The translations under genes were made by a program, and so were the position numbers. Below the pieces are notes generated by a model that worked only from the letters and a program-made list of their open reading frames with translations, was not told where the DNA came from and searched no databases. A stretch of DNA of 64,000 bases from a virus. Taxonomy: Duplodnaviria; Caudoviricetes. The stretch is from the IMG/VR virus record IMGVR_UViG_3300049794_000047. One strand, written 5' to 3'. How positions within the stretch are numbered: the first letter of the stretch is position 1; every line of letters starts with the position of its first letter. Shown piece by piece: positions 1-64,000 of the stretch.

Positions 1-61
1 TCCAAGGAAGAAGCTAGGATCGCGCGAGAAAGCGTGAAGAAACGCAAGGAGCAGGGATCCC

Positions 62-484
62 GTGGTGACTGACGTCGTGCAACGTGTCAAAACCTCGCGA
101 CGGAGGCTCGAGCGTGCTCTCCTCACAATCGCCGAAAATTGGAAGCTCTACGGAAGCAACGTCGCCGATTACAAGACGCTCGGCCCCATTGAGGGCCACG
201 CGCATGAACTAGCACACACTCTCGATCTCGGACCCGACTTCGAGACCAGGATCGACGGCATGGGGGCTGACGAGGCCAATTCACATGAGGCGGCAGCCCT
301 TCGCATCGAGGTAGCGGCGCTGGCGAGACTCGGCGTCTACTTGTCGATGCGTCGTCTCTGGGCGTCCGCGAAGTGGGAAGATTCCAACGGAATTCCGGGG
401 CTTGCTCAATTGCGAATGACCCTGAATCAGCATGAACGAAACTGCGTGAGACGCTTCGTGACCATGGTTACCCACGAGATTTAA
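62..484 (+). CDS. hypothetical protein
   Basis: 140-aa ORF, RBS-like GGAG upstream, first of a tightly packed + strand run. Confidence 0.6.
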   Translation: MVTDVVQRVKTSRRRLERALLTIAENWKLYGSNVADYKTLGPIEGHAHELAHTLDLGPDFETRIDGMGADEANSHEAAALRIEVAALARLGVYLSMRRLWASAKWEDSNGIPGLAQLRMTLNQHERNCVRRFVTMVTHEI

Positions 485-485
485 C

Positions 486-791
486 ATGACCCGAGAAGAC
501 TCCATCCGCTCCAAGACGTGGGTGACCGATGACGGCCGCTACCTAACCGTCGACGAAATCACCGACGATCATCTGCACAACATCCGCCTCATGCTTTGCG
601 CCGGCATAACACCTGGATATGACCAGACCGCGGGCCGTGAGATCGCCCGCGCCCGTGCGGCACGTCGCGAGAATTTGCTGGACTACACCATCGACGGCAC
701 ATGGGCAGAACTTGATCAGGACATGTATGCCGCTGCATGGCTCCAGATCATCGACGACGAGCTCGCCCAACGCCAAGAAGACGTCGCATGA
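486..791 (+). CDS. hypothetical phage-type protein
   Basis: 101-aa ORF abutting the previous gene; ATGA overlap with the next. Confidence 0.65.
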   Translation: MTREDSIRSKTWVTDDGRYLTVDEITDDHLHNIRLMLCAGITPGYDQTAGREIARARAARRENLLDYTIDGTWAELDQDMYAAAWLQIIDDELAQRQEDVA

Positions 792-1270
792 TCGGATACT
801 CCGAGCGGAACTATTTTTCATCCCCGTCCGTCGCGGCGTACCGACAAGCGTGCGCCCTCGTCGATCGGGTATCGAGCCACACCTCGAGTGACGGCTGTGA
901 ACTTCGATGTCATGAGCTCGCTCGCGCGGTTGCTCAGCGCCTCGTCATGAGTGGTTTCACAGCGGAGGTGGTCGATGGTAAAATGTGGTGGATCGATCAC
1001 ACTTGGATCTTGCTGTCAGGCCAGGAAGACGCAGCACTACTCGACGTCTATGTCCCGGGGCGAATTCCGCAAGTGCAGCTGATCCACGACCATTCATCGG
1101 TATCTCGTGGGTACGAACGATGGGCACGACCTCGTACGGACATTCGGCACGCCGTGGTTGACGAACTGATCCTCTTGATGGCTTACAAGAACGACATCGA
1201 CGAGAAAATCGTCGTCACGGATCAAGAGTTGATCGGCAAGCACGCAGTCCTCAATGAAGGCAAGCGGTGA
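788..1270 (+). CDS. hypothetical protein, possible transglutaminase/papain-like Cys-His-Asp fold
   Basis: Start at the ATGA overlap; motifs RCHELARAV, DHTWI, LLDVY occur in triad order. Confidence 0.45.
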   Translation: MIGYSERNYFSSPSVAAYRQACALVDRVSSHTSSDGCELRCHELARAVAQRLVMSGFTAEVVDGKMWWIDHTWILLSGQEDAALLDVYVPGRIPQVQLIHDHSSVSRGYERWARPRTDIRHAVVDELILLMAYKNDIDEKIVVTDQELIGKHAVLNEGKR

Positions 1271-1965
1271 TGAGTCGGTTCGCAGAAGCCCTTTCCACGG
1301 GCCAATTGACGTTCGCGAGTAACATGGTCGCCCAGAAGCACCACGTGGTGCGTCTGCGTTACAGTGCATTCGATGATGACGTTGAAGCTTTGAGCAAGTC
1401 CCTCTCCAAGACGAAGCGAACGGTGAAGATCACCGAGATCGACTCCGAACGTCGTGGTCTGTGGAGTGCGACCGGACTCTGCGGCGTTCACGGCGATCAA
1501 GTTACCTTCGGCAACCGTTCGCGCTACTCCTGGCGCCCGCTGCAAAACCCGAGTCTGGAGACTGTGTGCAAGGGTTGCCTACGCGCGTGGAAGAAGCTCG
1601 GAGAGCCCGAGATCGCTGGCTGGGATCGCAGCGCGCATCCCCAAGACGCCTGGCCGTGGAATCTGCCGTTTGGCTGGCGCGACGTTCCCGCCGAGGGACA
1701 CCCGTGGGATGTGCCGGCAAACACGTCGGTCGAGAGCGTCAAGGACAAAACGGGCGCCATTGTCGGAGAGCACCGCATCGAGTTGCGTCGCTGGGTGCGA
1801 GGTCCGCGCATCATCCGACTCGTCCACCACGTCGACACGGACATCTACGCAGCGAGGTGCTGGCGATCAGACGTCGAGCCAGACGACGAGCGGTGCGCGA
1901 TCCAGGGCACGTTGCAGCACGCCAGGCAGGCGTGTCAAAAATTGATGGCCCAAGGAGGTTACTAG
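1267..1965 (+). CDS. hypothetical protein with Cys motifs
   Basis: 232-aa ORF coupled to the upstream gene; LCG...VCKGC. Confidence 0.6.
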   Translation: MMSRFAEALSTGQLTFASNMVAQKHHVVRLRYSAFDDDVEALSKSLSKTKRTVKITEIDSERRGLWSATGLCGVHGDQVTFGNRSRYSWRPLQNPSLETVCKGCLRAWKKLGEPEIAGWDRSAHPQDAWPWNLPFGWRDVPAEGHPWDVPANTSVESVKDKTGAIVGEHRIELRRWVRGPRIIRLVHHVDTDIYAARCWRSDVEPDDERCAIQGTLQHARQACQKLMAQGGY

Positions 1966-1993
1966 GACCCATGCTTGCCCCGATTAACATGCC

Positions 1994-2404
1994 ATGAGTG
2001 ATCAATATCCACCTTTCGTGGTCAAGCGTTCCGATGGTTTCGTCGGTGTTGAGTTGAGCGTTTCTGATCAGCTAACACCGTTGGAAGCGCGTAAGCTTGC
2101 GGAGCAACTCCTAATCTCCGCGCGCGCCGCAGAGGACGATGACTATCGCGACCCCACGGAAGCCTGCGGCTGGATCGTGTGGGAGCGCGCGACCGACGGT
2201 GAACGTCCTCATATCCGCGCCATTGACCTGTCGGAACAACAGGCCCACACGCACGTCGCGTACCTCAAGGCCGAGGCCAGGATGCAACGCCCATCGAAAC
2301 CAGAACCAGACCTGCTCATTGAAGAAACACGCCTCGATCATCTCTATGCTGCCGCACTGCTGGAGGCACTTCAGAAGCGCGGCACGAAACAGCGCGGAGA
2401 GTGA
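1994..2404 (+). CDS. hypothetical protein
   Basis: 136-aa ORF; GTGA overlap with the ATPase. Confidence 0.6.
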   Translation: MSDQYPPFVVKRSDGFVGVELSVSDQLTPLEARKLAEQLLISARAAEDDDYRDPTEACGWIVWERATDGERPHIRAIDLSEQQAHTHVAYLKAEARMQRPSKPEPDLLIEETRLDHLYAAALLEALQKRGTKQRGE

Positions 2405-4167
2405 CTGTGCAGATCACGATCAAGAGCCGAATCGCGCAAAAGCTGCGCTCCGATGTCGAAGCGTTCCAGAAGATGGAACTGGGCTGGGACGAAGACGCGG
2501 GTGAGCACAAGCACCGCGCCGTTGACCTCGATCTTGGCAAGCTGACGCGCGCGGAATGTGGAAAGTTGCGTGACATCTTCCACACGTCCGGGATCCAGGG
2601 CACGCGCGCCCTCGCCGCGGACATCACGAAGTACCTGCGCGCAGCCCAGGAGGGCGTCGAGAAGATGACGGCGCGCGTCGTGCGCCAGGCGGCGTGGATG
2701 TTGGAGTTCTTCTTCGCGCACCTGCCTCACCACATGATGTTCTCCAAAGACGAATATGAAGGCGGATCCTACGCTGGCTACTACATCGAGGACGTTGCGT
2801 ATCGCGAGCGTCAGGATCACGGTCGAGGCAGCGTGATACCAGAGCACGTCGTCGTCGACTTGCTGTGGATCGACAAGGACACGCGGCGGTCGGAACACCT
2901 GAACTGGTACGCCGAGGATGTGCTCGGCATGTCGCCCGTCGAGATGCTTCAGGGACAGGGCTGCGTCGCCGAGACACCAGACCTGATGGAGCGCCTCCGC
3001 GTCGAGACCGAGTTGTATTACGAGACACGCGACAAGGTCGGCAAAAAGTACACGGCGCGCGGCCTGGCGAAGGACGATCTTGACGACGCTGCCGAGCGGG
3101 CCACCGAGTCCATGTACGGGTGGAGCCAATCTTCTAAGTCGAAGGTCCTTCGCATGGACCTGTTCGGGGTGGAAACACCCGTTGTGATCGACATCCTGTT
3201 CGAGAAGGACGACAAGGAGAACAGCCGAAGCAACGGCAGCGGCAGCGTGAACCTCTACCGCTGGCACCCCTGGAACATGCGCTTCCATTCCCCGAGCGAG
3301 GATGACCTCGCGCGGCACCTGGAGGCTGACGAGGACACGGACTTCGCCCCCGAGTTGCAGTTGCCCGTGCACCCGTTGGTCCCCTGTTTCGACTTGAAAC
3401 GCCACGCACGGCTGCGCGTGCACGTGAACAACCTCACCGAGTACGTGTACCGTCCCGAGGTCGCGAGCGGACTGGTGATCCCAGAGCGTGATCGCGCCTT
3501 GATCGACCTCCTGGTCGATCAATCATCCAACAACTTCCAGGACGTCGTCGAAGGCAAGGGTCAGTCGATGAACATCCTGTCTGGTGGAGTGGCAGGGACC
3601 GGGAAGACACTCACCGCCGAGGTGTTCGCGGAGTTCAAGGGTCGACCCCTGTACAACGTTCAATGCAGCCAACTCGGCCTCAACCCAGAGCAGGTCGAGC
3701 AGAACCTGGGAATCGTGTTGCAGCGAGCGAACCGCTGGAGCGCGATCCTGCTTCTCGACGAGGCCGACGTATACATCCGCCGGCGCGGCGACGACCTCAT
3801 GCGCAACGCGATCGTCGGCGTATTCTTGCGTGTTCTTGAATACGCGCAGTGCATCTTGTTCATGACCACGAACCTCGCCGGTGATGTCGACGACGCGATC
3901 GCATCGCGATGCATCGTCAAGATCAGCTACGACCTCCCTAGCGCAGACGCCCAGCACAAGATCTGGCGCGCGCTCGCCGACCTGAACCGCATCGACCTGC
4001 CGGAAGACACGATCACCGCATTTGTTGCGGCGCACCCACGCATCAGCGGGCGTGACGTCAAGAACCTGCTCAAGCTTGCGTCGTTCGTCTCGGCACGAGA
4101 CGGTAGATCCGTCGACCTCCAGACGCTGGAGTTCGCGCTTGAATACAAGCCCACAGCGGTCGTGTAA
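2401..4167 (+). CDS. AAA+ family ATPase
   Basis: Walker A GVAGTGKT, Walker B ILLLDEAD, sensor-1 FMTTN, DAIASR arginine-finger region, SGRDVKNL. Confidence 0.9.
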   Translation: MTVQITIKSRIAQKLRSDVEAFQKMELGWDEDAGEHKHRAVDLDLGKLTRAECGKLRDIFHTSGIQGTRALAADITKYLRAAQEGVEKMTARVVRQAAWMLEFFFAHLPHHMMFSKDEYEGGSYAGYYIEDVAYRERQDHGRGSVIPEHVVVDLLWIDKDTRRSEHLNWYAEDVLGMSPVEMLQGQGCVAETPDLMERLRVETELYYETRDKVGKKYTARGLAKDDLDDAAERATESMYGWSQSSKSKVLRMDLFGVETPVVIDILFEKDDKENSRSNGSGSVNLYRWHPWNMRFHSPSEDDLARHLEADEDTDFAPELQLPVHPLVPCFDLKRHARLRVHVNNLTEYVYRPEVASGLVIPERDRALIDLLVDQSSNNFQDVVEGKGQSMNILSGGVAGTGKTLTAEVFAEFKGRPLYNVQCSQLGLNPEQVEQNLGIVLQRANRWSAILLLDEADVYIRRRGDDLMRNAIVGVFLRVLEYAQCILFMTTNLAGDVDDAIASRCIVKISYDLPSADAQHKIWRALADLNRIDLPEDTITAFVAAHPRISGRDVKNLLKLASFVSARDGRSVDLQTLEFALEYKPTAVV

Positions 4168-4212
4168 GCTGCGCGCGCTCTTTCACCCCAGAGGACGTCA
4201 TGATCAAGCTAA

Positions 4213-4298
4213 TGGGCTGGAACGAAATAACCTGGTCATTTCGGGTGGATCTTCGTCCGAAAATCTGGTAAATGACCAAGTTAATAAAGTCCAGCCCC
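4213..4298 (+). mobile_element. 86-bp hairpin MITE, copy 1
   Basis: Imperfect TIR (T/G)GGGCTGGAACGAAATAACCTGGTCATTT...AAATGACCAAGTTAATAAAGTCCAGCCCC, TAA on both sides. Confidence 0.85.
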
Positions 4299-4613
4299 TA
4301 ACTTGGTCATTTTGAAGAGGCGAGTGATCATGAATGACAAAGAATCCCTCCCGATCGATCGCCCCGCGAAGGAACGAACGGGCACCAGACCACGGTCGTT
4401 CTCCACAACCACGTCCACTGTCACACCGCGCGTCAGGCAGAGGGCGGCGACTGCGGCACGCGCTTCGAGGCCCGCTGCTCGTGCGGCTGGGAGTAGGGAG
4501 CCAGCAGCCGCGCCGCGGCCGACGCGATCGCTGTCGGACACCGCGGCTACTCGCCGGATGCCGCGGTCATCGTCACTTCGGACATCCCCCAGCCTCGGAA
4601 ATCAGTGGAAGCC

Positions 4614-5198
4614 ATGATCGGCGACCCGAACCATTTGGCCTTTGAAATCACGTGGCCCGCCCAAGAGCCCGTAGCCGTGCAGGGTCTCGGCTGGGGGGAC
4701 CTCGTCGTGTGGTTCTCGGGGTGCGCCCTATGGGCAGCAGGTACACAAGCCCAGCCGGTAGCGTGGACCTGGATCGATCTCGTCGAGCACTTGGCACGCG
4801 CCTGGGGCCCTTTACTGTACGAAGAGCTCTACCCGTATGGGCTCGTCGCGATCGGCCCCGAAGCGTTACGAACGCGTACCCTGCTCACAAGCGTGACCGG
4901 AAAGACCGCGAACGAGGTTGAGGACGCCGTGCATGCGTTCCAGCAACGCCACGACCTCGCTGCCGGGCTTAAGGGTCTCGCGCTTCCGCCGATCTGGCTC
5001 GTGCGCGAGGGGGCGCTGATGCGGATACGCGCAGAGGGGCAGGACCTGTGGCGGCCCTGTAACGAGGTACTGACAACACTCACCCGCTTCGTTGAGGAAG
5101 TCCGCACACGGACTGGCACACAGGGGGCGCGTGCCAAGAACGCCTTCGAGCGGTGGGACGCGCGGATGTCGCACGGAGAACTGTGGTCTCCCAGGTAA
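4614..5198 (+). CDS. hypothetical protein, possibly C-terminally truncated
   Basis: Protein-like 194-aa ORF; its stop lies within the first bases of the repeated leader at 5191. Confidence 0.6.
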   Translation: MIGDPNHLAFEITWPAQEPVAVQGLGWGDLVVWFSGCALWAAGTQAQPVAWTWIDLVEHLARAWGPLLYEELYPYGLVAIGPEALRTRTLLTSVTGKTANEVEDAVHAFQQRHDLAAGLKGLALPPIWLVREGALMRIRAEGQDLWRPCNEVLTTLTRFVEEVRTRTGTQGARAKNAFERWDARMSHGELWSPR

Positions 5199-5331
5199 CT
5201 GGCTACCCAGTATCTCGAAGACACCACCCTCGTGTACTGCCAGACACCGGGTGATCCACCACCCAAGGGGACCTGACAAAGACTTGCGCCTGCCTTCGTT
5301 CGGCATATCCCATGCACTAACGGAGAACATG
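5191..5331 (+). repeat. repeated ~140-bp promoter/leader module, copy 1 (diverged)
   Basis: Aligns with 6580 and 8554 (CTGGCTACCCAGTATC...GTGTAC...GACCTGAC...ACTTGC...GGCA). Confidence 0.75.
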
Positions 5332-5550
5332 ATGACATCCACGATCAAGGAGATCCCCGCGAGCGCCGACACGCCCGCCGATCAACCCTGCAAGACCTGG
5401 CACGTGTCCTACAGGCTGACCTCAAAGTCCCCGGTCCTGCCGATCAGTGACACGTCTTGCTCGCTGGATGAGGCCGTCCTGGAGTTCCAGGCCTGGCGGT
5501 CAGCGAACGGCATCGGGGACTATTACTCGGTCACCTTCGAGGAGGTCTAA
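5329..5550 (+). CDS. hypothetical protein
   Basis: ATG 13 nt after sigma54-like motif CGGCAT-N5-ATGCA (5301-5316). Confidence 0.55.
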   Translation: MMTSTIKEIPASADTPADQPCKTWHVSYRLTSKSPVLPISDTSCSLDEAVLEFQAWRSANGIGDYYSVTFEEV

Positions 5551-5552
5551 GG

Positions 5553-5849
5553 GTGGTGGTCGTCACTCCGCTCCACGCGCACTACTCGCCAGCCCACCTG
5601 GATTACGTGATTGAGCAGATGCGACGGCTTGGACCTCCCAAGATCCGCGCTTACTTCGACGCGGTATCAGGGGCCTGGATGGCTCGGGAAGGTACACCCC
5701 GTCTACGCGCCGCGAAGCTGCTCGACCTTCCGCCGGTCATGGTCCCGGTGCGCTGGCCGCACTCACACAAGGCCCTAGATCGCGCTAGATTCGCAGCGCT
5801 CCTGAGGGGCCACGCCTTTGAGAGGGTCGACGTGACCAATCCAGTATAG
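5553..5849 (+). CDS. small ParB/Srx N-terminal-like domain protein
   Basis: PPKIRAY...AREGTPRLRAAKLL resembles the ParB G.HRL.A motif. Confidence 0.55.
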   Translation: MVVVTPLHAHYSPAHLDYVIEQMRRLGPPKIRAYFDAVSGAWMAREGTPRLRAAKLLDLPPVMVPVRWPHSHKALDRARFAALLRGHAFERVDVTNPV

Positions 5850-5937
5850 CCCTAGAAGGAGAAGGCCTGACCACGAAGTGCACTGCCAGAAATGGCACGC
5901 TGAATGAACAACGCGCCGCCAAGCAGGGAACCTGAAC

Positions 5938-6147
5938 ATGAGCAACAACCTCCGATGCGACCTGTGTCATATAGGGTTCCGATCCTTCGATACCATTTAC
6001 GAGTCACCCGTGTTCGGTGACCGTGGCGGCGTGTTCCATGTGGAGTGCGCGGAGCACGTCGAGGCAATCATCAGGGAAGAAGGGACGAACGCTATTGCAC
6101 ACATTCTGTACCCGGGTCGCAGAACTGCAGACGAGAAGACCAAGTAG
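5938..6147 (+). CDS. small Cys/His hypothetical protein
   Basis: CDLC...FHVEC zinc-finger-like pattern. Confidence 0.5.
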   Translation: MSNNLRCDLCHIGFRSFDTIYESPVFGDRGGVFHVECAEHVEAIIREEGTNAIAHILYPGRRTADEKTK

Positions 6148-6149
6148 CC

Positions 6150-6530
6150 ATGCTCAAGCCCTCAGACAGCAAGCACAGCGACGAAGGGACAGCCTTCGCC
6201 CGCTGCTCTCGCTGCGGCCTCCCCGACGGCCGCCACATCGGCTACCACGACGCCCACGAGCTCCCCATCAAGCGGGGCCAGCGCGTCCGCGTCAGGGCTG
6301 GGGCCATCCTACACGCCACGTTGCCCCGCCCGTCCAAGCGAACCATGGTGAACAAGCGGTCCCGGGTGGTCACCGCCCTCAGCATCCACCATGGGCTGTC
6401 CGCGCACGTGGGGTACGATGACAACATGAAGAGCCTCTGGCACCCCATCGACGAGCCCCAGGTGTGCTGGCCCGGTGCTGGCGGGTACTGGCACTACGCC
6501 AACATGTCGGACTGTGCGGGGGTACCGTGA
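6150..6530 (+). CDS. hypothetical protein
   Basis: CSRCGLPDGRHIGYH..ELPI.RG module shared with the ORF at 37309. Confidence 0.55.
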   Translation: MLKPSDSKHSDEGTAFARCSRCGLPDGRHIGYHDAHELPIKRGQRVRVRAGAILHATLPRPSKRTMVNKRSRVVTALSIHHGLSAHVGYDDNMKSLWHPIDEPQVCWPGAGGYWHYANMSDCAGVP

Positions 6531-6579
6531 TCCTGAGAGCCCCGCCTTCGAGACCGTGGTCTGCGCATGGGCTAATGGA

Positions 6580-6797
6580 CTGCCAGGTGGCTGGCTACCC
6601 AGTATCCTGGAGACGCCACCCCCGTGTACCCCCAGCCACCGGGTATCTAGTTACTCGGTAGACCTGACGAGAACTTGCACTTGCCTTCGCCCGGCACGCT
6701 TCATGTATAAGGTGACGGTTATGGCCAAGTACTCACACGAAGAATGCCTCGCACTTGCACGCTTGGTACTGACCGACTGCAATAACGCCGTGGGTCC
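6580..6797 (+). repeat. repeated leader plus MAKYSHEEC N-terminus, copy 2
   Basis: Near-identical to 8554-8771, including the first ~25 codons. Confidence 0.9.
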
Positions 6798-7024
6798 TGC
6801 GGTTGGCCGGTTGCGTGCCATACGGCGGGGCCCCCAGTGAAGGCACTCACTAACGACGAGATCCTCGATGTGCGCGACGGCCGCATCCGCAGGAAAAGCG
6901 ACGGCATCAACGCCCGCGACGGACGAGACGTACACGATGGGTGCGTGTACCCCACAGGCCAAAAGTGCCGAGGTGCTGATCGTTGTCAGTTTCCCTCGCG
7001 ATGCGCCCGCAATGGAGGCACCCC

Positions 7025-7390
7025 ATGACCGACGCCTACCTCATCGTTGACGACCGCGAGGATCACAACTGGAAATACCGCCTGTCCTGGTATTTTCCCG
7101 ACGACGCTGACATCGGCGGCAGCCTCGGCGATTCCGTCTTTACCGAAGCGGACCTGAAAACGATCGACACGAGCGATGTTGACAGCGTGCTCGCCTACCT
7201 GGCAGTTTCCAAGCTGAAGGATGTCCAAAAGGACCACGGAGGCTTCTACTGGGAAACACAAAGAGCTGCACAGGCGGCGTTGCGCATCGCCAAAACCGCG
7301 ATTGCAGTCGGCGCCGAACGGTCAATGCCGGACTGGGCGAAACAGGCGCTCGCCGCTGGGTGGAAGGCCCCGAAGGGATGGAAGCCGTGA
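7025..7390 (+). CDS. hypothetical protein
   Basis: GGAGG RBS, ATGA coupling, 121 aa. Confidence 0.65.
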   Translation: MTDAYLIVDDREDHNWKYRLSWYFPDDADIGGSLGDSVFTEADLKTIDTSDVDSVLAYLAVSKLKDVQKDHGGFYWETQRAAQAALRIAKTAIAVGAERSMPDWAKQALAAGWKAPKGWKP

Positions 7391-7415
7391 GCCGTCTCGT
7401 GGATTCTCAAACACC

Positions 7416-7970
7416 ATGATCCTCATCGTGCACGGCGGTCAGACGGGCGTCGATCGCGGAGCTCACGAGGCCGCCCTCAACAACGGCTGGTTGATTGCGG
7501 GCTACATGCCTCGCGACGGACGCGATGAGCTCGGCAAAATCCCGGAGGGCGTTGCACGGTTCCTCGCGCCGCACGACAAACCGGGCCTCGCGGCACGCAC
7601 CGAGGCCAACGTACGTGCAGCTGCCGCGGCACTGATCATTGTGAGGGATATGAACGACCCCCGTGTTACGCCCGGCACTGCCAAGACGATCGACCTAGCA
7701 GCCACCCGACGCCTGCCACGGCTGATCGTCGATCCAACAACGGACACGATGCAGATCGCGCACTGGATCTGGAATAGCCAGCGTGTGTTCGGCACGTTGT
7801 TCCTGCCACTCATGGCTCCACCTGGCGATTCGCTTGGATCGATCCCGACGAGACTCCTCGTCGCCGGGCCCCGCGAGAGCAAGTGGCCGGGCGCGCGTGC
7901 CGAAACAACGGCACTGCTCCATAGGGTCGCTGACGCCCTCACAGCGCTTCCCCGGGCAGCCAAAACATAA
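7416..7970 (+). CDS. SLOG-superfamily protein (putative molybdenum-carrier/YpsA-like)
   Basis: IVHGGQTGVDRGA, ARTEANVR, GTAKT and VAGPRESK motifs. Confidence 0.85.
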   Translation: MILIVHGGQTGVDRGAHEAALNNGWLIAGYMPRDGRDELGKIPEGVARFLAPHDKPGLAARTEANVRAAAAALIIVRDMNDPRVTPGTAKTIDLAATRRLPRLIVDPTTDTMQIAHWIWNSQRVFGTLFLPLMAPPGDSLGSIPTRLLVAGPRESKWPGARAETTALLHRVADALTALPRAAKT

Positions 7971-8049
7971 CGCAAACTGCCGCCGCCACCCCGCCGCGGT
8001 GGTAGGATCGACCAATGGCGCCCCCTCACTTCAAGACGAGCCTGCTACG

Positions 8050-8526
8050 ATGACCCACGTCGAAGCCGATAACTTGATCGCGACACTCCCCAAACCGGGG
8101 GGGCTGCGACTCTTCCGTGAGGACGATCGAATCGTGATGGACGGTGGCAAGTTTGGCCCGCACACGCTCAGCGCCAAGGTCTCAAGCGCCGAGCGCCTGC
8201 TCGTGCACTGGAAAGGCTACGTCGAGAACCAGGGGCTTACCCTCGGTCCTGGTTACACGGCCGAGCGCCCAGCACCTGCGCTCATCCCACACCTCAAGAG
8301 CTCAGAGCGCGACTACGAGCCCGGTGACAAGATCGCGTTCAGCTCACCAAGCTACTCAGGAAAAGGCGATCACGGTTGGCGGCCGGGCGTCGTTGTGCGC
8401 GCGACGCCCAAGCGCGTGCTTGTCGAGTACTCGTTCAAGTACGACCTCGAGCAAGCCAAGAAGACCGGCAAAGAGCCGCGCCGTCACGAGATTTGGAAGA
8501 AACGCACCGAGGTACAAAAGCGCTGA
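8050..8526 (+). CDS. hypothetical protein
   Basis: 158-aa ORF; C-terminal SH3-like PGDKI...W.PGVVV pattern. Confidence 0.55.
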   Translation: MTHVEADNLIATLPKPGGLRLFREDDRIVMDGGKFGPHTLSAKVSSAERLLVHWKGYVENQGLTLGPGYTAERPAPALIPHLKSSERDYEPGDKIAFSSPSYSGKGDHGWRPGVVVRATPKRVLVEYSFKYDLEQAKKTGKEPRRHEIWKKRTEVQKR

Positions 8527-8553
8527 TCAACACATCCTTCGCTCGTGTCGAGG

Positions 8554-8771
8554 CTGCCAGGGGGCTGGTTACCCAGTATCCCGAAGACGCCACCGCCGTG
8601 TACCCCCAGTCCCTGGGCAGCTAGTTACCCGGTAGACTTGACGAGAACTTGCACGCGCATTCACTTGGCACGCCTCATGTATAAGGTGACTGTTATGGCC
8701 AAGTACTCACACGAAGAATGCCTCGCACTTGCACGCTTGGTACTGACCGACTGCAATAACGCCATCGGTCC
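8554..8771 (+). repeat. repeated leader plus MAKYSHEEC N-terminus, copy 3
   Basis: Near-identical to 6580-6797. Confidence 0.9.
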
Positions 8772-8863
8772 AGCGTTCAGCCAGTTGCGCGCTCTATTCC
8801 CAATTCTCACGTTGCGCGAGGCGATCGCATTGATCGAGAAAGCACGGTTCGACCTCGCCCTTA
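8695..8863 (+). pseudogene. small ORF interrupted by MITE copy 2
   Basis: The reading frame runs into the MITE at TTA 8861-8863. Confidence 0.5.
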
Positions 8864-8949
8864 GGAGCTGGACTTTATTAACTTGGTCATTTGAACGATT
8901 CCCCGACGAAGATCCACCAGAAATGACCAGGTTATTTCGTTCCAGCCCC
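8864..8949 (-). mobile_element. 86-bp hairpin MITE, copy 2
   Basis: Reverse orientation, TTA on both sides. Confidence 0.85.
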
Positions 8950-9014
8950 TTACAAAGATCTTCCAAGCCTCATAACCAGCCCGCCCCTTGCCAGGGCGCG
9001 GCAGTAGGATCATC

Positions 9015-9129
9015 CATGCTTATCCGGATAGCACCCAGAGCAAGAGTCGGTCCTCTGGTGAACCATTTGGAATTCCTCGGGATCGACGATCGGCAAAGTC
9101 CGCACAGGGGCAACAACCGGATAAGCATG
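9015..9129. mobile_element. 115-bp non-autonomous IS1595-family MITE
   Basis: Ends CATGCTTATCCGG / CCGGATAAGCATG match the TIR family of the adjacent IS; flanks are not duplicated. Confidence 0.7.
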
Positions 9130-9153
9130 GTTTGATCCATGCCTGTCCGGTTG

Positions 9154-10188
9154 TCACCCAACGCTCCCACTGGTAGTGCTCGGATGAATCCAATCTCCAT
9201 CGTACAACTCGTCATATGTGGGAGCCTCCTTCGTGACACTCAGGCCGAGCAACGAGCGGAAGCTGTTGAACGGGTAGAAGCGCCGGTTGAAGCGGAACAC
9301 GAACTCGTTCAGGTACGCCTGGAGGTGATCGGGCGACACGCCGTGATGCGTGCCGTTGATCCACGTTTTCAGGTTCGAGAACACGAGGTGGATCACGGGC
9401 AGGTAGTCCTCGGTGACTCCCGGCTCGCCGCGCTCGGGACACGCGAGGTGCTGGTAGCCGTGCCGAGCGAGGCCCGCGTAGCTCTGCGAGCCGTCGGTGA
9501 CGACCATCTCCGTGAGGGTGTCGACGTTCGCGGCGATGAAGCTGCCGCACGTCTTCGCGGTCTTGTCGGGGATGACCGCGAGGCGCAACCGCCCCGCATA
9601 GCGACCGCCGCGCCGGGGCTTCGCCTTGGTGTGCCGGTAGTCGTCCTCGCTCTCGATCTTCTCGACCTTGCGCTGCTTTACCTCGACCGCGCCGATCACG
9701 CGGATCTGATCGGTGACGCCTCGTCCCTTGCCGCGCGTGCGCCCGCCGACGTAGGTCTCGTCGACCTCGACGTGTGCGCGGGCGCCGATCGGCCCGCTCG
9801 TGGTCGCCATGCCGGCGCGGAGCTTGTGGAGGATCTGAAAGGCCGTCTCGTAGCGGGTGAGTCCGAGCTGGCGCTGCAACTGCACGGCGGACATGCCGGG
9901 CGTTTGGCTGGAGATCAGGAAGGCCGCCCAGAACCAGGTGCTCAGCGGCGTGTGGGTCCGCTCCATGATCGTGCCGGCAGTGAGTGCCGCATCCTTCTTG
10001 CAGCCCTTGCAGCGCAGCACGCCGGGGCGCGCGGCGAACCGGAACGGCTCCGCGGTGACGTTGCACCTCGGGCACTGGAAGCCGTCGCGCCAGCGGATCG
10101 CTTCGAGGTACTTCGCGCACGCGGCGTCGTCCGGGAACATCTTCATAAAGCCGGGGAGCGACTCGGGAAACTTGTCGGCCATGCACAT
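9154..10188 (-). CDS. IS1595-family (ISXO2-like) DDE transposase
   Basis: Zn ribbon CPRC..CKGC, HTH, VEVDETY, VVTDG, HHGVS..HLQAYLNEFVFRFNRR. Confidence 0.95.
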   Translation of the reverse strand: MCMADKFPESLPGFMKMFPDDAACAKYLEAIRWRDGFQCPRCNVTAEPFRFAARPGVLRCKGCKKDAALTAGTIMERTHTPLSTWFWAAFLISSQTPGMSAVQLQRQLGLTRYETAFQILHKLRAGMATTSGPIGARAHVEVDETYVGGRTRGKGRGVTDQIRVIGAVEVKQRKVEKIESEDDYRHTKAKPRRGGRYAGRLRLAVIPDKTAKTCGSFIAANVDTLTEMVVTDGSQSYAGLARHGYQHLACPERGEPGVTEDYLPVIHLVFSNLKTWINGTHHGVSPDHLQAYLNEFVFRFNRRFYPFNSFRSLLGLSVTKEAPTYDELYDGDWIHPSTTSGSVG

Positions 10189-10191
10189 AAC

Positions 10192-11019
10192 TTAGACCGC
10201 CTCGTCTTCGAGGTGGCGGGAGAGCGTCTCTGGCATTTCACACAGACCTCCGCACTGGACTGGCGGCTCGTTGTTGATGTGCCACTTGGGCTCGTCGATC
10301 AGGCGCAACATGCGCAGCGAAATCCGCACGCGCTTGCCGCCTCGGCGGTCGCTGAGAAACCAGGAGCCAGAGCCGAGGAGATCCTGAAGCTTGGCGACGT
10401 TCTCGTAGTTCTCTGGGTAGTGGAGATCGATGTGCTTCCAGTAGCCGAGGCCGCCCTTCGGGCATTTGAGACAGTTGCTGTTGTCGAATCCCTGGAGGTA
10501 CGGAACCGGAAGGACGAGGCCAGCGTCCGCAACGATCTGGAAGCAATCCTGTTTCGTGAGTCCCTCCTCGATCAGCGGCGCGATCACGTCACGGCCTGCG
10601 TTCGCGTCGACGAAGCTATCCAGGCGGTGCGCCTCGTCGGCCGTGTAGCCAAGCACCATCGTAGCTTCCGGGTGATATGCGTCGAGAATCTTGCCTTTGA
10701 GCAACTTGGAGCACGGCGCACCGTCGCGTCCGGCGATGAATCGCTTCGCAAACCAGACCTTGAGCGGGTCTGCATCGAACTTCGTATCGCGCAAGACCGT
10801 GATCGAACGAGCGAAGTAGCGTTCCGCGTCCGCGAGGAAGCGCCGGTTATCGGGGTGCTCTGCGGCAAGGAAGGCGTTGATCACCTCGACACGACTGCCG
10901 TAGCGGGCGAGCGCGATCTTGGTGGCGACGAACGACGCAGCGCCGCACGAGAATCGCGCGACAACTCGACCCTCTGGCACGGCGATTGCCGTTGTTTCGG
11001 AAAGGATTGCGGCGACCAT
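10192..11019 (-). CDS. PAPS-reductase-like / PP-loop (adenine nucleotide alpha hydrolase) protein, phage type
   Basis: RFSCGAAS PP-loop variant, EHPDN.RF, GAPCS..LK, GYTADE, NC..C.KGG.GYW. Confidence 0.75.
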   Translation of the reverse strand: MVAAILSETTAIAVPEGRVVARFSCGAASFVATKIALARYGSRVEVINAFLAAEHPDNRRFLADAERYFARSITVLRDTKFDADPLKVWFAKRFIAGRDGAPCSKLLKGKILDAYHPEATMVLGYTADEAHRLDSFVDANAGRDVIAPLIEEGLTKQDCFQIVADAGLVLPVPYLQGFDNSNCLKCPKGGLGYWKHIDLHYPENYENVAKLQDLLGSGSWFLSDRRGGKRVRISLRMLRLIDEPKWHINNEPPVQCGGLCEMPETLSRHLEDEAV

Positions 11020-11138
11020 GCTCTACACACTAGCCATGGATACGTTGGGTGCCAACCGGATAGGCATGGTTTGATCCCCATCGCCCGGGGCTTACCCTTG
11101 CCAAGCTTGACGCGGGGCGTACGTCATCGGGCATCTAA

Positions 11139-11313
11139 GGGGCTGGAACGAAATAACCTGGTCATTTCGGGTGGATCTTCGTCCGAAAATCGGGCAAATG
11201 ACCAAGTTAATAAAGTCCAGCCCCTAAGGAGCTGGAACGAAATAACCTGGTCATCTCTGGTGGATCTTCGTCGGGGAATCGTTCAAATGACCAAGTTAAT
11301 AAAGTCCAGCCCC
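11139..11313 (+). mobile_element. tandem pair of 86-bp MITEs, copies 3 and 4 (11139-11224, 11228-11313)
   Basis: TAA-element-TAA-element-TAA arrangement. Confidence 0.88.
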
Positions 11314-11520
11314 TAACTCAGAGAACGAAAGTCCGCACGGCTGGTGTGCGTGCGCTCCCTTGTCAGTCTTGTCATTACCTGCCTCAAAAACGGCGGCCTC
11401 AGTCGCCGGGATCTGTCTCTACGGACACCACCCACCACCCATAGACCGGATCCGGGCTTTGAAAGGGGCGCCGATCCATGTCAGATCCACCGCCCATCCC
11501 GGGTAGACTTCACCCACACG

Positions 11521-11883
11521 ATGCCAACTTGTCCTGATTCCCCGAGCCGCCCGCCCCGCGAGGAGCTCGATCGTCTGATCGATCTCGTCGCGTGGGCCAA
11601 GACCTGCTTGCTCATCGCCGCCGCGACCCCGCCCGGCAGCCCCCAGCGTGATCGCGAGGTGGCGAAACTGAAGAAGGCCGTCGTTGACCCCCGCCGCGTC
11701 ACCAACGAAATCTTGGGCAGACTGCAGGAACTGCCAGACGCCATCCGCGTCGAGCTGCGTGTATGTGAGTTGGCGATCCCCAAGCTCGAGGCCGGAGCCA
11801 TCCTTCGCCAGTCTCCGCCGCACGGTGATGCAGGACACACGTCGCAGCCCTCCAAGACCCCAACCCCCAAGAGCGGATCATGA
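11521..11883 (+). CDS. hypothetical protein
   Basis: ATGA overlap with dnaJ. Confidence 0.5.
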   Translation: MPTCPDSPSRPPREELDRLIDLVAWAKTCLLIAAATPPGSPQRDREVAKLKKAVVDPRRVTNEILGRLQELPDAIRVELRVCELAIPKLEAGAILRQSPPHGDAGHTSQPSKTPTPKSGS

Positions 11884-13010
11884 ACGCGACCCCCGGAGCA
11901 CGAGACCTCTACGAGGTACTCGAAGTCCCACGCGCGGCGAGCGACGTTGACCTCAAGAAAGCGTACCACCGCCTCGCAAAGAAGTACCACCCCGATGTGT
12001 GCCCAGGCGACAAGGCCGCCGAGGACAAATTCAAGGAGGCCGCGAACGCCTACCAGGTTCTTTCCAACAGCGAACGGCGCGCCGCCTATGATCGCTTCGG
12101 TCTCGACGGGCTGCGACGCGGGGGCTCACCCGGGGCTGAACCACCCTTCGAGGGCTTCAAAAACGTCGAGGACATCTTCTCGACGTTCGGAAACTTGTTC
12201 GGCGAGTTCTTCACCCAACGTGCGACAAGATCCACGTGCGGTGCAGACCTGCACCTTGAGATCCGCCTAGCCTTCCACGAGGCCGTATGGGGAACACGCC
12301 GAGACGTGAAGCTCACCCGGACAGTCAACTGCTCGACGTGTGACGGAACTGGCGCGGCGCGCGGAGGCAGAGCAGAAACCTGTCGACCCTGCCAGGGCAA
12401 AGGCCAGGTCGTCCACGCCCAGGGCTTCTTCATGGTGCAGACAACGTGCTCACAGTGCCAGGGCCGTGGCAGGACGATCAGTGTCCCGTGCGTCAGCTGC
12501 CACGGCCGAGGTCTCGGGCCCGAAACGGCCACCCTCTCACTGACGATCCCCCCCGGCGTTAGCCACAAGCAGACACTCCGCGTCGGCGGCAAGGGCGAAT
12601 GCGCACCCGGCGGCACACCTGGCGATCTCTACGTCCTCCTTCACGTGACGAATGACGACAGGTTCACGCGCGAAGAAGACAACGACGTCACCAGTGAGGT
12701 ATCGATCAGCTTCGCCCGAGCCGCCCTCGGCGGGGAAGTCGAAGTCGACACGCTCGACGACGCTTGTCATGGCACCGCAATCCTGGAGCTCGCCCCAGGC
12801 ACACAACCCGACGACCTGGTCGTGCGCCGCGGGCAGGGCGTGCCGCGCCTCGACGGCCACGGACGGGGCGACCACCTGATCCAGTTCAAGGTGGAGGTCC
12901 CCAGGAAGCTGACGGACAAACAGGCAAAGATCCTGTGCGAGTTCGCGGCGGAACTTGGCGAGGAGCTGGGCGCGAAGAGCAAACGCCCTAAGAAGCGGCG
13001 AAACAGGTGA
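11880..13010 (+). CDS. dnaJ: molecular chaperone DnaJ (class A)
   Basis: J-domain with HPD, G/F-rich region, four CxxCxGxG motifs, C-terminal GDLYV domain. Confidence 0.95.
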   Translation: MNATPGARDLYEVLEVPRAASDVDLKKAYHRLAKKYHPDVCPGDKAAEDKFKEAANAYQVLSNSERRAAYDRFGLDGLRRGGSPGAEPPFEGFKNVEDIFSTFGNLFGEFFTQRATRSTCGADLHLEIRLAFHEAVWGTRRDVKLTRTVNCSTCDGTGAARGGRAETCRPCQGKGQVVHAQGFFMVQTTCSQCQGRGRTISVPCVSCHGRGLGPETATLSLTIPPGVSHKQTLRVGGKGECAPGGTPGDLYVLLHVTNDDRFTREEDNDVTSEVSISFARAALGGEVEVDTLDDACHGTAILELAPGTQPDDLVVRRGQGVPRLDGHGRGDHLIQFKVEVPRKLTDKQAKILCEFAAELGEELGAKSKRPKKRRNR

Positions 13011-13065
13011 GCCGCGCGACCGCGCGGCTGTCCCACGTAGCACACGTTGCATATAACCACGCGGC

Positions 13066-13686
13066 ATGGGAGTCTTCATCTGCAGGCCGTGCGATATCGA
13101 CAGAACAGCCAAAGCGTGTCTGATGACGAACAAGCGTACATTTGACCCAAGGACCCCTCGGATCCGCGTGCTCCGTGATAGCTTCTTTGCCGTCCCGTCG
13201 CACGGCCACCTCCGGTGGACAGAGGCGACGCCAGAATCGGCACACCGCCACAGTTTCGAGTGCGGCTGCACAGTGAATGCCGATCGCAGGCCGTCGGGAC
13301 GACCCGAATCAGTCCGACAGGAGATCCGGATCGTATGGGAGGACTGTGTGATCCGGATTGAGGACGAGGGCTCCTGTCCGTGGGTGACGTTCCGGAAGGC
13401 GGGCGATGCCGAAGCGTGGATCGCCCGTTACGCGACCGGGAAGGTCTTCCAGCAGGCCAGCGAGGTCCGGCAGCTCGCTCGGCCACACACACGCGCCCAG
13501 ACCGCCCCGGTCGTCGCCGTCCAGTTGGCCGTCGAGGCCGACTATGCCCTCACGAGCGGGGCGACGGAACTCCGACGCTTGTTGCGCCCGTTCGCCTTCG
13601 CGATAGAAGGCACGGAACTGTTCCGGCGAGCTGGGGAGATCAAGGTAGAGGCAGAGGAGAGGTGTAGGCGCAAGGGCAGGGGCTAG
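13066..13686 (+). CDS. hypothetical protein
   Basis: Co-oriented 206-aa ORF; start uncertain. Confidence 0.45.
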   Translation: MGVFICRPCDIDRTAKACLMTNKRTFDPRTPRIRVLRDSFFAVPSHGHLRWTEATPESAHRHSFECGCTVNADRRPSGRPESVRQEIRIVWEDCVIRIEDEGSCPWVTFRKAGDAEAWIARYATGKVFQQASEVRQLARPHTRAQTAPVVAVQLAVEADYALTSGATELRRLLRPFAFAIEGTELFRRAGEIKVEAEERCRRKGRG

Positions 13687-13690
13687 TGAT

Positions 13691-13948
13691 ATGGCCCTGC
13701 CTGACCTCGCTACCCTCATGAATATGATAGAGCACTACATGGCGCAGCTCGAGCGGGCGATGCGCCGTGAGCGCGGCAAGCGCGGGGCGCATATCGTCAA
13801 TATCCATGAATTTGACAGGTCGCTGATCGAACTCATGCAGTACGTCCATGGGCAACTTCCCGCATCAGCCGCACACGCCGTGATTGCGGCAATCGTGCGC
13901 GGTATTCTCGAGGGCCACGGCATTATCGACTACGGAAATCCGTCGTGA
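13691..13948 (+). CDS. hypothetical protein
   Basis: 85-aa helical ORF directly after the previous stop. Confidence 0.5.
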   Translation: MALPDLATLMNMIEHYMAQLERAMRRERGKRGAHIVNIHEFDRSLIELMQYVHGQLPASAAHAVIAAIVRGILEGHGIIDYGNPS

Positions 13949-13970
13949 TCTACAAGGATCGGAATTAGGC

Positions 13971-14546
13971 GTGTCATGGGAAAATGCCGATCTGCTCCGG
14001 CAACTACGCGCGGACGCGGTCGCTCGCGGGCTCTGCATGTCCTGTCGGGCACGGCAGTCGCGCACGGGGGTCAAGACTTGCGATGTCTGTCTTGATCGCC
14101 GCAAGGGCGCCGTGCGCGTTCGTCATGCTCAGGGGCGCTGCAAATGCGGCACGGCCCTCCGCAATCGCCGATTCAAGCAATGCCCGCAATGTCGGAAGGC
14201 CGCTCGTGCCAGGGAGCGCCGTCCAACAGACTTGATCCGGCGATTGCGTGCCGACGCCGTCGCGAGCGGGCTCTGCATGACCTGTCGGATCCGCCGGCCG
14301 CGCCCGTGGGTCAAGACCTGCGACGTCTGCCTGGGGCACGGAAAAAAGGTCGTGCAATCACGTCGTGCCCGGGGCGGTTGCAGCGGGTGTGGCGCGGTCC
14401 TCCGCGATCGGTTCAAACTATGCCGACGGTGTCGGAAGGCTCGTCGCGCCCAAGATCAGCGCCGACAGCAGCGCCTGATCGCATGCGTATATGTCCGAGC
14501 GCTGTTGCGCGTTCGAGTGCTGCCGTCCGGCAGAGTGATTTTATAG
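13971..14546 (+). CDS. Cys/Arg-rich protein with duplicated multi-CxxC module
   Basis: LRADAVA.GLCM.CR......VKTCDVCL occurs twice, each followed by further Cys pairs. Confidence 0.6.
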   Translation: MSWENADLLRQLRADAVARGLCMSCRARQSRTGVKTCDVCLDRRKGAVRVRHAQGRCKCGTALRNRRFKQCPQCRKAARARERRPTDLIRRLRADAVASGLCMTCRIRRPRPWVKTCDVCLGHGKKVVQSRRARGGCSGCGAVLRDRFKLCRRCRKARRAQDQRRQQRLIACVYVRALLRVRVLPSGRVIL

Positions 14547-14959
14547 GTGAACTTGGACATGCCTCAATCTGGTCATTTGTACGACGAATGCAAGAGCATT
14601 CGTACGACGCGTCGCAGAAGTGTGCATTTTCCCCTGCCAGATCGTCCGACGCCCCCGACGTGGAAGCAGACCCACGAGCGTCCGCGAGCGCCCTTTCACG
14701 ACTGACCGCCCTGACTGCGGCGAGCATCATGGTTCAGTGCTGGTGCTTGCGCAGCACCACAAACCGCGTCGCGGTTCATGGCCAGCCCCTGACCGCGGTG
14801 AGCGGCAGGATCCAGTTCTGCCGCTTGCGCAACGCCGCGACCTCGTCGGCGACCCGCTCCGGTTCCCAGAGCCAGAGGTGTGCACTGCCGAGGTCGTAGC
14901 CGCGACGGCAGGTCGCCGGGTCGTAGATGTACGCGTCGATCGCGCTTTTGAGAGCGTAA

Positions 14960-14995
14960 GGGGCTGGAACGAAATAACCTGGTCATTTCGGGTGG
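14960..14995 (+). mobile_element. truncated MITE (left arm only), copy 5
   Basis: TAA then GGGGCTGGAACGAAATAACCTGGTCATTTCGGGTGG, then similarity stops. Confidence 0.75.
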
Positions 14996-15832
14996 GATGT
15001 GAATTCCCAAGTGCCCAAGCGTCGCCATGGTTCTCCAAGGAGCAGTCTATCGTCTATCGCGGCCGAGCCCACTCAGGAACCGGTCGAGATATGATCGCCG
15101 CCCAGGCCGTGCTCGGTGACGCTCGTCCAAGTCCGTGGCCATCCGCGCCACCGAGGAGGAACGCGCGGCGTGGGTCAGTGCCGCAGTGCCGCCGACCACC
15201 TCAAGCGCGCACTGTCAGAGTGGTGTGACGGCCTCATCGTGGAGCGCGACCATCTCCTCGGCGAGCATCACGATCGCGTTAGCGGTCAGCTCCGCGAGTT
15301 GTCGATGAGTCCCTCGCGGCAGACATGGTCAGCCTCCGATGTGTGCTCGGCGATCTGCTGTACCGCGGTCGCGACCAGGCCGAGGCGCTCGACGAGCGCG
15401 ACGACGTGACCGTGGCGCGAGCAGCCCCACGCGTCGACCTGCGGCCGATCGAGTTGGCGCATGACGCGCTGGACGGCCGCCCGCACGTCCTCGGCCCCCA
15501 ACCTCACGGCGCCCCTCGGTCGACTATCATCTCCTCGTCCACGAAATCGTCCGGCGGGTAGCCGCGGTGCGGGCAGACCCGCGGCGACAGCCACTGGCGT
15601 GCGAGGCGCTGACCGCCGTTCCGTCGTTCGCGATGCTCATCGATCCCGACGCCGGCGAACCGCGCATGTGCAAGCACGAGCGCGGGCCTACCGCCCGTTG
15701 CTCGCGCGGTGTGCCAGCACGCGCTCGTCACATCATGGCTAAATCATTCAATAATCTAATGGCGTGGGTCGTCCTCCAAGGAAGCGCAGCTCGCGTTGGC
15801 CCATCTGGCCGCGGTGATGTAAAGTAGGACAA

Positions 15833-16660
15833 GTGACGCAACCCTTAGCAATGGTCAACCCGCGCGCTTTCTGGGATGAACTCGTTTCACCCGGAAAGAT
15901 CGCGCGCCTAAGGGCTGCAACGGAACCACCGCCGCTGACGGATGTCGAGACGCGCGATCCTGCCCGTCAACGCCGCGACGCATACCGTAGGTGGGTCGAC
16001 TGTGGTGGTGAGATTATCATGGGACAACTTCGTGCAGGCGCAGACGTCGAGGATGCAGTCGACTGCGTGTTCGATGATGATGACTGGCGCCGGCATCTTC
16101 AAGAGTACTTTCATTGGACCGAAGTGGCTCCACCAGAATTGCAGGCCCCGGAGACTCTCAAAACGCGATTTCCATGGGCAGCGGGACATGTTGTAAGTCC
16201 GCCCAATCGCAAGCTAGCAACCAGATGTGTAGAATTGCTAAACGCGACCTTTATTGCCCATGAACATCTGTTCGACGCGCAATATCAATGGCCGCGCTCG
16301 CATGATCATAGCAATGACGATGCTCAGGATCCGCTGTGGTTTCTGAGTGATCCAACCATTCCGGCTGCCTTGCGAACGGGTCTACTCAATCATCGGCGAG
16401 GCGCGGTGGCGGTTGTATCGACGTATCCATATACTCGACCCTCTGTGCGTCCTGATACTTTCGGGGATGTGGTCCGATTGGTTAAGTTTGCCAAGGATAG
16501 TCTCGAAAAATATCTACACGTTCTCGCAAACATCCCAGAGGCCGGCGTCAGTATTGTTGGGCCTGATCAACAAAGTATTTCACCACCAGAAGAAGATTTA
16601 GTTGAGCCATTTCGCGTTGCCTTGAAAAATGGAGCGGCGATTGGCGCCTCCTCGCGTTGA
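15833..16660 (+). CDS. hypothetical protein, lower GC than flanks
   Basis: 275-aa ORF, visibly AT-richer codons. Confidence 0.7.
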   Translation: MTQPLAMVNPRAFWDELVSPGKIARLRAATEPPPLTDVETRDPARQRRDAYRRWVDCGGEIIMGQLRAGADVEDAVDCVFDDDDWRRHLQEYFHWTEVAPPELQAPETLKTRFPWAAGHVVSPPNRKLATRCVELLNATFIAHEHLFDAQYQWPRSHDHSNDDAQDPLWFLSDPTIPAALRTGLLNHRRGAVAVVSTYPYTRPSVRPDTFGDVVRLVKFAKDSLEKYLHVLANIPEAGVSIVGPDQQSISPPEEDLVEPFRVALKNGAAIGASSR

Positions 16661-16990
16661 ACGACGAGCTCCAAGAGCACGCGACTGGGCGTTGCCTCAG
16701 AACCAGGGATCGCTGAGGTAGTTTCGAGGCAGCTCGTTCGATTGCGGGGCGCATGATTGGCTTGGACGCCACCTCAGTCATGAACCGCAAGATCTAGGGG
16801 CAGCGACATCGAATCAGGGGCAGTTGAATGAGAGGAGCCTGCTAGTGATCCTCGACGGAGAAACGCTCGTGATTCGATGTCACACGGGCGCAGTACGACA
16901 TCGTGGACACCCCTCGTCGCCTCTGGCGGGGGAACAGAACCACAGCGGCCCGCCGACGGTTGCATCCGCCGACGAGCCAAGGAGTCCACG

Positions 16991-17278
16991 ATGTCGAAGC
17001 ATCGCAACCCCCGCCCCAAGGTACCGAAGCTCCCTCCCCCTGACAACCTCGCCACCAGCCTCCTGATCCGGCACCTCTACGACGCCCTGGTCGAGCTGGA
17101 GGCCCTCGCCGTCACGGCTGACGAGGCCGTCACGATGCTGCCCGCCGGGCCAACCGGCAGGTACAAGCGGACCCTGGCCCGACTGTACTCGCTGGTTGGG
17201 AGAACCGCTGGCAAGGCGAGCGCCACCCTCGAGCTTGGCGAGGAGCTGGTCGATTTGCACGAGGCGATCAAGTCGTGA
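16991..17278 (+). CDS. hypothetical helical protein
   Basis: AAGGAG RBS before MSKHRNP. Confidence 0.65.
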   Translation: MSKHRNPRPKVPKLPPPDNLATSLLIRHLYDALVELEALAVTADEAVTMLPAGPTGRYKRTLARLYSLVGRTAGKASATLELGEELVDLHEAIKS

Positions 17279-17851
17279 GCCCCCGCGCGCTCCGCCTCGC
17301 GGACGTCCTCTGCGGCCAGCTTGCCAAGCTTGGCCCCGGCGCGTGCTTGCTCAGGTTGCGGTGAGACCGACGGATACTCCACGAGTTAACTTCGGGGCCT
17401 ACAGAGAGCGCAGTCGTTGCAGTATCCTTTTGGGAGCCAGATCTCGAACTCCTGCAAATCCGAAGTTGCCAGCATCTTACGGAAAGGGTCACTGCCTGGA
17501 TGATCGCTGAGTCGCCGCACTATGTCCTCGACTTGTTCACGCGTTATCATGTGGCGTTCCTGATCCGTAGATGGCTTGGTCTTATTCATTAATTGTTTGC
17601 CTCAGAGCAATAACATTGGAGACAGATGTCAGTTTTTCGAGTCTCGGCTCCTCGCGGCTTCGCGAGGTAGTCAACGGCATTCGCCTTCCGTGACTCCTCA
17701 TCGAGCTTGCGCACGTAAGCGGATCGCCGCCGTTTCAAGGTCGATCCCTGCGCCTCCAGCCGTGTCCAAGCCCTCGACGGCCGCAGCTGCGTAGCGGATC
17801 GCGGTCGTACGAAGCGCATCGTGTTTCTCATCGCTCATTTCGGGGCACGCC

Positions 17852-18304
17852 TCACGCCGACGTTCTCTTGTTCATTGCAAAACTGCAGTGATCACAGTAG
17901 GCTCCTCCACCGCTCTTGCGACAGATCCACGCGATCTGCGCGTCTGTGTGGACTGATCCGCCGCACGCCTCGCATGCGACTGGATCATCTGGTCGGATCT
18001 GCGCGAGAGCCTTCGCGCAATCAGAACAGAGCGGGATGTCATCAACTGCACGCTCGGAAGCATAACCATGGCAAGCAGCACACAGTTGTACTTGCCGACA
18101 TTCCACCAAAGACGGTCGCGAAGTCTGGCCGGTCTCAACGTCGATAACGACGGCGTGCGAGATGTGCTCGTACTCGTCGTAGAGAGCCAGTAGTGCGCCC
18201 TCAGGATCTTCCGCATTGCGCGTCGCGCTAAGGCGGTGCCTGATCTCCGGCACTCCTTGCGTTCGACCGACGAAATGGATATCGAATTGTTTCATACGTG
18301 GCAT
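17852..18304 (-). CDS. Cys-rich hypothetical protein
   Basis: GGAGG RBS; multiple CxxC. Confidence 0.6.
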   Translation of the reverse strand: MPRMKQFDIHFVGRTQGVPEIRHRLSATRNAEDPEGALLALYDEYEHISHAVVIDVETGQTSRPSLVECRQVQLCAACHGYASERAVDDIPLCSDCAKALAQIRPDDPVACEACGGSVHTDAQIAWICRKSGGGAYCDHCSFAMNKRTSA

Positions 18305-18460
18305 GCAGCCTCCGTGCGCAACATGTCGAGGACAGCAACGCCCCCCATGAGCAGCTCAGAGCGTTCTGTCCCAGCCTGCTTGACGACGGTTTCCTCATCT
18401 GCAAAATCATCCGGCGGCCGACAGGTGCGCTGAGCCGCGGGGGGCGCGAGGCGTTGGTTA

Positions 18461-18997
18461 CTACGCTGTGGCAACTTCGACGATCGCCTTGTCACGACGC
18501 TTGTTACGAGACAGTCTCCTCTGTGCGTGAATGCCCTCCATTGCCGCGATGAATGGCACACCTCCCTCGGTAGTGCCGATGTAAGTTACTACTATCTGCA
18601 CGGACTGCCCAGGCTCGATGGCGCGGAACGTGAGAAAACGGTCAAGCACCTCCGGCCCCGTGGCGAACATGTCGCCCGGGATGTCTCCGCTTTGCTCAAA
18701 GATCGATTTGCCAGCAAGCTTGATGTCATTTACAAGCCAGTCAGCAGCTCCGCCATTCGTGCCGGCATTCGAGATGCAGATACGCTGGGGCTTGAAAGCG
18801 TGATCTACCCGTCCCGTGATCTCCGCGCTCTCATTACGTGACACTTTCACACTGGTACTCATCGGCAGAATCACGTGCTCACTCCAACGGCGGGCACGCG
18901 CCGGGCCGTTGATCATGCGAAGTTCTCGCCAGATCGCGGCAAGGCCGATCATGATTGCGACCGTGAGGGTCATCAGAAGCGCTGCTGAGTTTTCCAT
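18461..18997 (-). CDS. membrane-anchored beta-rich protein
   Basis: AAGGAAA RBS, N-terminal TM helix, alternating beta-strand pattern. Confidence 0.7.
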   Translation of the reverse strand: MENSAALLMTLTVAIMIGLAAIWRELRMINGPARARRWSEHVILPMSTSVKVSRNESAEITGRVDHAFKPQRICISNAGTNGGAADWLVNDIKLAGKSIFEQSGDIPGDMFATGPEVLDRFLTFRAIEPGQSVQIVVTYIGTTEGGVPFIAAMEGIHAQRRLSRNKRRDKAIVEVATA

Positions 18998-19076
18998 TTT
19001 AACTGTTTCCTTTCATGGACCTGAGCTTACCGCTTCACGGGACAAAATTGAAGCTTCTCCATCGTTTTGTCCCGGC

Positions 19077-19406
19077 CTACTTGACGACGCGGAGCACCGT
19101 CTCGCGTGGCCTATCCTCGACGACGGTCTCCTCGTCGGCAAAGTCGTCCGGCGGTCTCCCACAGTGTGGGCACGTCCGTGGCGAGAGCAGCGCGCCCGCG
19201 AGCAGGTCGTCGATCGACACGTCGGTCAACCGCGCGACGCCGTAGGCGAGCCTGGCCGTGACGTCTCGCCCGCCGCGGAGCACCTTGCCGATGGTGTCGG
19301 CCTTGACCCCAAGCGCGTCGGCGAGGGGCTGCCAGCCTCCGACACGGTACCGCAGGAAGCGGATCGCGATGCGCACGTGCCGCTGCTCTTTGTCGGTGAG
19401 CCTCAC
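19077..19406 (-). CDS. XRE-like HTH protein with CPHC motif
   Basis: LADALGVKADTIGKVLRG HTH; GTGA-coupled to the transposase. Confidence 0.75.
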   Translation of the reverse strand: MRLTDKEQRHVRIAIRFLRYRVGGWQPLADALGVKADTIGKVLRGGRDVTARLAYGVARLTDVSIDDLLAGALLSPRTCPHCGRPPDDFADEETVVEDRPRETVLRVVK

Positions 19407-20722
19407 GGCATCACCAGCTGCGAGAACTCGGCCTCGACCCCGAACTCCTCGATCGCATGCACGATGCAGCTCAGGTTCCACAGCAGCACCTTGGCGAGCA
19501 CCTCGTTAACCTGCGCCGCGAACAGCTTGGATCGCACGCTGCCGCCGAACTTCGCCTTCATCGCACCGAACGTCGACTCGACGTTGCTGCGCCGGTGGTA
19601 GTGCCTGAGGAACTCCTCGGCCTTGAGGTCGAAGTAGGCCCACATCTTCCGCCAGTGCTCGTTCGGATGGTCCATCTCGCGGCTGTTGCTCTTGAACGGC
19701 ACGAAGGGCAGCGCGCCGACCGCGGCGATCGCATCGAGATTGGGCGCTGCCAGGTACGCCTTGTCGGCGCTGACCTCCCGCATCTGGAAACGCTGGGCCG
19801 TCGCGTTGACGAGATCCTTGAACTGGAGCGAGTCGCCAGATCCGGTGCCCGTGCCGATCGTGACGCGCGCGGCGGTCACGACGTTCGTGAGCGTCCCGGT
19901 CGCGGCGTGCAGCTTCACCCAGTCGTGGATGAATCGCTGCTCCTTGTGCTTCTGATCGTGCCAGCGCTCGACGACGACCTCCCCCTCGTCCCTCAGGCGC
20001 CGCACGGTCGTCTTGAACCCGGTCGCGTCCACGGCGAACTGGCCCGCCCTGTTCTCGACCTGCGCCTGCGGGCCCGCCGCCTCCTCGATCATCCACGTCA
20101 GGATCGGCGTCATCGCCGGGCTCTCCATCGCGCGGAACAGCGTGTTCGCGTCCCACGCCCGCGAGAGGTACCCCCGCTCGACGCACGCAGCGATATCCGA
20201 CTCGGCGCGGCGGCCGGAGCAGCCCGAGTACACCTTCATCACGAGGCCGAAGATCGCCTCACGGTCAGGGATCGGCCTGCGCCCCGGCGCGCAGGGGTCG
20301 CGTTCTGCGTCGGGGACGGCGAGGCACAGTGAGTGGAGGAACTGTGGGACGCGCCTGCGCTCGGTGGTCTGCGCCCGGTTGTACGCGGGCCAGTTCTGTT
20401 TCGACTGCTGCTTCTTCTTGGGGAGCGTGATCTCGCCCGTCTCGACGTTCATGGCGCCCTCCCACGAGAGCCAGAACAGGCACGCCTCGTAGTGCTTGCA
20501 GGGTCTGCGGCGCAGCTCGTAATCCGGGCACGTGCAGGTCTGCTCGACGAGATCGACGAGGTACGTCGGGACGTTGGAGTTAGCCGACTGCGCTGGCACG
20601 ACGTAGCGTCCGCCGAGCGGGCGGATACCGCCGCGCTGGGCGATCTGTCGGCCGCGCTCCTCGCGCGTGGTGGGGAGGGGCTTGAACTCGGTCGGGGCTG
20701 CGGGGGTCTCGGCGGTTGCCAT
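19403..20722 (-). CDS. DDE transposase (IS5/IS903-like) with N-terminal SWIM zinc finger
   Basis: CTCPD...CKH SWIM; NWPAYN; AVDATGF, VKLH, ADKAY, YHRRSNVESTF. Confidence 0.92.
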   Translation of the reverse strand: MATAETPAAPTEFKPLPTTREERGRQIAQRGGIRPLGGRYVVPAQSANSNVPTYLVDLVEQTCTCPDYELRRRPCKHYEACLFWLSWEGAMNVETGEITLPKKKQQSKQNWPAYNRAQTTERRRVPQFLHSLCLAVPDAERDPCAPGRRPIPDREAIFGLVMKVYSGCSGRRAESDIAACVERGYLSRAWDANTLFRAMESPAMTPILTWMIEEAAGPQAQVENRAGQFAVDATGFKTTVRRLRDEGEVVVERWHDQKHKEQRFIHDWVKLHAATGTLTNVVTAARVTIGTGTGSGDSLQFKDLVNATAQRFQMREVSADKAYLAAPNLDAIAAVGALPFVPFKSNSREMDHPNEHWRKMWAYFDLKAEEFLRHYHRRSNVESTFGAMKAKFGGSVRSKLFAAQVNEVLAKVLLWNLSCIVHAIEEFGVEAEFSQLVMP

Positions 20723-20805
20723 GGGGTTAACATCACCCTACTAAGCGGGTCTGACGATCCCCTCGGGCGACTTGACCGGGGGCTTACTATGGGGATACTA
20801 AGCGC

Positions 20806-21201
20806 ATGGTTTCCAAGCCAAAAAGAGGCAGGTCGGTCAAGCGCAAGAGGTTGCCTCAGCCCACGGAGCCGGTGACGATGGGGCCGATCGCCGAGTATCA
20901 CGAGCGAAAGATCGCGGAGGCACGCGGCGCTGCTGGGAAGAATCGCGGAGGGGCTCCGCCCGTGGCGGACGTGGATCGTGCCCCCGTCGGGAAGAACCTC
21001 GGGGGGCGTCCATTCCTGCCCGACGAGGTTCGCCGCGGCAAGCGTGTGTACGTGCTCACGACGGACTCTGAGTACGGGGAGTTGCAGGGGGCCGCGACGC
21101 ACGTCGGCATGAGCGTGTCGACGTGGATCCGGTTCGTGGCCCTGGAGCGTGCGCGCGCACTTGCCGCCGAAAAAGAGGCAGCACGAAAGCGCGACGAGTA
21201 G
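20806..21201 (+). CDS. ribbon-helix-helix regulator divergent from the transposase
   Basis: GGRP...KRVYVLTTDSEY..L..AA...GMSVSTWIR. Confidence 0.65.
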   Translation: MVSKPKRGRSVKRKRLPQPTEPVTMGPIAEYHERKIAEARGAAGKNRGGAPPVADVDRAPVGKNLGGRPFLPDEVRRGKRVYVLTTDSEYGELQGAATHVGMSVSTWIRFVALERARALAAEKEAARKRDE

Positions 21202-21318
21202 TGGTAGACTCGTGTTCGTCATCGAGGCAGGTTCCTTTGCAGGGGTTGCTGAGATGGCGGGCCGACCCGAGTTACAGCTCGGTTGGCCAACCTATGCGTG
21301 CCTTCTGTCGGGTGTGAG

Positions 21319-21660
21319 CTAGAGCGTTGGCACCTCCTTCCTGACCTGGTACCGGGCGCCCTCGACGCGCTCGACGTAGCCCTGGCGCTTCGCCGCGGCG
21401 AGCCAACGCGACACGGTCCTGGGATCTGACTCAAGACGGCGGGCGAGTTCGCGCGGCGGCAGGGGCTCCCCCGCCTGCTGCATCACCCTGAGCAGCCTGT
21501 GGGTGTGCTCGCGACCCGCGAGCCGTGTCTCGTGCGAGACGGGCCTGGCGCGCGACAGATCCTTGATCCGACGATCGAGGTCGGCCAGCTCCAGCTCGTG
21601 AGCGCGCACGATTGTCTCGCGGAGCCGACGGAGTAGTTCGAGGTTCGACATCTGCACCAT
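21319..21660 (-). CDS. winged-helix DNA-binding protein
   Basis: PRELARRLESDPRTVSRWL....GYVER. Confidence 0.7.
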   Translation of the reverse strand: MVQMSNLELLRRLRETIVRAHELELADLDRRIKDLSRARPVSHETRLAGREHTHRLLRVMQQAGEPLPPRELARRLESDPRTVSRWLAAAKRQGYVERVEGARYQVRKEVPTL

Positions 21661-21774
21661 GGCGGGATGTCTCTCTCGTAGCCTGATCGAGAGAACTACG
21701 TCGAAGGGTCTGTGACCGGACCAAAAAGACGTTTTGTCCCGAGCCAAGACCTCTTGACGCCCTGTGCTGCTCGG

Positions 21775-22476
21775 TCACCGCTCGTCGCGCTGTCGCTTGA
21801 GCCAGCGCAGGCGATGCTTCTTGATGACGTTCTCCCTGAAGTGCGCGACGAAGGTCTCGCGGCCGGTGATGAAGCCCGCATCGACGAGGCTCTGCGTGAC
21901 CTGCTCGTCGGAGCGACCGAACCGCTGCTGCTCGGCGGCGAGGTAGTCGTGCGCGACGGAGGGCGCGCGTCCACCGTCGTGGCGGCGACGGTGGATCAGT
22001 TGATACTCGTAGACCGCCACGTGCACGTTCAGCGCCTCGGCACAGTCCAGGAGCAGGCCGCCCTGGCGATGCCAGTGCGCTGGCAGTGGATCGAGCTGCT
22101 CGTCGAGGGTGTCGACGAGCGCGAGGTCGACGTGCTCCGACGCGAACTTCGCGCGCAGTCGCCTGACGACCTCCGACCGCCCGTGTCGCGCGAGTTCCCT
22201 CGGATCGGTCCAGGTCCCCCGCTCAAGGCGTCGGGCGAGGCGGAAGACGTCCAGCGCCTCGCTCTCCAGCGCGTCCACGAGCTTGAGCACCTGCAGCCGG
22301 ATCTTCTTGCTCTCCAGCTTGGCCAGTTCCAGGAACATGCGGAGGGCGTCGCTCCACGTCCTGGACGGCAGGGGTTCGGCGGGTTCCAGCACCGGGGGCT
22401 CGACGCGCCGTGTTGACGAGTTGCCTCGACTTCGCTGGAGGGCCTTGCCCCGCGTTTTCTTGCGCTTCCCTGCCAC
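21775..22476 (-). CDS. hypothetical protein
   Basis: 233-aa ORF inside the transposon. Confidence 0.55.
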   Translation of the reverse strand: MAGKRKKTRGKALQRSRGNSSTRRVEPPVLEPAEPLPSRTWSDALRMFLELAKLESKKIRLQVLKLVDALESEALDVFRLARRLERGTWTDPRELARHGRSEVVRRLRAKFASEHVDLALVDTLDEQLDPLPAHWHRQGGLLLDCAEALNVHVAVYEYQLIHRRRHDGGRAPSVAHDYLAAEQQRFGRSDEQVTQSLVDAGFITGRETFVAHFRENVIKKHRLRWLKRQRDER

Positions 22477-22511
22477 CCGGCGCGATCATCCGGCGGACAG
22501 ATCCCGGGACC

Positions 22512-22560
22512 AAGAAAACGCCCCGGGGGCGCCTCACGAACGAACCGGGTGCCCGGGGCG
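22512..22560 (-). terminator. GC-rich hairpin followed by a T-run on the - strand
   Basis: rc: CGCCCCGGG...CCCGGGGCG TTTTCTT. Confidence 0.45.
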
Positions 22561-22757
22561 ATCCCTGATCTAGGGGCAGCCCCACCTGAATTGGGGGCAG
22601 TCGCTGGAGTGACTGCACAGACGCGGGACGCTAGGGCGCCAGTCAGGGGGCAAGGTCACACGATCGAGAGGCACGCAGGCGTTCTGAGGCAACGCCACGC
22701 GACTGCATTGAGGTTGTGGTTCGGCTTTGGAGATTTTTCGCTCCTTGCCGCGAATTC

Positions 22758-23294
22758 TTATTCAGGCTCATCCCAAAAATATTCAGTCAGCACACCTTGG
22801 ACGAAGTGCGTCCAGCGAGCAAGACGAGACAGGGTCGCGTGTCCCTGCCTTCCTGAGCTGTCACGCAGGTGTTGACAAACTGAGTCACGCAACTGAAGCG
22901 ACTCGTCGTGCACGGCAGTTTCGCAAGACATGCAGTATACCGCGAAGCGCCGCGGGTGGAGTTTGTCTCCGCCAAGTGCGGTGATGCGGAGATGGTGCTC
23001 GGCAACGTCGTCGCACCATACAGTGCCTGACGAGAGCTTGTCATCGCCCACGAGCTCTCTATCAACGATCTCGCAGAGCGCTTGATCGAGGATCTCAACT
23101 TCACAGAGATCAGGAACAGCAAAGTTGTTCAAGATCAGGGCACTACTAAAGTCCTCTCGATTCTCGATTTCTTTGTCGTCCTCGTCACGTGCGTATGCAG
23201 TCGTCGTCACGCCGATGGTCACGGCGACAGCACCGTGCGCATGCTTCTCGCCGTGCTCCGAGCATGCGGCGTAGGTGGACTCCGCGCGGATCAT
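22758..23294 (-). CDS. hypothetical protein
   Basis: Acidic ORF with GAAGGGG upstream. Confidence 0.5.
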   Translation of the reverse strand: MIRAESTYAACSEHGEKHAHGAVAVTIGVTTTAYARDEDDKEIENREDFSSALILNNFAVPDLCEVEILDQALCEIVDRELVGDDKLSSGTVWCDDVAEHHLRITALGGDKLHPRRFAVYCMSCETAVHDESLQLRDSVCQHLRDSSGRQGHATLSRLARWTHFVQGVLTEYFWDEPE

Positions 23295-23467
23295 CAGAAC
23301 CCCTTCCGGTAGGCTCTTACACCTTTTTGAGACCAGAGCAAAGCTCCTCTTCCCAGCGTACTGCGTCAAAAACGAGCAGCTGCCCAACTGCGTAACGCCC
23401 GAGGTCCGGGCGAAAGGTGGTGATCACCACCTCTCGCCCCTCCTCTCGCCCCTCGGAACCATCGGCT

Positions 23468-24796
23468 TCAGTGCCGGTCTCGGCCGCAGGTCGCCTCCCA
23501 GCACTTGCCGTCAGGGCTCTCCCAGTCATCGAACCGCATCCGCGGATCAACCTGCCGGTGGTCCCAGTAGATGTCGTTCGTGTGCACGTAGCGACGCAGC
23601 GCTTCGAGGATTCGCGCGTAGTCGGTGCGATCGTCCGCAGGAAACGCCGGGCTCGTGGTGCGGTCATCGAGCACGCGAATGGTTGCCGCGCGCAGGCGCC
23701 CCAGGTCACGAAGCGGCCAGCGCGACAGCACGATCTCGCTCTTCGGGTTCCCGCGGTTAGCGTCCAGGATCGCCTGCAGCGCGGGGCCCTGCTGCCGGAG
23801 GTTCTCTCCATACGAGGACGCCACGTGGGCCTGCGCGACAGCCTGGAACAGCGCCTGCTGCCGAGCATCCAGCGAATCCCACACCGACTTGCTGACGATC
23901 ATCCAGGTGATCAGGAACTGCTGCTGCCACCCCGGCGTGTGCACAAAGCGCAACCCCGCTGTACCAACATTGCCGGAGCTGCTGAACAACTGCGAGAGGT
24001 CATCGAGCGGCGTGGCGAACTCGAGTCCCTGGATCGTGCCGGCGAGTACGGCCTGCAGCAGAGAGCCCCCACCCGGAACGGCCTGGATAAATGAGATGTT
24101 CTTCGCTGGGATGCGCCCATCGTCGACAAGATCATCACACGCCCGGTTAAGCACGTCTTCGCCGGGGGGCAGATAGCGCAGCGTCCAGTGTTGCTGGCAC
24201 AGACCAGACAGGCCGATGCCCCGGTGACCGTGCACGTCGTCCAGGGGCTCACGGAAGTAGCCCGAGAGTTGTTCCGGACTGCCCACAATGGGCAGGGCCA
24301 CGATGCCCCGGCCGCGGGCGGCGAGGATTTCCTGGACGAGCTCGAAACCGGTCTGGCCACCGTCGATGGACTTTCCGTACAGAAACCCCAGGAACTCGTC
24401 GAAGGACGGCCCGAGCGGAACGCCGGAGTTGTAGAGGAACCCCCACGTCTTGTTGAGATCACCACCCGAGATGTACGCGGCGTCGAAGCCACCCCCCGCC
24501 TGACCCGCCGCCACGGCCGCGACGATGTCCGCGAACTGCGCGGGGATCGCCGGTAGACCCGGGATCTGGATCAGGTGGACCTCCCCCGTGGGGCCCAGCG
24601 CCGTGTTCGTCACCGCCTGGAGCCTCGTAGCGAACGCCTGGGCCGGTGGACCGATGGCCGCCGACGCGCTGAAACTGCGGTACAGGATCTCACGGGCGCT
24701 TGCCCGACCCGACGTCATCGTGGCGATTACCAGCGCCGCAAAGCCGACCAGGATGATCCGGGCACTCCGGCTGTTCACATGTTTGATATCACTCAC
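23468..24796 (-). CDS. TRAP transporter solute-binding protein (DctP/TakP-like), orphan
   Basis: Signal peptide (ASA), VPLGP...FLGFLYG, EQLSGYFREP, GTIQGLEFATPLDD; GAGGAG RBS before GTG at 24796. Confidence 0.75.
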   Translation of the reverse strand: MSDIKHVNSRSARIILVGFAALVIATMTSGRASAREILYRSFSASAAIGPPAQAFATRLQAVTNTALGPTGEVHLIQIPGLPAIPAQFADIVAAVAAGQAGGGFDAAYISGGDLNKTWGFLYNSGVPLGPSFDEFLGFLYGKSIDGGQTGFELVQEILAARGRGIVALPIVGSPEQLSGYFREPLDDVHGHRGIGLSGLCQQHWTLRYLPPGEDVLNRACDDLVDDGRIPAKNISFIQAVPGGGSLLQAVLAGTIQGLEFATPLDDLSQLFSSSGNVGTAGLRFVHTPGWQQQFLITWMIVSKSVWDSLDARQQALFQAVAQAHVASSYGENLRQQGPALQAILDANRGNPKSEIVLSRWPLRDLGRLRAATIRVLDDRTTSPAFPADDRTDYARILEALRRYVHTNDIYWDHRQVDPRMRFDDWESPDGKCWEATCGRDRH

Positions 24797-25143
24797 TCTG
24801 TTGTCTCCTCGTTTGTTCTTGGTCAAGCACCGGGCGGCCAGCGATCTCATGCTACCGGACGCTCGGGGGGAAAGGTGGGCAAGGCATGCAGATCGGAGTG
24901 TGTTTCCCAACGTCCTCGATCACGTTTTCTTACGGCCAAAGTACACGCACGCACGCACGCACGCACGCACGATGCGCGTGCAAGGAGGCGCACAGCGCGT
25001 AACAGTAGAGACCTTCGCCGCGCGTTGCGCTCTGCTCAAGCTCCGCCACAATTCTGCCGCGCGCGCTGGTGAGGCGTCAACATTTTGGCTGCACCCGAGA
25101 CCGTGCTCGGGCATGACATGAACGTATGTGACCTCAGAAGCGA

Positions 25144-25416
25144 TCACCTGAACACACCTGACGCGCGGATTCGCCTGAGGTTCGCGATAAACAAGTTGCG
25201 CACACACTCCATCGCACCGGCTTCAACCGCAAGCGCTCGTTTGGATTTGGCAATGTCGTAATGCCAAAACGAAGCCTTTGGGGGCGTCTGGAACCACTTG
25301 CGCGACACGCCGATCCTGTCCGCCATCGCGTGCAGTTCTTCGGGGGTGTCCGCAATCATGTGACACATGATCATGCGACCGTAGCCGTAGAGCGACGCGT
25401 CAACGTAGACCGCCAC
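25144..25416 (-). CDS. DUF4031 domain protein
   Basis: VYVD...CHMIADT.EELHAMA.RIG...WFQ...HYDI..SKRALA...GA. Confidence 0.88.
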   Translation of the reverse strand: MAVYVDASLYGYGRMIMCHMIADTPEELHAMADRIGVSRKWFQTPPKASFWHYDIAKSKRALAVEAGAMECVRNLFIANLRRIRASGVFR

Positions 25417-25657
25417 GGCGCAGTTCTCCTCGATCTTGAGTCAAGTCAGGTCCCCTAACGACAGCACGCGTCACGGTCAGTGCTTCCCGTTCTTGCTATC
25501 ATCCGCGATCCCTCGCAGGGCTTGGAGCAGCTCACGCTGCCGCTGAATTTGGGATCTGAACGTTATCTCGCACAGCACGCACAGGCATAGGGGCTGCGGA
25601 TGCTCCCCCCGCAGTCCTTGGGCTGCTGATCCGGCGGGCCGGTGTAGTAGAGGCGCG

Positions 25658-25921
25658 TCATCGGTGCCTAGATTTTTCGGCAATGCGTCCGGCGATCTTG
25701 GCGCGAGACTGATCCGCGAGCGGTCCTGCCTCGTTGTCAACTGAGGTGCTGCTGTCGACGAGCGAATACAGGATGAACCCCTCGTGATCCTTATCGTCAT
25801 CTCTCAGCTGTAGACCGTATAAGGCCAGGGTCGTGTTGACCTTGTCGACAACATCATTCGGAGCATCATTATAGTCGACACGCGCAACATCTAAGGTGCT
25901 GCTATCTAGCGTATTGCTCAT
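25658..25921 (-). CDS. hypothetical protein
   Basis: 87-aa ORF in the - strand run. Confidence 0.5.
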   Translation of the reverse strand: MSNTLDSSTLDVARVDYNDAPNDVVDKVNTTLALYGLQLRDDDKDHEGFILYSLVDSSTSVDNEAGPLADQSRAKIAGRIAEKSRHR

Positions 25922-26019
25922 TCGTTAGCTCTTTGGTTGAATGTCAACCGAACAGTCCCAGATCAGGTCCCCGATGTACCGCAGCGGCTGCCGACGCAAC
26001 TGCTTGCGACCGTCGCGCT

Positions 26020-26298
26020 TCACGCGCCATCTCCAGGCAGCTCCAGCGCCCGCTCCGGGTGGAGCGCCAGGACGCGGACCACGCGATCGATGAACTCCTT
26101 CGCCGACTCCCCCTCGCGGGTCGCGAGTTGCATCATGACCTGGAAGCGCGAGGGGTGCTCGCGCCCGGTGGCTGCCACGGCAGCGTTGAAGTCGGCGAAG
26201 TCTTGCGACTCTTGACTGCGCAGAACCTTGGCCAACTCGGAGCGCTGCTCATCGGTCATGGACGCGATTCGCGAGCGGTCAGCTTCGAGGTCGGTCAC
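26020..26298 (-). CDS. hypothetical protein
   Basis: GTGA-coupled to the upstream gene. Confidence 0.55.
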   Translation of the reverse strand: MTDLEADRSRIASMTDEQRSELAKVLRSQESQDFADFNAAVAATGREHPSRFQVMMQLATREGESAKEFIDRVVRVLALHPERALELPGDGA

Positions 26299-26987
26299 GA
26301 CTTCGCTCCAAGCAGACGGTCGAGCCACGCACACGCGGCCTCCACGTCTGCCATGGCCGTACCATCACGCCAATCATGCCCTCCGTTGTCGAGATGGAGG
26401 CATATGCATTGCAGACCTCGCAACTCCTCCACGCTGAGTGCCGCAGAAATGAGGCGACGCTTCGGAGCGGTCGCGTACGCCTTGTTCAGGAAGTGAGCAA
26501 AGTGTGTCTCAGCCCCGGGATCAACCGGCAAGGAATCGGCGAGCCTCGCAACCTGTGCCCGGTGAGACTCGACCGCCGGCGTTGCCAGCTGCTCCGCTAC
26601 TCGTTCGGCGATTTCATCTGCCACGTCGAATCGGCGCAACACCTTGGCATCTGGACGCTCGAGAACATCGCTTGCGATCTGCAGCACCACCTCATGCACC
26701 CGCTTCTTATTGGAGCGTTGCGTGGCAGCGTGGTGGCGGATCTCGGTAACCACTTGGAGCACGCGCGGGTCACCGTGGAACATCTCAACGAGAGACTCGC
26801 TGTAGTGGAGTGACCTCGTTTCGCGGTCGGACATGTCGATCCGCGCACAACGCCACGAGGTGCTGCCACGGCCGACTGATCCGATCAGCCAGTCGACCGC
26901 ACCGCAGTACCGGCATGGGTGCGTTGGCTTGCTGTCAGCATAACGCCTCTCGAGTTCGCAGAGCTCCTCGTCGGTCAAAAGACTCAC
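26295..26987 (-). CDS. hypothetical protein, paralog of 55540-56430
   Basis: AGGAG RBS; shared EIRHH..TQR.N..RV..VV and LDRLL.(K)GAK. Confidence 0.65.
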   Translation of the reverse strand: MSLLTDEELCELERRYADSKPTHPCRYCGAVDWLIGSVGRGSTSWRCARIDMSDRETRSLHYSESLVEMFHGDPRVLQVVTEIRHHAATQRSNKKRVHEVVLQIASDVLERPDAKVLRRFDVADEIAERVAEQLATPAVESHRAQVARLADSLPVDPGAETHFAHFLNKAYATAPKRRLISAALSVEELRGLQCICLHLDNGGHDWRDGTAMADVEAACAWLDRLLGAKS

Positions 26988-27199
26988 GGCTTCTCCTTCA
27001 GCGCTGCCGGAACCTTCCGCATGAAGTGTCGAGAGCGAGAACGACCTCCGTTGCATCCTTCCGATACAACATCACGGCATAGAGCAAGGTCAATTCGGCG
27101 AGGTCCGAATCGGACAACTCCAACGGAAGTGTTGCGAAGCTGCGGCGGAAGGGACGTCTTACCATAGAAGTGCCACACACGGTTGATGATCACGATCGA

Positions 27200-27382
27200 T
27201 CAATCCCTTCCATCACCGGGCTTGGAAGAATAGAGCTTGCCGAGAGCGCGCCGAATGAGGTCGGACATCGTGAGCTCGCGCCGCTTCATCTCGGCGCGGA
27301 GCCATGCCTCCTCGGCATCGGTCACGCGTGCCCCGATGTAGTTGGCGAGATTGTCTTTGCTGTGGTGCTTGGGCTCGAACAT
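27200..27382 (-). CDS. CopG/ribbon-helix-helix protein
   Basis: IGARVTDAEEAWL......LTMSDLIRRAL. Confidence 0.65.
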   Translation of the reverse strand: MFEPKHHSKDNLANYIGARVTDAEEAWLRAEMKRRELTMSDLIRRALGKLYSSKPGDGRD

Positions 27383-27722
27383 CTACGCGTGAAATGTCTA
27401 TCATCATGTCAGCGGTCACGTCAAGGTTTTTTCCAAGACCGTCGGTGCGGTGATCACGAACCGGACTGAACGAACCCGTCATCGTGACAGTTGATGCTAC
27501 CCCAGTTGATGACGAGTGCGACAGCACCACCCTCCCAAAGCCTGCGGTCATGGCGCGTGTAACTCGTGAGCAGCACCTCCAACCCCAAGTAGGTGGCGAT
27601 GTCGGGGTTCCGTCGGACACTTCCACCAGCTCCGAGTCAGACAGAACTTCAGCGCTGCTGCAGCGGGAAACGAGCTTCAGTTGCGGCGTCACGGGTTCTT
27701 GTGCTTCTTCGCGAAGGGGTTG

Positions 27723-27827
27723 TGCGGCTGGTTGCGGCTGGTTGCGGCTGGTTGCGGCTGGTTGCGGCTGGTTGCGGCTGGTTGCGGCTGGTTGCGGCTG
27801 GTTGCGGCTGGTTGCGGCTGGTTGCGG
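27723..27827. repeat. 10-bp tandem repeat (GTTGCGGCTG) x ~10
   Basis: Perfect array read directly. Confidence 0.95.
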
Positions 27828-28146
27828 TCGATGTGCTTTGGCTTGTCGATCACCGGGGACGGCGCGCTTTGGATCTCGACAGCGTCGACACCTGCATCGA
27901 TTGGAGCCACAGGCACGAACGAACTTGTCGATTCGATGGCCGTTGGCCCCGCTAGCCGCGGCGCGCAGCTGTCGTCGTCGTTATGAGGTTCCGCCAGGGT
28001 GCATCGCCCAACTATCAGATCCCCGCAACGGGGATGAAGGTATCGAAGTGACGGCGATGGCGGCCAACAGCCAGGTCGAGATCTCGGCTAGCTAGATCCG
28101 TGCTCCAAAGTTCTCCGCTGGCCATCATCGAGGTATCCTGTATTTC

Positions 28147-28590
28147 ATGTTCAAGGCCATTTACCGCACCCTCACCGAGATCTGTGACAGCAAGAAGGCG
28201 GCGTACAGCTTCCTCAACATGATTGGCGCGTGCGTGTTGCACCTGTGCTTCGCGGTCGGCGTCAAGGATGCGCTCTTCCTTGTCTCGCCGCTCACCTTCT
28301 TGACCCTTGCGCAAGCGTACGTCGACGCCTGCGCGGCAAAGCAACAGAAGCCAGGAACCACACTGCCTTTTCCCGTGCCACTGCCGCCGCCCGCGCCTGT
28401 CATGCCACTGCCGCCGCCCGTGCCTGTCGTGCCACTGCCGCCGCCCGTGCCTGTCGTGCCACTGCCGCCGCCCGTGCCTGTCGTGCCACTGCCGCCGCCC
28501 GCGACTGTCGTGCCACTGCCGCCGCCCGCGACTGTCGTGCCACTGCCGCCGCCCGCGACTGTCGTTCCGCCGGTCTCCATGGGCGGATAG
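28147..28590 (+). CDS. small membrane protein with Pro-rich repeat tail
   Basis: Two hydrophobic segments then ~7 copies of a 27-bp (VVPLPPPxx) repeat at 28375-28572. Confidence 0.6.
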   Translation: MFKAIYRTLTEICDSKKAAYSFLNMIGACVLHLCFAVGVKDALFLVSPLTFLTLAQAYVDACAAKQQKPGTTLPFPVPLPPPAPVMPLPPPVPVVPLPPPVPVVPLPPPVPVVPLPPPATVVPLPPPATVVPLPPPATVVPPVSMGG

Positions 28591-28952
28591 ACCCGCGCTC
28601 GGCCGAGCTGTTGAGCCGGAGCATGTTGAGACCGGCAACGGGCTGGTCTTTGGAAGCCGTGGTCATCGCGGTGGGGGCTCCTTCATTCTCGCCACGATGC
28701 CTGCGCACTTCGCACACACGGGGATCTCACCGTACTTCGGTCGTCCGTCGAAGGCCCAGTCCGGGACCTGGTACACGCCTGCCCCGGCGCCCTCCTCTGC
28801 AGAGCAGAGGCTTCGGGCTTGGATCGTGGTCATCCCTTTCTGGTGGATGACATGGATGGCGTGCAGTTCGTTTACTGCCATGAATGAGGTGATCATGTTC
28901 AGCATTCCTCGGTAGTCGGTAGGGTGTTCGGCAGCATGGGTGTTTCCTTAGG

Positions 28953-29468
28953 CTAGACCCTTTCCGTGTCGTTCTCGACGAGGAAGCCTGCGTCGCGGAG
29001 CATCTGCGCATCCGTGTCGGCGAGCAGCCGATGCTTGTGCCCGCAGCAGCAGCCTTGGTACTTCAGACCTTCTGTGGCGCGCTCGGCGAACTTTGGCTGT
29101 CCCATGATCTCCTCCAATGCTTCGAGCCACTCGGAGTGCATGCCCGGCACCTTCTTCAGCGCGTCGACCTGACAGCCCGGCTGCAGGTAGATGCGCGTGT
29201 ACTCGGCGTATTCTTCGCGATGCTTCTCGCTGAGGCTCTGCATGACGTGCCTCGTCAGCACGAGCGTCGACGCCAAGAGTCCTTTGGTGTACTCAGCGGT
29301 GAGCTTGACGTCGTTGACGACCTCAGGCACCGTGTCCGGATCCTTCTTGCCGATGTAGTTGTAGGCGAACAGCCAGCGCTGCTCTCGATCGAAAAAGTAG
29401 AGGATCGTGAGGCGCGCGCCCGAAGCAAGATCGAGGCGGTTTTCGTGCTGGGGCGGTTCCGTCATCAT
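28953..29468 (-). CDS. hypothetical protein, paralog of 59129-59764
   Basis: LDLASGARL..LYF.DRE.RW.F.Y.Y.G shared. Confidence 0.7.
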   Translation of the reverse strand: MMTEPPQHENRLDLASGARLTILYFFDREQRWLFAYNYIGKKDPDTVPEVVNDVKLTAEYTKGLLASTLVLTRHVMQSLSEKHREEYAEYTRIYLQPGCQVDALKKVPGMHSEWLEALEEIMGQPKFAERATEGLKYQGCCCGHKHRLLADTDAQMLRDAGFLVENDTERV

Positions 29469-29890
29469 GCGGGCAGGTCCTTCGCGGTACGTAACGTCTG
29501 GAGCAACAGTTCGTGGAACACGGCGAACACAGGCGCGAAGCGCGCTCGTAGCTGCTCACCTTCGACGTCGAACGTGAAATGTTCGGCCCACTCTTCGACC
29601 ATCTTCCAGTCGCCTTCGATCACGGACTCGATCGCGTTCTCTGCAAGGCGTGTCGAGAACTCTGTGGTCTCGCGGATGCGGGCCAATTCCACGGACAGCT
29701 GCATGACGGCGTGGAGGCGACGCTTGCGCTCCTCGCGTGGTTGTATTGCCCATGAGGCGGTGAGCTTCTCGGCTTCCGCGAGCTTCATGAACTCGCGCAT
29801 CGTGAGCCCGGTGCCGAGGAAGTTGGTCGAGTCGGATCCGAGCAGCTCGACCAGGCGCGCGCGGCCGTCTTTTTTGGGCTTATCCGTCAC
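29465..29890 (-). CDS. hypothetical protein
   Basis: Translationally coupled at both ends. Confidence 0.65.
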   Translation of the reverse strand: MTDKPKKDGRARLVELLGSDSTNFLGTGLTMREFMKLAEAEKLTASWAIQPREERKRRLHAVMQLSVELARIRETTEFSTRLAENAIESVIEGDWKMVEEWAEHFTFDVEGEQLRARFAPVFAVFHELLLQTLRTAKDLPA

Positions 29891-30570
29891 GCGCGCCTTC
29901 GCTTCTTCGACGGCGCCGGATCGGCCGGTGCGGCAAGGAGACGGCTTGGATCGGTTTGAGCCGCCGCGTCGATTTTAGCCGCGAGCGCGAGCGCGTCGCC
30001 AGTGAACAGTTCGAGAAGACGCGCGTCAAGCTTGCCGAGTGAAGCGACGATCTCCGCGAGTAAGGCTTCGCGCTCAGGCGTCCACAAGAGTGTCCCGGAC
30101 GGCAGGACATTGTCCTCCCACTCTTCAGGCTCGCCGATCTTCTCCTTGCCCACGTCGGACCCCCAGCGCCAGATCTCGACGCTGCGCTTGGCACGTACAA
30201 GCTTCTTGGGCTCTTCGGGAAGGACGTACGGCTCGGAGATCTCGCAGATCGTCCAGTGCAGCTCGATCTCGCAGATCGCATGCTTATCGCGAATGCCCGC
30301 GCTGGTGATCCGGTCGTCGAATTTCGTTCGATCGTCGTCCAGATCGTAAGTGTGATACTGGCCGGACGTCGCGGACCGCCCGCTTTTTTCGTCCTCGATC
30401 GGCCCGCCTTGAGCTTTGTAGGAGATCTGGATGTAGCGCTTCCACTCGATCGAGAGCGCCTTGGTCGCCGCCACCTTGATCTGCTCGGCGAGGTCGTCTT
30501 TGGTCTTCGCGGAATACCAGTTGCCCTCGTACTGCGCGTGGAACGTGCCGTTGGTGATCTCGAAGCGCAC
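29887..30570 (-). CDS. hypothetical protein
   Basis: 227-aa protein-like frame; true start may lie upstream across a frameshift. Confidence 0.6.
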   Translation of the reverse strand: MRFEITNGTFHAQYEGNWYSAKTKDDLAEQIKVAATKALSIEWKRYIQISYKAQGGPIEDEKSGRSATSGQYHTYDLDDDRTKFDDRITSAGIRDKHAICEIELHWTICEISEPYVLPEEPKKLVRAKRSVEIWRWGSDVGKEKIGEPEEWEDNVLPSGTLLWTPEREALLAEIVASLGKLDARLLELFTGDALALAAKIDAAAQTDPSRLLAAPADPAPSKKRRRA

Positions 30571-31286
30571 AGCTCGTAGACTCCCTTGAGCGGCGGACGT
30601 TCGCCCGTCGTGAGCGTGACGAGCAGGTCTTCGGCGACGGCGCGCATATCCTCGGTGACTTGCGCGACGGCCTCACGCTCCGTCCGACTGCCGTCTGTAC
30701 GCTCGACAACGAGGTGAATGCGTGGCGTCATGGCAGCACTCCTTGTGCGATCAGGCTGTCGGCAAGGGCTTCGGCGGGCGTCCGACCCGCAAGGATCCGC
30801 TCGAACTCCCGCTTCCAGTACCGATGGCAGTCGACGCTCGCGAAGCAGCGCGCGCCTGACGTCGTCACGCCCCTTGCCCGCCAGCGCTTGATCTTCAGCG
30901 ATGTTTTCCGCGCAGTCCGCGACGAGCGTGACGATCTGTTGCCGGAGCCACACGGGGTTGGTGACGCGTTGCGCGGGGGTTTGGTTCTTGGTGTTCATGG
31001 AGATGAGCAAATGCACTCGGTCTGCGAGCGAAAAGCCGAGCATCGCGAGCGCGCCTTCGAGGTTGTCGATCGATTTCTTGCCGACATTCTTCAGGCGTTG
31101 CAGCCGGGCGCGCTTGGTCGCGCATAGATCAGTGAGCGTGCGAACACCTTCGCTGTAGAGCCCGTACGCCATGCGTGATCGCTGGTACTTGGGCAGCTGC
31201 GCGATGACGGCGTCGAGGCGTGGCGACATCCCGCTCGGCCGGGACTCGTCCGCCTGATCGGAGAGGGTGTCGATGTTCAGGTTCAC
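30571..31286 (-). CDS. ORF with N-terminal RNA polymerase alpha-CTD-like domain (3' boundary uncertain)
   Basis: R.AYGL...GVRTLTDL......L.RLKNVGKKSIDNL..AL...G.SL matches the alpha-CTD HhH pattern; GAGGAA RBS. Confidence 0.7.
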
Positions 31287-32098
31287 GGCGTTTCCTCGGT
31301 CGCATCGGCAGGGGAGGTTGGCACGATCACGACCTCGCGCTTCTCGGCGTCCCGGTGCAGGCGTGCTTGACCCTTCGCGCTACGCGCAACGTCCATCGAG
31401 TCGATGTTCGGGAAGAAGTCGCGCGCGACTTGGCAGCTCCACGAGTAGCAGGACGACTTGCCGGCGCCGCGAAGCGCTTCTTTCTGGCCACGATTCCAGG
31501 CTTCGCGGATGAGCTGGTTGATCTTGCGGAGGTTGAGGCGCAGCACTAGGCGCGATCCTTCGGCGGCGTCGTACCGACTAATCTCCTCCGCCTGCGGATC
31601 GCGAGGCAGCCGAACGACCGCTCCGCGACGGTAGAACTTTCCGGGTTCGAGCAGCCTGGCGTGCGGGACGCACCGGCAGCGCCCCTGGTCGATCAACTGC
31701 ATGATCGTCGGGTACGCCGAGAGCAACGCCGTCTCCTCGTCGGGCACGTCAACGAGCACGATCAGCAGTACACACTCGGACACGAGGGCCTCACGGATCT
31801 CGGGTGCCAGGACGAACCACGACGCCTGATACTTCCCGGCGAGGCGCTTGGCGAACATGCGGACCTGGCCGTTCGACCAACCGCTTCTTCCACCAGCAGT
31901 GCCGCAAGAAGTGCCGTGGAGAAAGAGAGCCCGCTTGCGCGTTGTCTCCGCCACCGCTGCCGCGTACTCCTTGCGGGTATCCTCGCCCTCTGTACGCGAT
32001 CCAACGCGCAGACTGGGAGCGCGGCGCCCCGCTAAACGGCCCACCTCACGGGACATTGCAAGCAACTCGTCGAGCCTCTCTTCCGTCGTCGCGGTCAT
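31283..32098 (-). CDS. hypothetical protein
   Basis: ATG 13 nt after sigma54-like TGGTGT-N5-TTGCT (rc 32126-32111). Confidence 0.5.
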   Translation of the reverse strand: MTATTEERLDELLAMSREVGRLAGRRAPSLRVGSRTEGEDTRKEYAAAVAETTRKRALFLHGTSCGTAGGRSGWSNGQVRMFAKRLAGKYQASWFVLAPEIREALVSECVLLIVLVDVPDEETALLSAYPTIMQLIDQGRCRCVPHARLLEPGKFYRRGAVVRLPRDPQAEEISRYDAAEGSRLVLRLNLRKINQLIREAWNRGQKEALRGAGKSSCYSWSCQVARDFFPNIDSMDVARSAKGQARLHRDAEKREVVIVPTSPADATEETP

Positions 32099-32251
32099 AA
32101 CCTTCACCAGAGCAATTAGCACACCATTCTGACAGCCCTGTGGGTGTACGCCAAGTCCCTGGTCCGAGTGCCGGGTCGTCATGTACCCAGGGCCTACCAT
32201 TCACGGACCTCGATGCCTCCGGGACACAGGTAGCGGGGTACCCAGTCAACG

Positions 32252-32339
32252 GGCAACATGAGTCCATGGCTACCCCGGCCAGTGTGCACTGTCGGGGATG
32301 AACGGCAACATGGGTCCATGGCTATCCCGGCCAGTATGC
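32252..32339. repeat. 36-bp direct repeat x2 (period 52)
   Basis: GGCAACATG(A/G)GTCCATGGCTA(C/T)CCCGGCCAGT(G/A)TGC at 32252 and 32304. Confidence 0.85.
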
Positions 32340-32426
32340 GCCGCTGGTAGGTTGGGGGTTACGCGTTACGCACTAGAGCCTCATGGCGGCTTCACGATCA
32401 CCGGACGCCGCGCATGCCCCTAGGCA

Positions 32427-32906
32427 CTACTTCGCTCGGGCCTCCCGGGCCTCCCGCGCCTCCTCATGCTCCGCGCTGCGAATCGTCGCGAGCACCGCCT
32501 TTTCCAGCACGGCCTGCTGTCCCTTGGTCAGCTTGGTCCACGTCGCGCGCGCCATTGCATTCGGTGTACACCACTCAAAGGCTGCGATCATGTGCGTGAG
32601 CGCCGCGCTGCGATTCATGCGTGGACTGTGGAGCACGCGCTTGGCGAGCTGACGCGCACCGCAACCGTAGTAATCGCCGCCGAGAAGCCATTCAATGCGC
32701 TGTGCCACCAGGCGGGGGCCGTCGCGCATCGCCTCGAAGAATGACGCCGCGGCCTCCTTACGAGCGGTCAGCGGCGCGTGCTCGACCTCGGAAAGGCGCC
32801 GATTTGCCTCGGCACGTTCGCGGAGCTCGACCCCGGAAAGGCGACGGTTTGCCTCGGTACGCTCGAGGCGACCACGCGTGCCCTCGTGCTTCTTGTCGTT
32901 GATCAT
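32427..32906 (-). CDS. hypothetical protein
   Basis: 159 aa; internal ER.EANRRLS duplication. Confidence 0.6.
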   Translation of the reverse strand: MINDKKHEGTRGRLERTEANRRLSGVELRERAEANRRLSEVEHAPLTARKEAAASFFEAMRDGPRLVAQRIEWLLGGDYYGCGARQLAKRVLHSPRMNRSAALTHMIAAFEWCTPNAMARATWTKLTKGQQAVLEKAVLATIRSAEHEEAREAREARAK

Positions 32907-33136
32907 CGAAGCTCTTCTCTTTTTGTCTTTTTCTGAAATTTAACGCGGGCTCCCATGACAACGCTACCACACACCGTCCCGTTGCCCCGCGCCTCGCGCT
33001 GTCTTGAACCACTTGGTTCCCTTGGTCACTCGCTTGCGGGCTGGCTCCCAGGGCACCGCCCCGTTACCCCGTGCCGCGCGCTGTCTTGAACCCCTTGGTT
33101 CCCTTGGCCGCTTGCGAGCGGGCTCCCACGGCAACG

Positions 33137-33775
33137 CTAGTTCAGCTGCGACGCATCGCTCACAACCGCACGACCCGTGCCGCGAGCCGTCTTGATCCCC
33201 TTGGCCCTGGCCGCTCGCTTGCGGGTCGGCTTCCTGGTCGCAGGGGTGTCCGCCGTCTGGGTCGGATCGCCCGTGAGGCTGGTGGAGGACACCTGAAGCG
33301 CAAGCGGCAGGGGGAGAGAAACGGCCGCAAGGCCCACCGACGCCGCTCGACGCCGCTCGGCGTCGAGATGAGCAACTGCGAGGTTCGCGCCATTCGCCAC
33401 CGCATTGATGGCCACCAGGAAGCTGAGCATGAGGATGCTGAGCCACGGCGTCTGCGAGAAGGTCATCACGCCCTCGGACAGGACCACGAACCCCAGCGCC
33501 TTGAAGGCGCTGTCGAACGCGCGACGCCCCCACTTGTAGACGGTGATCGCACTGAAAAGACAGCCACCGATCACGATGGTGCCAGAAACGCTCCCCCACC
33601 CTGCCGTGCCCAACTCCGCATGCCCCACAGTGTAGGTGGCAAGCGGCACGAGCCCACCAATCAGGGCGCCGATCAGCAGCGGAAGAGGGTTGGCGAACGC
33701 GAGCTTGATCTGGCTGACAACGTCGCGTTCGGAATCGAGGGCGATGTGCGGGGCCGGAGTGTTGTATTCAAGCAT
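33137..33775 (-). CDS. multi-pass membrane protein with basic tail
   Basis: About four hydrophobic segments; ATG 13 nt after a sigma54-like motif. Confidence 0.7.
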   Translation of the reverse strand: MLEYNTPAPHIALDSERDVVSQIKLAFANPLPLLIGALIGGLVPLATYTVGHAELGTAGWGSVSGTIVIGGCLFSAITVYKWGRRAFDSAFKALGFVVLSEGVMTFSQTPWLSILMLSFLVAINAVANGANLAVAHLDAERRRAASVGLAAVSLPLPLALQVSSTSLTGDPTQTADTPATRKPTRKRAARAKGIKTARGTGRAVVSDASQLN

Positions 33776-33956
33776 GACAGTTCTCAATGCCACGCATGTG
33801 CCAAGACTAGACAACTGACAAGTCGCTGATTAGTGCGCCTGGGTAGCAGGACACCCGGTTGTATCCGTACACACCTCAAGCAGGCTCCACGCGGTGTGGA
33901 AGATACAGGGTAGAGGTTTACCCAGCCCCACAGTAGAGCTTGTACCCTTTGATGTC

Positions 33957-34361
33957 TTATCCGATCCGCCCAACTTGGGACGTAAGTTGCCCAGCACTCC
34001 ACGTCGCGAACGCTTTTTCGCGGTCCACGATCCATACCTTCGCTTGGCAGAGCCACGCGTCAATCATCATCGCGAGCTCCCGCTTCTGTACGGAGTCAGC
34101 ATGGTAACGTCCCTGCTCCATGATCTTCGCAAGAAGATCGAGGTCTCGCCAGTCGACAGGGTAGCTCGATGGATGCTCCAAATCGCACGCCGTGTTGCAG
34201 AGAGCGTTGACCACGCCCGCCCTCGCGCTCTCACGACACCCTGAATCGTAGTGATGCAGAGCGACAACGCGAAGGAACTCAGCCCACACAAGCGGAATCG
34301 AAACTGCGAGCCGCGCGCGGTACTCAAAACCTTTGTAGACAGGGGATCTCTCATCACTCAT
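33957..34361 (-). CDS. hypothetical protein
   Basis: AAAGGAAA RBS, 134 aa. Confidence 0.6.
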   Translation of the reverse strand: MSDERSPVYKGFEYRARLAVSIPLVWAEFLRVVALHHYDSGCRESARAGVVNALCNTACDLEHPSSYPVDWRDLDLLAKIMEQGRYHADSVQKRELAMMIDAWLCQAKVWIVDREKAFATWSAGQLTSQVGRIG

Positions 34362-34656
34362 AGCTACGCGTTTCCTTTCTACCGCGCCTCATCAGCGCTG
34401 TGCGGACGCACGGCGCTCACAGTTGCGCGTTCCCCTTCTGCCGTGCCCCATGAGCGCTGCGCGGACGCGCGGCGCTCTGCGCGTCGCGTGTCGCGTGTCG
34501 CGTTCATTGATCCGCTGCGCTTGCTCCGCGTAGCGCTGCCGCTGTTCTGGCGTAAGCGCGGGCTCGACGTCGCGCGCGTACAACTCCTTCACGCCGATCG
34601 TCTCGGGATGCGTGCGAGCGCCTTCCATGATGCCTTCCTGCACGTCATCGAGGATC

Positions 34657-34851
34657 CTACACGGCTCTCGGCGCCTTGACCTGTGCCGCCCGCGCCTCGG
34701 CCGAGAGTCCGCGCGCGATTATCTTGGCGGCTACGCTGGCGATCGTGTGCGGGTAGCCGCGCTTCTTGGCGATCTGGGTGATCAGCGCGTGCTCTTCTGG
34801 TTTTACGCGGACGTACATGACGCAACGTTTGGCCTTTTGGGCACTTGCCAT
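34657..34851 (-). CDS. ribbon-helix-helix-like protein
   Basis: MYVRVKPEEHALI..IAKKRG...IASV. Confidence 0.55.
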   Translation of the reverse strand: MASAQKAKRCVMYVRVKPEEHALITQIAKKRGYPHTIASVAAKIIARGLSAEARAAQVKAPRAV

Positions 34852-35226
34852 GAGAGGAGCATGGTGGAAGGCCCAGAAGCTTGCAAGAGGTTCTTGCAAA
34901 CTGTCACGGTTTTTGACAGAGTGCTGAGTGGCCGCGGCGTGCTGAGGTCCCGTAACAACATGGAGGCCCCGGGGCTGGGGGTCCCGGCATCGAGGTGTTC
35001 CCTCGTTTGAGACGAAACGTAGGGGGCTGCTCTCAGGGCGCCCCTGCGTTCACATCTGACTGTGTGCCAAGCGCCTGCCTGAAGCCAGGCGTTTTTCACC
35101 GTACTGTGAACGTGGGGCACGGCGTGTGTGGAGCTCCCAACACGGGTGCGAGACTACCCAGGGCACGTGTTCGCGGACCTAGCGTGCCCATCTGTATTGG
35201 CATGCGACGCGCAATGTCTGTCGGGC

Positions 35227-35508
35227 ATGCAAGTCACCGATCGAGAAGTCCAGAACGCGATCTGGCGCGGCGATGACCATTTTCTATTCCGCGCCTTGCC
35301 GTGCAAGTGCTGCTGCGATGAGCACACTTTCGGGGACTGTCCGGCGCGGCGCTGGTACGGCTGCCGTGGTCAGTCATCCGTCAACGATCTGTCGAGCGCG
35401 GAGGTGGAGGCTTGGGTGGCACACTATGGACGTCACCACGGGATGTCTCGCGACCAGTTCTTTGGTCTTGCGAGAGGCGACAGCGGACAGCGGACAGCGG
35501 ACAGCTAG
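35227..35508 (+). CDS. small Cys-rich protein
   Basis: PCKCCCDEHT...CPA...GCRG; ATG 14 nt after a sigma54-like motif. Confidence 0.6.
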   Translation: MQVTDREVQNAIWRGDDHFLFRALPCKCCCDEHTFGDCPARRWYGCRGQSSVNDLSSAEVEAWVAHYGRHHGMSRDQFFGLARGDSGQRTADS

Positions 35509-35587
35509 CGGCGAGCAACCTGGATTTTCTCTTATGCGTAACAACCACTTGCGTGAAAACGCCGCGGAGCCCCGCGGGAATGTATCT

Positions 35588-35965
35588 ATGACAGCTGGGA
35601 GCCGCGTGGACACGTATATCTTGAACCGCTTCAGGAAGCGCTTTCGTGACAGCACGTTCTCTCGTAGGGAGGCGCTGGAGTGGCTCACGGCGAACGGACG
35701 CTCAGGCCCACGAAGCGTTGCCCTATTCGAAAGATGGGTCGGGAAGGGATCCTTCGTGGAAGAGACGGATGGGTACCGCGTACAGTATGGGGTCCCCGAC
35801 GGCCGCACCGAGTCTCGCACGCTCGCGACGATCGAGGCGCGTCTGTCGAGGCTATCGAGGCGCGGACTGGACCGTGTTCTGAGCTCAGTGGTCGCGCTAC
35901 GCGTCTCGATCGAGCAGGAGACCGAGTGCAGACGGGTGGCCGCGCGCGCCGGAGCTGCGCCCTGA
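35588..35965 (+). CDS. possible winged-helix protein
   Basis: FSRREALEWL...FERWVGKGSFVEETDGYRV. Confidence 0.45.
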   Translation: MTAGSRVDTYILNRFRKRFRDSTFSRREALEWLTANGRSGPRSVALFERWVGKGSFVEETDGYRVQYGVPDGRTESRTLATIEARLSRLSRRGLDRVLSSVVALRVSIEQETECRRVAARAGAAP

Positions 35966-36386
35966 CCTATGAACAGCACTGCCGTAACCTAGGGGGCGCC
36001 CCGACGCCTGGGAGGGCGCCGGCGAAAAACTCGAGAACTGCGAAGAGGCAAAAGCAGCGCTGCCGACTGCGGTCGGTGAAGGGGCTGACGACGCCTGTAG
36101 GAGTTGTGCCTCCTTTGGAGTCGTGTTGGGCGATCCTCCCCATGTAGCCGCAGCTCCTACCATGGAAGGTACGGGGCAAGGCGCGGACATGCTTGAGGAT
36201 CTATGCCTGTTCTCCCTGTTCCCCCTATTATAAAGGAAGTAGTACAGGAGAAAGAAACATAGGCCCCTCTTGCTAGCGCACCTGCCCTGATAGAGGTTGG
36301 GGGGATCATTCGTACAAGGGGGATCAGGGCGAGGAAGTTCCGTGGAGGGTCCTGGTGTAAATAACCAAGTGTGTCAAATGGTTAGG

Positions 36387-36539
36387 TGTGGTCTAGGCCT
36401 GATTCAACCCTCGTTTAGGGCTGTACGTTCAGCCGATCAGCCGTGCCTCCTCTGAGCTTTCCGTAGGAGCTCCTAACGGTAGAGCCTGCGGATGAAACAG
36501 CTTCAAGACTGAGGTCGGCTGGTAGGCGCTAGACCTACA
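36387..36539. ncRNA. candidate structured ncRNA in an ORF-free region
   Basis: Nested complementarity GGTCTAG/CTAGACC, GCCT/AGGC, CAGCCGA/TCGGCTG, TCAG/CTGA, apical CCGT-AGGAGCTCCTA-ACGG. Confidence 0.4.
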
Positions 36540-36685
36540 AATAGGACCGCTTCGCCGCTTGATCCCTCTTGGAAGTAAGACCCCTCAACTGCCCACAGGG
36601 CGCCAGCGGCGCCCCCCTGCGGCGCACCCCAGCCACACCGGCCAGCTGTAGCCGAGCTGCCCCGCCGCGGTGCTGCCACACGTCG

Positions 36686-36991
36686 TCAGCGTCCCGCCGC
36701 TAGGAAGCACACGTCGGCGACGCGGACGCTGGTGTCGATCTTGTTGCGGCGCGACCAGACGGTGACGAACCGTCCGCTGGACGGCAACCCCGGTAGTTCG
36801 TCGCGGCGCTCGGTCGCGATCGCGTATTCGTCGCGAGTGAACGCGAGGCCCGCCTTCGTCTTGACGTCGCGCAAGAGGCGGACGAGACGGTAGCCTGTGA
36901 AATGGTTCTTGTACTGCGTGTATTGGGCGACCTGCGCGGCGGCGGTTGCTTTGAGGCTCGTGAGCGTGGAGGCGAGATCGACGCTGTGCAT
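36686..36991 (-). CDS. hypothetical protein
   Basis: 101 aa; ATG 13 nt after a sigma54-like motif. Confidence 0.65.
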   Translation of the reverse strand: MHSVDLASTLTSLKATAAAQVAQYTQYKNHFTGYRLVRLLRDVKTKAGLAFTRDEYAIATERRDELPGLPSSGRFVTVWSRRNKIDTSVRVADVCFLAAGR

Positions 36992-37308
36992 GCGGCCGTC
37001 TCTTGCGTGCGGCGTGCCGGGCGTTGATCGTACTTAAGTTGCAGATAAGACGTTCGATCCTTACGCCACGGGTAGGCCTGACGATGCGCTCGAGACACGG
37101 GTGAAAACACACTCAGTGCGGGGTCTCCTGATGGCAGGGGTACCTGACTACCCAGTGTTAGCGGTGCCACGTGTGCGTGAACAGTTCGCGCTGGGTGCGC
37201 GGCTACCCACACCGTCAGATCCGTGGCTTAGGCTCCTTCCGTGCTTGGCACCCTGCGTGAAGTACACGAGGATATGCGCTTCCATTTCCAGACCGCAGGT
37301 GCACTGTG

Positions 37309-37701
37309 ATGGCAACGACCTCCACCGCTGACCGATCCGACGGGGTGCCCCTGTGCGGGCGCTGTGGCCGTTCCGACGGTTGTCATGTTGGCTATCACGA
37401 GGACGCTGAGCTTCCGATCCGGCGTGGAGATCCCATGCTGAAAAAGAAAAGCCGCCGCACCGTCCTCGTGAAGTCCACAACAAAGCGCCCTTCAACGGGA
37501 GTCAAACCCACCGAAACCGAGGTTGCCCGTGCAATTGCTTGCAACTGGTTCACCGCGGCTAGCCTCTCCAGGGAGCGCTTCGAGCGCATCCAGATCGACA
37601 ATGCTTTCTACGACGGTGCTCGCCAGGAGCACTTTGTCAGTGTTCGCGTCTACAGCCCGCAACTCGATATCGACAGCGCAATCGACGAGGCGACTCCATG
37701 A
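37309..37701 (+). CDS. hypothetical protein
   Basis: N-terminal CGRC..DG.H.GYH module like 6150; may be two fused genes. Confidence 0.5.
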   Translation: MATTSTADRSDGVPLCGRCGRSDGCHVGYHEDAELPIRRGDPMLKKKSRRTVLVKSTTKRPSTGVKPTETEVARAIACNWFTAASLSRERFERIQIDNAFYDGARQEHFVSVRVYSPQLDIDSAIDEATP

Positions 37702-38126
37702 ACGCCGCTGACGAACTCATCAAACCTTCTGCAGACGGTATCATCCGCATTGTCGACCGCGGCACGCCTCTCCACGCCGGCACGGTCGTCTACCGCGTGA
37801 TCGAAGTTGATCTACCGCCGGACATTCAGGGTCCGCACACCTGGAAAGTTGCTGCAGTCGTCGTGGAGCGTGCGAGTGACAAGCAGATCAAGCTCAAGCA
37901 GGCGTTTCCTGGTCTCCACCGTAAGGTGTTTGAGCCGACCGCCTTCGGTCGCGTCTTCTTCGAGACGACTCAGCAAGCGATCCAGTGCTTCTTGACCGAG
38001 TACCGCAGCGAGATCGTCCGACAGTGCAATCGTATCCTCGCTCTCGAGGCTGGCCTGCGCGAGGCGTGCGATCTGCTGGCCGTCGCGGAACAACGACTTC
38101 GTGTTCTCGCCGGTGGTGCCCCCTGA
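37698..38126 (+). CDS. hypothetical protein
   Basis: ATGA-coupled, GAGG RBS. Confidence 0.6.
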   Translation: MNAADELIKPSADGIIRIVDRGTPLHAGTVVYRVIEVDLPPDIQGPHTWKVAAVVVERASDKQIKLKQAFPGLHRKVFEPTAFGRVFFETTQQAIQCFLTEYRSEIVRQCNRILALEAGLREACDLLAVAEQRLRVLAGGAP

Positions 38127-38373
38127 GCTCCCCCGCCCACTACCTCTGCCCCGAGCACGGACGCGTCGCGGTCCGCACGCCGCTCAGAGCGCTGCCGCGA
38201 GTGCGCTGCCCGCGGTGTACCCGCGATATCCCGCGTGCGCCGCGTGGCGGCGACCGCCGGCACGTCTCGGTTACCGAGGCGACCTACGCGCGATTGAAAG
38301 CCCACACCGATCTGGTCGGGATGTCGCCGGGCGCGCTCGTTGATGAGCTGACGCAGGATCTTGGGGGTGAGTC

Positions 38374-38769
38374 GTGAGCAAGTCCACCGTCAAGTTCAAG
38401 TCCGGTGACCGCGTTATTGCCCTGCGCTGGCCGAGCGGCGGCGCGGGCGTCATCGTAAAGCCGGCGCCGGTCTACCCGATGGTTCGCTGGGACGACCACG
38501 ACGAAGTCAAACGCACTCGCGTGGAGGATATCCGGCCGGAGACGCCGCAGGACGTCGCGGCGCGACAGCTCGCTGCGGAGATCGCGTCATGGCGCAGCAC
38601 CCGCCCGGACACCACGCTCGCTACGGTGAGCTACATGGGCGGCTACGGGTCGTCGATCCCGACCGGCGTTCAGGTATTCGGTCAGGTCAAGCCGGAGCAG
38701 ATGCGGACGCTGGTCGACGAGCTCGAAGCGCTCGCGGCCTGGTTCGAGAAACGCCCGGTGTCGCCATGA
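38374..38769 (+). CDS. hypothetical protein, N-terminal SH3-like
   Basis: FKSGDRV...G.GVI...VRWDD. Confidence 0.6.
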   Translation: MSKSTVKFKSGDRVIALRWPSGGAGVIVKPAPVYPMVRWDDHDEVKRTRVEDIRPETPQDVAARQLAAEIASWRSTRPDTTLATVSYMGGYGSSIPTGVQVFGQVKPEQMRTLVDELEALAAWFEKRPVSP

Positions 38770-38821
38770 CCCCGCTCGTCCTCACCGCCGCCGCCATCGC
38801 CACCGCGGCCGCGCTGTACCT

Positions 38822-39277
38822 CTACCACCGCGTCATGAGACCGCCGAGCTCGACCAGCTCGCCGACCCCGAGATCATAGGTCGCGAGGTCGATCCCGCGC
38901 AGCGACAGCCGGTACTGCATGTGCTCGCCCGGCGTCACGAGCGGCGGACCCGCGCGCAGCTGGGCATCCGCCCACGCCACGGCCCGCTCAGCTTCCTTCT
39001 TCTTACGGTCAAGCGCCGGGATCTCGTCGCCTGCCGCTTCGAGCTGGTCGGCGATCGCCGGCAGGTTGTTGCGCGTGCGAGCGATGGCGACCGGGTCGAA
39101 CTCCTTGGCCTCGCCGTCCATGTGGGCCAGTTCGATGGAGCCATCGTCGTGGTTTCCGTCGCCGAACAGGATGCCGCTGACGCTGTCCCCGTGCCACGGC
39201 GTATCGGGCATCCGCGCATCGTCCTGGCGGGCCTTGGCGATCAGAACGTCCGCGAACGAACGGTTGTAGGTGCTCAC
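38822..39277 (-). CDS. hypothetical phage-type protein
   Basis: PWH...AIARTRNNLP pattern; start uncertain. Confidence 0.5.
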   Translation of the reverse strand: MSTYNRSFADVLIAKARQDDARMPDTPWHGDSVSGILFGDGNHDDGSIELAHMDGEAKEFDPVAIARTRNNLPAIADQLEAAGDEIPALDRKKKEAERAVAWADAQLRAGPPLVTPGEHMQYRLSLRGIDLATYDLGVGELVELGGLMTRW

Positions 39278-39437
39278 AGAACCCTTCCCGTCAGCAACGC
39301 CATCGGCTTCCACGCGCGCACGTGCGCTATCAGCATCGCTACCAGCAAATCGACTTCGGCCGGCTGGCCTTTCTCGTGCTCGGCGAGGAGCTGCAGGGTC
39401 AGCGCGAGGGAGCGCTGGAGCTGGGCGCCGCGGGGTG

Positions 39438-40427
39438 TCATGGGGCCTCCGGGAACGCAATGTGCTGTGTTCCGTCGAGATACGGGGACCCGACAACCCC
39501 GCCGGCCTTGCGCTTCGAGCCGGTTCCGCAGGTGATGCCCTGGGGCATGCCTTCGCTGTTCACACCGAATCTCTCGTCACCGACATCGACGGCTTGCTTG
39601 AGAAAGAACGGCACATTGCTGTCCTGGCATTGCTCCCGCAACCAGCGCAGCCATCGCGTATCCGTCGGGCGCGATCGTGGGCCGCTCTCGCACCCAACGA
39701 TCAGCCAGCCTAGCTTTCCGCTCTGCGTGGCTGGCATGGCGTTGATCCCACCGATCAGCGGTTCGCAACTCAAGAAGCGCATAGCCGCCGGGGTCGCTTC
39801 CAGATCCGGCCAGCGCTCGTCAAACGCTTCCTGGTTCTCGGTGGACACGCCCCACCACATCGACGGATGCACGAGCCCTTCATCTCGGAAGGCGATCAGG
39901 TCGAACCAGGCGTCGCCGTCCTCCATCATCGCGCCGGCCCTACGCGCAACTCGTTCCTGTGTCGTCGGATCGGAGAAGTATGCACGCAACCGCGCCGATC
40001 GCTTGGTCAGCGTCTGGAAAACGTGCCGCGGGCCGTTGCTGCGCAGCGCGCAGATCATCATGACCGCGACGACGTAATCGATCGAAGAATCGTCGAGGCT
40101 CTCGTGAAACAGGTCCGACATGGAATTTGTGAACACCGTTGACGGCTCGCGCCAACGGAGCGGATCGCGCACGTGGTCCACCACGAGCCGAACCTCGCCA
40201 GTCCAACGCGCACCTTTCGCGGTGATCCGCACCAGTCCCTCGTAGGGCTGACCCGGACCGCAGAATCGGCCCGCGGTGCGCTCGGCGTAGCAGCCTCCGC
40301 CTGTGCCGTCACCGCAGCCGGACTGCTTCGCACCGGCGGCGATCGTTCGGCTGCAGCCACGAACGGGGTTCCACGTCCTGCCACGAGTTCCCGGCCGGTG
40401 CGTCCACTCAATCGCGGTGTCACCCAT
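39438..40427 (-). CDS. phage protein Gp37/Gp68 (DUF5131)
   Basis: IEWT..TWNPV.GC...CYAE, FTNSMSDLFHE, FQ.LTKR, GVS.ENQ, RFLSCEPL, GCESG, FFLKQ. Confidence 0.92.
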   Translation of the reverse strand: MGDTAIEWTHRPGTRGRTWNPVRGCSRTIAAGAKQSGCGDGTGGGCYAERTAGRFCGPGQPYEGLVRITAKGARWTGEVRLVVDHVRDPLRWREPSTVFTNSMSDLFHESLDDSSIDYVVAVMMICALRSNGPRHVFQTLTKRSARLRAYFSDPTTQERVARRAGAMMEDGDAWFDLIAFRDEGLVHPSMWWGVSTENQEAFDERWPDLEATPAAMRFLSCEPLIGGINAMPATQSGKLGWLIVGCESGPRSRPTDTRWLRWLREQCQDSNVPFFLKQAVDVGDERFGVNSEGMPQGITCGTGSKRKAGGVVGSPYLDGTQHIAFPEAP

Positions 40428-40707
40428 CGCCGCGCTCCTGACCCGGGCGGGCCCCGGCGCTCTGCTCCAGCGCGGCGCGGACGTCGCTCTCTGCGCGCTC
40501 GAGCAGGGCGCGGAGGGCGGCGGACTGTTCGAGCGTGATCCCAGCGGAGCCGAGCAAGCCTGTGTGCAGCTGGATGCGCTGCTCCGGGTAGGCCGTGCTC
40601 TCGTGGACGTTCGCTGTGACCTGCACCCGGTCCAGGAACGGACCGGCGCCTCGCGCGTCGAACTGCAGGGTCTGCTCGATCGGCTCGTAGTTTTTCCAGT
40701 GTGTCAT
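40420..40707 (-). CDS. hypothetical protein
   Basis: GGAGG RBS; overlaps the Gp37/68 start. Confidence 0.55.
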   Translation of the reverse strand: MTHWKNYEPIEQTLQFDARGAGPFLDRVQVTANVHESTAYPEQRIQLHTGLLGSAGITLEQSAALRALLERAESDVRAALEQSAGARPGQERGDG

Positions 40708-40734
40708 GGCGTGCCTCCGTGTTCCTTGATCCAT

Positions 40735-40846
40735 CATGCTTAGGGGCTGGAACGAAATAACCTGGTCATTTCTGGTGGAGCTTCGTCGGGGAATCGTTCA
40801 AATGACCAAGTTAATAAAGTCCAGCCCCTTATCCGGTTATCACCCA
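40735..40846 (+). mobile_element. orphan IS1595-family end interrupted by MITE copy 6 (40743-40828)
   Basis: Removing the MITE and one TTA restores CATGCTTATCCGGTTATCACCCA. Confidence 0.8.
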
Positions 40847-40878
40847 TCGCGGTGGTTCCGAAAGCTGCCCTAGTCCTG

Positions 40879-41265
40879 CTACCCAGATTCCCTCAGGGAC
40901 CCCTTACGTACCCTTGCCACGGAGGCGCTGGTCGAGGGCGCTATGAACAGTCCGCGTTTGCACACACAGTACCTGGCGAAGTGGTCGAAGAAGCTGTAGG
41001 CAAGCGCCTCCAGGGCGCGCAGTGCGCCAACGCTCGTCCTGGGATCGATCGGCACGCCGATAAGATCGCAGATCGGCGTACGGACCTTCTTCCGCCCACG
41101 GTAGACATAAACGGCACGGTCAGTCGTCGCGCGCACTGGAATCCCGGCACGCCGACAGAGGTCGGGGATCGATGTCTTGATCGCGCCTGGCGGGATCCTG
41201 ACGTGCCGGGAGTTCACGACGGGATCCCAGTCGAGGCGCATAGGAATCGCGGCCACGATCTTCAT
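40879..41265 (-). CDS. hypothetical protein coupled to the nucleotidyltransferase
   Basis: ATGA overlap, AAGGAG RBS. Confidence 0.55.
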   Translation of the reverse strand: MKIVAAIPMRLDWDPVVNSRHVRIPPGAIKTSIPDLCRRAGIPVRATTDRAVYVYRGRKKVRTPICDLIGVPIDPRTSVGALRALEALAYSFFDHFARYCVCKRGLFIAPSTSASVARVRKGSLRESG

Positions 41266-41921
41266 GGCCCGCGCTCCTTGCGGACGCGATCAATGAAGGA
41301 CTGCGCCTTGCTTCGCAATCGCGCGGCAGCCTGCGCGTTCCGCCCGGTGATTTCCATGAGGGCCGTCGACTTCAACACCTGCTGCATGGTGGCCATGTCC
41401 GCATTGGTTGCGTGGCCAACTACGATCTGAAGGTCTTCCTCATTCCCCTCGATCAGACAACCTCCGGCCCTCACGAGAATCTTCGCGACGTCACGACGGT
41501 CCTTGGCACCATGCGCCGAATGTCCCCGAGAACGAAGGGCGTCGATCTTGAGCAAGAGCAGGTGCCCGAGCGAGGCGATCTGGAAGTCTCGCGCCCTTCC
41601 AACAGCCGCGCGTGTCGCATGCTGCGCAAGCTCCGCATAGTCAAAGCGCAACTTGTTGTTACGCTCGACGTAGAGATCGACGTCCACGTCACCAATCTTG
41701 ATTTGCGCTTTGCCGAGGCGCTTGTTCGTGACGAACTCCTCATGATCTCGCACGGTACCGGAAGCGGAGAGCGATATCGCGGCGTCCGCATCGTGCGTTG
41801 CCTCGAGAGGCAGCCCGCTCTTGGCGGAATGGGCATGCACGGCAACGCCGCCAATGAAGACGATCTCTCCGTCTGTGAGGGCGACGAGATCAGCGACGAT
41901 CTTCCAGAGATCCGTTGCCAT
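41262..41921 (-). CDS. Pol-beta-type nucleotidyltransferase (AbiEii-like)
   Basis: VFIGGVAV..H, ATHDAD, VDVDLY, LLLKI, KD..DV. Confidence 0.7.
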   Translation of the reverse strand: MATDLWKIVADLVALTDGEIVFIGGVAVHAHSAKSGLPLEATHDADAAISLSASGTVRDHEEFVTNKRLGKAQIKIGDVDVDLYVERNNKLRFDYAELAQHATRAAVGRARDFQIASLGHLLLLKIDALRSRGHSAHGAKDRRDVAKILVRAGGCLIEGNEEDLQIVVGHATNADMATMQQVLKSTALMEITGRNAQAAARLRSKAQSFIDRVRKERGP

Positions 41922-41945
41922 GGCCCCGCACCGTAGCACATCGTC

Positions 41946-41974
41946 TTGACCCGTGTGTGTACGGCGTGTATACA
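41946..41974 (+). promoter_or_regulatory. sigma70-like promoter
   Basis: TTGACC-17 nt-TATACA, ending 6 nt before GTG 41981. Confidence 0.55.
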
Positions 41975-41980
41975 GGCGGC

Positions 41981-42277
41981 GTGGTTTTCAAGCGAACGCG
42001 CTCCCTGAACCTTCGGCTTCGTCCAGACGAGTTGTCGCGCTGGCGCAAGGAGGCTCGCCGAACCAAGCAGACCCTCAGTGCGTGGCTTCGCACTGCCGCA
42101 ACTCTGTACATCGCCGTGGACGCAGTCCCCGCGGAACCGTCCCTCGGTGATCCGATCACCGCGTGGCTTCGCAGGGAAGCCGCGCTGCGCATCGCCGCGG
42201 AGCAGCCCTCTCCGAGGGCATCGTCCCCCAATGATCTGTTCAACAAACGGACAAGGTCCCGGAAGCCGGTGCGATGA
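41981..42277 (+). CDS. ribbon-helix-helix protein
   Basis: SLNLRLRPDEL.RW..EA....QTLSAWLR. Confidence 0.65.
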   Translation: MVFKRTRSLNLRLRPDELSRWRKEARRTKQTLSAWLRTAATLYIAVDAVPAEPSLGDPITAWLRREAALRIAAEQPSPRASSPNDLFNKRTRSRKPVR

Positions 42278-42757
42278 CCTCGCGACCCCTGCGACGAGAG
42301 GCTGGCAGTTCAACGGGGCGAGCAGTGCGAGGCCCTACCTCAGCACTGTTTGATCACTTCGCCGACCTGCACGATCCAGAGGGGACGTGACGCCGGAACA
42401 CGTGCAGGGCTGGCGCGACTTCCTCGCGACTGTCGAAGTACGCGGTCCTCTCCCGATCGTGTTCGAGATCGTGCAGGACCCGCGAGGCCGCATCGCGCGA
42501 CGATGTCGGCGCAGAGGCCCCGCGGCTGGAGCTCGATCTCACTGTAGACGGCGTAGCCCTGCGCGATGAGGTTCGCGACCACGACGACGGGGCACCTCGG
42601 CCTCGGTGCAGCGCCGCGTGCTGAGTAGCCGTACACCTGTCTCTCACGTACCACACCACCGTGGCCACTTCGCACTGGGTAGTAAACTACCCAGGCTCTG
42701 CTATCGCGCCCTTGCATGCTCGGGCACCAGGCACGCCATAAGCAGGGCTTGGCGGTC

Positions 42758-43456
42758 ATGCTGACCGTTACCGACATCGATCGGACGTTCGCGGCCGAGT
42801 TGGGCCTCTTCCTCATCCAACAGCCCGTGACCGAGGCAGATCGCGTCGACGCGCAGCATCCCAACGCCGCGCGCCTCCCCGAGACCTGGCTCGTCAGGAG
42901 TGCTCTCACCAGGAAACCCGTCGGACACCTTCGCTTCACAGCAGTCGACTGCCTCTACGTATCCAAGTACGCCGCAGGCATCAGCGGGATGGAGGAGACG
43001 GTCGCCGAGGCACTCCGCTGGATCGCACCGATCACTCGCCACGTTCGCACCGGACAGTACGACGGCACCGAGGTAATCGTCCGCCGATTCGGCTCGATGT
43101 TCGAGCGACCGCGGGCACTCACCGAGTGTGGTGCGAAGTCGACCGGGGCCGACTACAGCCCCACCGCTGCGCAGAGTGAGTTGATCAACGGACGGTCCCA
43201 CGAGATGTGCCCGGGGTGCCGTACGGAGCTCGAGGGACGTGGCGAAAAAGATCTCTCTCACTTGCCCGAGAGGAGAGGCAGCTCGACCACGCGGCAGCAG
43301 AGCTACCTCCGGCGCCTGCTCGACGAGGGAGCTCGCAACGCACGCCCCTACCTCGTGGACGCGCGGACCGTCGACAAAATGTCGCGCCGAGAAGCGTCCG
43401 CGACGATCGATCGCCTCAGGGCGCTCAAGGAGCGCGGCTGGCAGGGCACGTTGTGA
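42758..43456 (+). CDS. hypothetical protein
   Basis: ATG 14 nt after a sigma54-like motif; C-terminal T.RQ.SYL..L...MSRREAS..ID.L. Confidence 0.65.
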   Translation: MLTVTDIDRTFAAELGLFLIQQPVTEADRVDAQHPNAARLPETWLVRSALTRKPVGHLRFTAVDCLYVSKYAAGISGMEETVAEALRWIAPITRHVRTGQYDGTEVIVRRFGSMFERPRALTECGAKSTGADYSPTAAQSELINGRSHEMCPGCRTELEGRGEKDLSHLPERRGSSTTRQQSYLRRLLDEGARNARPYLVDARTVDKMSRREASATIDRLRALKERGWQGTL

Positions 43457-43514
43457 AAAGCACCAACCCCACTGAGACACAGTCCCTACTGCCCTCTGAA
43501 ACAAAGGTGCCCTC

Positions 43515-44084
43515 ATGAAAATGACCGAAGTCGAGTCCCGCCGTATCTATCTGGGAAGCCTCCTGAATCCCTCGATCCCCGAGGGTAATGAACTGCGAGA
43601 TTGCGAGATTGCACTGGGAATGGCCGGGGCAGCACCGAAGGAGCGAGCCGAGGCGGCACGGCGCTGCGAAGCCCGAGACTTGGCACGGAAGACGAAAGGC
43701 AGCGAAAAGAAGCGGATCCTTGACAGTGTCGATGCAGGTGACAGCCTGGGACACCTTCAACGGCAGAAGGTTCCGTCGCCTGCCTTGATTGAGGGAGCTC
43801 CTCGCGAACGCGACGGCCAGCAACGTGCCCCCCACCAGAGGTTGGACGTACGACCCGACCTTGTTAAGGCATACCTCAGCAATCTGATCGCGCTCCACAC
43901 ACTCAACGAAAGCCTCGCGCTCCACACACTCAACCAAAACCTCTCGACGGGTTCGGAAAGTTCGGCGGGTTGGTCGGACGCCGCGCGCCTGGAAACCGTC
44001 CAGCACGCGCTTGATCGCGTGTGGAACACGATGTCAGAAGACGAGCGCCGAGAGACCGAGCGACGACTCAGGGCCGAAGGATGA
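43515..44084 (+). CDS. hypothetical protein
   Basis: DC.IALG...RAEA motif shared with 46041. Confidence 0.5.
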   Translation: MKMTEVESRRIYLGSLLNPSIPEGNELRDCEIALGMAGAAPKERAEAARRCEARDLARKTKGSEKKRILDSVDAGDSLGHLQRQKVPSPALIEGAPRERDGQQRAPHQRLDVRPDLVKAYLSNLIALHTLNESLALHTLNQNLSTGSESSAGWSDAARLETVQHALDRVWNTMSEDERRETERRLRAEG

Positions 44085-44953
44085 CGGCCCCCGACTACAG
44101 CCCGCTCTGGTCCTGGATCCGCGAGCGTGAGGCGATCCGCGTCAAGAAAGAATCCGGCCTACCACCGCCCTGGACCGACGATCCGATCCTCGCGACGTAT
44201 CGCTTCTGCAACGTGCGACGGGAAGACGACCTCGTCACACGCTGGATCCAGAACCACGTCCGAGATCCGTACCACGATCACCCAATGCTCTGGTTCATGC
44301 TCTGCGTCTGCCGGCAGGTCAACTGGCCGGGCACGCTCGCCGAGTTGATCCAGTCCAAGGCGTGGCCAGACAACCCGAGCTTCCACCCCGCGAAGATGGC
44401 CGCGGTGCTACGGGCGCGGCGCGAGCGCGACAACAAGGTGTATACCGGCGCCTACATGATCCCAGCACCGGCCAAGAAGGGTGCCGACAAGCAGGCGTAC
44501 ATCGCCGAGGTCGTGCTGGGTGACCTGTGGCGACGCGCACCGGAGTTCGGCGCGTGGTTCGCCAGGAAGGCCCCGACCCTACAAGGCACCCACGAGAGAA
44601 TCCGGCGATCCCTCGGCTGGGGCGAGTTCCTCGCCTACCAGGCCGTCGTGGACATGCGTTTTTCGGATCGCCTGCTCGCAGCAGCCCCCGATCGCGCGAG
44701 TTGGGCCGCGGCAGGACCCGGGACCCTCCGCGGTCTACATCGATTGCACGGTCGAGCGCTGACCGCGCCGATCTCCCAGGAGCAGGCGCTCGATGAGATG
44801 CGTGCGATCTACACGGTTGCCCTGCACGAGACAGGCGTGGCGATGGATTTCAGCGATGTCCCAAACGTACTGTGCGAGACCGACAAGTACCTGCGCGTCC
44901 ACCTCGGCCAGGGCAGGCCGCGTGCCAGATACGTCCCTGGTCGCGGGGCTTAA
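44081..44953 (+). CDS. aGPT-Pplase / 5-hmdU-kinase-associated helical domain protein (amino acid:DNA transferase-like)
   Basis: ERE.IR..K..G...PWTDDPIL..YRFCNVRREDD, YTGAY, G.FLAYQ..VD, AGPG..RGL, N.LCE.DKY. Confidence 0.85.
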   Translation: MTAPDYSPLWSWIREREAIRVKKESGLPPPWTDDPILATYRFCNVRREDDLVTRWIQNHVRDPYHDHPMLWFMLCVCRQVNWPGTLAELIQSKAWPDNPSFHPAKMAAVLRARRERDNKVYTGAYMIPAPAKKGADKQAYIAEVVLGDLWRRAPEFGAWFARKAPTLQGTHERIRRSLGWGEFLAYQAVVDMRFSDRLLAAAPDRASWAAAGPGTLRGLHRLHGRALTAPISQEQALDEMRAIYTVALHETGVAMDFSDVPNVLCETDKYLRVHLGQGRPRARYVPGRGA

Positions 44954-45056
44954 CCAGAAGGATCGCCGTGGGTAGCACAGCATTGACGGAGAGTTCCAGA
45001 GCATCGATCCCCCGGCGTCACCTGCAACGTACTGCCCGGAAGGAAGGCGGAAAAAC

Positions 45057-45872
45057 GTGAACCAGCGCTGGTACAGACGGCTGGGCACGTGGCGCGACGA
45101 AAGCGAGGTGATCGACACCCGTGCCTACGAGGTCGCCGAGATCACAAACGACGCGACACCCAAGGCGTTCGTCGAGGAGCACCATTACAGCGGCTCCTAC
45201 CCCGCAGCGCGCAAACGCTTCGGCCTCTACCACGGCAGGCCGCTCGTGGGCGTCGCGGTGTTCTCGCACCCTCCCAACGAGGCGGTACTCCGACGCCTCC
45301 CATGTGATCGTATGGCCGGCATTGAGCTTGGGCGTTTCGTGCTCCTGCCTGAAGTGCCCGGCAACGGCGAGTCGTGGTTCCTCGCGCGCTGCTTCGAGCA
45401 CCTGCGTACAAGTGGGATCGAGGCCCTCATCTCCCACTCCGATCCTTTGCCGCGGCGCGACATCACGGGGCACCTCGTGACGCCCGGCCACATTGGAAGG
45501 ATCTATCAGGCGACCAACGCGATCTACGGAGGCCGTACCAGGGCACGTCACCTATGGATCCTGCCCGACGGCACCTGCTTCTCGGAGCGCGCCCTGACGA
45601 AGATCCGGTCCCGCGATCGCGGCTACCGCTACGCGATCGACCAACTCGTGCAACACGGTGCCGGTCCCCCGCGCGCCCACGACCAGGATCTCGGCGCATG
45701 GCTCCGCGAAGCACTCAGCCGTGTCGCACGCCGCCTGAAGCACCGTGGAAATCACAGATACCTGTGGGCACTTAACAAACACCTCCGCAGCGCCGTCACG
45801 GAGCTCGCACTCGTGGACAAGAACGGCGATCCCGTGAAGTACCCCAAGCAACTCGATCAGGAGATCGCGTGA
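45057..45872 (+). CDS. Mom-like GNAT DNA-modification protein
   Basis: AFVEEHHYS, LVGVAVF, ELGRFVL...GNGESWFLAR, SHSDP, GHIG.IYQATN. Confidence 0.82.
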   Translation: MNQRWYRRLGTWRDESEVIDTRAYEVAEITNDATPKAFVEEHHYSGSYPAARKRFGLYHGRPLVGVAVFSHPPNEAVLRRLPCDRMAGIELGRFVLLPEVPGNGESWFLARCFEHLRTSGIEALISHSDPLPRRDITGHLVTPGHIGRIYQATNAIYGGRTRARHLWILPDGTCFSERALTKIRSRDRGYRYAIDQLVQHGAGPPRAHDQDLGAWLREALSRVARRLKHRGNHRYLWALNKHLRSAVTELALVDKNGDPVKYPKQLDQEIA

Positions 45873-45907
45873 TTATCAACATTCGCTGTTACACGACGCC
45901 CCGTTAA

Positions 45908-45994
45908 GGAGCTGGACTTTATTAACTTGGTCATTTCGGAGCCTTCGTCGTCGAGAAGCGCCGCCAAATGTCCGCGTTATTTCGTTCCAGCCCC
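45908..45994 (-). mobile_element. 87-bp MITE, copy 7 (diverged centre)
   Basis: Same arms, TAA on both sides. Confidence 0.8.
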
Positions 45995-46040
45995 TAAGAC
46001 TCCTCAAAACACAGCTCGACCGCTTCGATAGGAAAACACG

Positions 46041-46775
46041 ATGACCAGTCAAGTCAATCTTAGTCCGCATGGTGTTTGGCATGTCACCACCGAGGGCGAT
46101 TGCGAGGGCCGTTCGACGAAGGATCTTGAGGTCCATGAGGGCTATATCGATGACATAGCGTTCGCGCTCGCAGGAGCGGCCTACTATAAGCTCAAATTCA
46201 AGCCTGTCGATGTCAAGGCATTGTCCCGCAAGCCGTGCCTCGGTACCGAAGTTCACGTCAGCCTCTCGATCGAGAGCAAGACATGGGGCACGAAGGACTT
46301 CGAGCGTCTGCTTTCTGGGCGCGGCGTTGCCGTGGAACACAGCGACTATTACGATTCGGTCAAACTGATTCGAGGAGCCGACCCCATGCGGCAGGAACAG
46401 GCCCGACGTGACGCACTGAGAAACGCGGCGTTGTCCAAGCTCAGCGCTGACGAGGCAGAGGCGCTGGGGCTAACCGCCGCCTTGGAGTTGACCGTGCCGG
46501 TGCATGCAAAGGACGATCATCGCCCATTGACCAATGACGAGATCATCAGCATACGTGACACACTGCTCACCAAGGACAACATTGCCCCGTTGTCCTATGA
46601 CGAGATCATCAGCATACGTGACACACTGCTCACCAAGGGCAACATTGTCCCGTTGTCCGTGCACGACCAGAACCTGTTTCGGGACTGCGACATAGCGCTT
46701 GGAGTCGTGCGGTGTCAGCCCGAGACGCGCGCGGAGGCGAGAGCACGGATCTCGCGAAGGGTAACGGCGTCGTGA
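46041..46775 (+). CDS. hypothetical protein with internal 63-bp duplication
   Basis: W.VTTEGDCEGRSTKDL N-terminus; PL..DEIISIRDTLLTK.NI twice. Confidence 0.65.
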   Translation: MTSQVNLSPHGVWHVTTEGDCEGRSTKDLEVHEGYIDDIAFALAGAAYYKLKFKPVDVKALSRKPCLGTEVHVSLSIESKTWGTKDFERLLSGRGVAVEHSDYYDSVKLIRGADPMRQEQARRDALRNAALSKLSADEAEALGLTAALELTVPVHAKDDHRPLTNDEIISIRDTLLTKDNIAPLSYDEIISIRDTLLTKGNIVPLSVHDQNLFRDCDIALGVVRCQPETRAEARARISRRVTAS

Positions 46776-47455
46776 CGAAGGTCAAGCGTCCCGCAAGCGC
46801 CCCGTATTCCGCCCGCGACCGTCGGGACGCCGCACGTGTCCTGCGCGCCGCACGCGACATCCTGTTGGGCACCGAAGATCCGTTCCCGGTACTCGAAGCT
46901 GCCCGCCGCGCAGGTGTGCGCACCAACAGCCGCGCCTGGGAGCTGGCGACCCAGGCACGTGAGACCGTGGGAGGTCCACGGGACGAGAATCAGCTGGAGG
47001 CAGCCGCCGAGCTCCTCAAGGGCACCTGGTCTCCCGACGAGTCCTACCACCCCAAGCTTGCACGCGTACCCCGCTGCCGCTTGCGCGCCATCGGGGGTCG
47101 CTGCACGCGGCCCATCGGTCACGGCCCTGGCTGCGCGCTGGATCCACCCCCGGATGATCTCGTGCGGAGCGTCGGCACAGAGCACGTACTCGTGGGAGGT
47201 CCACCGACGAGCACAGCGCTGGTCGTCGCCTGGGAGGCCAGTGCTACCGGCGGCAGCCTCCGCGTGCGCCGTGACGACCACGATCGGGGTCTCTGGATCG
47301 ACAGCGCCTCGATCCAGAAGCGACGAGGAGGCGAGCCGCTCCTGCTCAGGTGGCCCGAGATCAAGCGCCTCACGCTGGACCTGAACCTCGAGTTGGCGGA
47401 GCGCCGGGGCGTGGCCACTGCAGGCTCGAGGAGCAGGAAGAAGACAGTGCCGTGA
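46772..47455 (+). CDS. hypothetical protein
   Basis: GTGA-coupled. Confidence 0.5.
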   Translation: MTKVKRPASAPYSARDRRDAARVLRAARDILLGTEDPFPVLEAARRAGVRTNSRAWELATQARETVGGPRDENQLEAAAELLKGTWSPDESYHPKLARVPRCRLRAIGGRCTRPIGHGPGCALDPPPDDLVRSVGTEHVLVGGPPTSTALVVAWEASATGGSLRVRRDDHDRGLWIDSASIQKRRGGEPLLLRWPEIKRLTLDLNLELAERRGVATAGSRSRKKTVP

Positions 47456-47835
47456 ATCCACGGGTATTCAAATACCCGGATCTCTCACGTCACACGCCCC
47501 CACGAACCGTGGTGTCCGCGAGACGGGTACTTGAACACCCAGGCGCTGCGAACATGGACTTGGAGCTCTCGTACCTGGCATGCAGTGTGCGAAAGGTCGT
47601 GAGCGTGAGTGTGAGTGGCCTTACCGATGATGAACTACAACGCTGGCGCGCCTCGGTACCGTGTGCCAAGTATGAGCCGGCTGACATGCAGAGAATGGCT
47701 AGTGAGATCGTTCGCCGACGCGCCGAGTCGAGACGGCTGGAAGAACTGGCGCTGAGTCTCGAGCACAACCACCACCCGGACATGCGCAAGGCCGGCGCCG
47801 AACTACGCAACCGGCTCAAGGGAAGCACCAAATGA
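47452..47835 (+). CDS. hypothetical protein
   Basis: Coupled at both ends; start uncertain. Confidence 0.45.
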   Translation: MNPRVFKYPDLSRHTPPRTVVSARRVLEHPGAANMDLELSYLACSVRKVVSVSVSGLTDDELQRWRASVPCAKYEPADMQRMASEIVRRRAESRRLEELALSLEHNHHPDMRKAGAELRNRLKGSTK

Positions 47836-47861
47836 GCAGCCGCGTCACCTATCAAGGGGCC

Positions 47862-48090
47862 TTCGCCTCCTGGCTAAACCGCCGCGCCGGCGAGAAGGAC
47901 GTCCGCGACGGTAAAGCGGCTGGCCAGTTCGCCGCCTGGCTGAACCGCCGCGCCGGCGAGAAGGACGTCCGCGACGGTAAAGCGGCTGGCCAGTTCGCCG
48001 CCTGGCTGAACCGCCGCGCCGGCGAGAAGGACGTCCGCGACGGCGAGGGGGACGGTCAGTTCGCCGCCTGGCTGAACCGCTGCACCGGCG
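47862..48090 (+). repeat. 66-bp tandem repeat x ~3.5
   Basis: Units start at 47862, 47928, 47994, 48060 (FAAWLNRRAGEKDVRDGKAAGQ). Confidence 0.92.
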
Positions 48091-48151
48091 AACGAGATCG
48101 CGACGCTGTGCAAGGCGGCCGGGTGCCCGACCGGCAACCGCGCGCACCCCG

Positions 48152-48586
48152 ATGTCTGCTGCCGCGATCATCCCCGAACTTCTCGCCGAGATCACCCGCC
48201 TGCAGTCCGATCTCGACCACGCCACATCCCACGACGGCGACGGCGACCACCTCAGCAAGGCATCGCGCCGCATGGTCGACACCGTGATGGGCGACCGCGA
48301 TGCGCTGCGGGCGGAGGTGGAGCGCCTCCGCGCCGACATCGGCGAAACCCAGCTCGTGCTCGAGCAGCAGGACCGCGATCTCGAGCGGCTGCGAGGCGAG
48401 GTCGCTCACCTGGACGCATGGGAGGATGTCCACATCACGGCGCAGCAGAATGCCAACGCTCGCATCGCCGCGCTCGAGACCGGCCTGCGCGAGGCCATCG
48501 GGTACATCGATCCGGCGTACTGCGACGATGGCACGGCGACGTCGACGAAGGAGCGGCTCACCGCCGTACTGGAGGCCAAGCCATGA
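48152..48586 (+). CDS. coiled-coil hypothetical protein
   Basis: Heptad-rich, ATGA-coupled. Confidence 0.6.
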   Translation: MSAAAIIPELLAEITRLQSDLDHATSHDGDGDHLSKASRRMVDTVMGDRDALRAEVERLRADIGETQLVLEQQDRDLERLRGEVAHLDAWEDVHITAQQNANARIAALETGLREAIGYIDPAYCDDGTATSTKERLTAVLEAKP

Positions 48587-48804
48587 GCGATTTCCTCTCC
48601 GGTCTCACCCTTGACCAGGCCGTCGACATGGTCTGCGCAGCCGTCCGCCGCGCCCCGGCGCTCCACCTCGACGAGCCGATCACGCCGTTCGCCACGCCGC
48701 GTCAGCTGATGGGCGGCGGACCGCCGTCGTGTTGGCGTACGTTTGCCCGGCGGAGGTGGTTTGAGCGGCTGCGGGCGCGGTGGCCAGACGCTCGCCGAGG
48801 CGCA

Positions 48805-49005
48805 ATGAAACGCCACAGCGTCAGGCTGACCCTGCGCACCGAGACCCTGCGCGTGCTGGCGTCAGCGGATCTGCGTGGCGTCGGTGGCGGCATGGATCCG
48901 TCCGACGAGGCCGGCGCATGCGGCTACACGCGGAGCTGGTGTGAGTCGTACGTTGTTTGCTACACCGGCGCCGGCGGGAGCTGTATCCAGGGCGGCTGCA
49001 ACTAG
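48805..49005 (+). CDS. double-glycine leader RiPP-like precursor peptide
   Basis: GAGG RBS; leader RLTLRTETLRVL...LRGVGGG; core with 5 Cys and several Ser/Thr. Confidence 0.7.
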   Translation: MKRHSVRLTLRTETLRVLASADLRGVGGGMDPSDEAGACGYTRSWCESYVVCYTGAGGSCIQGGCN

Positions 49006-49247
49006 CGCGGCTCGACGCGCTAACCTGCCAGCCTGTGTCAGCGCAGCGCCCGCGTATTTCGGCGGGCCGGCCGACACAGAAGAAAAGGACGAGCGGGTCG
49101 GCCCGGTTATAACCGGGTGCATCACGAGGTGGCCGTGTCGCGCTTGGCCTTCGCGCGCCGTGCCGCCCTTCTGTGCTACAGCTCGATAAGCTTTAATTGT
49201 AGCACAACCCCTACCCCTAGACGCCACGATCACGAAAGCTCATACTC

Positions 49248-50342
49248 ATGCCGCACACAACTCAGGACATCACAGCGCTCGCTCGCGCCACCGGCGCAGC
49301 CGGCCGCTCGTGGGCCCAATTCCAGTGTACCGATGCGGTGCAAGACTTCGTGACGGCACACAACGCGGCGCCGGACGCCTACCGCGACGCGTGGCGCGCC
49401 GCGTTCAACGCCGGCGAGGTGGAGCACCTCGCTGCGCAGGGCTGGGTGTCTCGCTGGACCACGGCTTCGACCGACTACGACTGCTTCGGGACCACGACGG
49501 CCGAGCAGTGCGGCGATTGGCACGGCAAGCCGTTGCGCCGGATCCTGTGCCACCCCCACCACGCGGGCTGCCAGGAGGGTCGCAACGGATCGGGCATGCA
49601 CCCGACGTGGGACGTGGACCCTCGGATCGAGGAGCGCGAGGCGATCGAGCGCTGCAAGCGGCTCGATCGCTTACGTGCCGAGGACGAGGCGCGGCGCTCG
49701 GCGGGACTGACGTGGCTGGAGGGTGCGACCGAGGCCGAGATCGAGGAAGCCAAGGAGCGCAACGAGATCGAGTCGCGCGGTCTCGCCTACATCGACCTGC
49801 GCGACGAGGTCAAGCGCCGCGTCGAGGCGAGCGCCTCGGCAGCGCGCGCCGCGACATGGGCGCGCTGCCGCACCTCGTTTGAGGACGGCGCCATCCTCGT
49901 CGACGACGGTACACCGGGCCAGCGCGGCGTGTACGGCTGGATCCCGGGGCAGCCGTCGCGCATCTACTATGACGTGCGTGTGGTGGAGCATTGGGCCCAC
50001 CCTGGCGACGCAGAGCAGGCCTCCGTAGTCGGCGGCGAGCACAGCATCGCCCCCGCCGGCTCGCTCGCGGACGTGGCGGATTGGATCGCCCGCGGTCGCT
50101 GCCGGGTCGTCACCGCGGACGACGTGCCGCCCGAGCCGGTCGCGTGCAGGATCGGTCACGATCACTGGAGGAAGATCGTCAAGGTCCAGGCGGGTGAGCG
50201 CACGGTGTGGGTCGGATATCCGCCGGTCGGCTACGCACCGATGGTCCTCGACGCTACCGGCCGGATCGTCCGGGCCAAGGCCGCGTGCGAGCTCGCCCTC
50301 GCCGAGTTCCATGCGGCGAACCATTTCCGTTACACACGCTAG
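49248..50342 (+). CDS. hypothetical protein
   Basis: 364-aa ORF with GC3-rich codons. Confidence 0.7.
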   Translation: MPHTTQDITALARATGAAGRSWAQFQCTDAVQDFVTAHNAAPDAYRDAWRAAFNAGEVEHLAAQGWVSRWTTASTDYDCFGTTTAEQCGDWHGKPLRRILCHPHHAGCQEGRNGSGMHPTWDVDPRIEEREAIERCKRLDRLRAEDEARRSAGLTWLEGATEAEIEEAKERNEIESRGLAYIDLRDEVKRRVEASASAARAATWARCRTSFEDGAILVDDGTPGQRGVYGWIPGQPSRIYYDVRVVEHWAHPGDAEQASVVGGEHSIAPAGSLADVADWIARGRCRVVTADDVPPEPVACRIGHDHWRKIVKVQAGERTVWVGYPPVGYAPMVLDATGRIVRAKAACELALAEFHAANHFRYTR

Positions 50343-50609
50343 CCAGCGGGGTCGCAACCTCACGAAGCGCAAGCCCCCTGAGGGACCTGGCGGCGTGCGA
50401 CGGCCGTACAAGAACATACGCGCGCTGCGACTCCACGGCGTGTGACGGCCGCAGAACATACGCCCTTTGCGTCTCTGGCCGAGTACCCGGCTCTCAGGCG
50501 CCACACGCCCCGCGGTGCCTGCGAGACGGGTATTCTATCACCCAGGCTCTGTGGTCGCGGACTTCCGCTCGTTTCATGCCTGGCACGCCACGAGCAAGGA
50601 AGATCCAAC

Positions 50610-50843
50610 ATGAAACACGCGTCCCATTGGAACCTGATCTTGGGCACACCGAACTTCATGTATCGAAACCTGGTCGCCGTCTATCACAAGACGGACCCTC
50701 GTAGCGGCTACGCAGACTACCGTGTGTTTCCGGCAGCCCTGCCCGCATCCTCACGGACCCTCAGCCGCGTGCTCGCCGTCGGCGGCTTGCCCGCCCGAGG
50801 GTTGAGCGATCAGATCGCTGATCGACTTGGAGACGTGCCGTGA
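50610..50843 (+). CDS. hypothetical protein
   Basis: ATG 14 nt after a sigma54-like motif. Confidence 0.5.
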   Translation: MKHASHWNLILGTPNFMYRNLVAVYHKTDPRSGYADYRVFPAALPASSRTLSRVLAVGGLPARGLSDQIADRLGDVP

Positions 50844-50899
50844 ATCTCGAGCACGACGACCTCGACTTCTTGCCATCCTCGCATTCAACCGGAGGAATC

Positions 50900-51118
50900 A
50901 TGTTTTCAATCCTGAGGGTCATCCTTCAGTTCGTCCTGACCACCAGCAACCCGCGCTCGACGTGTGAGTTGGTGCACCGCGATGCCAGCACCGCGGGAAC
51001 CTACTACCTGTACTGCGCGCAGACCGCCCCCGACGGGATCGAGCTAGTCACGGTCGGACACTTCGTCTCCGATGCAGCGGTACTCAGCAAAGCAGTCCCG
51101 GAGGAGAAGGGCTCGTGA
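50900..51118 (+). CDS. hypothetical protein
   Basis: GGAGG RBS. Confidence 0.5.
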   Translation: MFSILRVILQFVLTTSNPRSTCELVHRDASTAGTYYLYCAQTAPDGIELVTVGHFVSDAAVLSKAVPEEKGS

Positions 51119-51525
51119 ACCAGGTCAAGAGGGCCGCTCCCCCGTCCACCGCGCCTCGTCGCACGGCTCTGAAATCAAAACCCAAGTATCCCTACCTGGA
51201 TGGTTGCTACGTAGATGAAGGCTTCGATCGTACGCTAACACGCGAGTTCCTGCAGGCGACCGTCAACATCTCGCACTACAAGGGCGCGATGCTCTTGCGC
51301 GTGCTGCCCGAGCCTCCCAAGAAGGGCGCGAAACACAGTTGCACGTGTCCGTCGATCCAGTACCCGTCAGCCTGGCTTCGTGGCGACGACCTCGATGCGC
51401 TGATCGGGGTCCTGCGTGAGGCCAAGCGTATATGGCTGTGCGCGTACCGCAAGGCCGCGCGTGAGATCGTGAAACGTGAGAGTAAGGCGCTTCGACAACG
51501 CCGAGGAAAGAAGGCAGGCCGATGA
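51115..51525 (+). CDS. hypothetical protein
   Basis: GTGA-coupled. Confidence 0.55.
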   Translation: MNQVKRAAPPSTAPRRTALKSKPKYPYLDGCYVDEGFDRTLTREFLQATVNISHYKGAMLLRVLPEPPKKGAKHSCTCPSIQYPSAWLRGDDLDALIGVLREAKRIWLCAYRKAAREIVKRESKALRQRRGKKAGR

Positions 51526-51634
51526 CCAACGCGCCCCCAAGGCCTGACCCGCGCCACTGCAGCAGCGAATTCGACGGCATGCGCTTGTCGAGGTGGACCG
51601 CGGTCGTGGATTCGAGCGGCTGGGAGCTGGCTCA

Positions 51635-51910
51635 ATGACGAGGCCACTCGGCTTCGACACCAGCGCTGTGGACAACGCGAGGCTAGTCCTACTGGAGTTC
51701 GTAGCCTACCAGCTCTATCTGCAGAGCCTTGACATCAAGGACGGCCCGCGTTGGCTGACCTTGAGCGATGACCTCCGCCATCACTGGCTGGAGCGCGCCG
51801 TGGACCATTTCAAGTTATGGGAGACCAAGGAGATATGGTTCCAGAACCGGCGTGACGAAATGAACGCCGAGCTCGAAGCCAGCTTTCAGGCCAAGAAGGG
51901 GACACCATGA
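51635..51910 (+). CDS. hypothetical protein
   Basis: GGAG RBS, ATGA-coupled. Confidence 0.55.
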   Translation: MTRPLGFDTSAVDNARLVLLEFVAYQLYLQSLDIKDGPRWLTLSDDLRHHWLERAVDHFKLWETKEIWFQNRRDEMNAELEASFQAKKGTP

Positions 51911-52113
51911 GAGATCCGATCCGCATCGACCGCATGATCGAACTTCTCCGCACCGCATGGCACAAGACACCTGATCAGCGGCTCGGCCAACTCTTGTGCA
52001 ACATGTCGAAGCTTGGTGATAGCGACATCTGGCAGATCGAAGATGACGTCTGGGAGCGCAAGCTGAACTGGACGATCAACTGCGGTCTGGAGGCAGCAAG
52101 GGAGACCATATGA
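51907..52113 (+). CDS. small phage-type protein (DUF1040-like)
   Basis: MRDP.RI..MIELL...W...PDQRLGQLL.N. Confidence 0.65.
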   Translation: MRDPIRIDRMIELLRTAWHKTPDQRLGQLLCNMSKLGDSDIWQIEDDVWERKLNWTINCGLEAARETI

Positions 52114-52505
52114 CCACCAAGCTCTCAACTCGCCAGTTCATCGACAACACCATGTTGCTGAAGCTCGTCTCAGGCTCCCGCGCCAAGCGCGGCAGGGTCT
52201 TCGAGCGTCTCATGGAGACATGGAATCCGGCTGATGACGAGAACACCAGGTCTTACCAAATTGAAATCAAGATCAACGGGATCGAAGTCGATTTCGAGGA
52301 CTTCACGAGCGAGGTCAACCGTCAGCTCGACGAGATGGTCATGCGCGCCGCTCGCAGCATCATCGAGGACAGCATCCAGGAGCGGGTGCGCGCTGTATCC
52401 GACGCCATGTACGACATCGAGCAACATGTCAAGGATCTGGCGATTGCCATCGAGAACCAGGCAAGAACAGCGTGGGGCATGCCGCCGCGCATGGAGGATA
52501 AGTAA
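52110..52505 (+). CDS. hypothetical protein
   Basis: Coupled ORF, 131 aa. Confidence 0.65.
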   Translation: MTTKLSTRQFIDNTMLLKLVSGSRAKRGRVFERLMETWNPADDENTRSYQIEIKINGIEVDFEDFTSEVNRQLDEMVMRAARSIIEDSIQERVRAVSDAMYDIEQHVKDLAIAIENQARTAWGMPPRMEDK

Positions 52506-52507
52506 TC

Positions 52508-52777
52508 ATGCCCTGGGAGATCAAGCCTGGAGACTTCATCAAGGAGGGCATCGACTTCGGGCGCGTTCTCGTGAGTGGGGCGAAGACGTTCGACGTGATC
52601 TGGGTCGGCGGCTCGACGACGCGCTATCGACACGGTGAGCGTGACATCCGGGTCGTCCCGGGCGCCGAGCTTGACGCAATGACACGCGAACAGCTGACCC
52701 AGGAAGCGGAGACCGCGCTCCGCGAGCGGCGCGCCGGTGCGCAGATCCGGCGAGGGACCGTCTCGCCGCGAAGGTAA
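52508..52777 (+). CDS. hypothetical protein
   Basis: GGAGG RBS. Confidence 0.6.
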   Translation: MPWEIKPGDFIKEGIDFGRVLVSGAKTFDVIWVGGSTTRYRHGERDIRVVPGAELDAMTREQLTQEAETALRERRAGAQIRRGTVSPRR

Positions 52778-52823
52778 CGGTAATGAGTCGCGCTGTAAAT
52801 TAGACCAAAAAGGACTGACCCCC

Positions 52824-53048
52824 ATGTTGCAAGGCAAGATCATTCGTGACGGACAAGACTACTTTGTCAAGGTAGGCTCTGTCACCGTTGCCATCACCAG
52901 CGACGTCCATGCCCTGATCGCACAAGAGCGCACCGAGCACGAGCAGGCACTTGCCGAGTTAGGCGTTTCGTATAAGGACATCGTCGACCGCTATAACCAG
53001 ATAGCACGCATTGTCGGCGCGGACGGCGTGGGAAGACCGACAGCCTAG
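52824..53048 (+). CDS. hypothetical protein
   Basis: AAGGA RBS. Confidence 0.55.
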   Translation: MLQGKIIRDGQDYFVKVGSVTVAITSDVHALIAQERTEHEQALAELGVSYKDIVDRYNQIARIVGADGVGRPTA

Positions 53049-53050
53049 CC

Positions 53051-53455
53051 ATGATCATCAAGACCGCGACAGGCGAAGCCCTGATCATCAAGACCGCGAC
53101 AGTCGACGGCAGACAGATCGAGATCTACAAGGGCCTCACCGGCCCCCGTCCCTACTGGGCGGCCGTCAACCATCGTGCGCTGTTCCAGCGTAGGAGCCTG
53201 CACGTGCAGACGTTCGCAAACGCCGATGCCGCATGGGGCGCAGCTCTCAAAGAGGCCAAGATTCCCCCGAAAATCTCACCTGCCCGCACGGTCGGCTACT
53301 CCAACCTCGGGGGCGGAGGTCCCTTCGCACCGATGGGGGCGCCTCGCGCGGCCGACTACTTTGAGGGCAGTGGCCCGTCCGCTCCACTAGGAGCACCGCG
53401 TCGAGCTCAGAAGCGAGGGGTGCCACGACGCGCACCGAGGCGCGGTACCTCATGA
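53051..53455 (+). CDS. hypothetical protein
   Basis: Duplicated N-terminus IIKTAT. Confidence 0.55.
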   Translation: MIIKTATGEALIIKTATVDGRQIEIYKGLTGPRPYWAAVNHRALFQRRSLHVQTFANADAAWGAALKEAKIPPKISPARTVGYSNLGGGGPFAPMGAPRAADYFEGSGPSAPLGAPRRAQKRGVPRRAPRRGTS

Positions 53456-53766
53456 ACACGAGCTTCGTCCTCGTCAGCATCGAGATACCTGACGCGTTCC
53501 ACACTAGAGCACCCACCGAGCAGGAGCGGCAAGACGTCGCTCAGCTCATCCGCACATTGCTGCGCGAGGCTCTCGCCAAGAGCGCCGTCAGCGCCACCCT
53601 GGGCGGTGTGATCGCCCTGACGCCAGACGACGTCGACCGCCTCACTCAAGCGCTGCACCACGAGGCAGCACGCCGCGACGACGCTTGGCGCAAGCTCGAC
53701 GCCAAGTTCGTGCACCTGCGCGCCGCGATCGACCGCATCGTGTTGCTCCCGCAGGAGACCCCGTGA
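53452..53766 (+). CDS. hypothetical protein
   Basis: ATGA-coupled. Confidence 0.55.
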   Translation: MNTSFVLVSIEIPDAFHTRAPTEQERQDVAQLIRTLLREALAKSAVSATLGGVIALTPDDVDRLTQALHHEAARRDDAWRKLDAKFVHLRAAIDRIVLLPQETP

Positions 53767-53923
53767 CGCGGCGCCAAGCCCGTGAACCTTCACGTCGCGA
53801 TCGGGCGCATCGTGTTGCGCCCGCAGAAAACCCCGTGACGCGTTTCGCGCCTATCGCCAAGTTCGTGAACTCGCGTGCCGCGATCGGCCGCATCTCAGCG
53901 TATTGTGCCCGCAGGAGGACCCT

Positions 53924-54250
53924 ATGACGCGCCTGGAGTTTGCGCCTCAACCGTCCGAGGTTCTCGCGAAAACAGAGCAGCTTGCCAACAATCACGACTA
54001 CTGTGAGACACGCGTCTACACGATCTGGCCCGCCAACCAAATGGATCTGCCCGCAGTGACATCCGGGGCGTGGTACCAGGAGCGCCGCTGGCTCGTGCTC
54101 GATGTCACCGACGGGCTCGCCGCGGCGCACGTCGTCGAGGGGCCTGTCGCGTACCCTGAGGCGCTCCACCGCGCGGCAGAGTTGCGGGTCGTCGCGAGGA
54201 CGAAACCCATGACCAGCGAAAAAGCCCGTGCCAGAAAGCGAGACGTCTGA
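53924..54250 (+). CDS. hypothetical protein
   Basis: AGGAGG RBS. Confidence 0.6.
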   Translation: MTRLEFAPQPSEVLAKTEQLANNHDYCETRVYTIWPANQMDLPAVTSGAWYQERRWLVLDVTDGLAAAHVVEGPVAYPEALHRAAELRVVARTKPMTSEKARARKRDV

Positions 54251-54366
54251 TGAAGCAAGCAACGCGTCGACAAAGAGCGTCCTCCGTAGCCCTGCCTGGC
54301 AAACGCGAGCGCGGTGGCCCGACCGATGACGCTCCCGCGTGTCAAGGACCAAGGACTGGCGTTACC

Positions 54367-54684
54367 ATGATCGCAAGCGGCCCCAAGGCAGCAGAGTACA
54401 TAGCCCGCACCAACGGGCTGTGGGCCTTGTACCTGAGCACAGGGGACGTGCTGCAACCCTCAGCACCGGACAGCCCGGTACCGTTCCTGACGATGAAGGA
54501 GCGCCTTGATCTGACCCTCAACGGGTGGATGATCTTACTGTCGGATACCGAGGCCAAGATCATGACGCTGTTCCACCAGGCTGTCGGGGACGACGGACCA
54601 ACCCGCGATAACCCGTACAAGGGCAAGGCACGCGTCTATGCCTACGTCACTGGCCCGAGCGGCGGGATCACGGAGAACACGTGA
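54367..54684 (+). CDS. hypothetical protein
   Basis: AAGGA RBS; protein-like. Confidence 0.55.
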   Translation: MIASGPKAAEYIARTNGLWALYLSTGDVLQPSAPDSPVPFLTMKERLDLTLNGWMILLSDTEAKIMTLFHQAVGDDGPTRDNPYKGKARVYAYVTGPSGGITENT

Positions 54685-54841
54685 AGCTGCACACGTCGGG
54701 TTCCTGCCCAGCGTACGCGATAACCTTCAGCGCGTTGGCCCTCAGCAACGCGCCGCGAGTTGTCGGCGCTGCCGCACGCGTAGTGGAACACGTCCGCGCG
54801 GTCTATATCGGGTAACTCCTCAACGAGAAGTTGGAATAAAA

Positions 54842-55348
54842 ATGAGCGAAGAAGACAAGGCAGCACTGACCTGCAGACGCGCCGAGCTCGTTACGAGCCT
54901 CGCAGGAACACTAGCTGTTGAGGATCGCGTCCGCATTCAGGAGGAGCTGTCCGTCATCAACGCCAAGATCAAGGGACTGAACACAACGCAGGCGGCACAG
55001 CTCAAGGCCACGGCCAACCAACGAAAAATCATGGGACTGGCCGAGGCCCAGGCCAACGCCGCTCGGGCCACTGCCAAGATCACCACCGGCGCCGCAGACG
55101 GCAGCGAGGACGAGGACGAGGATCCTTCCGCGATCGATGCCTGGATCGACGCCGTGCTCCTGCGGCACGACGTTGACTTCACCCGGTCCCGCGCTGGTAA
55201 GATCTCGTTCAAAAATGCCCCGGAAGAGGTGGAAGTGCTCGAGGTGCTCATCGCCGGCCTCTACGCGGCCTCGCGCGGGCAGGAGTTGCCCGAACTACCG
55301 AGCGAGGCGCCGAAGCCCAAGAAGGCTTCCAAACCCAAGAGACCTTGA
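54842..55348 (+). CDS. hypothetical protein
   Basis: Helical ORF from MSEEDK. Confidence 0.6.
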   Translation: MSEEDKAALTCRRAELVTSLAGTLAVEDRVRIQEELSVINAKIKGLNTTQAAQLKATANQRKIMGLAEAQANAARATAKITTGAADGSEDEDEDPSAIDAWIDAVLLRHDVDFTRSRAGKISFKNAPEEVEVLEVLIAGLYAASRGQELPELPSEAPKPKKASKPKRP

Positions 55349-55539
55349 GAGATCGGGACCAGGTAGAAAAAGACCCACCGACATCTATGCGGCTTTGCGC
55401 GGGCAAGCCCTACCCAGAGCTAATGGGCGTGGCACCGAAACCCCAAGAGTGCCTCCAAAGCCCAAATGGGCGCCTGGGTAGAAAAAGACCCAGCTTTCAC
55501 AACGCCGTGAACACCGATACGAAGAAGAAATACGCATCT

Positions 55540-56430
55540 ATGCCCACGATCCTCAACCCCGAGTCGAGTCGCCTGAGTGACGAAACCATCGAATGGCTGC
55601 GCACGCACACCCGTTCGTGCACCGAGTCAGAGTTCCAAGCCGTACTCGCTGAGGTCCGCCATCACCGCACCGCGCAGCGCGCCAACGCCAGGCACGTGCA
55701 GCAAGTCGTGCGGGAGGCAGTGACCGGCTGGCTGGCCAACAACACTCCAAGCGCGTCCGCGGCGGAACGCCTGATTGCAGGAGAAGTTATCGGCAGTGCC
55801 CTTGCTGACCGCGTAGCCGTCGAGCTCGATCAGCCGTCGAATCACGATGCGCTCAGTGCCCGCCGCAGACACATGGCTGCGACTGCTGCGACTGCTGCGA
55901 CTGCTGCGACCGCTGCGGCCACTATCACCAGCGCCAAGAGGTCAACCGTGGATAACCTGAACGACATCACGCCGACCGCGCTCGACAACTTGGAGCGAGA
56001 TCTCGACGCGCAACCGCGCCTCCTGTCCGCGTTTTGCGCGGACCGCCTCGCCGAGTTGCGGTTCCACCTCCACGTCAAGACGCTGGTCGTCGAGCTACGT
56101 CGTCACCGCACGGCTCAACGCGCAAACGCCGAGCGCGTGCGGCAAGTCGTGCGCGCCGCTGTTAACGAGGTAAACCTAAGCAGCTTCTCGTACTACGAGT
56201 TGGCCAACAACCCGAGTCGTCTGGCCGACACCGTCGCCGACCACGCGGCCTCTGAGCTAGCGCTTCCGGAGCTGAGTGCAGAAGATGTCGACACGTTATG
56301 CTGGATGCGCGACCAGCACAAGCTGTACATCGAGTCGGCGAAACATGAGAAGCGTTCGCAGACCAGCACAGAACAGGCCGCAAGAGTTGTCGGACTGCTC
56401 GACCGCCTGCTGCTCAAAGGTGCAAAGTGA
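55540..56430 (+). CDS. hypothetical protein with duplicated module, paralog of 26295-26987
   Basis: E.R.HRTAQRANA..V.QVVR.AV twice. Confidence 0.65.
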   Translation: MPTILNPESSRLSDETIEWLRTHTRSCTESEFQAVLAEVRHHRTAQRANARHVQQVVREAVTGWLANNTPSASAAERLIAGEVIGSALADRVAVELDQPSNHDALSARRRHMAATAATAATAATAAATITSAKRSTVDNLNDITPTALDNLERDLDAQPRLLSAFCADRLAELRFHLHVKTLVVELRRHRTAQRANAERVRQVVRAAVNEVNLSSFSYYELANNPSRLADTVADHAASELALPELSAEDVDTLCWMRDQHKLYIESAKHEKRSQTSTEQAARVVGLLDRLLLKGAK

Positions 56431-56649
56431 TCGGTCTGCCCTCAGGGAGCACGTTACGCTTCTTGAAGAAGCTTGCCAACCGGGCCCGGCTTCCCCGTGG
56501 ACAGAGGAAATCTGTATCCGGGTATCTTGATACTCAGTCAACGTCGCGACACGGGTAAATCTATACCCAGCTCTGCATGATCACGCCTTTGCAAGTCCTG
56601 TCCAGGGGCTTGGCGCCTGGCACGCCTCGCGCAAACACAGGGAATCACC

Positions 56650-57555
56650 ATGTCCAAGACTTTCAAGCACGCATCCCGCACCGATGCCCAGAGCATCAAC
56701 CCCCTGTACCTTCGTATCGTCGGCGGGCTGGCTCTCCCCGAGGACGAACGGGGGCCCCTCGACACCGAAGTGGACGAGAACAGCCCGTTTCACGCCCACG
56801 ACGTGCTCCGCCCCCTCGACCCCCGCGACGTCGATGACGTGTTCGAACAGGGTGTGATCGCATCCATCGAGGTCGTCCGCGACAACGACATCCCGACGGT
56901 CAACTGGGGCCGGGGGCGCGTCCGGAAGGCCCGCGTGGCGAACCTCCGGCGCAAGAAGGAGGGCCTGCCTCTCATCGAGGTCAAGTTCATCGTCGTCCGC
57001 ATCACCAAGGGTCTCCAGTTGCTCAAGCGGGCCTTCGCCGAGAACCTCCGCCGCAAGACCTTCGGTCTGCTCGACCAGATCGAGCTCGCCAAGCAGCTCC
57101 TGCTGCATGGCGCCAGTGAGGAGGCTGCCGCAAAGGAGATCGGCATCCCCATCAGCCGCTTCAAGGCGGTGATGGCCTTCGAGGACAACGCCACCCCGAC
57201 CGTGAAGGAGGCCCTGCGGCAGGACCGCCTGAGCCCGAGCGCCGGGTTCGTGCTCGCCGCGATCACCGATCCCGCCGAGCAGGACCAGCGCCTCGCCGAG
57301 CTCCTGACCGCCCCCAAGCCCACGGTGCGCGCCGCAAGGCAGCTGAGTGGCAAGACGGAGGACGCCCCCCCGCGACGTCCCATGCAGAAGCGGCTCCTCG
57401 CGAGGGTCGACAAGCACGCGCGGGGGAACGAGTGGATGCAGGGCGCCAAGGCGGCGCTGAGCTGGATCATCGATGGGACCCTGCACAAGGATCTCGCCAA
57501 GCTCTTCGACAGCGCGGAGGAGCCCGTCGCCGCGGGTAAGAAGAAGACGACGTGA
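56650..57555 (+). CDS. ParB/Spo0J-like partition protein
   Basis: G..R...A motif, ENLRRK, HTH G.SEEAAAKEIG..IS, VKEALRQDRLS.SAG. Confidence 0.75.
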   Translation: MSKTFKHASRTDAQSINPLYLRIVGGLALPEDERGPLDTEVDENSPFHAHDVLRPLDPRDVDDVFEQGVIASIEVVRDNDIPTVNWGRGRVRKARVANLRRKKEGLPLIEVKFIVVRITKGLQLLKRAFAENLRRKTFGLLDQIELAKQLLLHGASEEAAAKEIGIPISRFKAVMAFEDNATPTVKEALRQDRLSPSAGFVLAAITDPAEQDQRLAELLTAPKPTVRAARQLSGKTEDAPPRRPMQKRLLARVDKHARGNEWMQGAKAALSWIIDGTLHKDLAKLFDSAEEPVAAGKKKTT

Positions 57556-57720
57556 ACACCGCGGGTCGAGACGTCGTGAGCACTGCGGGTCGAGGCGACG
57601 TGAGCGCCGCGGATCGAGGCGTCGTGAGCGCCACAGATCGAGACGTCGTGAGCGCCGCGGATCGAGACGTCGTGAGCGCCGCGGAGCGCAGCTGGGAGAC
57701 ATCGTGAGCACTGCGGGGCG
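57545..57720. repeat. 24-bp tandem repeat x6 plus one offset copy
   Basis: Consensus AGACGTCGTGAGCGCCGCGGATCG. Confidence 0.9.
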
Positions 57721-57966
57721 CATCTGGGAGCTCTGGGCCTACCGCCACGAGAACGGAGAGCTCTGGCACGCCTGGCACGTCTCGGCCGCCTGGGACGCCT
57801 CGGCCGCCTGGGACGCGCTGATCCACTACTACGCGGCGACGAGTCGCTGGGTGCCAGGATCCCCGGACCTATTCACCATCGGGATTCGTGCTGCCTACAC
57901 CGCGGGGCTCGCGGTCGCGTTGCCCATAGGACCGAATGAGCTCGGCTGGGCGATGGAGGGCGTATA

Positions 57967-58428
57967 GTGCGCCCGCCGATCAGCGGTCCGGTACTCTGCG
58001 CCTGTGGCTGGTACGGCACCCAGCACCAGTACTCCCCCTGTCCCGCATGCAGGAGGCCGTACGGCGATCAGGTGACGCCCGCGCGTTTAGCGCTCCTGCG
58101 CGCGTTTGCCACGAACGCGCAGTCTCCGCGCAAGCGCGAGCGCCTCGCGGAGTTGGTCAGGCTGGATCTGGTGAGCGCCAGCGGCCCGGCCTTGAGCGGC
58201 CGCAAGGTCAAGGGTGCCAAGGCGTCGTTGCGACCGTATGCACCGACGGCTAACGGCTGCAAGGTGCTTGAGGTCGCTGACCGCATTGTCGCTGAACAGA
58301 CCCGGCACAACCTCATCGTTGAGCAGACCCGTCACGACGTCGCCGCGAGCGTCGCGCGACACGCAAGCGTCGCGGAGCCCCGCGATGTCGCGCCACGTGC
58401 CATACCGCCGTGGAAGGCCTCACTGTAA
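57967..58428 (+). CDS. hypothetical protein (Zn ribbon plus winged-helix-like)
   Basis: CACG...CPAC; L.RL.LV...Y.PTANG..VL. Confidence 0.5.
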   Translation: MRPPISGPVLCACGWYGTQHQYSPCPACRRPYGDQVTPARLALLRAFATNAQSPRKRERLAELVRLDLVSASGPALSGRKVKGAKASLRPYAPTANGCKVLEVADRIVAEQTRHNLIVEQTRHDVAASVARHASVAEPRDVAPRAIPPWKASL

Positions 58429-58496
58429 TTATGCTGTGTGTGGAAAAGAGACCAAAACTGCGCAGCTCCGTGTGCGCCCCCCGCGGGAAAATCTTA

Positions 58497-58582
58497 GGGG
58501 CTGGAACGAAATAACCTGGTCGTTTCATGCAGTTTCTCGTCGAGGAATCGTCGAAACGACCAAGTTATTAAAGTCCAGCCCC
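58497..58582 (+). mobile_element. 86-bp MITE, copy 8
   Basis: TTA on both sides; paired substitutions GTCG/CGAC in the arms. Confidence 0.85.
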
Positions 58583-58613
58583 TTAGCAAGCACCTCAGCG
58601 AAAGAAATACCCA

Positions 58614-59132
58614 ATGAGTAACCAAAACGCCCTTGGTCCAATGCGCATTGAATCAAGAGAAGACGCCACGCGGATCGCCCAGCAGGTGGTCGAGCGCGAC
58701 ACGAAGATCGCCGCGCTCGTCGCGGACCTGCGGGACAAGGACATGCTGGGCCTGGAGTGTGGCGAAGCGGTCCAGCTGGAAAGGCTCTCTGCGGAGAACG
58801 CCGTCGCCGCAGGGACCCTCGCCCAGTGGTTCCTGAGACAACCCCTTCCCCTGGTGAAGCCGCAGATCTGTCTCGTCCTCGTACGCCCCGACGGACGCCA
58901 CGCAAACGTCGAGATCGGCGGCAACCGGATCACGCCCACGATGCTGGTCGCTGCCGAAGACTTGCTCCACACGCTCATGACCGGCGAGCGTCAGTTGCCC
59001 AAGGACCTCTACGACATCGTTGCACGCGCCTTCTGCACGACGCGCGACGATGCGAAGGGACGAATTCTGTGCGCAGGTTACGGCGGGAAGGGTGTCCCTG
59101 TGATCTTGCCGCCGGAGGAACCGTCGGCGTGA
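58614..59132 (+). CDS. hypothetical protein
   Basis: 172 aa, GTGA-coupled to the next gene. Confidence 0.65.
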   Translation: MSNQNALGPMRIESREDATRIAQQVVERDTKIAALVADLRDKDMLGLECGEAVQLERLSAENAVAAGTLAQWFLRQPLPLVKPQICLVLVRPDGRHANVEIGGNRITPTMLVAAEDLLHTLMTGERQLPKDLYDIVARAFCTTRDDAKGRILCAGYGGKGVPVILPPEEPSA

Positions 59133-59764
59133 AGAAGTCGCTCCAGCACGAGATCACACTCGACCTGGCCTCTGGCGCCCGCCTCAGGCTTCTCTACTTC
59201 TCGGACCGCGAGCTACGCTGGATCTTCTCCTACGACTATGTCGGTCCGAAGCGCCCCGGTGAAACCCCTGGCGTCATTCACGGCCTCCCACTCACGGCTG
59301 ACTACTTTTCCTACGAACCCCGCAGGAAGCGATCAAGCGAAACCCCTGGAATTGTCAACGATGTCCGGCTCGTCGCCAACTACGCTGACGGCCTCCTGGA
59401 GGGGCGCTTCGTGCTGTCAATGCATGTCGTAATCCCAAACCGCCTCGGTCAAAGGTTCTTCACGGGTCTAGATATTTCGCCAGGAGCCAAGACATACCTG
59501 GCGTTCAACTACGAGCGCTCTGCCGATGAGTACCTGTTGACTGAAATCTGTAAAGGAATAGAACGGGTGCACCTCAACGGAGTGAAACCCGCGATTATCC
59601 GGCCTGTCGCCTTCCCGTTCCCGGTGCCAGACCGCATCCCCGTCAAGCTCGGCAAGCTCCAGGTACCGTTTCGTACGCACACGGACGACATCGCCCACTT
59701 CGATCTGCCGGAGAGAACCCTGCAAGACAACGCTGCTTGGGCTCCACACCATCAACGCCCCTGA
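59129..59764 (+). CDS. hypothetical protein, paralog of 28953-29468
   Basis: GGAGG RBS; shared N-terminal domain. Confidence 0.65.
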   Translation: MKKSLQHEITLDLASGARLRLLYFSDRELRWIFSYDYVGPKRPGETPGVIHGLPLTADYFSYEPRRKRSSETPGIVNDVRLVANYADGLLEGRFVLSMHVVIPNRLGQRFFTGLDISPGAKTYLAFNYERSADEYLLTEICKGIERVHLNGVKPAIIRPVAFPFPVPDRIPVKLGKLQVPFRTHTDDIAHFDLPERTLQDNAAWAPHHQRP

Positions 59765-59798
59765 TCTTTCAAAACCCCTACCGGCATACAAGGATCCC

Positions 59799-60137
59799 GT
59801 GCTGACCAAAACACACACCGCCAGTCTCAACGTCAACTTGGAGTTCGCAGGCTTCTTCGAGAGGCTCGGCTACAGCGTGACGTACGAAGGTCGGCGAGAA
59901 ACGGGCGAGCGTTGGTACGAGATTTATGACGACGCGGGCATCATCTTCCAGGTCCCCTGGGGGACACCGCTCCCAGAATTTCTCGCCGACTTGCCGTACC
60001 TCGCCGAGGGCAAGCCCGGCATCGGGCCGACCAACTACTGGTGTGCCTGTGATGATGACAAGAAACTACACGCGTTGCTCGCGCGTGTTCGATCAGCGCA
60101 GGCCAACGAAGGTGCTTCTCCGGTAGAAGGTTCATGA
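59799..60137 (+). CDS. hypothetical protein
   Basis: AAGGA RBS, ATGA-coupled. Confidence 0.6.
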   Translation: MLTKTHTASLNVNLEFAGFFERLGYSVTYEGRRETGERWYEIYDDAGIIFQVPWGTPLPEFLADLPYLAEGKPGIGPTNYWCACDDDKKLHALLARVRSAQANEGASPVEGS

Positions 60138-60409
60138 ACGAAACCAGATCTGCCTCGATGCGGTGGTCGTATTACTACGCCTGCCGATACCTCGCTGTAA
60201 ACGGCCCGGCGACGGCCGACATGGTGGGTGCAGTTGTGTGGAAGGACAAGAAGCGCGGAAAAACGACGTCGAGCGGCGGAGGCGGCGACTACGCGGCCCA
60301 GATGTTACTCGGCCGCATGAAGAGGGCCGGGCTGGTACGCCATGCGCCGAGCGAGGGCTCAACACGTTGGGAAGTCACGCCCCTCGGACGCACGAAGGCG
60401 GCCAGATGA
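60134..60409 (+). CDS. winged-helix-like protein
   Basis: GPATA..VG...LGRM.RAGLV......WEVTPLG. Confidence 0.6.
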   Translation: MNETRSASMRWSYYYACRYLAVNGPATADMVGAVVWKDKKRGKTTSSGGGGDYAAQMLLGRMKRAGLVRHAPSEGSTRWEVTPLGRTKAAR

Positions 60410-60717
60410 GGCGCGAGGTGTTCATGTTCCGGGATCCAGCCGCTGCTCGAACAGCCGCCGTGGACTCACCAAGCGTTCCGGGCAAACACCGCCGGAGGGG
60501 AAACGAGGACTGGCGCGTCGAGCCGTGCCAATGCTGCAAGTCGCTCGCGATGCTGTGGTGGCGGTTCTGCCCGTTCTGCGGTACGGTACTGCCAACGGCA
60601 CTCGACGGGAAAGTCGTGAAACAGACGTCGAAGCCTCCTCGCTCCGTCAAGCCGCCCCGCACCGTCAAACGTCCTGTCTGCGCAACGCCAGGGGCTCGAA
60701 AAGTTAAACTCCCATGA
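60406..60717 (+). CDS. zinc-ribbon protein
   Basis: CQCC.......RFCPFCG. Confidence 0.55.
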   Translation: MRREVFMFRDPAAARTAAVDSPSVPGKHRRRGNEDWRVEPCQCCKSLAMLWWRFCPFCGTVLPTALDGKVVKQTSKPPRSVKPPRTVKRPVCATPGARKVKLP

Positions 60718-61241
60718 AAAGAGCACGCTTCTTGTCGAAGAACCCCTCGAAGGCCAAGCACGTCGGTCAACCACTCACGGCACGCGAGAACGAGGTCCTC
60801 TGGCTCATCACGGAAGGCTTGTCCAACAAAGTGATCGCCGATCGGCTGGATATCAGCACGCACACCGTCAAGTTTCACCTTATGAACGCCGGAAAGAAAA
60901 TCGGATCGACCTCACGCACGAAAGCTGCCGTCGACTTCATCCGGTACCAGGGAAACTCCGCGCAGGGCCGAGGCGACCCCACGTCAGCTAGCTCAGAGTT
61001 CACGGAGCGCCGAAACAAACGGCTCGAGGCCACCAACCGGAAAGACGGCGAAAGCACCGCTGCAAAGGACAACTGGATCAGCGGCTTCGCCGTAGCCCTC
61101 GCCCAGGTCCACCGCCACAGCGGAGGAAGTACCGTCGTCTGTGAGACTGCGCGCCACGCCGGGCTGACGCTCGCAGTTGCGTGCAGGGCCGGGGTATCCT
61201 CATTCGACCTTGAAGAGCTCGAGAGGGCGAAGGTCCCGTGA
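60714..61241 (+). CDS. LuxR-type HTH regulator
   Basis: LTARENEVL.LI.EGLSNK.IA.RL.IS.HTVKFHL.N...K.G..SRT.A. Confidence 0.9.
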   Translation: MKRARFLSKNPSKAKHVGQPLTARENEVLWLITEGLSNKVIADRLDISTHTVKFHLMNAGKKIGSTSRTKAAVDFIRYQGNSAQGRGDPTSASSEFTERRNKRLEATNRKDGESTAAKDNWISGFAVALAQVHRHSGGSTVVCETARHAGLTLAVACRAGVSSFDLEELERAKVP

Positions 61242-61288
61242 CGCACACCGGACCCGCTGACGCGGCGCCGCGATTCCGTACAATGAAG

Positions 61289-62429
61289 CATGCTTATCCG
61301 GTTAGCTCCCAATAACCCGTGATTCTCTCATTCAAATATCGCCTGAAGGGCCAGCGCTGCATCCGTCAACTTCGACGGGGCGCCTGTATGGTGAACCGCG
61401 TCTGGAACTACAGCGTGCAGACGCAGCATTCGGTTCAGCGGACCTGCCGGGATGGACTTTCCCCTCGGTGGCCCTCCAAGTACGATCTTCAAAAACTCAC
61501 GGGTGGCACCTCCCAAGATCTAGGTCTTCATGCCCAAACGATCCAAGGGGTGTGCGAGCAGTTCACGAAGTCGCGCGACCTTCACAAAAAGTGCCCCCGT
61601 TTCCGTCGCTCTGGAGGGGCCAGGCGCTCCCTCGGTTGGATTCCATTTCAAAAGCAGTCTCGGCAGATCACCGCCAACTCGATCACCTACCTCGGCAACA
61701 CGTACCGCTTCTTCGGCTCGAAGAAGCGCCCCCTCCCTGAGACTGCGAAGGGCGGCTGTTTCGTTGAGGATGCACGCGGCCACTGGTGGGTCTGCTTCCA
61801 TGTCGAGGTGCCGGATGATCTGCCCAGGGCACCAGACACCGCGGTCGGGATCGATTTTGGTCTCACGACGTTGGCAACGCTTTCGACCGGCGAGAAGATC
61901 GAGGCCCCCCGGACGTACCGTCGCTACGAGGAGAAGTTGATCGTCGCGCAGCGCGCGAATAACAGGTTCCGTGTTCGGGCACTGCACGTCAAGATCGCAA
62001 ACATCCGTCGGGACCACATGCACAAGTGGACGACGAAGGTGGCCCGATCCCATCGGACAATCTTCGTCGGTAACGTCTCAAGCTCTCAGCTCGCGAAGAC
62101 AAAGATGGCGAAGTCCGTCTACGACGCGGGCTGGTCGACTTCTCGAAACGCCCTCCGCTACAAAGCCAGCAGGCACGGGGGAACGTTCCGAGAGGTGGAT
62201 GAAGTTTCGACATTCACGACCCAAACCTGCTCGACGACGGGGATTCTCCCGCCGGAGAGGCCGAGAGGTATCGCAGGCCTTGGAATAAGAGAGTGGGGGT
62301 GTTCTGCCTGTGGAGAAATCCACGACCGCGACGTGAATGCGGCCCGGAACATCCTTAAACTCGGGCTGAGTGCTCAGCCTCTTGTGGAAGAAAGCCGGGT
62401 TGCCCATGGGCGTTAACCGGATAAGCACG
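61289..62429 (+). mobile_element. non-autonomous IS1595-type TIR element carrying only tnpB
   Basis: TIRs CATGCTTATCCGGTTAGCTCCCA and (rc) CGTGCTTATCCGGTTAACGCCCA; 8-bp TSD CAATGAAG at 61281-61288 and 62430-62437. Confidence 0.9.
61319..62416 (+). CDS. tnpB: RNA-guided endonuclease TnpB with rearranged RuvC-II
   Basis: FKYRL, VWN, RuvC-I GIDFG, VGNV in place of VEDL, alternative Glu in VDE..FTTQTC, RuvC-III DRDVNAARNI. Confidence 0.92.
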   Translation: MILSFKYRLKGQRCIRQLRRGACMVNRVWNYSVQTQHSVQRTCRDGLSPRWPSKYDLQKLTGGTSQDLGLHAQTIQGVCEQFTKSRDLHKKCPRFRRSGGARRSLGWIPFQKQSRQITANSITYLGNTYRFFGSKKRPLPETAKGGCFVEDARGHWWVCFHVEVPDDLPRAPDTAVGIDFGLTTLATLSTGEKIEAPRTYRRYEEKLIVAQRANNRFRVRALHVKIANIRRDHMHKWTTKVARSHRTIFVGNVSSSQLAKTKMAKSVYDAGWSTSRNALRYKASRHGGTFREVDEVSTFTTQTCSTTGILPPERPRGIAGLGIREWGCSACGEIHDRDVNAARNILKLGLSAQPLVEESRVAHGR

Positions 62430-62431
62430 CA

Positions 62432-62707
62432 ATGAAGATCAGACGCAAGACCGGCCCTTCACAACTGTCCCGCCAGGCCCGGGCGATACTGTCACGCACG
62501 GCCATCGCCCAGGGAGCAATCGACGCCGCCGTCACAGACGTCGTGGTCGAGGGCGGCCCGCCTGAGCTCGGCCCCAAACGGAAGACCGCGCAGCGCGCCT
62601 GGCTCGACCGGGACATTACGAAGCGTGTCCGCAACGGTGGTGTTTCAGCACCGAACCCGAAGGGCCCTATGAAAGGCCTCGTCCCTGCTCCTCGGCTCCC
62701 CACCTGA
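62432..62707 (+). CDS. basic hypothetical protein
   Basis: Its ATG lies in the duplicated target CAATGAAG. Confidence 0.5.
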   Translation: MKIRRKTGPSQLSRQARAILSRTAIAQGAIDAAVTDVVVEGGPPELGPKRKTAQRAWLDRDITKRVRNGGVSAPNPKGPMKGLVPAPRLPT

Positions 62708-62719
62708 AAGGCACCGCCT

Positions 62720-64000
62720 GTGACTGACATCAGCCCCCGAACCGACCTATCGGTCACGTGCGCTCGACTCGGAGATCGGGAACGTGACGCGCTCCTCGCA
62801 ATCAGCGAATGGTGCTGGCGCCGGTTCAAGTTGACCCGGCCCTGCCTCGCCGCGCCTGACGGGCCGAGCCTTAGCATCGCGATCTCGAGCGCGCTCTTCG
62901 CGATGGACGGCTCCGCACCGGCCACCTATCCCGGCGAGTCGCGGGACGGCTTGCTGAGCCTCCTCTCCGAAGATCTGCCCCTCGTGTCGACCGAGCGGGA
63001 CGCCATCCGTGCCCTGATCACGGCAGCCGACACGGCGACTCACGCTCTCCCCGTGGAGCATCGACGGGAATTGTTCTTGCTGGCGCGAACCTCCCGCGAA
63101 GAGGGAACGGGACGTCTCGCTCGCGACATCCGCAACGCGCTAGCGTTCGTCGATGGCGCCTTCCTGGGCACAGTCAGCGAGATCGAGGAGATTTGCGACG
63201 CGCTCGCCCGGCGATCCGCGAGTTCCCTCTCGATCGAGGCGCTGATCACGGCGGTCGATGCTTCCCTGGTCAAACAAACGGCCGCAGCGCCGATCCCCCT
63301 GAAGGTTCCTGATAGCGGACATCCGCGCCCCGCACCCCGTCGAGCCCTACGACTCGCGCTTACACTCGCCCGGGACGCCCTGACCTCGGCAAGTGAGGAG
63401 TTCCGCAGCGCTGTGCAGAGCGCTGTTGCGAATCTGCTCGACGAGCCGGTGGATGCCGACGAGATCGAGGACAAGCCCGGACTTGCCAGGCTCGCCGAGG
63501 TTCGTCAGATCACCCTTGCCCTCGCGGCGCCGAACACGCTGCGGTGCGTCCTCTGTGAGGAAGCTCTATCTCCCGGGGAGTCTATTGACGGCGCATGTCA
63601 CGACGACCTCGCGCACTGCGTGCTCCTCGACCTGTCTCGGCAACTCCAACGCTGGGCAGGGGCCCACCCATTCGACGACGATCAAGATCCGGCGCGGGAC
63701 ACAACCGAGCAACGACTGGTGCGCTCCTACCACAGGTTCGCCGCACTCATCGGTGACGCCGCCGATGCCTGCTTCATGAAGGTATCCTGCGACGTCTGTG
63801 ACACCGTTGGCTACGGCAACGCGCGTTGTTGGTCGTGCGTCGCCCACTGGCGGTGGATGGCACCGGGGCTCCGGCGCAAGAGGACCTCCGAGTTAGTCGC
63901 GCGGACGGCGGGTCGGGCGCTTGGTCCCGAGGACGTTCGGTCCTCCACTGACCGCACGGGGCCAAGGACGCCGGATCGGTCGCTCGGTCCCGAGGACGTT
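62720..64000 (+). CDS. hypothetical protein, runs off the window end
   Basis: AAAGG RBS then GTG; frame read as open to 64000 by manual translation (absent from the track because it has no stop). Confidence 0.6.
   Translation, partial: MTDISPRTDLSVTCARLGDRERDALLAISEWCWRRFKLTRPCLAAPDGPSLSIAISSALFAMDGSAPATYPGESRDGLLSLLSEDLPLVSTERDAIRALITAADTATHALPVEHRRELFLLARTSREEGTGRLARDIRNALAFVDGAFLGTVSEIEEICDALARRSASSLSIEALITAVDASLVKQTAAAPIPLKVPDSGHPRPAPRRALRLALTLARDALTSASEEFRSAVQSAVANLLDEPVDADEIEDKPGLARLAEVRQITLALAAPNTLRCVLCEEALSPGESIDGACHDDLAHCVLLDLSRQLQRWAGAHPFDDDQDPARDTTEQRLVRSYHRFAALIGDAADACFMKVSCDVCDTVGYGNARCWSCVAHWRWMAPGLRRKRTSELVARTAGRALGPEDVRSSTDRTGPRTPDRSLGPEDV

Follow-up and report, generated by a model that had tools for sequence, protein, structure and literature searches.

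A TnpB gene carried between IS1595-type terminal inverted repeats in a Caudoviricetes genome

The window, that is, the whole 64,000-nt stretch of a Caudoviricetes genome that was analyzed, contains at 61289-62429 a 1141-bp element with a single gene, tnpB, between 23-bp inverted ends (Table 1). The repeat finder reported these ends as 24 nt with 88% complementarity. The GTG start codon of tnpB at 61319 is separated from the left end (61289-61311) by 7 nt, and the TAA stop codon (62414-62416) is located inside the right end (62407-62429). The element is flanked by the 8-bp duplication CAATGAAG, whose copies at 61281-61288 and 62430-62437 are identical at 8 of 8 positions; the probability of such a match by chance is 1.5e-5 for one fixed pair. 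Apart from tnpB, no ORF in the element has family support, and no transposase gene of its own is present. The initial annotation had described a 23-bp left terminal inverted repeat (TIR), tnpB 7 nt further, a stop codon within the right TIR and a perfect 8-bp target site duplication (TSD), all of which can be read in the sequence. Its central claim, that TnpB resides in an element with the TIRs of a DDE family (IS1595 type), is supported as well: the ends and the duplications are present, IS605 ends are absent, and the arrangement is clade-wide.

Table 1. Features of the tnpB element and of the IS1595-family elements in the window
Feature	Position	Strand	Evidence
Left duplication copy CAATGAAG	61281..61288	.	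8/8 identical to right copy
Left terminal inverted repeat, IS1595 type	61289..61311	+	24 nt at 88%; end motif 6 vs. 0.77 expected
tnpB, 365 aa, GTG start	61319..62416	+	Pfam PF01385, PF07282
Putative omegaRNA scaffold, overlapping the tnpB 3' end and entering the right end	62156..62429	+	Synonymous-site conservation
Covarying hairpin, 7 pairs, 4-nt loop, within the scaffold region	62363..62380	+	Covariation
Right terminal inverted repeat; holds the last three tnpB codons and TAA	62407..62429	-	
Right duplication copy CAATGAAG; contains the ATG of the downstream 91-aa ORF (62432-62707)	62430..62437	.	
Autonomous IS1595-family element	9138..11068	-	Ends and 8-bp duplication GTTTGATC at 9130-9137 / 11069-11076 (8/8)
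IS1595 transposase	9154-10188	-	DDE_Tnp_IS1595 PF12762, Zn_ribbon_IS1595 PF12760
Passenger ORF of the autonomous IS1595, PAPS-reductase-like	10192-11019	-	phrog_424
115-bp miniature element	9015..9129	.	Ends near-identical to those of the tnpB element; flanks match 5/8 only

The protein has the domains PF01385 (OrfB_IS605; E = 7e-13) and PF07282 (Cas12f1-like TNB; E = 2e-17), both above the curated cut-offs, and matches the ISDra2 TnpB structures 8exa and 8h1j at E = 6e-23. In the alignment to these structures, G251 sits at the position of the canonical RuvC-II glutamate. G251, the canonical RuvC aspartates D179 and D338, and an alternative glutamate, E295, located 44 residues past G251, are invariant in 34 homologues. 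The classical relatives show the same glutamate-to-glycine substitution; thus, the rearranged RuvC-II is not special to the IS1595-borne copies. This type of rearrangement corresponds to RIIr-5, the largest rearranged clade, which is judged likely active by Altae-Tran et al. 2023 (PMC10691335). In the TnpB subclade of the window, one cysteine of the first zinc-finger pair is missing (CSTTG). With its rearranged RuvC site, TnpB most likely acts as an RNA-guided nuclease.

For a 15-nt end motif, six occurrences were counted in the window where 0.77 would be expected, and none of 100 shuffled sequences reached that number. The six matches constitute three correctly oriented pairs, which belong to the tnpB element, an autonomous IS1595 and a 115-bp miniature element. 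Compared with the 15-nt left-end motif of the tnpB element, one end of the miniature element shows 0 mismatches and the other shows 1. The ends of the autonomous IS1595 match those of the tnpB element at 13 of 16 outer positions and are therefore variants, not copies. The two pairs of TIRs had been annotated as close variants of each other; the motif is indeed common to both, but 3 of the 16 outer positions differ. The 8-bp TSD annotated for the autonomous IS1595 was confirmed (GTTTGATC, 8/8). A candidate transposase partner, from an element with the matching end motif, is encoded in the same genome, 52 kb from the tnpB element. The autonomous IS1595 is inserted 8 bp past the end of the miniature element.

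The same end motif bounds 16 IS1595 transposase genes in viral contigs, whose transposases are 56-97% identical to that of the window. Exact 8-bp duplications are observed in 14 of 17 autonomous copies (these 16 contigs and the window copy), and their lengths vary between 1.5 and 2.6 kb. Two subtypes of ends are distinguished: two TnpB subclades, one with the CCCAA type and the other with the ACACAnACAG type, match two groups of autonomous IS1595. The repeats of the ACACAnACAG-type subclade are 30-35 bp long. Dependence on a cognate transposase predicts such a match of inner end motifs between TnpB subclades and IS1595 groups.

The element is not restricted to this locus. More than 100 protein clusters are 63-85% identical to the window TnpB; they are full-length ORFs, all of ~365 aa, and nearly all cluster representatives have the C-terminal tail ...ESRVAHGR. 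The DNA around TnpB relatives was taken from metagenome and viral contigs, and 10 independent tnpB elements with both ends were obtained. Duplications, each different, are present in four of the 10. The duplication of L081 is GGAAGATC (8/8) and that of L098 is GAACAGAC (8/8); L094 represents the site of L098, at 7/8. In L104, the duplication is 7 bp long (AATCGTC). The tnpB copies with other TSDs that the initial annotation proposed to look for are therefore found at three further sites, two with exact 8-bp and one with 7-bp duplications. The TIRs are present clade-wide, but no duplication was found in six of the 10 elements with both ends (L083, L102, L103, L106, L108, and L167 4545-5731). 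L167 4545-5731 is a second tnpB element of the window's genome. The proportion lacking a duplication is higher than in autonomous copies, 6/10 versus 2-3/17 (Fisher p 0.01-0.02, nominal). This shortfall could be due to older age, to recombination between copies within phage genomes, or to adjacent insertions. Alternatively, the tnpB element may have spread in part by a route other than simple transposition.

In contigs of four soil metagenomes, at least six unrelated flanks begin right after 62429-62437. In one metagenome contig, another family end adjoins position 61281. The empty allele, which the initial annotation proposed to look for, was not found: no contig of these four metagenomes aligned to 60000-63800 spans the site without 61289-62437. 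The sole junction among these contigs, from 61313 to 62407, is end-to-end, with a side of 23, and too short for interpretation. A homologue search with the downstream 91-aa protein did not reveal an empty site either; it returned the same occupied locus from other samples, in L167 and L168. One further match was a 58% relative on a 2-kb contig. The viral-contig scan gave no match to the window-type right end.

The ends are also found with other contents. In L093, the same ends surround a different single gene, which encodes 347 aa with no Pfam match, and the duplication is exact. The ORF of L093 likewise finishes with ...GHGR within the repeat. The inverted ends are therefore considered a mobile chassis, with tnpB as one of several cargoes. 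L087 and L088 are derivatives in which nothing but the rightmost 100-170 nt of the tnpB element is left. No sampled element holds tnpB and the transposase together. Hence the tnpB element is non-autonomous, and its partnership with the transposase is indicated by the common ends only, because the two genes are in no sampled case found in one element. The shared ends suggest that the tnpB element is probably moved in trans by an IS1595 transposase.

In the maximum-likelihood tree, 12 end-bounded TnpBs form one clade with the support of 100/99. L001 and L002, both of the classical IS605 type, are its sisters, and the clade as a whole falls within classical elements. The arrangement of tnpB and IS1595 ends holds across homologues of 54-85% identity. 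Relatives at 42-50% identity, from Acinetobacter, Thiothrix, Alphaproteobacteria and others, are ordinary IS605 elements, and no IS1595 end motif was found in them. Among the matches listed in the scan of GTDB genomes, there were only classical relatives of 50% identity or less, which served as the outgroup. The copies in one Acinetobacter genome have a common right end finishing with ...GGAGAGGATGTCAA, followed by unrelated flanks, and their left boundary is located after TTTAT. The position of a single clade within IS605 TnpBs points to a single event in which TnpB was captured by IS1595-type ends.

The 3' part of tnpB is conserved beyond the requirements of the protein sequence. In 10 full-length homologues, the frequency of the top third base at invariant four-fold codons is ~0.5 over the first 260 codons and ~0.9 from codon ~280 to the end. 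Over these last ~85 codons, the nucleotide alignment is near-invariant. This third-base pattern is the signature of a putative overlapping nucleic-acid element ~250 nt long. The hairpin GGCTGAG/CTCAGCC, which the initial annotation had placed at 62364-62379, is present; the covarying feature is located at 62363-62380. In 15 sequences, which cover both subclades as well as L001 and L002 as the classical sisters, 98% of cells are paired, and compensatory changes are seen in 5 of the 7 pairs. The covariation is 0.487 against 0.161 in shuffled alignments, and 0 of 500 shuffles were as high. G-U pairs are common, a pattern more in keeping with RNA than with DNA. In L083, 36 nt are inserted exactly within the loop. 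No relevant match was found in Rfam at E up to 10, and the fold of the whole region 62250-62450 has a z-score of -1.3, which is not informative. The frozen synonymous sites and the covarying hairpin therefore suggest that the guide-RNA scaffold was probably kept, and that its terminal hairpin was probably replaced by the IS1595 end.

This replacement is implied by the comparison of the right ends. In classical elements, a linker follows on the 3' side of the hairpin and leads to a second hairpin (TCCCCGNCC TTTA GGNCGGGGA) and then to a tail that finishes with GATGTCAA. In the IS1595-borne clade, the linker GGAAGAAAGCCGGGT is retained and is followed by the inverted repeat. The IS1595-borne elements have neither the ancestral right-end hairpin nor the tail ...GGATGTCAA. 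Pairing is conceivable between the CCGG of the linker and that of the repeat; neither varies. RNAalifold on close copies with almost no variation gave no covariation support for pairing between the scaffold and the end, because those bases are invariant. By analogy with Fanzor RNAs, we infer that the repeat probably substitutes for the terminal hairpin and that the transcript would read through into the flank. The scaffold might end elsewhere. The right end of the classical sister stops at ...CGTTAA; the tnpB element also contains ...CGTTAA, but there the last 13 nt of the IS1595 end come after it. Therefore, the scaffold might end at this ...CGTTAA. The "guide" would then consist of the last 13 nt of the repeat and a few bases of the flank, and TnpB would be aimed at IS1595-family ends, cutting around the junction of end and flank. 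If this were true, TnpB could either assist in excising or releasing the element or act against rival copies, and it would be an RNA-guided nuclease acting inside a DDE transposition pathway. We consider this arrangement very unlikely.

If the guide comes from the flank, as in the read-through reading, the target would be the empty site, and the recognition motif would be located upstream of the duplication. No TnpB-specific flank motif was detected when 19 right flanks were set against 73 other family ends, nor was one seen at 18 duplicated sites; the tnpB sites at which both flanks are trustworthy number only four. The 18 duplicated sites show a weak preference for T two bases upstream, and for a purine and then T at positions 1-2 of the duplication. 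The preference is common to autonomous and tnpB elements, so it reflects the transposase, not TnpB. As there is no tnpB-specific motif, a flank-guided nuclease would lack a reliable recognition motif at most sites.

Taken together, it is likely that the locus is a non-autonomous IS1595-family element in which tnpB and its scaffold occupy the transposase's place, which is mobilized in trans, and whose RNA would acquire its guide from the flank through read-through transcription. The following course of events is proposed. The transposase gene would have been superseded by tnpB and most of the guide-RNA scaffold, with the orientation unchanged, and the end of the ORF would thereby have come to lie within the transposase-proximal inverted repeat. 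Insertion would proceed by the IS1595 mechanism, with an 8-bp staggered cut of the target, and would depend on the transposase of an autonomous relative, for example 9138-11068, acting in trans. The scaffold appears to retain the internal hairpin of its IS605 ancestors, while the IS1595 end would replace the ancestral terminal hairpin and tail, so the transcript probably passes through the end. The guide would be taken from the flank, which consists of the duplication and downstream DNA, as in Fanzor elements with inverted repeats. Cutting of the empty allele in phage-like genomes could act as homing into co-infecting genomes, from which the element would benefit.

Some of the observations can be explained in other ways. 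Miniature elements with such ends exist (9015-9129 and L100), and family members insert beside or into each other, as the IS1595 located 8 bp past the miniature element and the family end abutting 61281 exemplify. An IS605-type tnpB-only element (IS1341 group) could therefore have inserted inside an IS1595 miniature element, in which case the repeats and the duplication would belong to the host element. However, there is no space for IS605 ends between the repeats, with 7 nt from the left repeat to the start codon and the stop codon inside the right repeat. The ancestral right-end hairpin and tail are missing, and the tight arrangement of tnpB and repeats is clade-wide, at 54-85% identity and at different sites. 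A coincidental nested insertion is thus largely refuted and is regarded as extremely unlikely. It is also conceivable that most copies are dead relics, decaying and immobile, and that their common ends record one ancient capture only. The lack of duplications in 6 of 10 tnpB copies, the degenerate left ends of several copies (L102, L107, and L094), and the lack of an empty allele or a polymorphic insertion in the four metagenomes are consistent with decay. On the other hand, the ORF of the window copy is intact, its ends are near-perfect and its duplication is exact, and three other tnpB sites have duplications of 7-8 bp. The >100 TnpB clusters at 63-85% identity are full-length with a conserved C-terminal tail, and many distinct flanks are found within single soil metagenomes. 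Widespread decay is accordingly judged highly improbable.

The role of TnpB in the element is a separate question. tnpB may be a cargo that does not act by nuclease homing, but functions in RNA-guided binding or regulation, or in conflict between phages, using a guide that is fixed or does not come from the flank; that role, or else transposase binding, would then account for the conserved 3' region. Such a role is consistent with the lack of a recognizable target-adjacent motif at insertion sites, the loss of the ancestral terminal hairpin of the scaffold, and the loss of the zinc-finger cysteine in the subclade of the window. DDE excision already leaves a break, and homing has been argued to add little (PMC13565253); repurposed TnpBs are described as common by Altae-Tran et al. 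(PMC10691335). Against this, D179, E295, and D338 are invariant, and the clade-wide substitution is the rearrangement which the same authors deem catalytically active. The ~250 nt of frozen synonymous sites far exceed what transposase binding needs, and classical elements have a homologous hairpin. A non-homing role is therefore considered unlikely.

IS1595 is a prokaryotic relative of the eukaryotic Merlin transposons, and with this element it would join the DDE transposon families known to carry TnpB. The switch of carrier appears clean and datable: there is one capture, the terminal hairpin of the scaffold seems to have been exchanged for a repeat, and the gene ends inside that repeat. This is the same solution as that reported for eukaryotic Fanzors, and the IS1595-borne clade could therefore be a tractable model in bacteria and phages. 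With such a model, two questions could be addressed: by what changes a scaffold comes to fit the end of another transposon, and what benefit a guided nuclease brings to a cut-and-paste element without a fixed target motif. The TnpB family is compact (~365 aa) and abundant in soil phage-like genomes, and it may interest those who mine for small editors.

Among known systems, the nearest relatives of this TnpB belong to the IS200/IS605 elements. IS605 elements have hairpin ends, lack inverted repeats and duplications, and insert after a fixed short motif (PMC13565253). The element in the window resembles the IS1341 group in its single tnpB gene and in a putative scaffold overlapping the 3' end, and L001, L002, and the Acinetobacter copies are of this kind. 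It differs from them in its 23-bp inverted repeats and variable 8-bp duplication.

The latter characters are those of the IS1595 family, whose reported features are 8-bp duplications, a zinc finger at the N-terminus, as well as a DDE_Tnp_IS1595 domain (PMC8101967). Passenger-carrying members of this family have been reported (Siguier, Gagnevin and Chandler 2009, as cited in PMC8101967). The tnpB element shares with the family the terminal inverted repeats and the 8-bp duplication (8/8 in the window, L081, and L098), and its autonomous partner has the zinc ribbon, the DDE_Tnp_IS1595 transposase, and a passenger gene. Unlike the family members, the tnpB element is without any transposase. A TnpB passenger is not described for the IS1595 family in the accessible literature.

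The association of TnpB with DDE transposons is not new. The initial annotation took prokaryotic TnpB to travel normally with IS200/IS605 or IS607, which is overstated, since carriage by DDE elements was published in 2023 (PMC10691335). That study (Altae-Tran et al. 2023, PNAS) describes six DDE-associated TnpB groups (DDE-1 to DDE-6) with inverted terminal repeats, in which the 3' end of TnpB is located <250 bp from the transposon end, as well as solo TnpBs which have the ends of transposase-bearing elements and were inferred to move in trans. The tnpB element is similar to them in that it has inverted repeats, a 3' end <250 bp from the element end, and a solo gene. In contrast to those groups, no sampled IS1595-type element holds both genes, and the stop codon lies within the repeat. 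The carrier named in its main text is IS630, and IS1595 is not named there as a carrier of TnpB; a 2026 review names ISL2, IS630, and IS1031 (PMC13565253). Literature searches for TnpB paired with IS1595 or ISXO2 returned nothing relevant.

A parallel in organization is offered by Fanzor1 and Fanzor2*, which are found in eukaryotes and in viruses of eukaryotes (Bao and Jurka 2013, PMC3627910; Yoon et al. 2023, PMC10711439). The initial annotation had drawn this comparison; it is apt but not new, because DDE carriage of prokaryotic TnpB had already been described. In both cases, a non-autonomous DNA transposon that has inverted repeats and duplications carries one gene only, for a nuclease of the TnpB type, and the RuvC glutamate is relocated in the window TnpB as in Fanzors. 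The RNA scaffolds of Fanzors include the inverted repeat and the duplication and extend into the flank (Yoon et al. 2023, PMC10711439). The two differ in host, size, descent, and carrier family. Fanzors are enlarged proteins of IS607-clade descent in eukaryotes or eukaryotic viruses, whereas the TnpB of the window has the typical TnpB size of 365 aa, descends from the IS605 clade, and is carried by a different transposon family in a prokaryotic-virus-like genome. The resemblance to Fanzors is thus best regarded as functional analogy, not as membership.

The ends that bound the tnpB element of the window (61289-62429) are IS1595-type inverted repeats, and genes other than tnpB are found on such ends as well. 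For the passenger ORF of the autonomous IS1595 (9138-11068), no Pfam family match was obtained; its similarity is to a PHROG family (Table). Homologous IS1595 elements in viral contigs range from 1.5 to 2.6 kb in length, and passengers therefore appear to be common in these elements. The single gene of the L093 element, which also has no Pfam match, is a second cargo carried by the same chassis as tnpB. Its product ends in ...GHGR within the repeat, as the tnpB ORF also ends inside the repeat.

Table. Features in the window and on related contigs
Feature	Location	Strand	Description
Passenger ORF of autonomous IS1595	window 10192-11019	minus	275 aa; match to phrog_424, phosphoadenosine phosphosulfate reductase-like
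Second-cargo element	L093 8137-9226		inverted ends as in the tnpB element; exact 8-bp duplication GTCTGTTC; one gene, 347 aa
Second tnpB element	L167 4545-5731 (about 66810-67996 in window numbering, outside the window)		375-aa TnpB
Transposase of another type	window 19403-20722	minus	439-aa ORF; SWIM zinc finger and DDE_Tnp_1 domain
Miniature element	within window 9015-9137		115 bp; ends of the tnpB type; directly adjoins autonomous IS1595
Short frame	window 61283-61321 region		10 codons, MKHAYPVSSQ then stop; ATG from left duplication copy, reads through repeat

A gene with the same domain pair as the 439-aa ORF lies close to the tnpB element of L081, another contig.

New insertions of the family seem to occur next to pre-existing ends. 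The autonomous IS1595 is inserted 8 bp past the end of the miniature element, and in a contig from one metagenome run, another family end abuts position 61281.

The short frame stops one codon upstream of the tnpB start, and the same spacing of stop, one codon and start is observed in the related elements of L081 and L103. In that of L104, the corresponding upstream frame continues into tnpB. Translation of tnpB may be coupled to whichever host frame receives the insertion. On the other side, the gene that follows (62432-62707) has its ATG preserved in the right duplication copy. The tnpB element on L167, the second in this genome, is again start-adjacent, its right end lying 2 nt ahead of the ATG of the next gene; with the bounds given in the Table, its flanks, CATTCACC and GGATGATC, do not appear to form a duplication.

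In one soil metagenome, the summed contig depth over 62286-62430 is ~7x that of the flanks. The last ~150 nt of the tnpB element are >90% conserved throughout the whole family, and the excess probably arises because contigs of other members map only to this part.

In the classical IS605-type sister element on L001, the right end closes with ...GACGTTAA, followed by CCGGGCAG (1860-1895). This junction shares a 10-nt match, CGTTAACCGG, with the junction between the repeat and the scaffold, the probable guide-RNA region at the tnpB 3' end, in the clade of TnpBs bounded by IS1595-type ends. The match may be due to chance, or it may be a vestige of the capture route.

Follow-up and report, generated by a model that had tools for sequence, protein, structure and literature searches.

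The stretch of DNA analysed here (64,000 nucleotides, hereafter the window) belongs to a virus of the Caudoviricetes (IMG/VR record IMGVR_UViG_3300049794_000047) and encodes a TnpB in which the RuvC-II glutamate is displaced from its canonical position. The locus raises the question of whether this protein is an active nuclease, a nuclease-dead regulator, an inactive relic or a prokaryotic relative of the eukaryotic Fanzors, and of how its gene moves. The tnpB gene (61319–62416, + strand) has a GTG start codon and encodes 365 amino acids, with neither a frameshift nor a C-terminal truncation. The ORF was assigned to the TnpBs because it matches profiles above their curated cut-offs over its full length, with 179.8 bits against a cut-off of 100 for the NCBIfam model guided_TnpB (NF040570; residues 15–347), 49.3 bits for OrfB_IS605 (PF01385) and 63.2 bits for Cas12f1-like_TNB (PF07282). 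Foldseek assigned the protein a TnpB/Cas12f-like fold, with ISDra2 TnpB (8h1j) as a match at E = 7e-19 and TM 0.65; the fold also matches ISFba1 TnpB, Cas12f and Fanzor2 (9b0l; probability 1.0, TM 0.58).

The residues of the RuvC active site were located by a phmmer alignment to ISDra2 TnpB (8exa/8h1j). D191 of that enzyme aligns with D179 in GIDFG (nt 61853–61855), E278 with G251 in VGNV (nt 62069–62071) and D361 with D338 in DRDVNAA (nt 62330–62332). An initial interpretation of the locus made from the letters alone (the sequence-only reading) had described both aspartates as intact, the canonical RuvC-II position as lacking its glutamate, and a substitute glutamate about 45 residues downstream; each of these observations is borne out by the alignment. 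The substitute is E295 of the motif VDE (codon 62201–62203, + strand, within VDEVSTFTTQTC), 44 residues past G251 and 9 before C304. In an AF2 model of the protein (pLDDT 82), DSSP delimits the strands beta1 (175–179), beta4 (247–252) and beta5 (289–294), so that E295 directly follows beta5 and lies at its end, the position given for the compensating glutamate by Altae-Tran et al. (PMC10691335).

Conservation of these positions was assessed in 121 close homologues (62–100% identity). D179, G251 and E295 are invariant in 121/121 and D338 is present in 120/121, and a glutamate equivalent to E295 is found in nearly all representatives at 50% identity; the relocated glutamate is thus neither a chance occurrence nor a private feature of this copy. 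Among 142 clean alignment rows the canonical and alternative glutamates are mutually exclusive, as in 122 rows a canonical-site Gly accompanies the alternative Glu, and in the other 20 the canonical Glu is present and the alternative site holds Arg or Gln. A non-acidic residue, Gly or Pro, at the canonical RuvC-II site combined with a conserved glutamate some six residues ahead of the zinc finger is the alternative-glutamate (E-alt) arrangement, and the family consensus, E-x6-CxxC, is the published definition of E-alt (PMC10711439); the subclade of the window's TnpB has E-x8-C. The zinc finger of the protein contains only three cysteines (C304, C328 and C331). Its second pair, C328-S-A-C331, is intact and its first, C304-S-T-T307 (62228–62239, + strand), is degenerate, as the sequence-only reading had also pointed out. 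Because Thr occupies position 307 in 42/121 homologues (Cys in 78/121), this is a trait of the closest homologues and not a lesion.

We propose that, with Gly (G251) in place of the beta4 glutamate, E295 at the end of beta5 would complete the metal-binding triad with D179 and D338, which makes an active omegaRNA-guided double-strand DNA nuclease the most likely assignment. Catalysis by E295 is predicted by homology. TvTnpB, an E-alt enzyme, performs TAM-dependent cleavage, and ApmFanzor is dead as an E467A mutant (PMC10530073); the cryo-EM structure of ApmFz2 has the triad D324/E467/D501 (PMC11832414).

The sequence-only reading had further treated the alternative glutamate as a mark of Fanzors and their nearest TnpB relatives and had suggested a pro-Fanzor-like nuclease; this part of it is not supported here. 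E-alt alone is widespread: Altae-Tran 2023 described RIIr-5, the largest rearranged group (PMC10691335), and Jiang 2023 the monophyletic 'TnpB2' (PMC10530073). The fingerprint of Fanzors and pro-Fanzors is DPG in RuvC-I together with E-alt, in IS607 elements and mostly in cyanobacteria (Yoon et al. 2023, PMC10711439). The window's protein was placed by a quick IQ-TREE search of our own sequence sample, which includes no true Fanzor sequence. The 20 rows with a canonical glutamate formed one clade (SH-aLRT 100), and the window's TnpB did not group with them; it fell among the E-alt rows, inside a 21-row clade in which RuvC-I is D-Phi-G throughout (SH-aLRT 98). The ten DPG rows in the sample were scattered, with at least five origins, and the nearest lies 1.29 substitutions per site from the window's TnpB. 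DPG alone therefore cannot identify pro-Fanzors in the TnpB neighbourhood sampled, and it was dropped as a clade marker. A search of 301 cyanobacterial genomes with a DPG-bearing E-alt relative recovered only TnpBs lacking the DPG/E-alt pattern.

A strict pro-Fanzor would belong to the narrow lineage of prokaryotic TnpBs that is sister to eukaryotic Fanzor2 and Fanzor1, and for the window's TnpB such membership is very improbable. The protein does share the alternative glutamate position and overall TnpB fold with Fanzor2 and pro-Fanzors (ApmFz2, 9b0l; cyanobacterial IS607 TnpBs), Fanzor2 (9b0l) being a clear match in both sequence and fold; some representatives at 36–46% identity combine DPG with E-alt; and, as with Fanzor1, its gene is carried by a DDE-type transposon that has inverted ends and is flanked by target duplications. 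However, its RuvC-I reads G-I-D179-F-G (D-L-G in 112/121 relatives) instead of DPG, it lacks the N-terminal extension that, along with an NLS, characterizes Fanzors and pro-Fanzors, and ISDra2 TnpB is closer to it than Fanzor2 is (TM 0.65 versus 0.58; E 6e-23 versus 3e-5). Its element ends in inverted repeats with 8-bp duplications and not in IS607-type ends, the loci that were inspected showed no IS607 serine recombinase (in the nine flanking loci listed, none of the called genes belongs to a recombinase family), and its named relatives come from Proteobacteria or viral contigs, not cyanobacteria. Judged by its sequence, the protein has the arrangement already described for large prokaryotic TnpB clades under the names E-alt, TnpB2 and RIIr. 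The relocated glutamate is a common feature and does not tie the protein specially to eukaryotic Fanzors.

More unusual is the vehicle, a small transposon in which tnpB has no companion gene and whose ends are those of IS1595, an unrelated family of DDE-type transposases. The element (61289–62429; 1,141 bp) carries tnpB as its only cargo between 24-nt inverted ends whose arms are 88% complementary. The left terminal inverted repeat, CATGCTTATCCGGTTAGCTCCCA (61289–61312, + strand), has a core that occurs at the same place in relatives and also in an IS1595 element and a miniature element (MITE) elsewhere in the window. The right terminal inverted repeat, ...GTTAACCGGATAAGCACG (62406–62429, + strand), contains the tnpB stop codon TAA (62414–62416), and the same right end adjoins the TnpB C-terminus in 29 loci. 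Identical 8-mers adjoin both inverted ends as a target-site duplication, the left copy CAATGAAG at 61281–61288 and the right copy at 62430–62437, where it holds the ATG of a downstream 91-aa ORF (62432–62707). Exact 8-bp duplications (8/8) surround seven independent elements with these ends, namely the tnpB element, the window's IS1595 element, the elements at loci L001, L094, L099 and L198, and a MITE in L088; relatives at L083, L087, L096, L277, L280 and L281 have these ends and no matching duplications. The 4–5 nt that precede the duplications differ among loci (CGTA, GCTG, CATG, GATT, TATG), and no consistent motif that could serve as a TAM was found in the flanks of the duplication-verified elements; an ATG stands directly upstream in 4/9 cases. 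In the wider E-alt family, a Burkholderia group at 45% identity has asymmetric ends without inverted repeats, so the IS1595 vehicle is a trait of the subclade.

The left flank may contribute to expression of the inserted gene. A sigma70-like sequence, CTGACG-16-TACAAT (61257–61284, + strand), is a possible outside promoter for tnpB, although the evidence, a match to the consensus, is weak (1 site versus 0.2 expected). A 10-codon frame started outside the element, MKHAYPVSSQ* (61283–61315, + strand), opens within the left copy of the duplication, reads across the left end and terminates 3 nt ahead of the tnpB start. Comparable read-through frames occur at L001, L094, L099 and L198, and the short frame may give translational coupling to tnpB.

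We compared the ends of the tnpB element with those of other mobile elements in the window. An autonomous IS1595-family element (9138–11068, − strand; ends CATGCCTGTCCGGTTG...) is flanked by its own 8-bp duplication, GTTTGATC, at 9130–9137 and 11069–11076, and contains an intact transposase gene with Zn_ribbon_IS1595 and DDE_Tnp_IS1595 domains (9154–10188, − strand) and a PAPS-reductase-like passenger gene (10192–11019, − strand). The MITE (9015–9129; 115 bp), which has the same inverted ends, lies 8 bp away. The left end of the tnpB element matches the ends of the IS1595 element at 21/26 positions. With IS1595-like terminal inverted repeats and an 8-bp target duplication, the tnpB element is classified as a non-autonomous member of the IS1595 family, which bears out the earlier description of its ends as DDE-type. 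A tblastn search of 276 loci found no IS1595 transposase gene beside tnpB, apart from one weak, distant match at L205; because no such transposase adjoins the gene, mobilization in trans is proposed solely from the similarity of the ends. An IS1595 DDE transposase supplied in trans, for example that at 9154–10188, probably moves the tnpB element, and the IS1595 element at 9138–11068 is a likely source. IS1595 was not found named together with TnpB in the searchable literature, which excluded the supplementary tables of Altae-Tran 2023.

Several features of the window's copy could be taken to mean that it is an inactive relic of an otherwise active family, crippled by N252, a VS insertion, T307 and its GTG start. 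At position 252 this copy has Asn where 86/121 homologues have Asp, the spacing from E295 to the zinc finger is longer by two residues, and the start codon is not ATG. However, the same states recur in homologues under purifying selection (Asn252 in 33/121, the insertion in 27/121, Thr307 in 42/121), the ORF is full length and in frame, and the perfect duplication around this copy suggests a recent insertion; we regard the relic explanation as unlikely. Across codons 2–277 dN/dS is 0.09–0.15, indicating that the protein is maintained and not decaying. The ORF thus probably encodes an intact and active RNA-guided TnpB nuclease.

We examined the 3′ region of the gene for a guide RNA. A putative omegaRNA scaffold (62150–62429, + strand) overlaps the last ~90 tnpB codons and the right inverted repeat. 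In this region synonymous-codon identity rises from ~0.4 to 0.62–0.83, dS is 4–6 fold lower in the last 88 tnpB codons, and RNAalifold predicts 51 pairs, 15 of them with compensatory changes. Conservation stops exactly at ...GGATAAGCACG (62429) and is followed by unrelated sequence in 23 loci. A conserved, structured RNA therefore appears to cover the 3′ end of tnpB and to end at the right end of the element. The single-sequence fold was no better than that of shuffled sequences (z = −1.41), and covariation and synonymous constraint were used instead for this reason. No known RNA family fits the 3′ region, as Rfam gave no match above threshold; its only hit, H19_2, is an unrelated lncRNA on the other strand that fell below threshold (17.6 bits versus a gathering threshold of 50, E 0.15).

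The tnpB transcript itself probably yields the guide RNA by processing of its 3′ end, with the scaffold at ~62150–62429 and the guide taken from the flanking DNA that starts at 62430 (about 62430–62449), its first 8 nt being the right duplication copy. Since the conserved RNA ends exactly at the right end of the element, the first guide nucleotides would come from the duplicated target, and the RNP would then match uninterrupted insertion sites, composed of the target 8-mer and the right flank. Such a match would fit a role in homing or retention. RNA processing, guide length, TAM and homing are all predictions of this model.

The position of the guide also bears on whether the protein is a nuclease-dead RNA-guided DNA binder of the TldR type. 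Its canonical glutamate is missing, its first CxxC is degenerate, and loss of this glutamate and of one zinc-finger cysteine could be read as marks of inactivation; moreover, the predicted guide would overlap the beginning of the downstream 91-aa ORF, which is where a repressor would be expected to bind. Yet TldRs are recognized by loss of RuvC catalytic residues or by C-terminal truncation of the RuvC and zinc-finger region, and here D179, E295 and D338 are conserved across the family and the C-terminus is complete. Published E-alt enzymes cleave DNA. The element is also mobile, with flanks and duplications that differ locus by locus, so that the guide would change with each insertion, unlike those of domesticated TldRs. 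A TldR-like role is quite unlikely. The sequence-only reading had preferred a nuclease to a dead TldR repressor, and the conserved triad, the low dN/dS and the omegaRNA-like 3′ region at the element terminus favour the same choice.

Among described systems, the closest are the E-alt D-Phi-G clade (PMC10711439), the 'TnpB2' protein TvTnpB of Thermoplasma volcanium (PMC10530073) and RIIr-5 (PMC10691335), the last likened by description. These RuvC-II-rearranged TnpBs have Gly for the canonical glutamate, a conserved glutamate ~45 residues on and just before the zinc finger, DRDxN in RuvC-III, a compact length of ~365 aa and a guide-RNA region over the 3′ end of the gene. Those described reside in IS605 (Y1) or IS607 (serine) elements or stand solo with asymmetric ends, whereas the window's subclade has symmetric IS1595-type ends with 8-bp duplications, a zinc finger whose first pair reads CxxT, and a two-residue insertion ahead of that finger. 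ISDra2 TnpB (8exa, 8h1j) is the best match in sequence and fold among solved structures and has the same domain order and an omegaRNA over the 3′ end of its gene, but it differs in its canonical E278, C4 zinc finger, Y1 TnpA partner and hairpin ends without duplications. Prokaryotic TnpBs associated with DDE transposases comprise the branches DDE-1 to DDE-6 (Altae-Tran 2023) and the families ISL2, IS630 and IS1031 (2026 review, PMC13565253). In these, as here, tnpB lies within inverted terminal repeats with its 3′ end near the transposon end, and solo copies have ends like those of transposase-bearing elements; the partner family IS1595 and the variable 8-bp duplication set the window's element apart from those described.

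Taken together, these data are probably best explained by an active E-alt TnpB with a guide RNA derived from its own transcript, carried on a non-autonomous IS1595-type element that is moved in trans. A broader proposal, which we advance tentatively and hold somewhat less probable than its negation, is that an E-alt TnpB lineage represented by 29 or more loci, with identities as low as ~55%, left Y1 or serine elements and became the sole cargo of IS1595-type DDE elements. Its guide would start in the variable 8-bp duplication, its nuclease would home on alleles that lack the insertion, such as those of co-infecting phage genomes, instead of repairing an excision scar, and its left end would be built for translation from a captured host start codon. 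Reviews regard OMEGA–DDE pairings in prokaryotes as rare and ask what benefit a homing nuclease brings to a cut-and-paste transposon.

The vehicle is of greater value than the relocated glutamate, which extends a large and already described TnpB clade by a single member and should not be taken as evidence on how Fanzors arose. The compact 365-aa and probably collateral-free nuclease is a candidate for testing; collateral cleavage is absent in published E-alt enzymes. The family may also offer a tractable system for studying how the rules for TAM and guide change to suit a transposase with variable 8-bp duplications. Within IS1595-type ends, a family of considerable size from metagenomes and phages retains an intact nuclease and a putative guide RNA. 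If the broader proposal is true, this E-alt TnpB subclade on IS1595 ends would mirror in prokaryotes what happened when eukaryotic DDE transposons captured Fanzor1.

The tnpB ORF (61319–62416, + strand; GTG start, 365 aa), which contains the stretch 61843–62352, matched the Pfam families OrfB_IS605 and Cas12f1-like_TNB in a profile search and scored 180 bits with the NCBIfam model guided_TnpB (cut-off 100); the IS200- and IS607-specific TnpB models scored well under their cut-offs. The closest solved relatives found with HMMER were ISDra2 TnpB and an AI-designed derivative (E ~1e-23 to 1e-26), with Mimivirus Fanzor2 (9b0l) a weaker match (E = 3e-5). Active-site residues were placed by HMMER alignment to ISDra2 TnpB, in which D191 corresponds to D179 (GIDFG), the catalytic E278 to G251 (VGNV), and D361 to D338 (DRDVNAA). 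E295 (VDE) lies 44 residues past G251 and nine ahead of C304, and the zinc-finger pairs read C304-S-T-T307 and C328-S-A-C331. The alignment thus bears out what had been read from the sequence alone: intact RuvC-I (GIDFG) and RuvC-III (DRDVNAA) aspartates, VGNV at the canonical glutamate site, a glutamate about 45 residues later, and a degenerate first CxxC (CSTT).

Among 121 homologues (62–100% identity), D179, G251, and E295 were unchanged in all and D338 was kept in 120; Asp occupies position 252 in 86 of them and Asn in 33. At position 307, 78 homologues have Cys and 42 have Thr, and the CxxT is therefore a trait common to the closest homologues and not damage. Most relatives carry E-x6-CxxC, with two additional residues (VS) in the subclade of the window protein. 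In a set of 142 clean rows that also took in genome loci and representatives at 50% identity, the two states never occurred together: 122 rows combined a canonical-site Gly with an alternative-site Glu, and 20 a canonical-site Glu with an alternative-site Arg or Gln. Comparison of the window tnpB with seven relatives gave dN/dS values of 0.09–0.15 (codons 2–277), indicating strong purifying selection.

The sequence-only reading had taken the relocated glutamate (E-alt) as a Fanzor-type mark and the protein as possibly an active pro-Fanzor-like nuclease. Yoon et al. (PMC10711439) divide TnpBs into canonical-Glu and E-alt clades and the latter, by RuvC-I motif, into D-Phi-G and DPG clades, with the DPG clade alone containing Fanzors and the IS607 "pro-Fanzors", most of them cyanobacterial; DPG plus E-alt occurs in <1% of homologues. 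The motif is D-F-G in the window TnpB and D-L-G in its relatives, whereas Fanzors and pro-Fanzors have DPG. A tree of the 142 rows (IQ-TREE quick search, LG+G4), built without true Fanzor or pro-Fanzor sequences, recovered the canonical-Glu rows as a single clade (support 100) and placed the window protein among 21 rows that form an exclusively D-Phi-G clade (support 98). The DPG rows, ten in all, were dispersed with at least five origins, the closest lying 1.29 substitutions per site from the window TnpB, and a search of 301 cyanobacterial genomes for pro-Fanzor references returned only non-E-alt TnpBs. Of the rearranged clades named by Altae-Tran et al. (PMC10691335), the one with Gly in place of Glu, RIIr-5, is the largest, and Jiang et al. 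(PMC10530073) describe a monophyletic TnpB2. The alternative glutamate is real, but what it marks is a large clade already known and not Fanzors in particular. As a strict pro-Fanzor the protein was rejected, since it has D-F-G in place of DPG, a defining feature of the published fingerprint; the part of the claim that stands is that the window TnpB is probably active as a nuclease.

In an AlphaFold2 model built from a 30-sequence alignment (mean pLDDT 82), DSSP placed D179 at the end of beta1 (175–179), G251 within beta4 (247–252), and E295 immediately after beta5 (289–294). This is the strand topology of the rearranged TnpBs of Altae-Tran et al., in which, as in RuvX, the compensating glutamate is on beta5 instead of beta4 (PMC10691335). 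Foldseek ranked ISDra2 TnpB first (8h1j, TM 0.65), followed by ISFba1 TnpB and Cas12f, with Fanzor2 tenth (TM 0.58). In characterized proteins, E467A abolishes cleavage by ApmFanzor and the E-alt protein TvTnpB shows TAM-dependent cleavage without collateral activity (PMC10530073), and cryo-EM of ApmFz2 shows a D324/E467/D501 triad (PMC11832414). By analogy, E295 would complete the metal site with the aspartate pair of the window TnpB.

Inverted repeats of 24 nt flank the ORF and recur around relatives in unrelated contexts, and an 8-bp duplication, CAATGAAG (61281–61288 and 62430–62437), sets the bounds of the element at 61289–62429 (1,141 bp). Exact 8-bp duplications were found for seven independent elements (the window's two, loci L001, L094, L099, and L198, and a 255-bp MITE in L088); six other relatives with the ends have no matching duplication. 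The downstream 91-aa ORF (62432–62707, +) has its start codon within the right duplication copy, the insertion having swapped its upstream region for the right end of the element. Closely similar ends bound a 1,931-bp IS1595 element (9138–11068) with its own duplication, GTTTGATC, whose transposase has Zn_ribbon_IS1595 and DDE_Tnp_IS1595 domains and whose 275-aa passenger (10192–11019, −) hits the phosphoadenosine phosphosulfate reductase family PHROG 424 (E = 1.5e-35) and no Pfam family. A 115-bp MITE with the same inverted ends (9015–9129) is separated from it by exactly 8 bp (9130–9137), which are GTTTGATC itself, and elements with these ends may insert beside each other's ends. In L198 an end-like sequence, CATGCTGTTCC, lies 8 bp past the TnpB element, and a solitary one, CCCTTATCCGGTTATCACCCA, for which no partner was found, is at 40826–40848 of the window. 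An unrelated second transposase gene (19403–20722, −) encodes DDE_Tnp_1 and SWIM zinc finger domains. None of 276 tnpB loci has an IS1595 transposase beside tnpB; the TnpB elements are therefore non-autonomous, and would be mobilized by a transposase acting in trans.

Among loci whose proteins are just ~80% identical, the final ~180 nt of the ORF are near-identical in DNA, and similarity ends at ...GGATAAGCACG (62429), a right boundary followed by unrelated sequence in 23 loci and, in an enlarged set, in 29. Synonymous-codon identity was ~0.4 in the first 277 codons and 0.62–0.83 in the last 90, and dS was four- to six-fold lower over the last ~90. RNAalifold on 20 sequences predicted 51 pairs, 15 with compensatory changes, including a hairpin that tolerates a whole additional stem in four relatives. 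The ~40-nt insertion in the loop of this conserved hairpin (L087, L088, L092, and L125; alignment A4, columns 238–279) makes the extra stem and extends the TnpB C-terminus in frame. No Rfam family matched the region, and its single-sequence fold was unexceptional (z = −1.41). We read the conserved, covarying region as an omegaRNA scaffold with the guide starting at 62430. The RNA would be processed out of the tnpB transcript, its guide would be the 16–20 nt from 62430 (the duplicated 8-mer plus right flank), and the RNP would cut uninterrupted copies of the site, where the guide sequence adjoins the left flank directly. Bases upstream of the duplications were variable and gave no TAM. The right end beside tnpB is always ...AAGCACG (window 62420–62429 and 29 loci); both ends of the MITE and of the IS1595 element finish ...GCATG, one base different. 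Speculatively, this difference, which falls where a TAM would be in the occupied locus, might keep the nuclease from cutting its own element.

Just 30 nt separate the element end from the tnpB start codon. In all five duplication-verified TnpB elements (window, L001, L094, L099, and L198), an ATG or GTG outside the element, 0–8 nt from the insertion point, opens a frame that crosses the left end and terminates no more than ~10 nt away from where tnpB begins. The frame in the window (MKHAYPVSSQ*, 61283–61315) is followed 3 nt later by tnpB, and in a further locus, L281, the corresponding frame is fused to tnpB. This suggests, as a lead, translational coupling of tnpB to a captured host start. 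Alternatively, these read-through frames could stem from a preference for targets that contain ATG or from insertion where genes begin; in 4/9 elements an ATG lies immediately upstream of the 8-bp duplication.

Burkholderia E-alt TnpBs (~45% identity; L008, L010–L014, and L018) have asymmetric ends, the right one finishing ...GGACGTCAA, and in 5/7 genomes adjoin one and the same flank, conserved and hairpin-like (tgctccgagaaaccccg...), suggesting that the target is sequence-specific. Because more distant E-alt relatives, these among them, have asymmetric ends, the IS1595 vehicle is a trait of the subclade. The DDE partners named for TnpB are ISL2, IS630, and IS1031 (PMC13565253), and IS1595 is not named as one in the searchable literature. 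What goes beyond the descriptions in that literature is the IS1595-type vehicle alone; the active site of the window TnpB is of a type already described.
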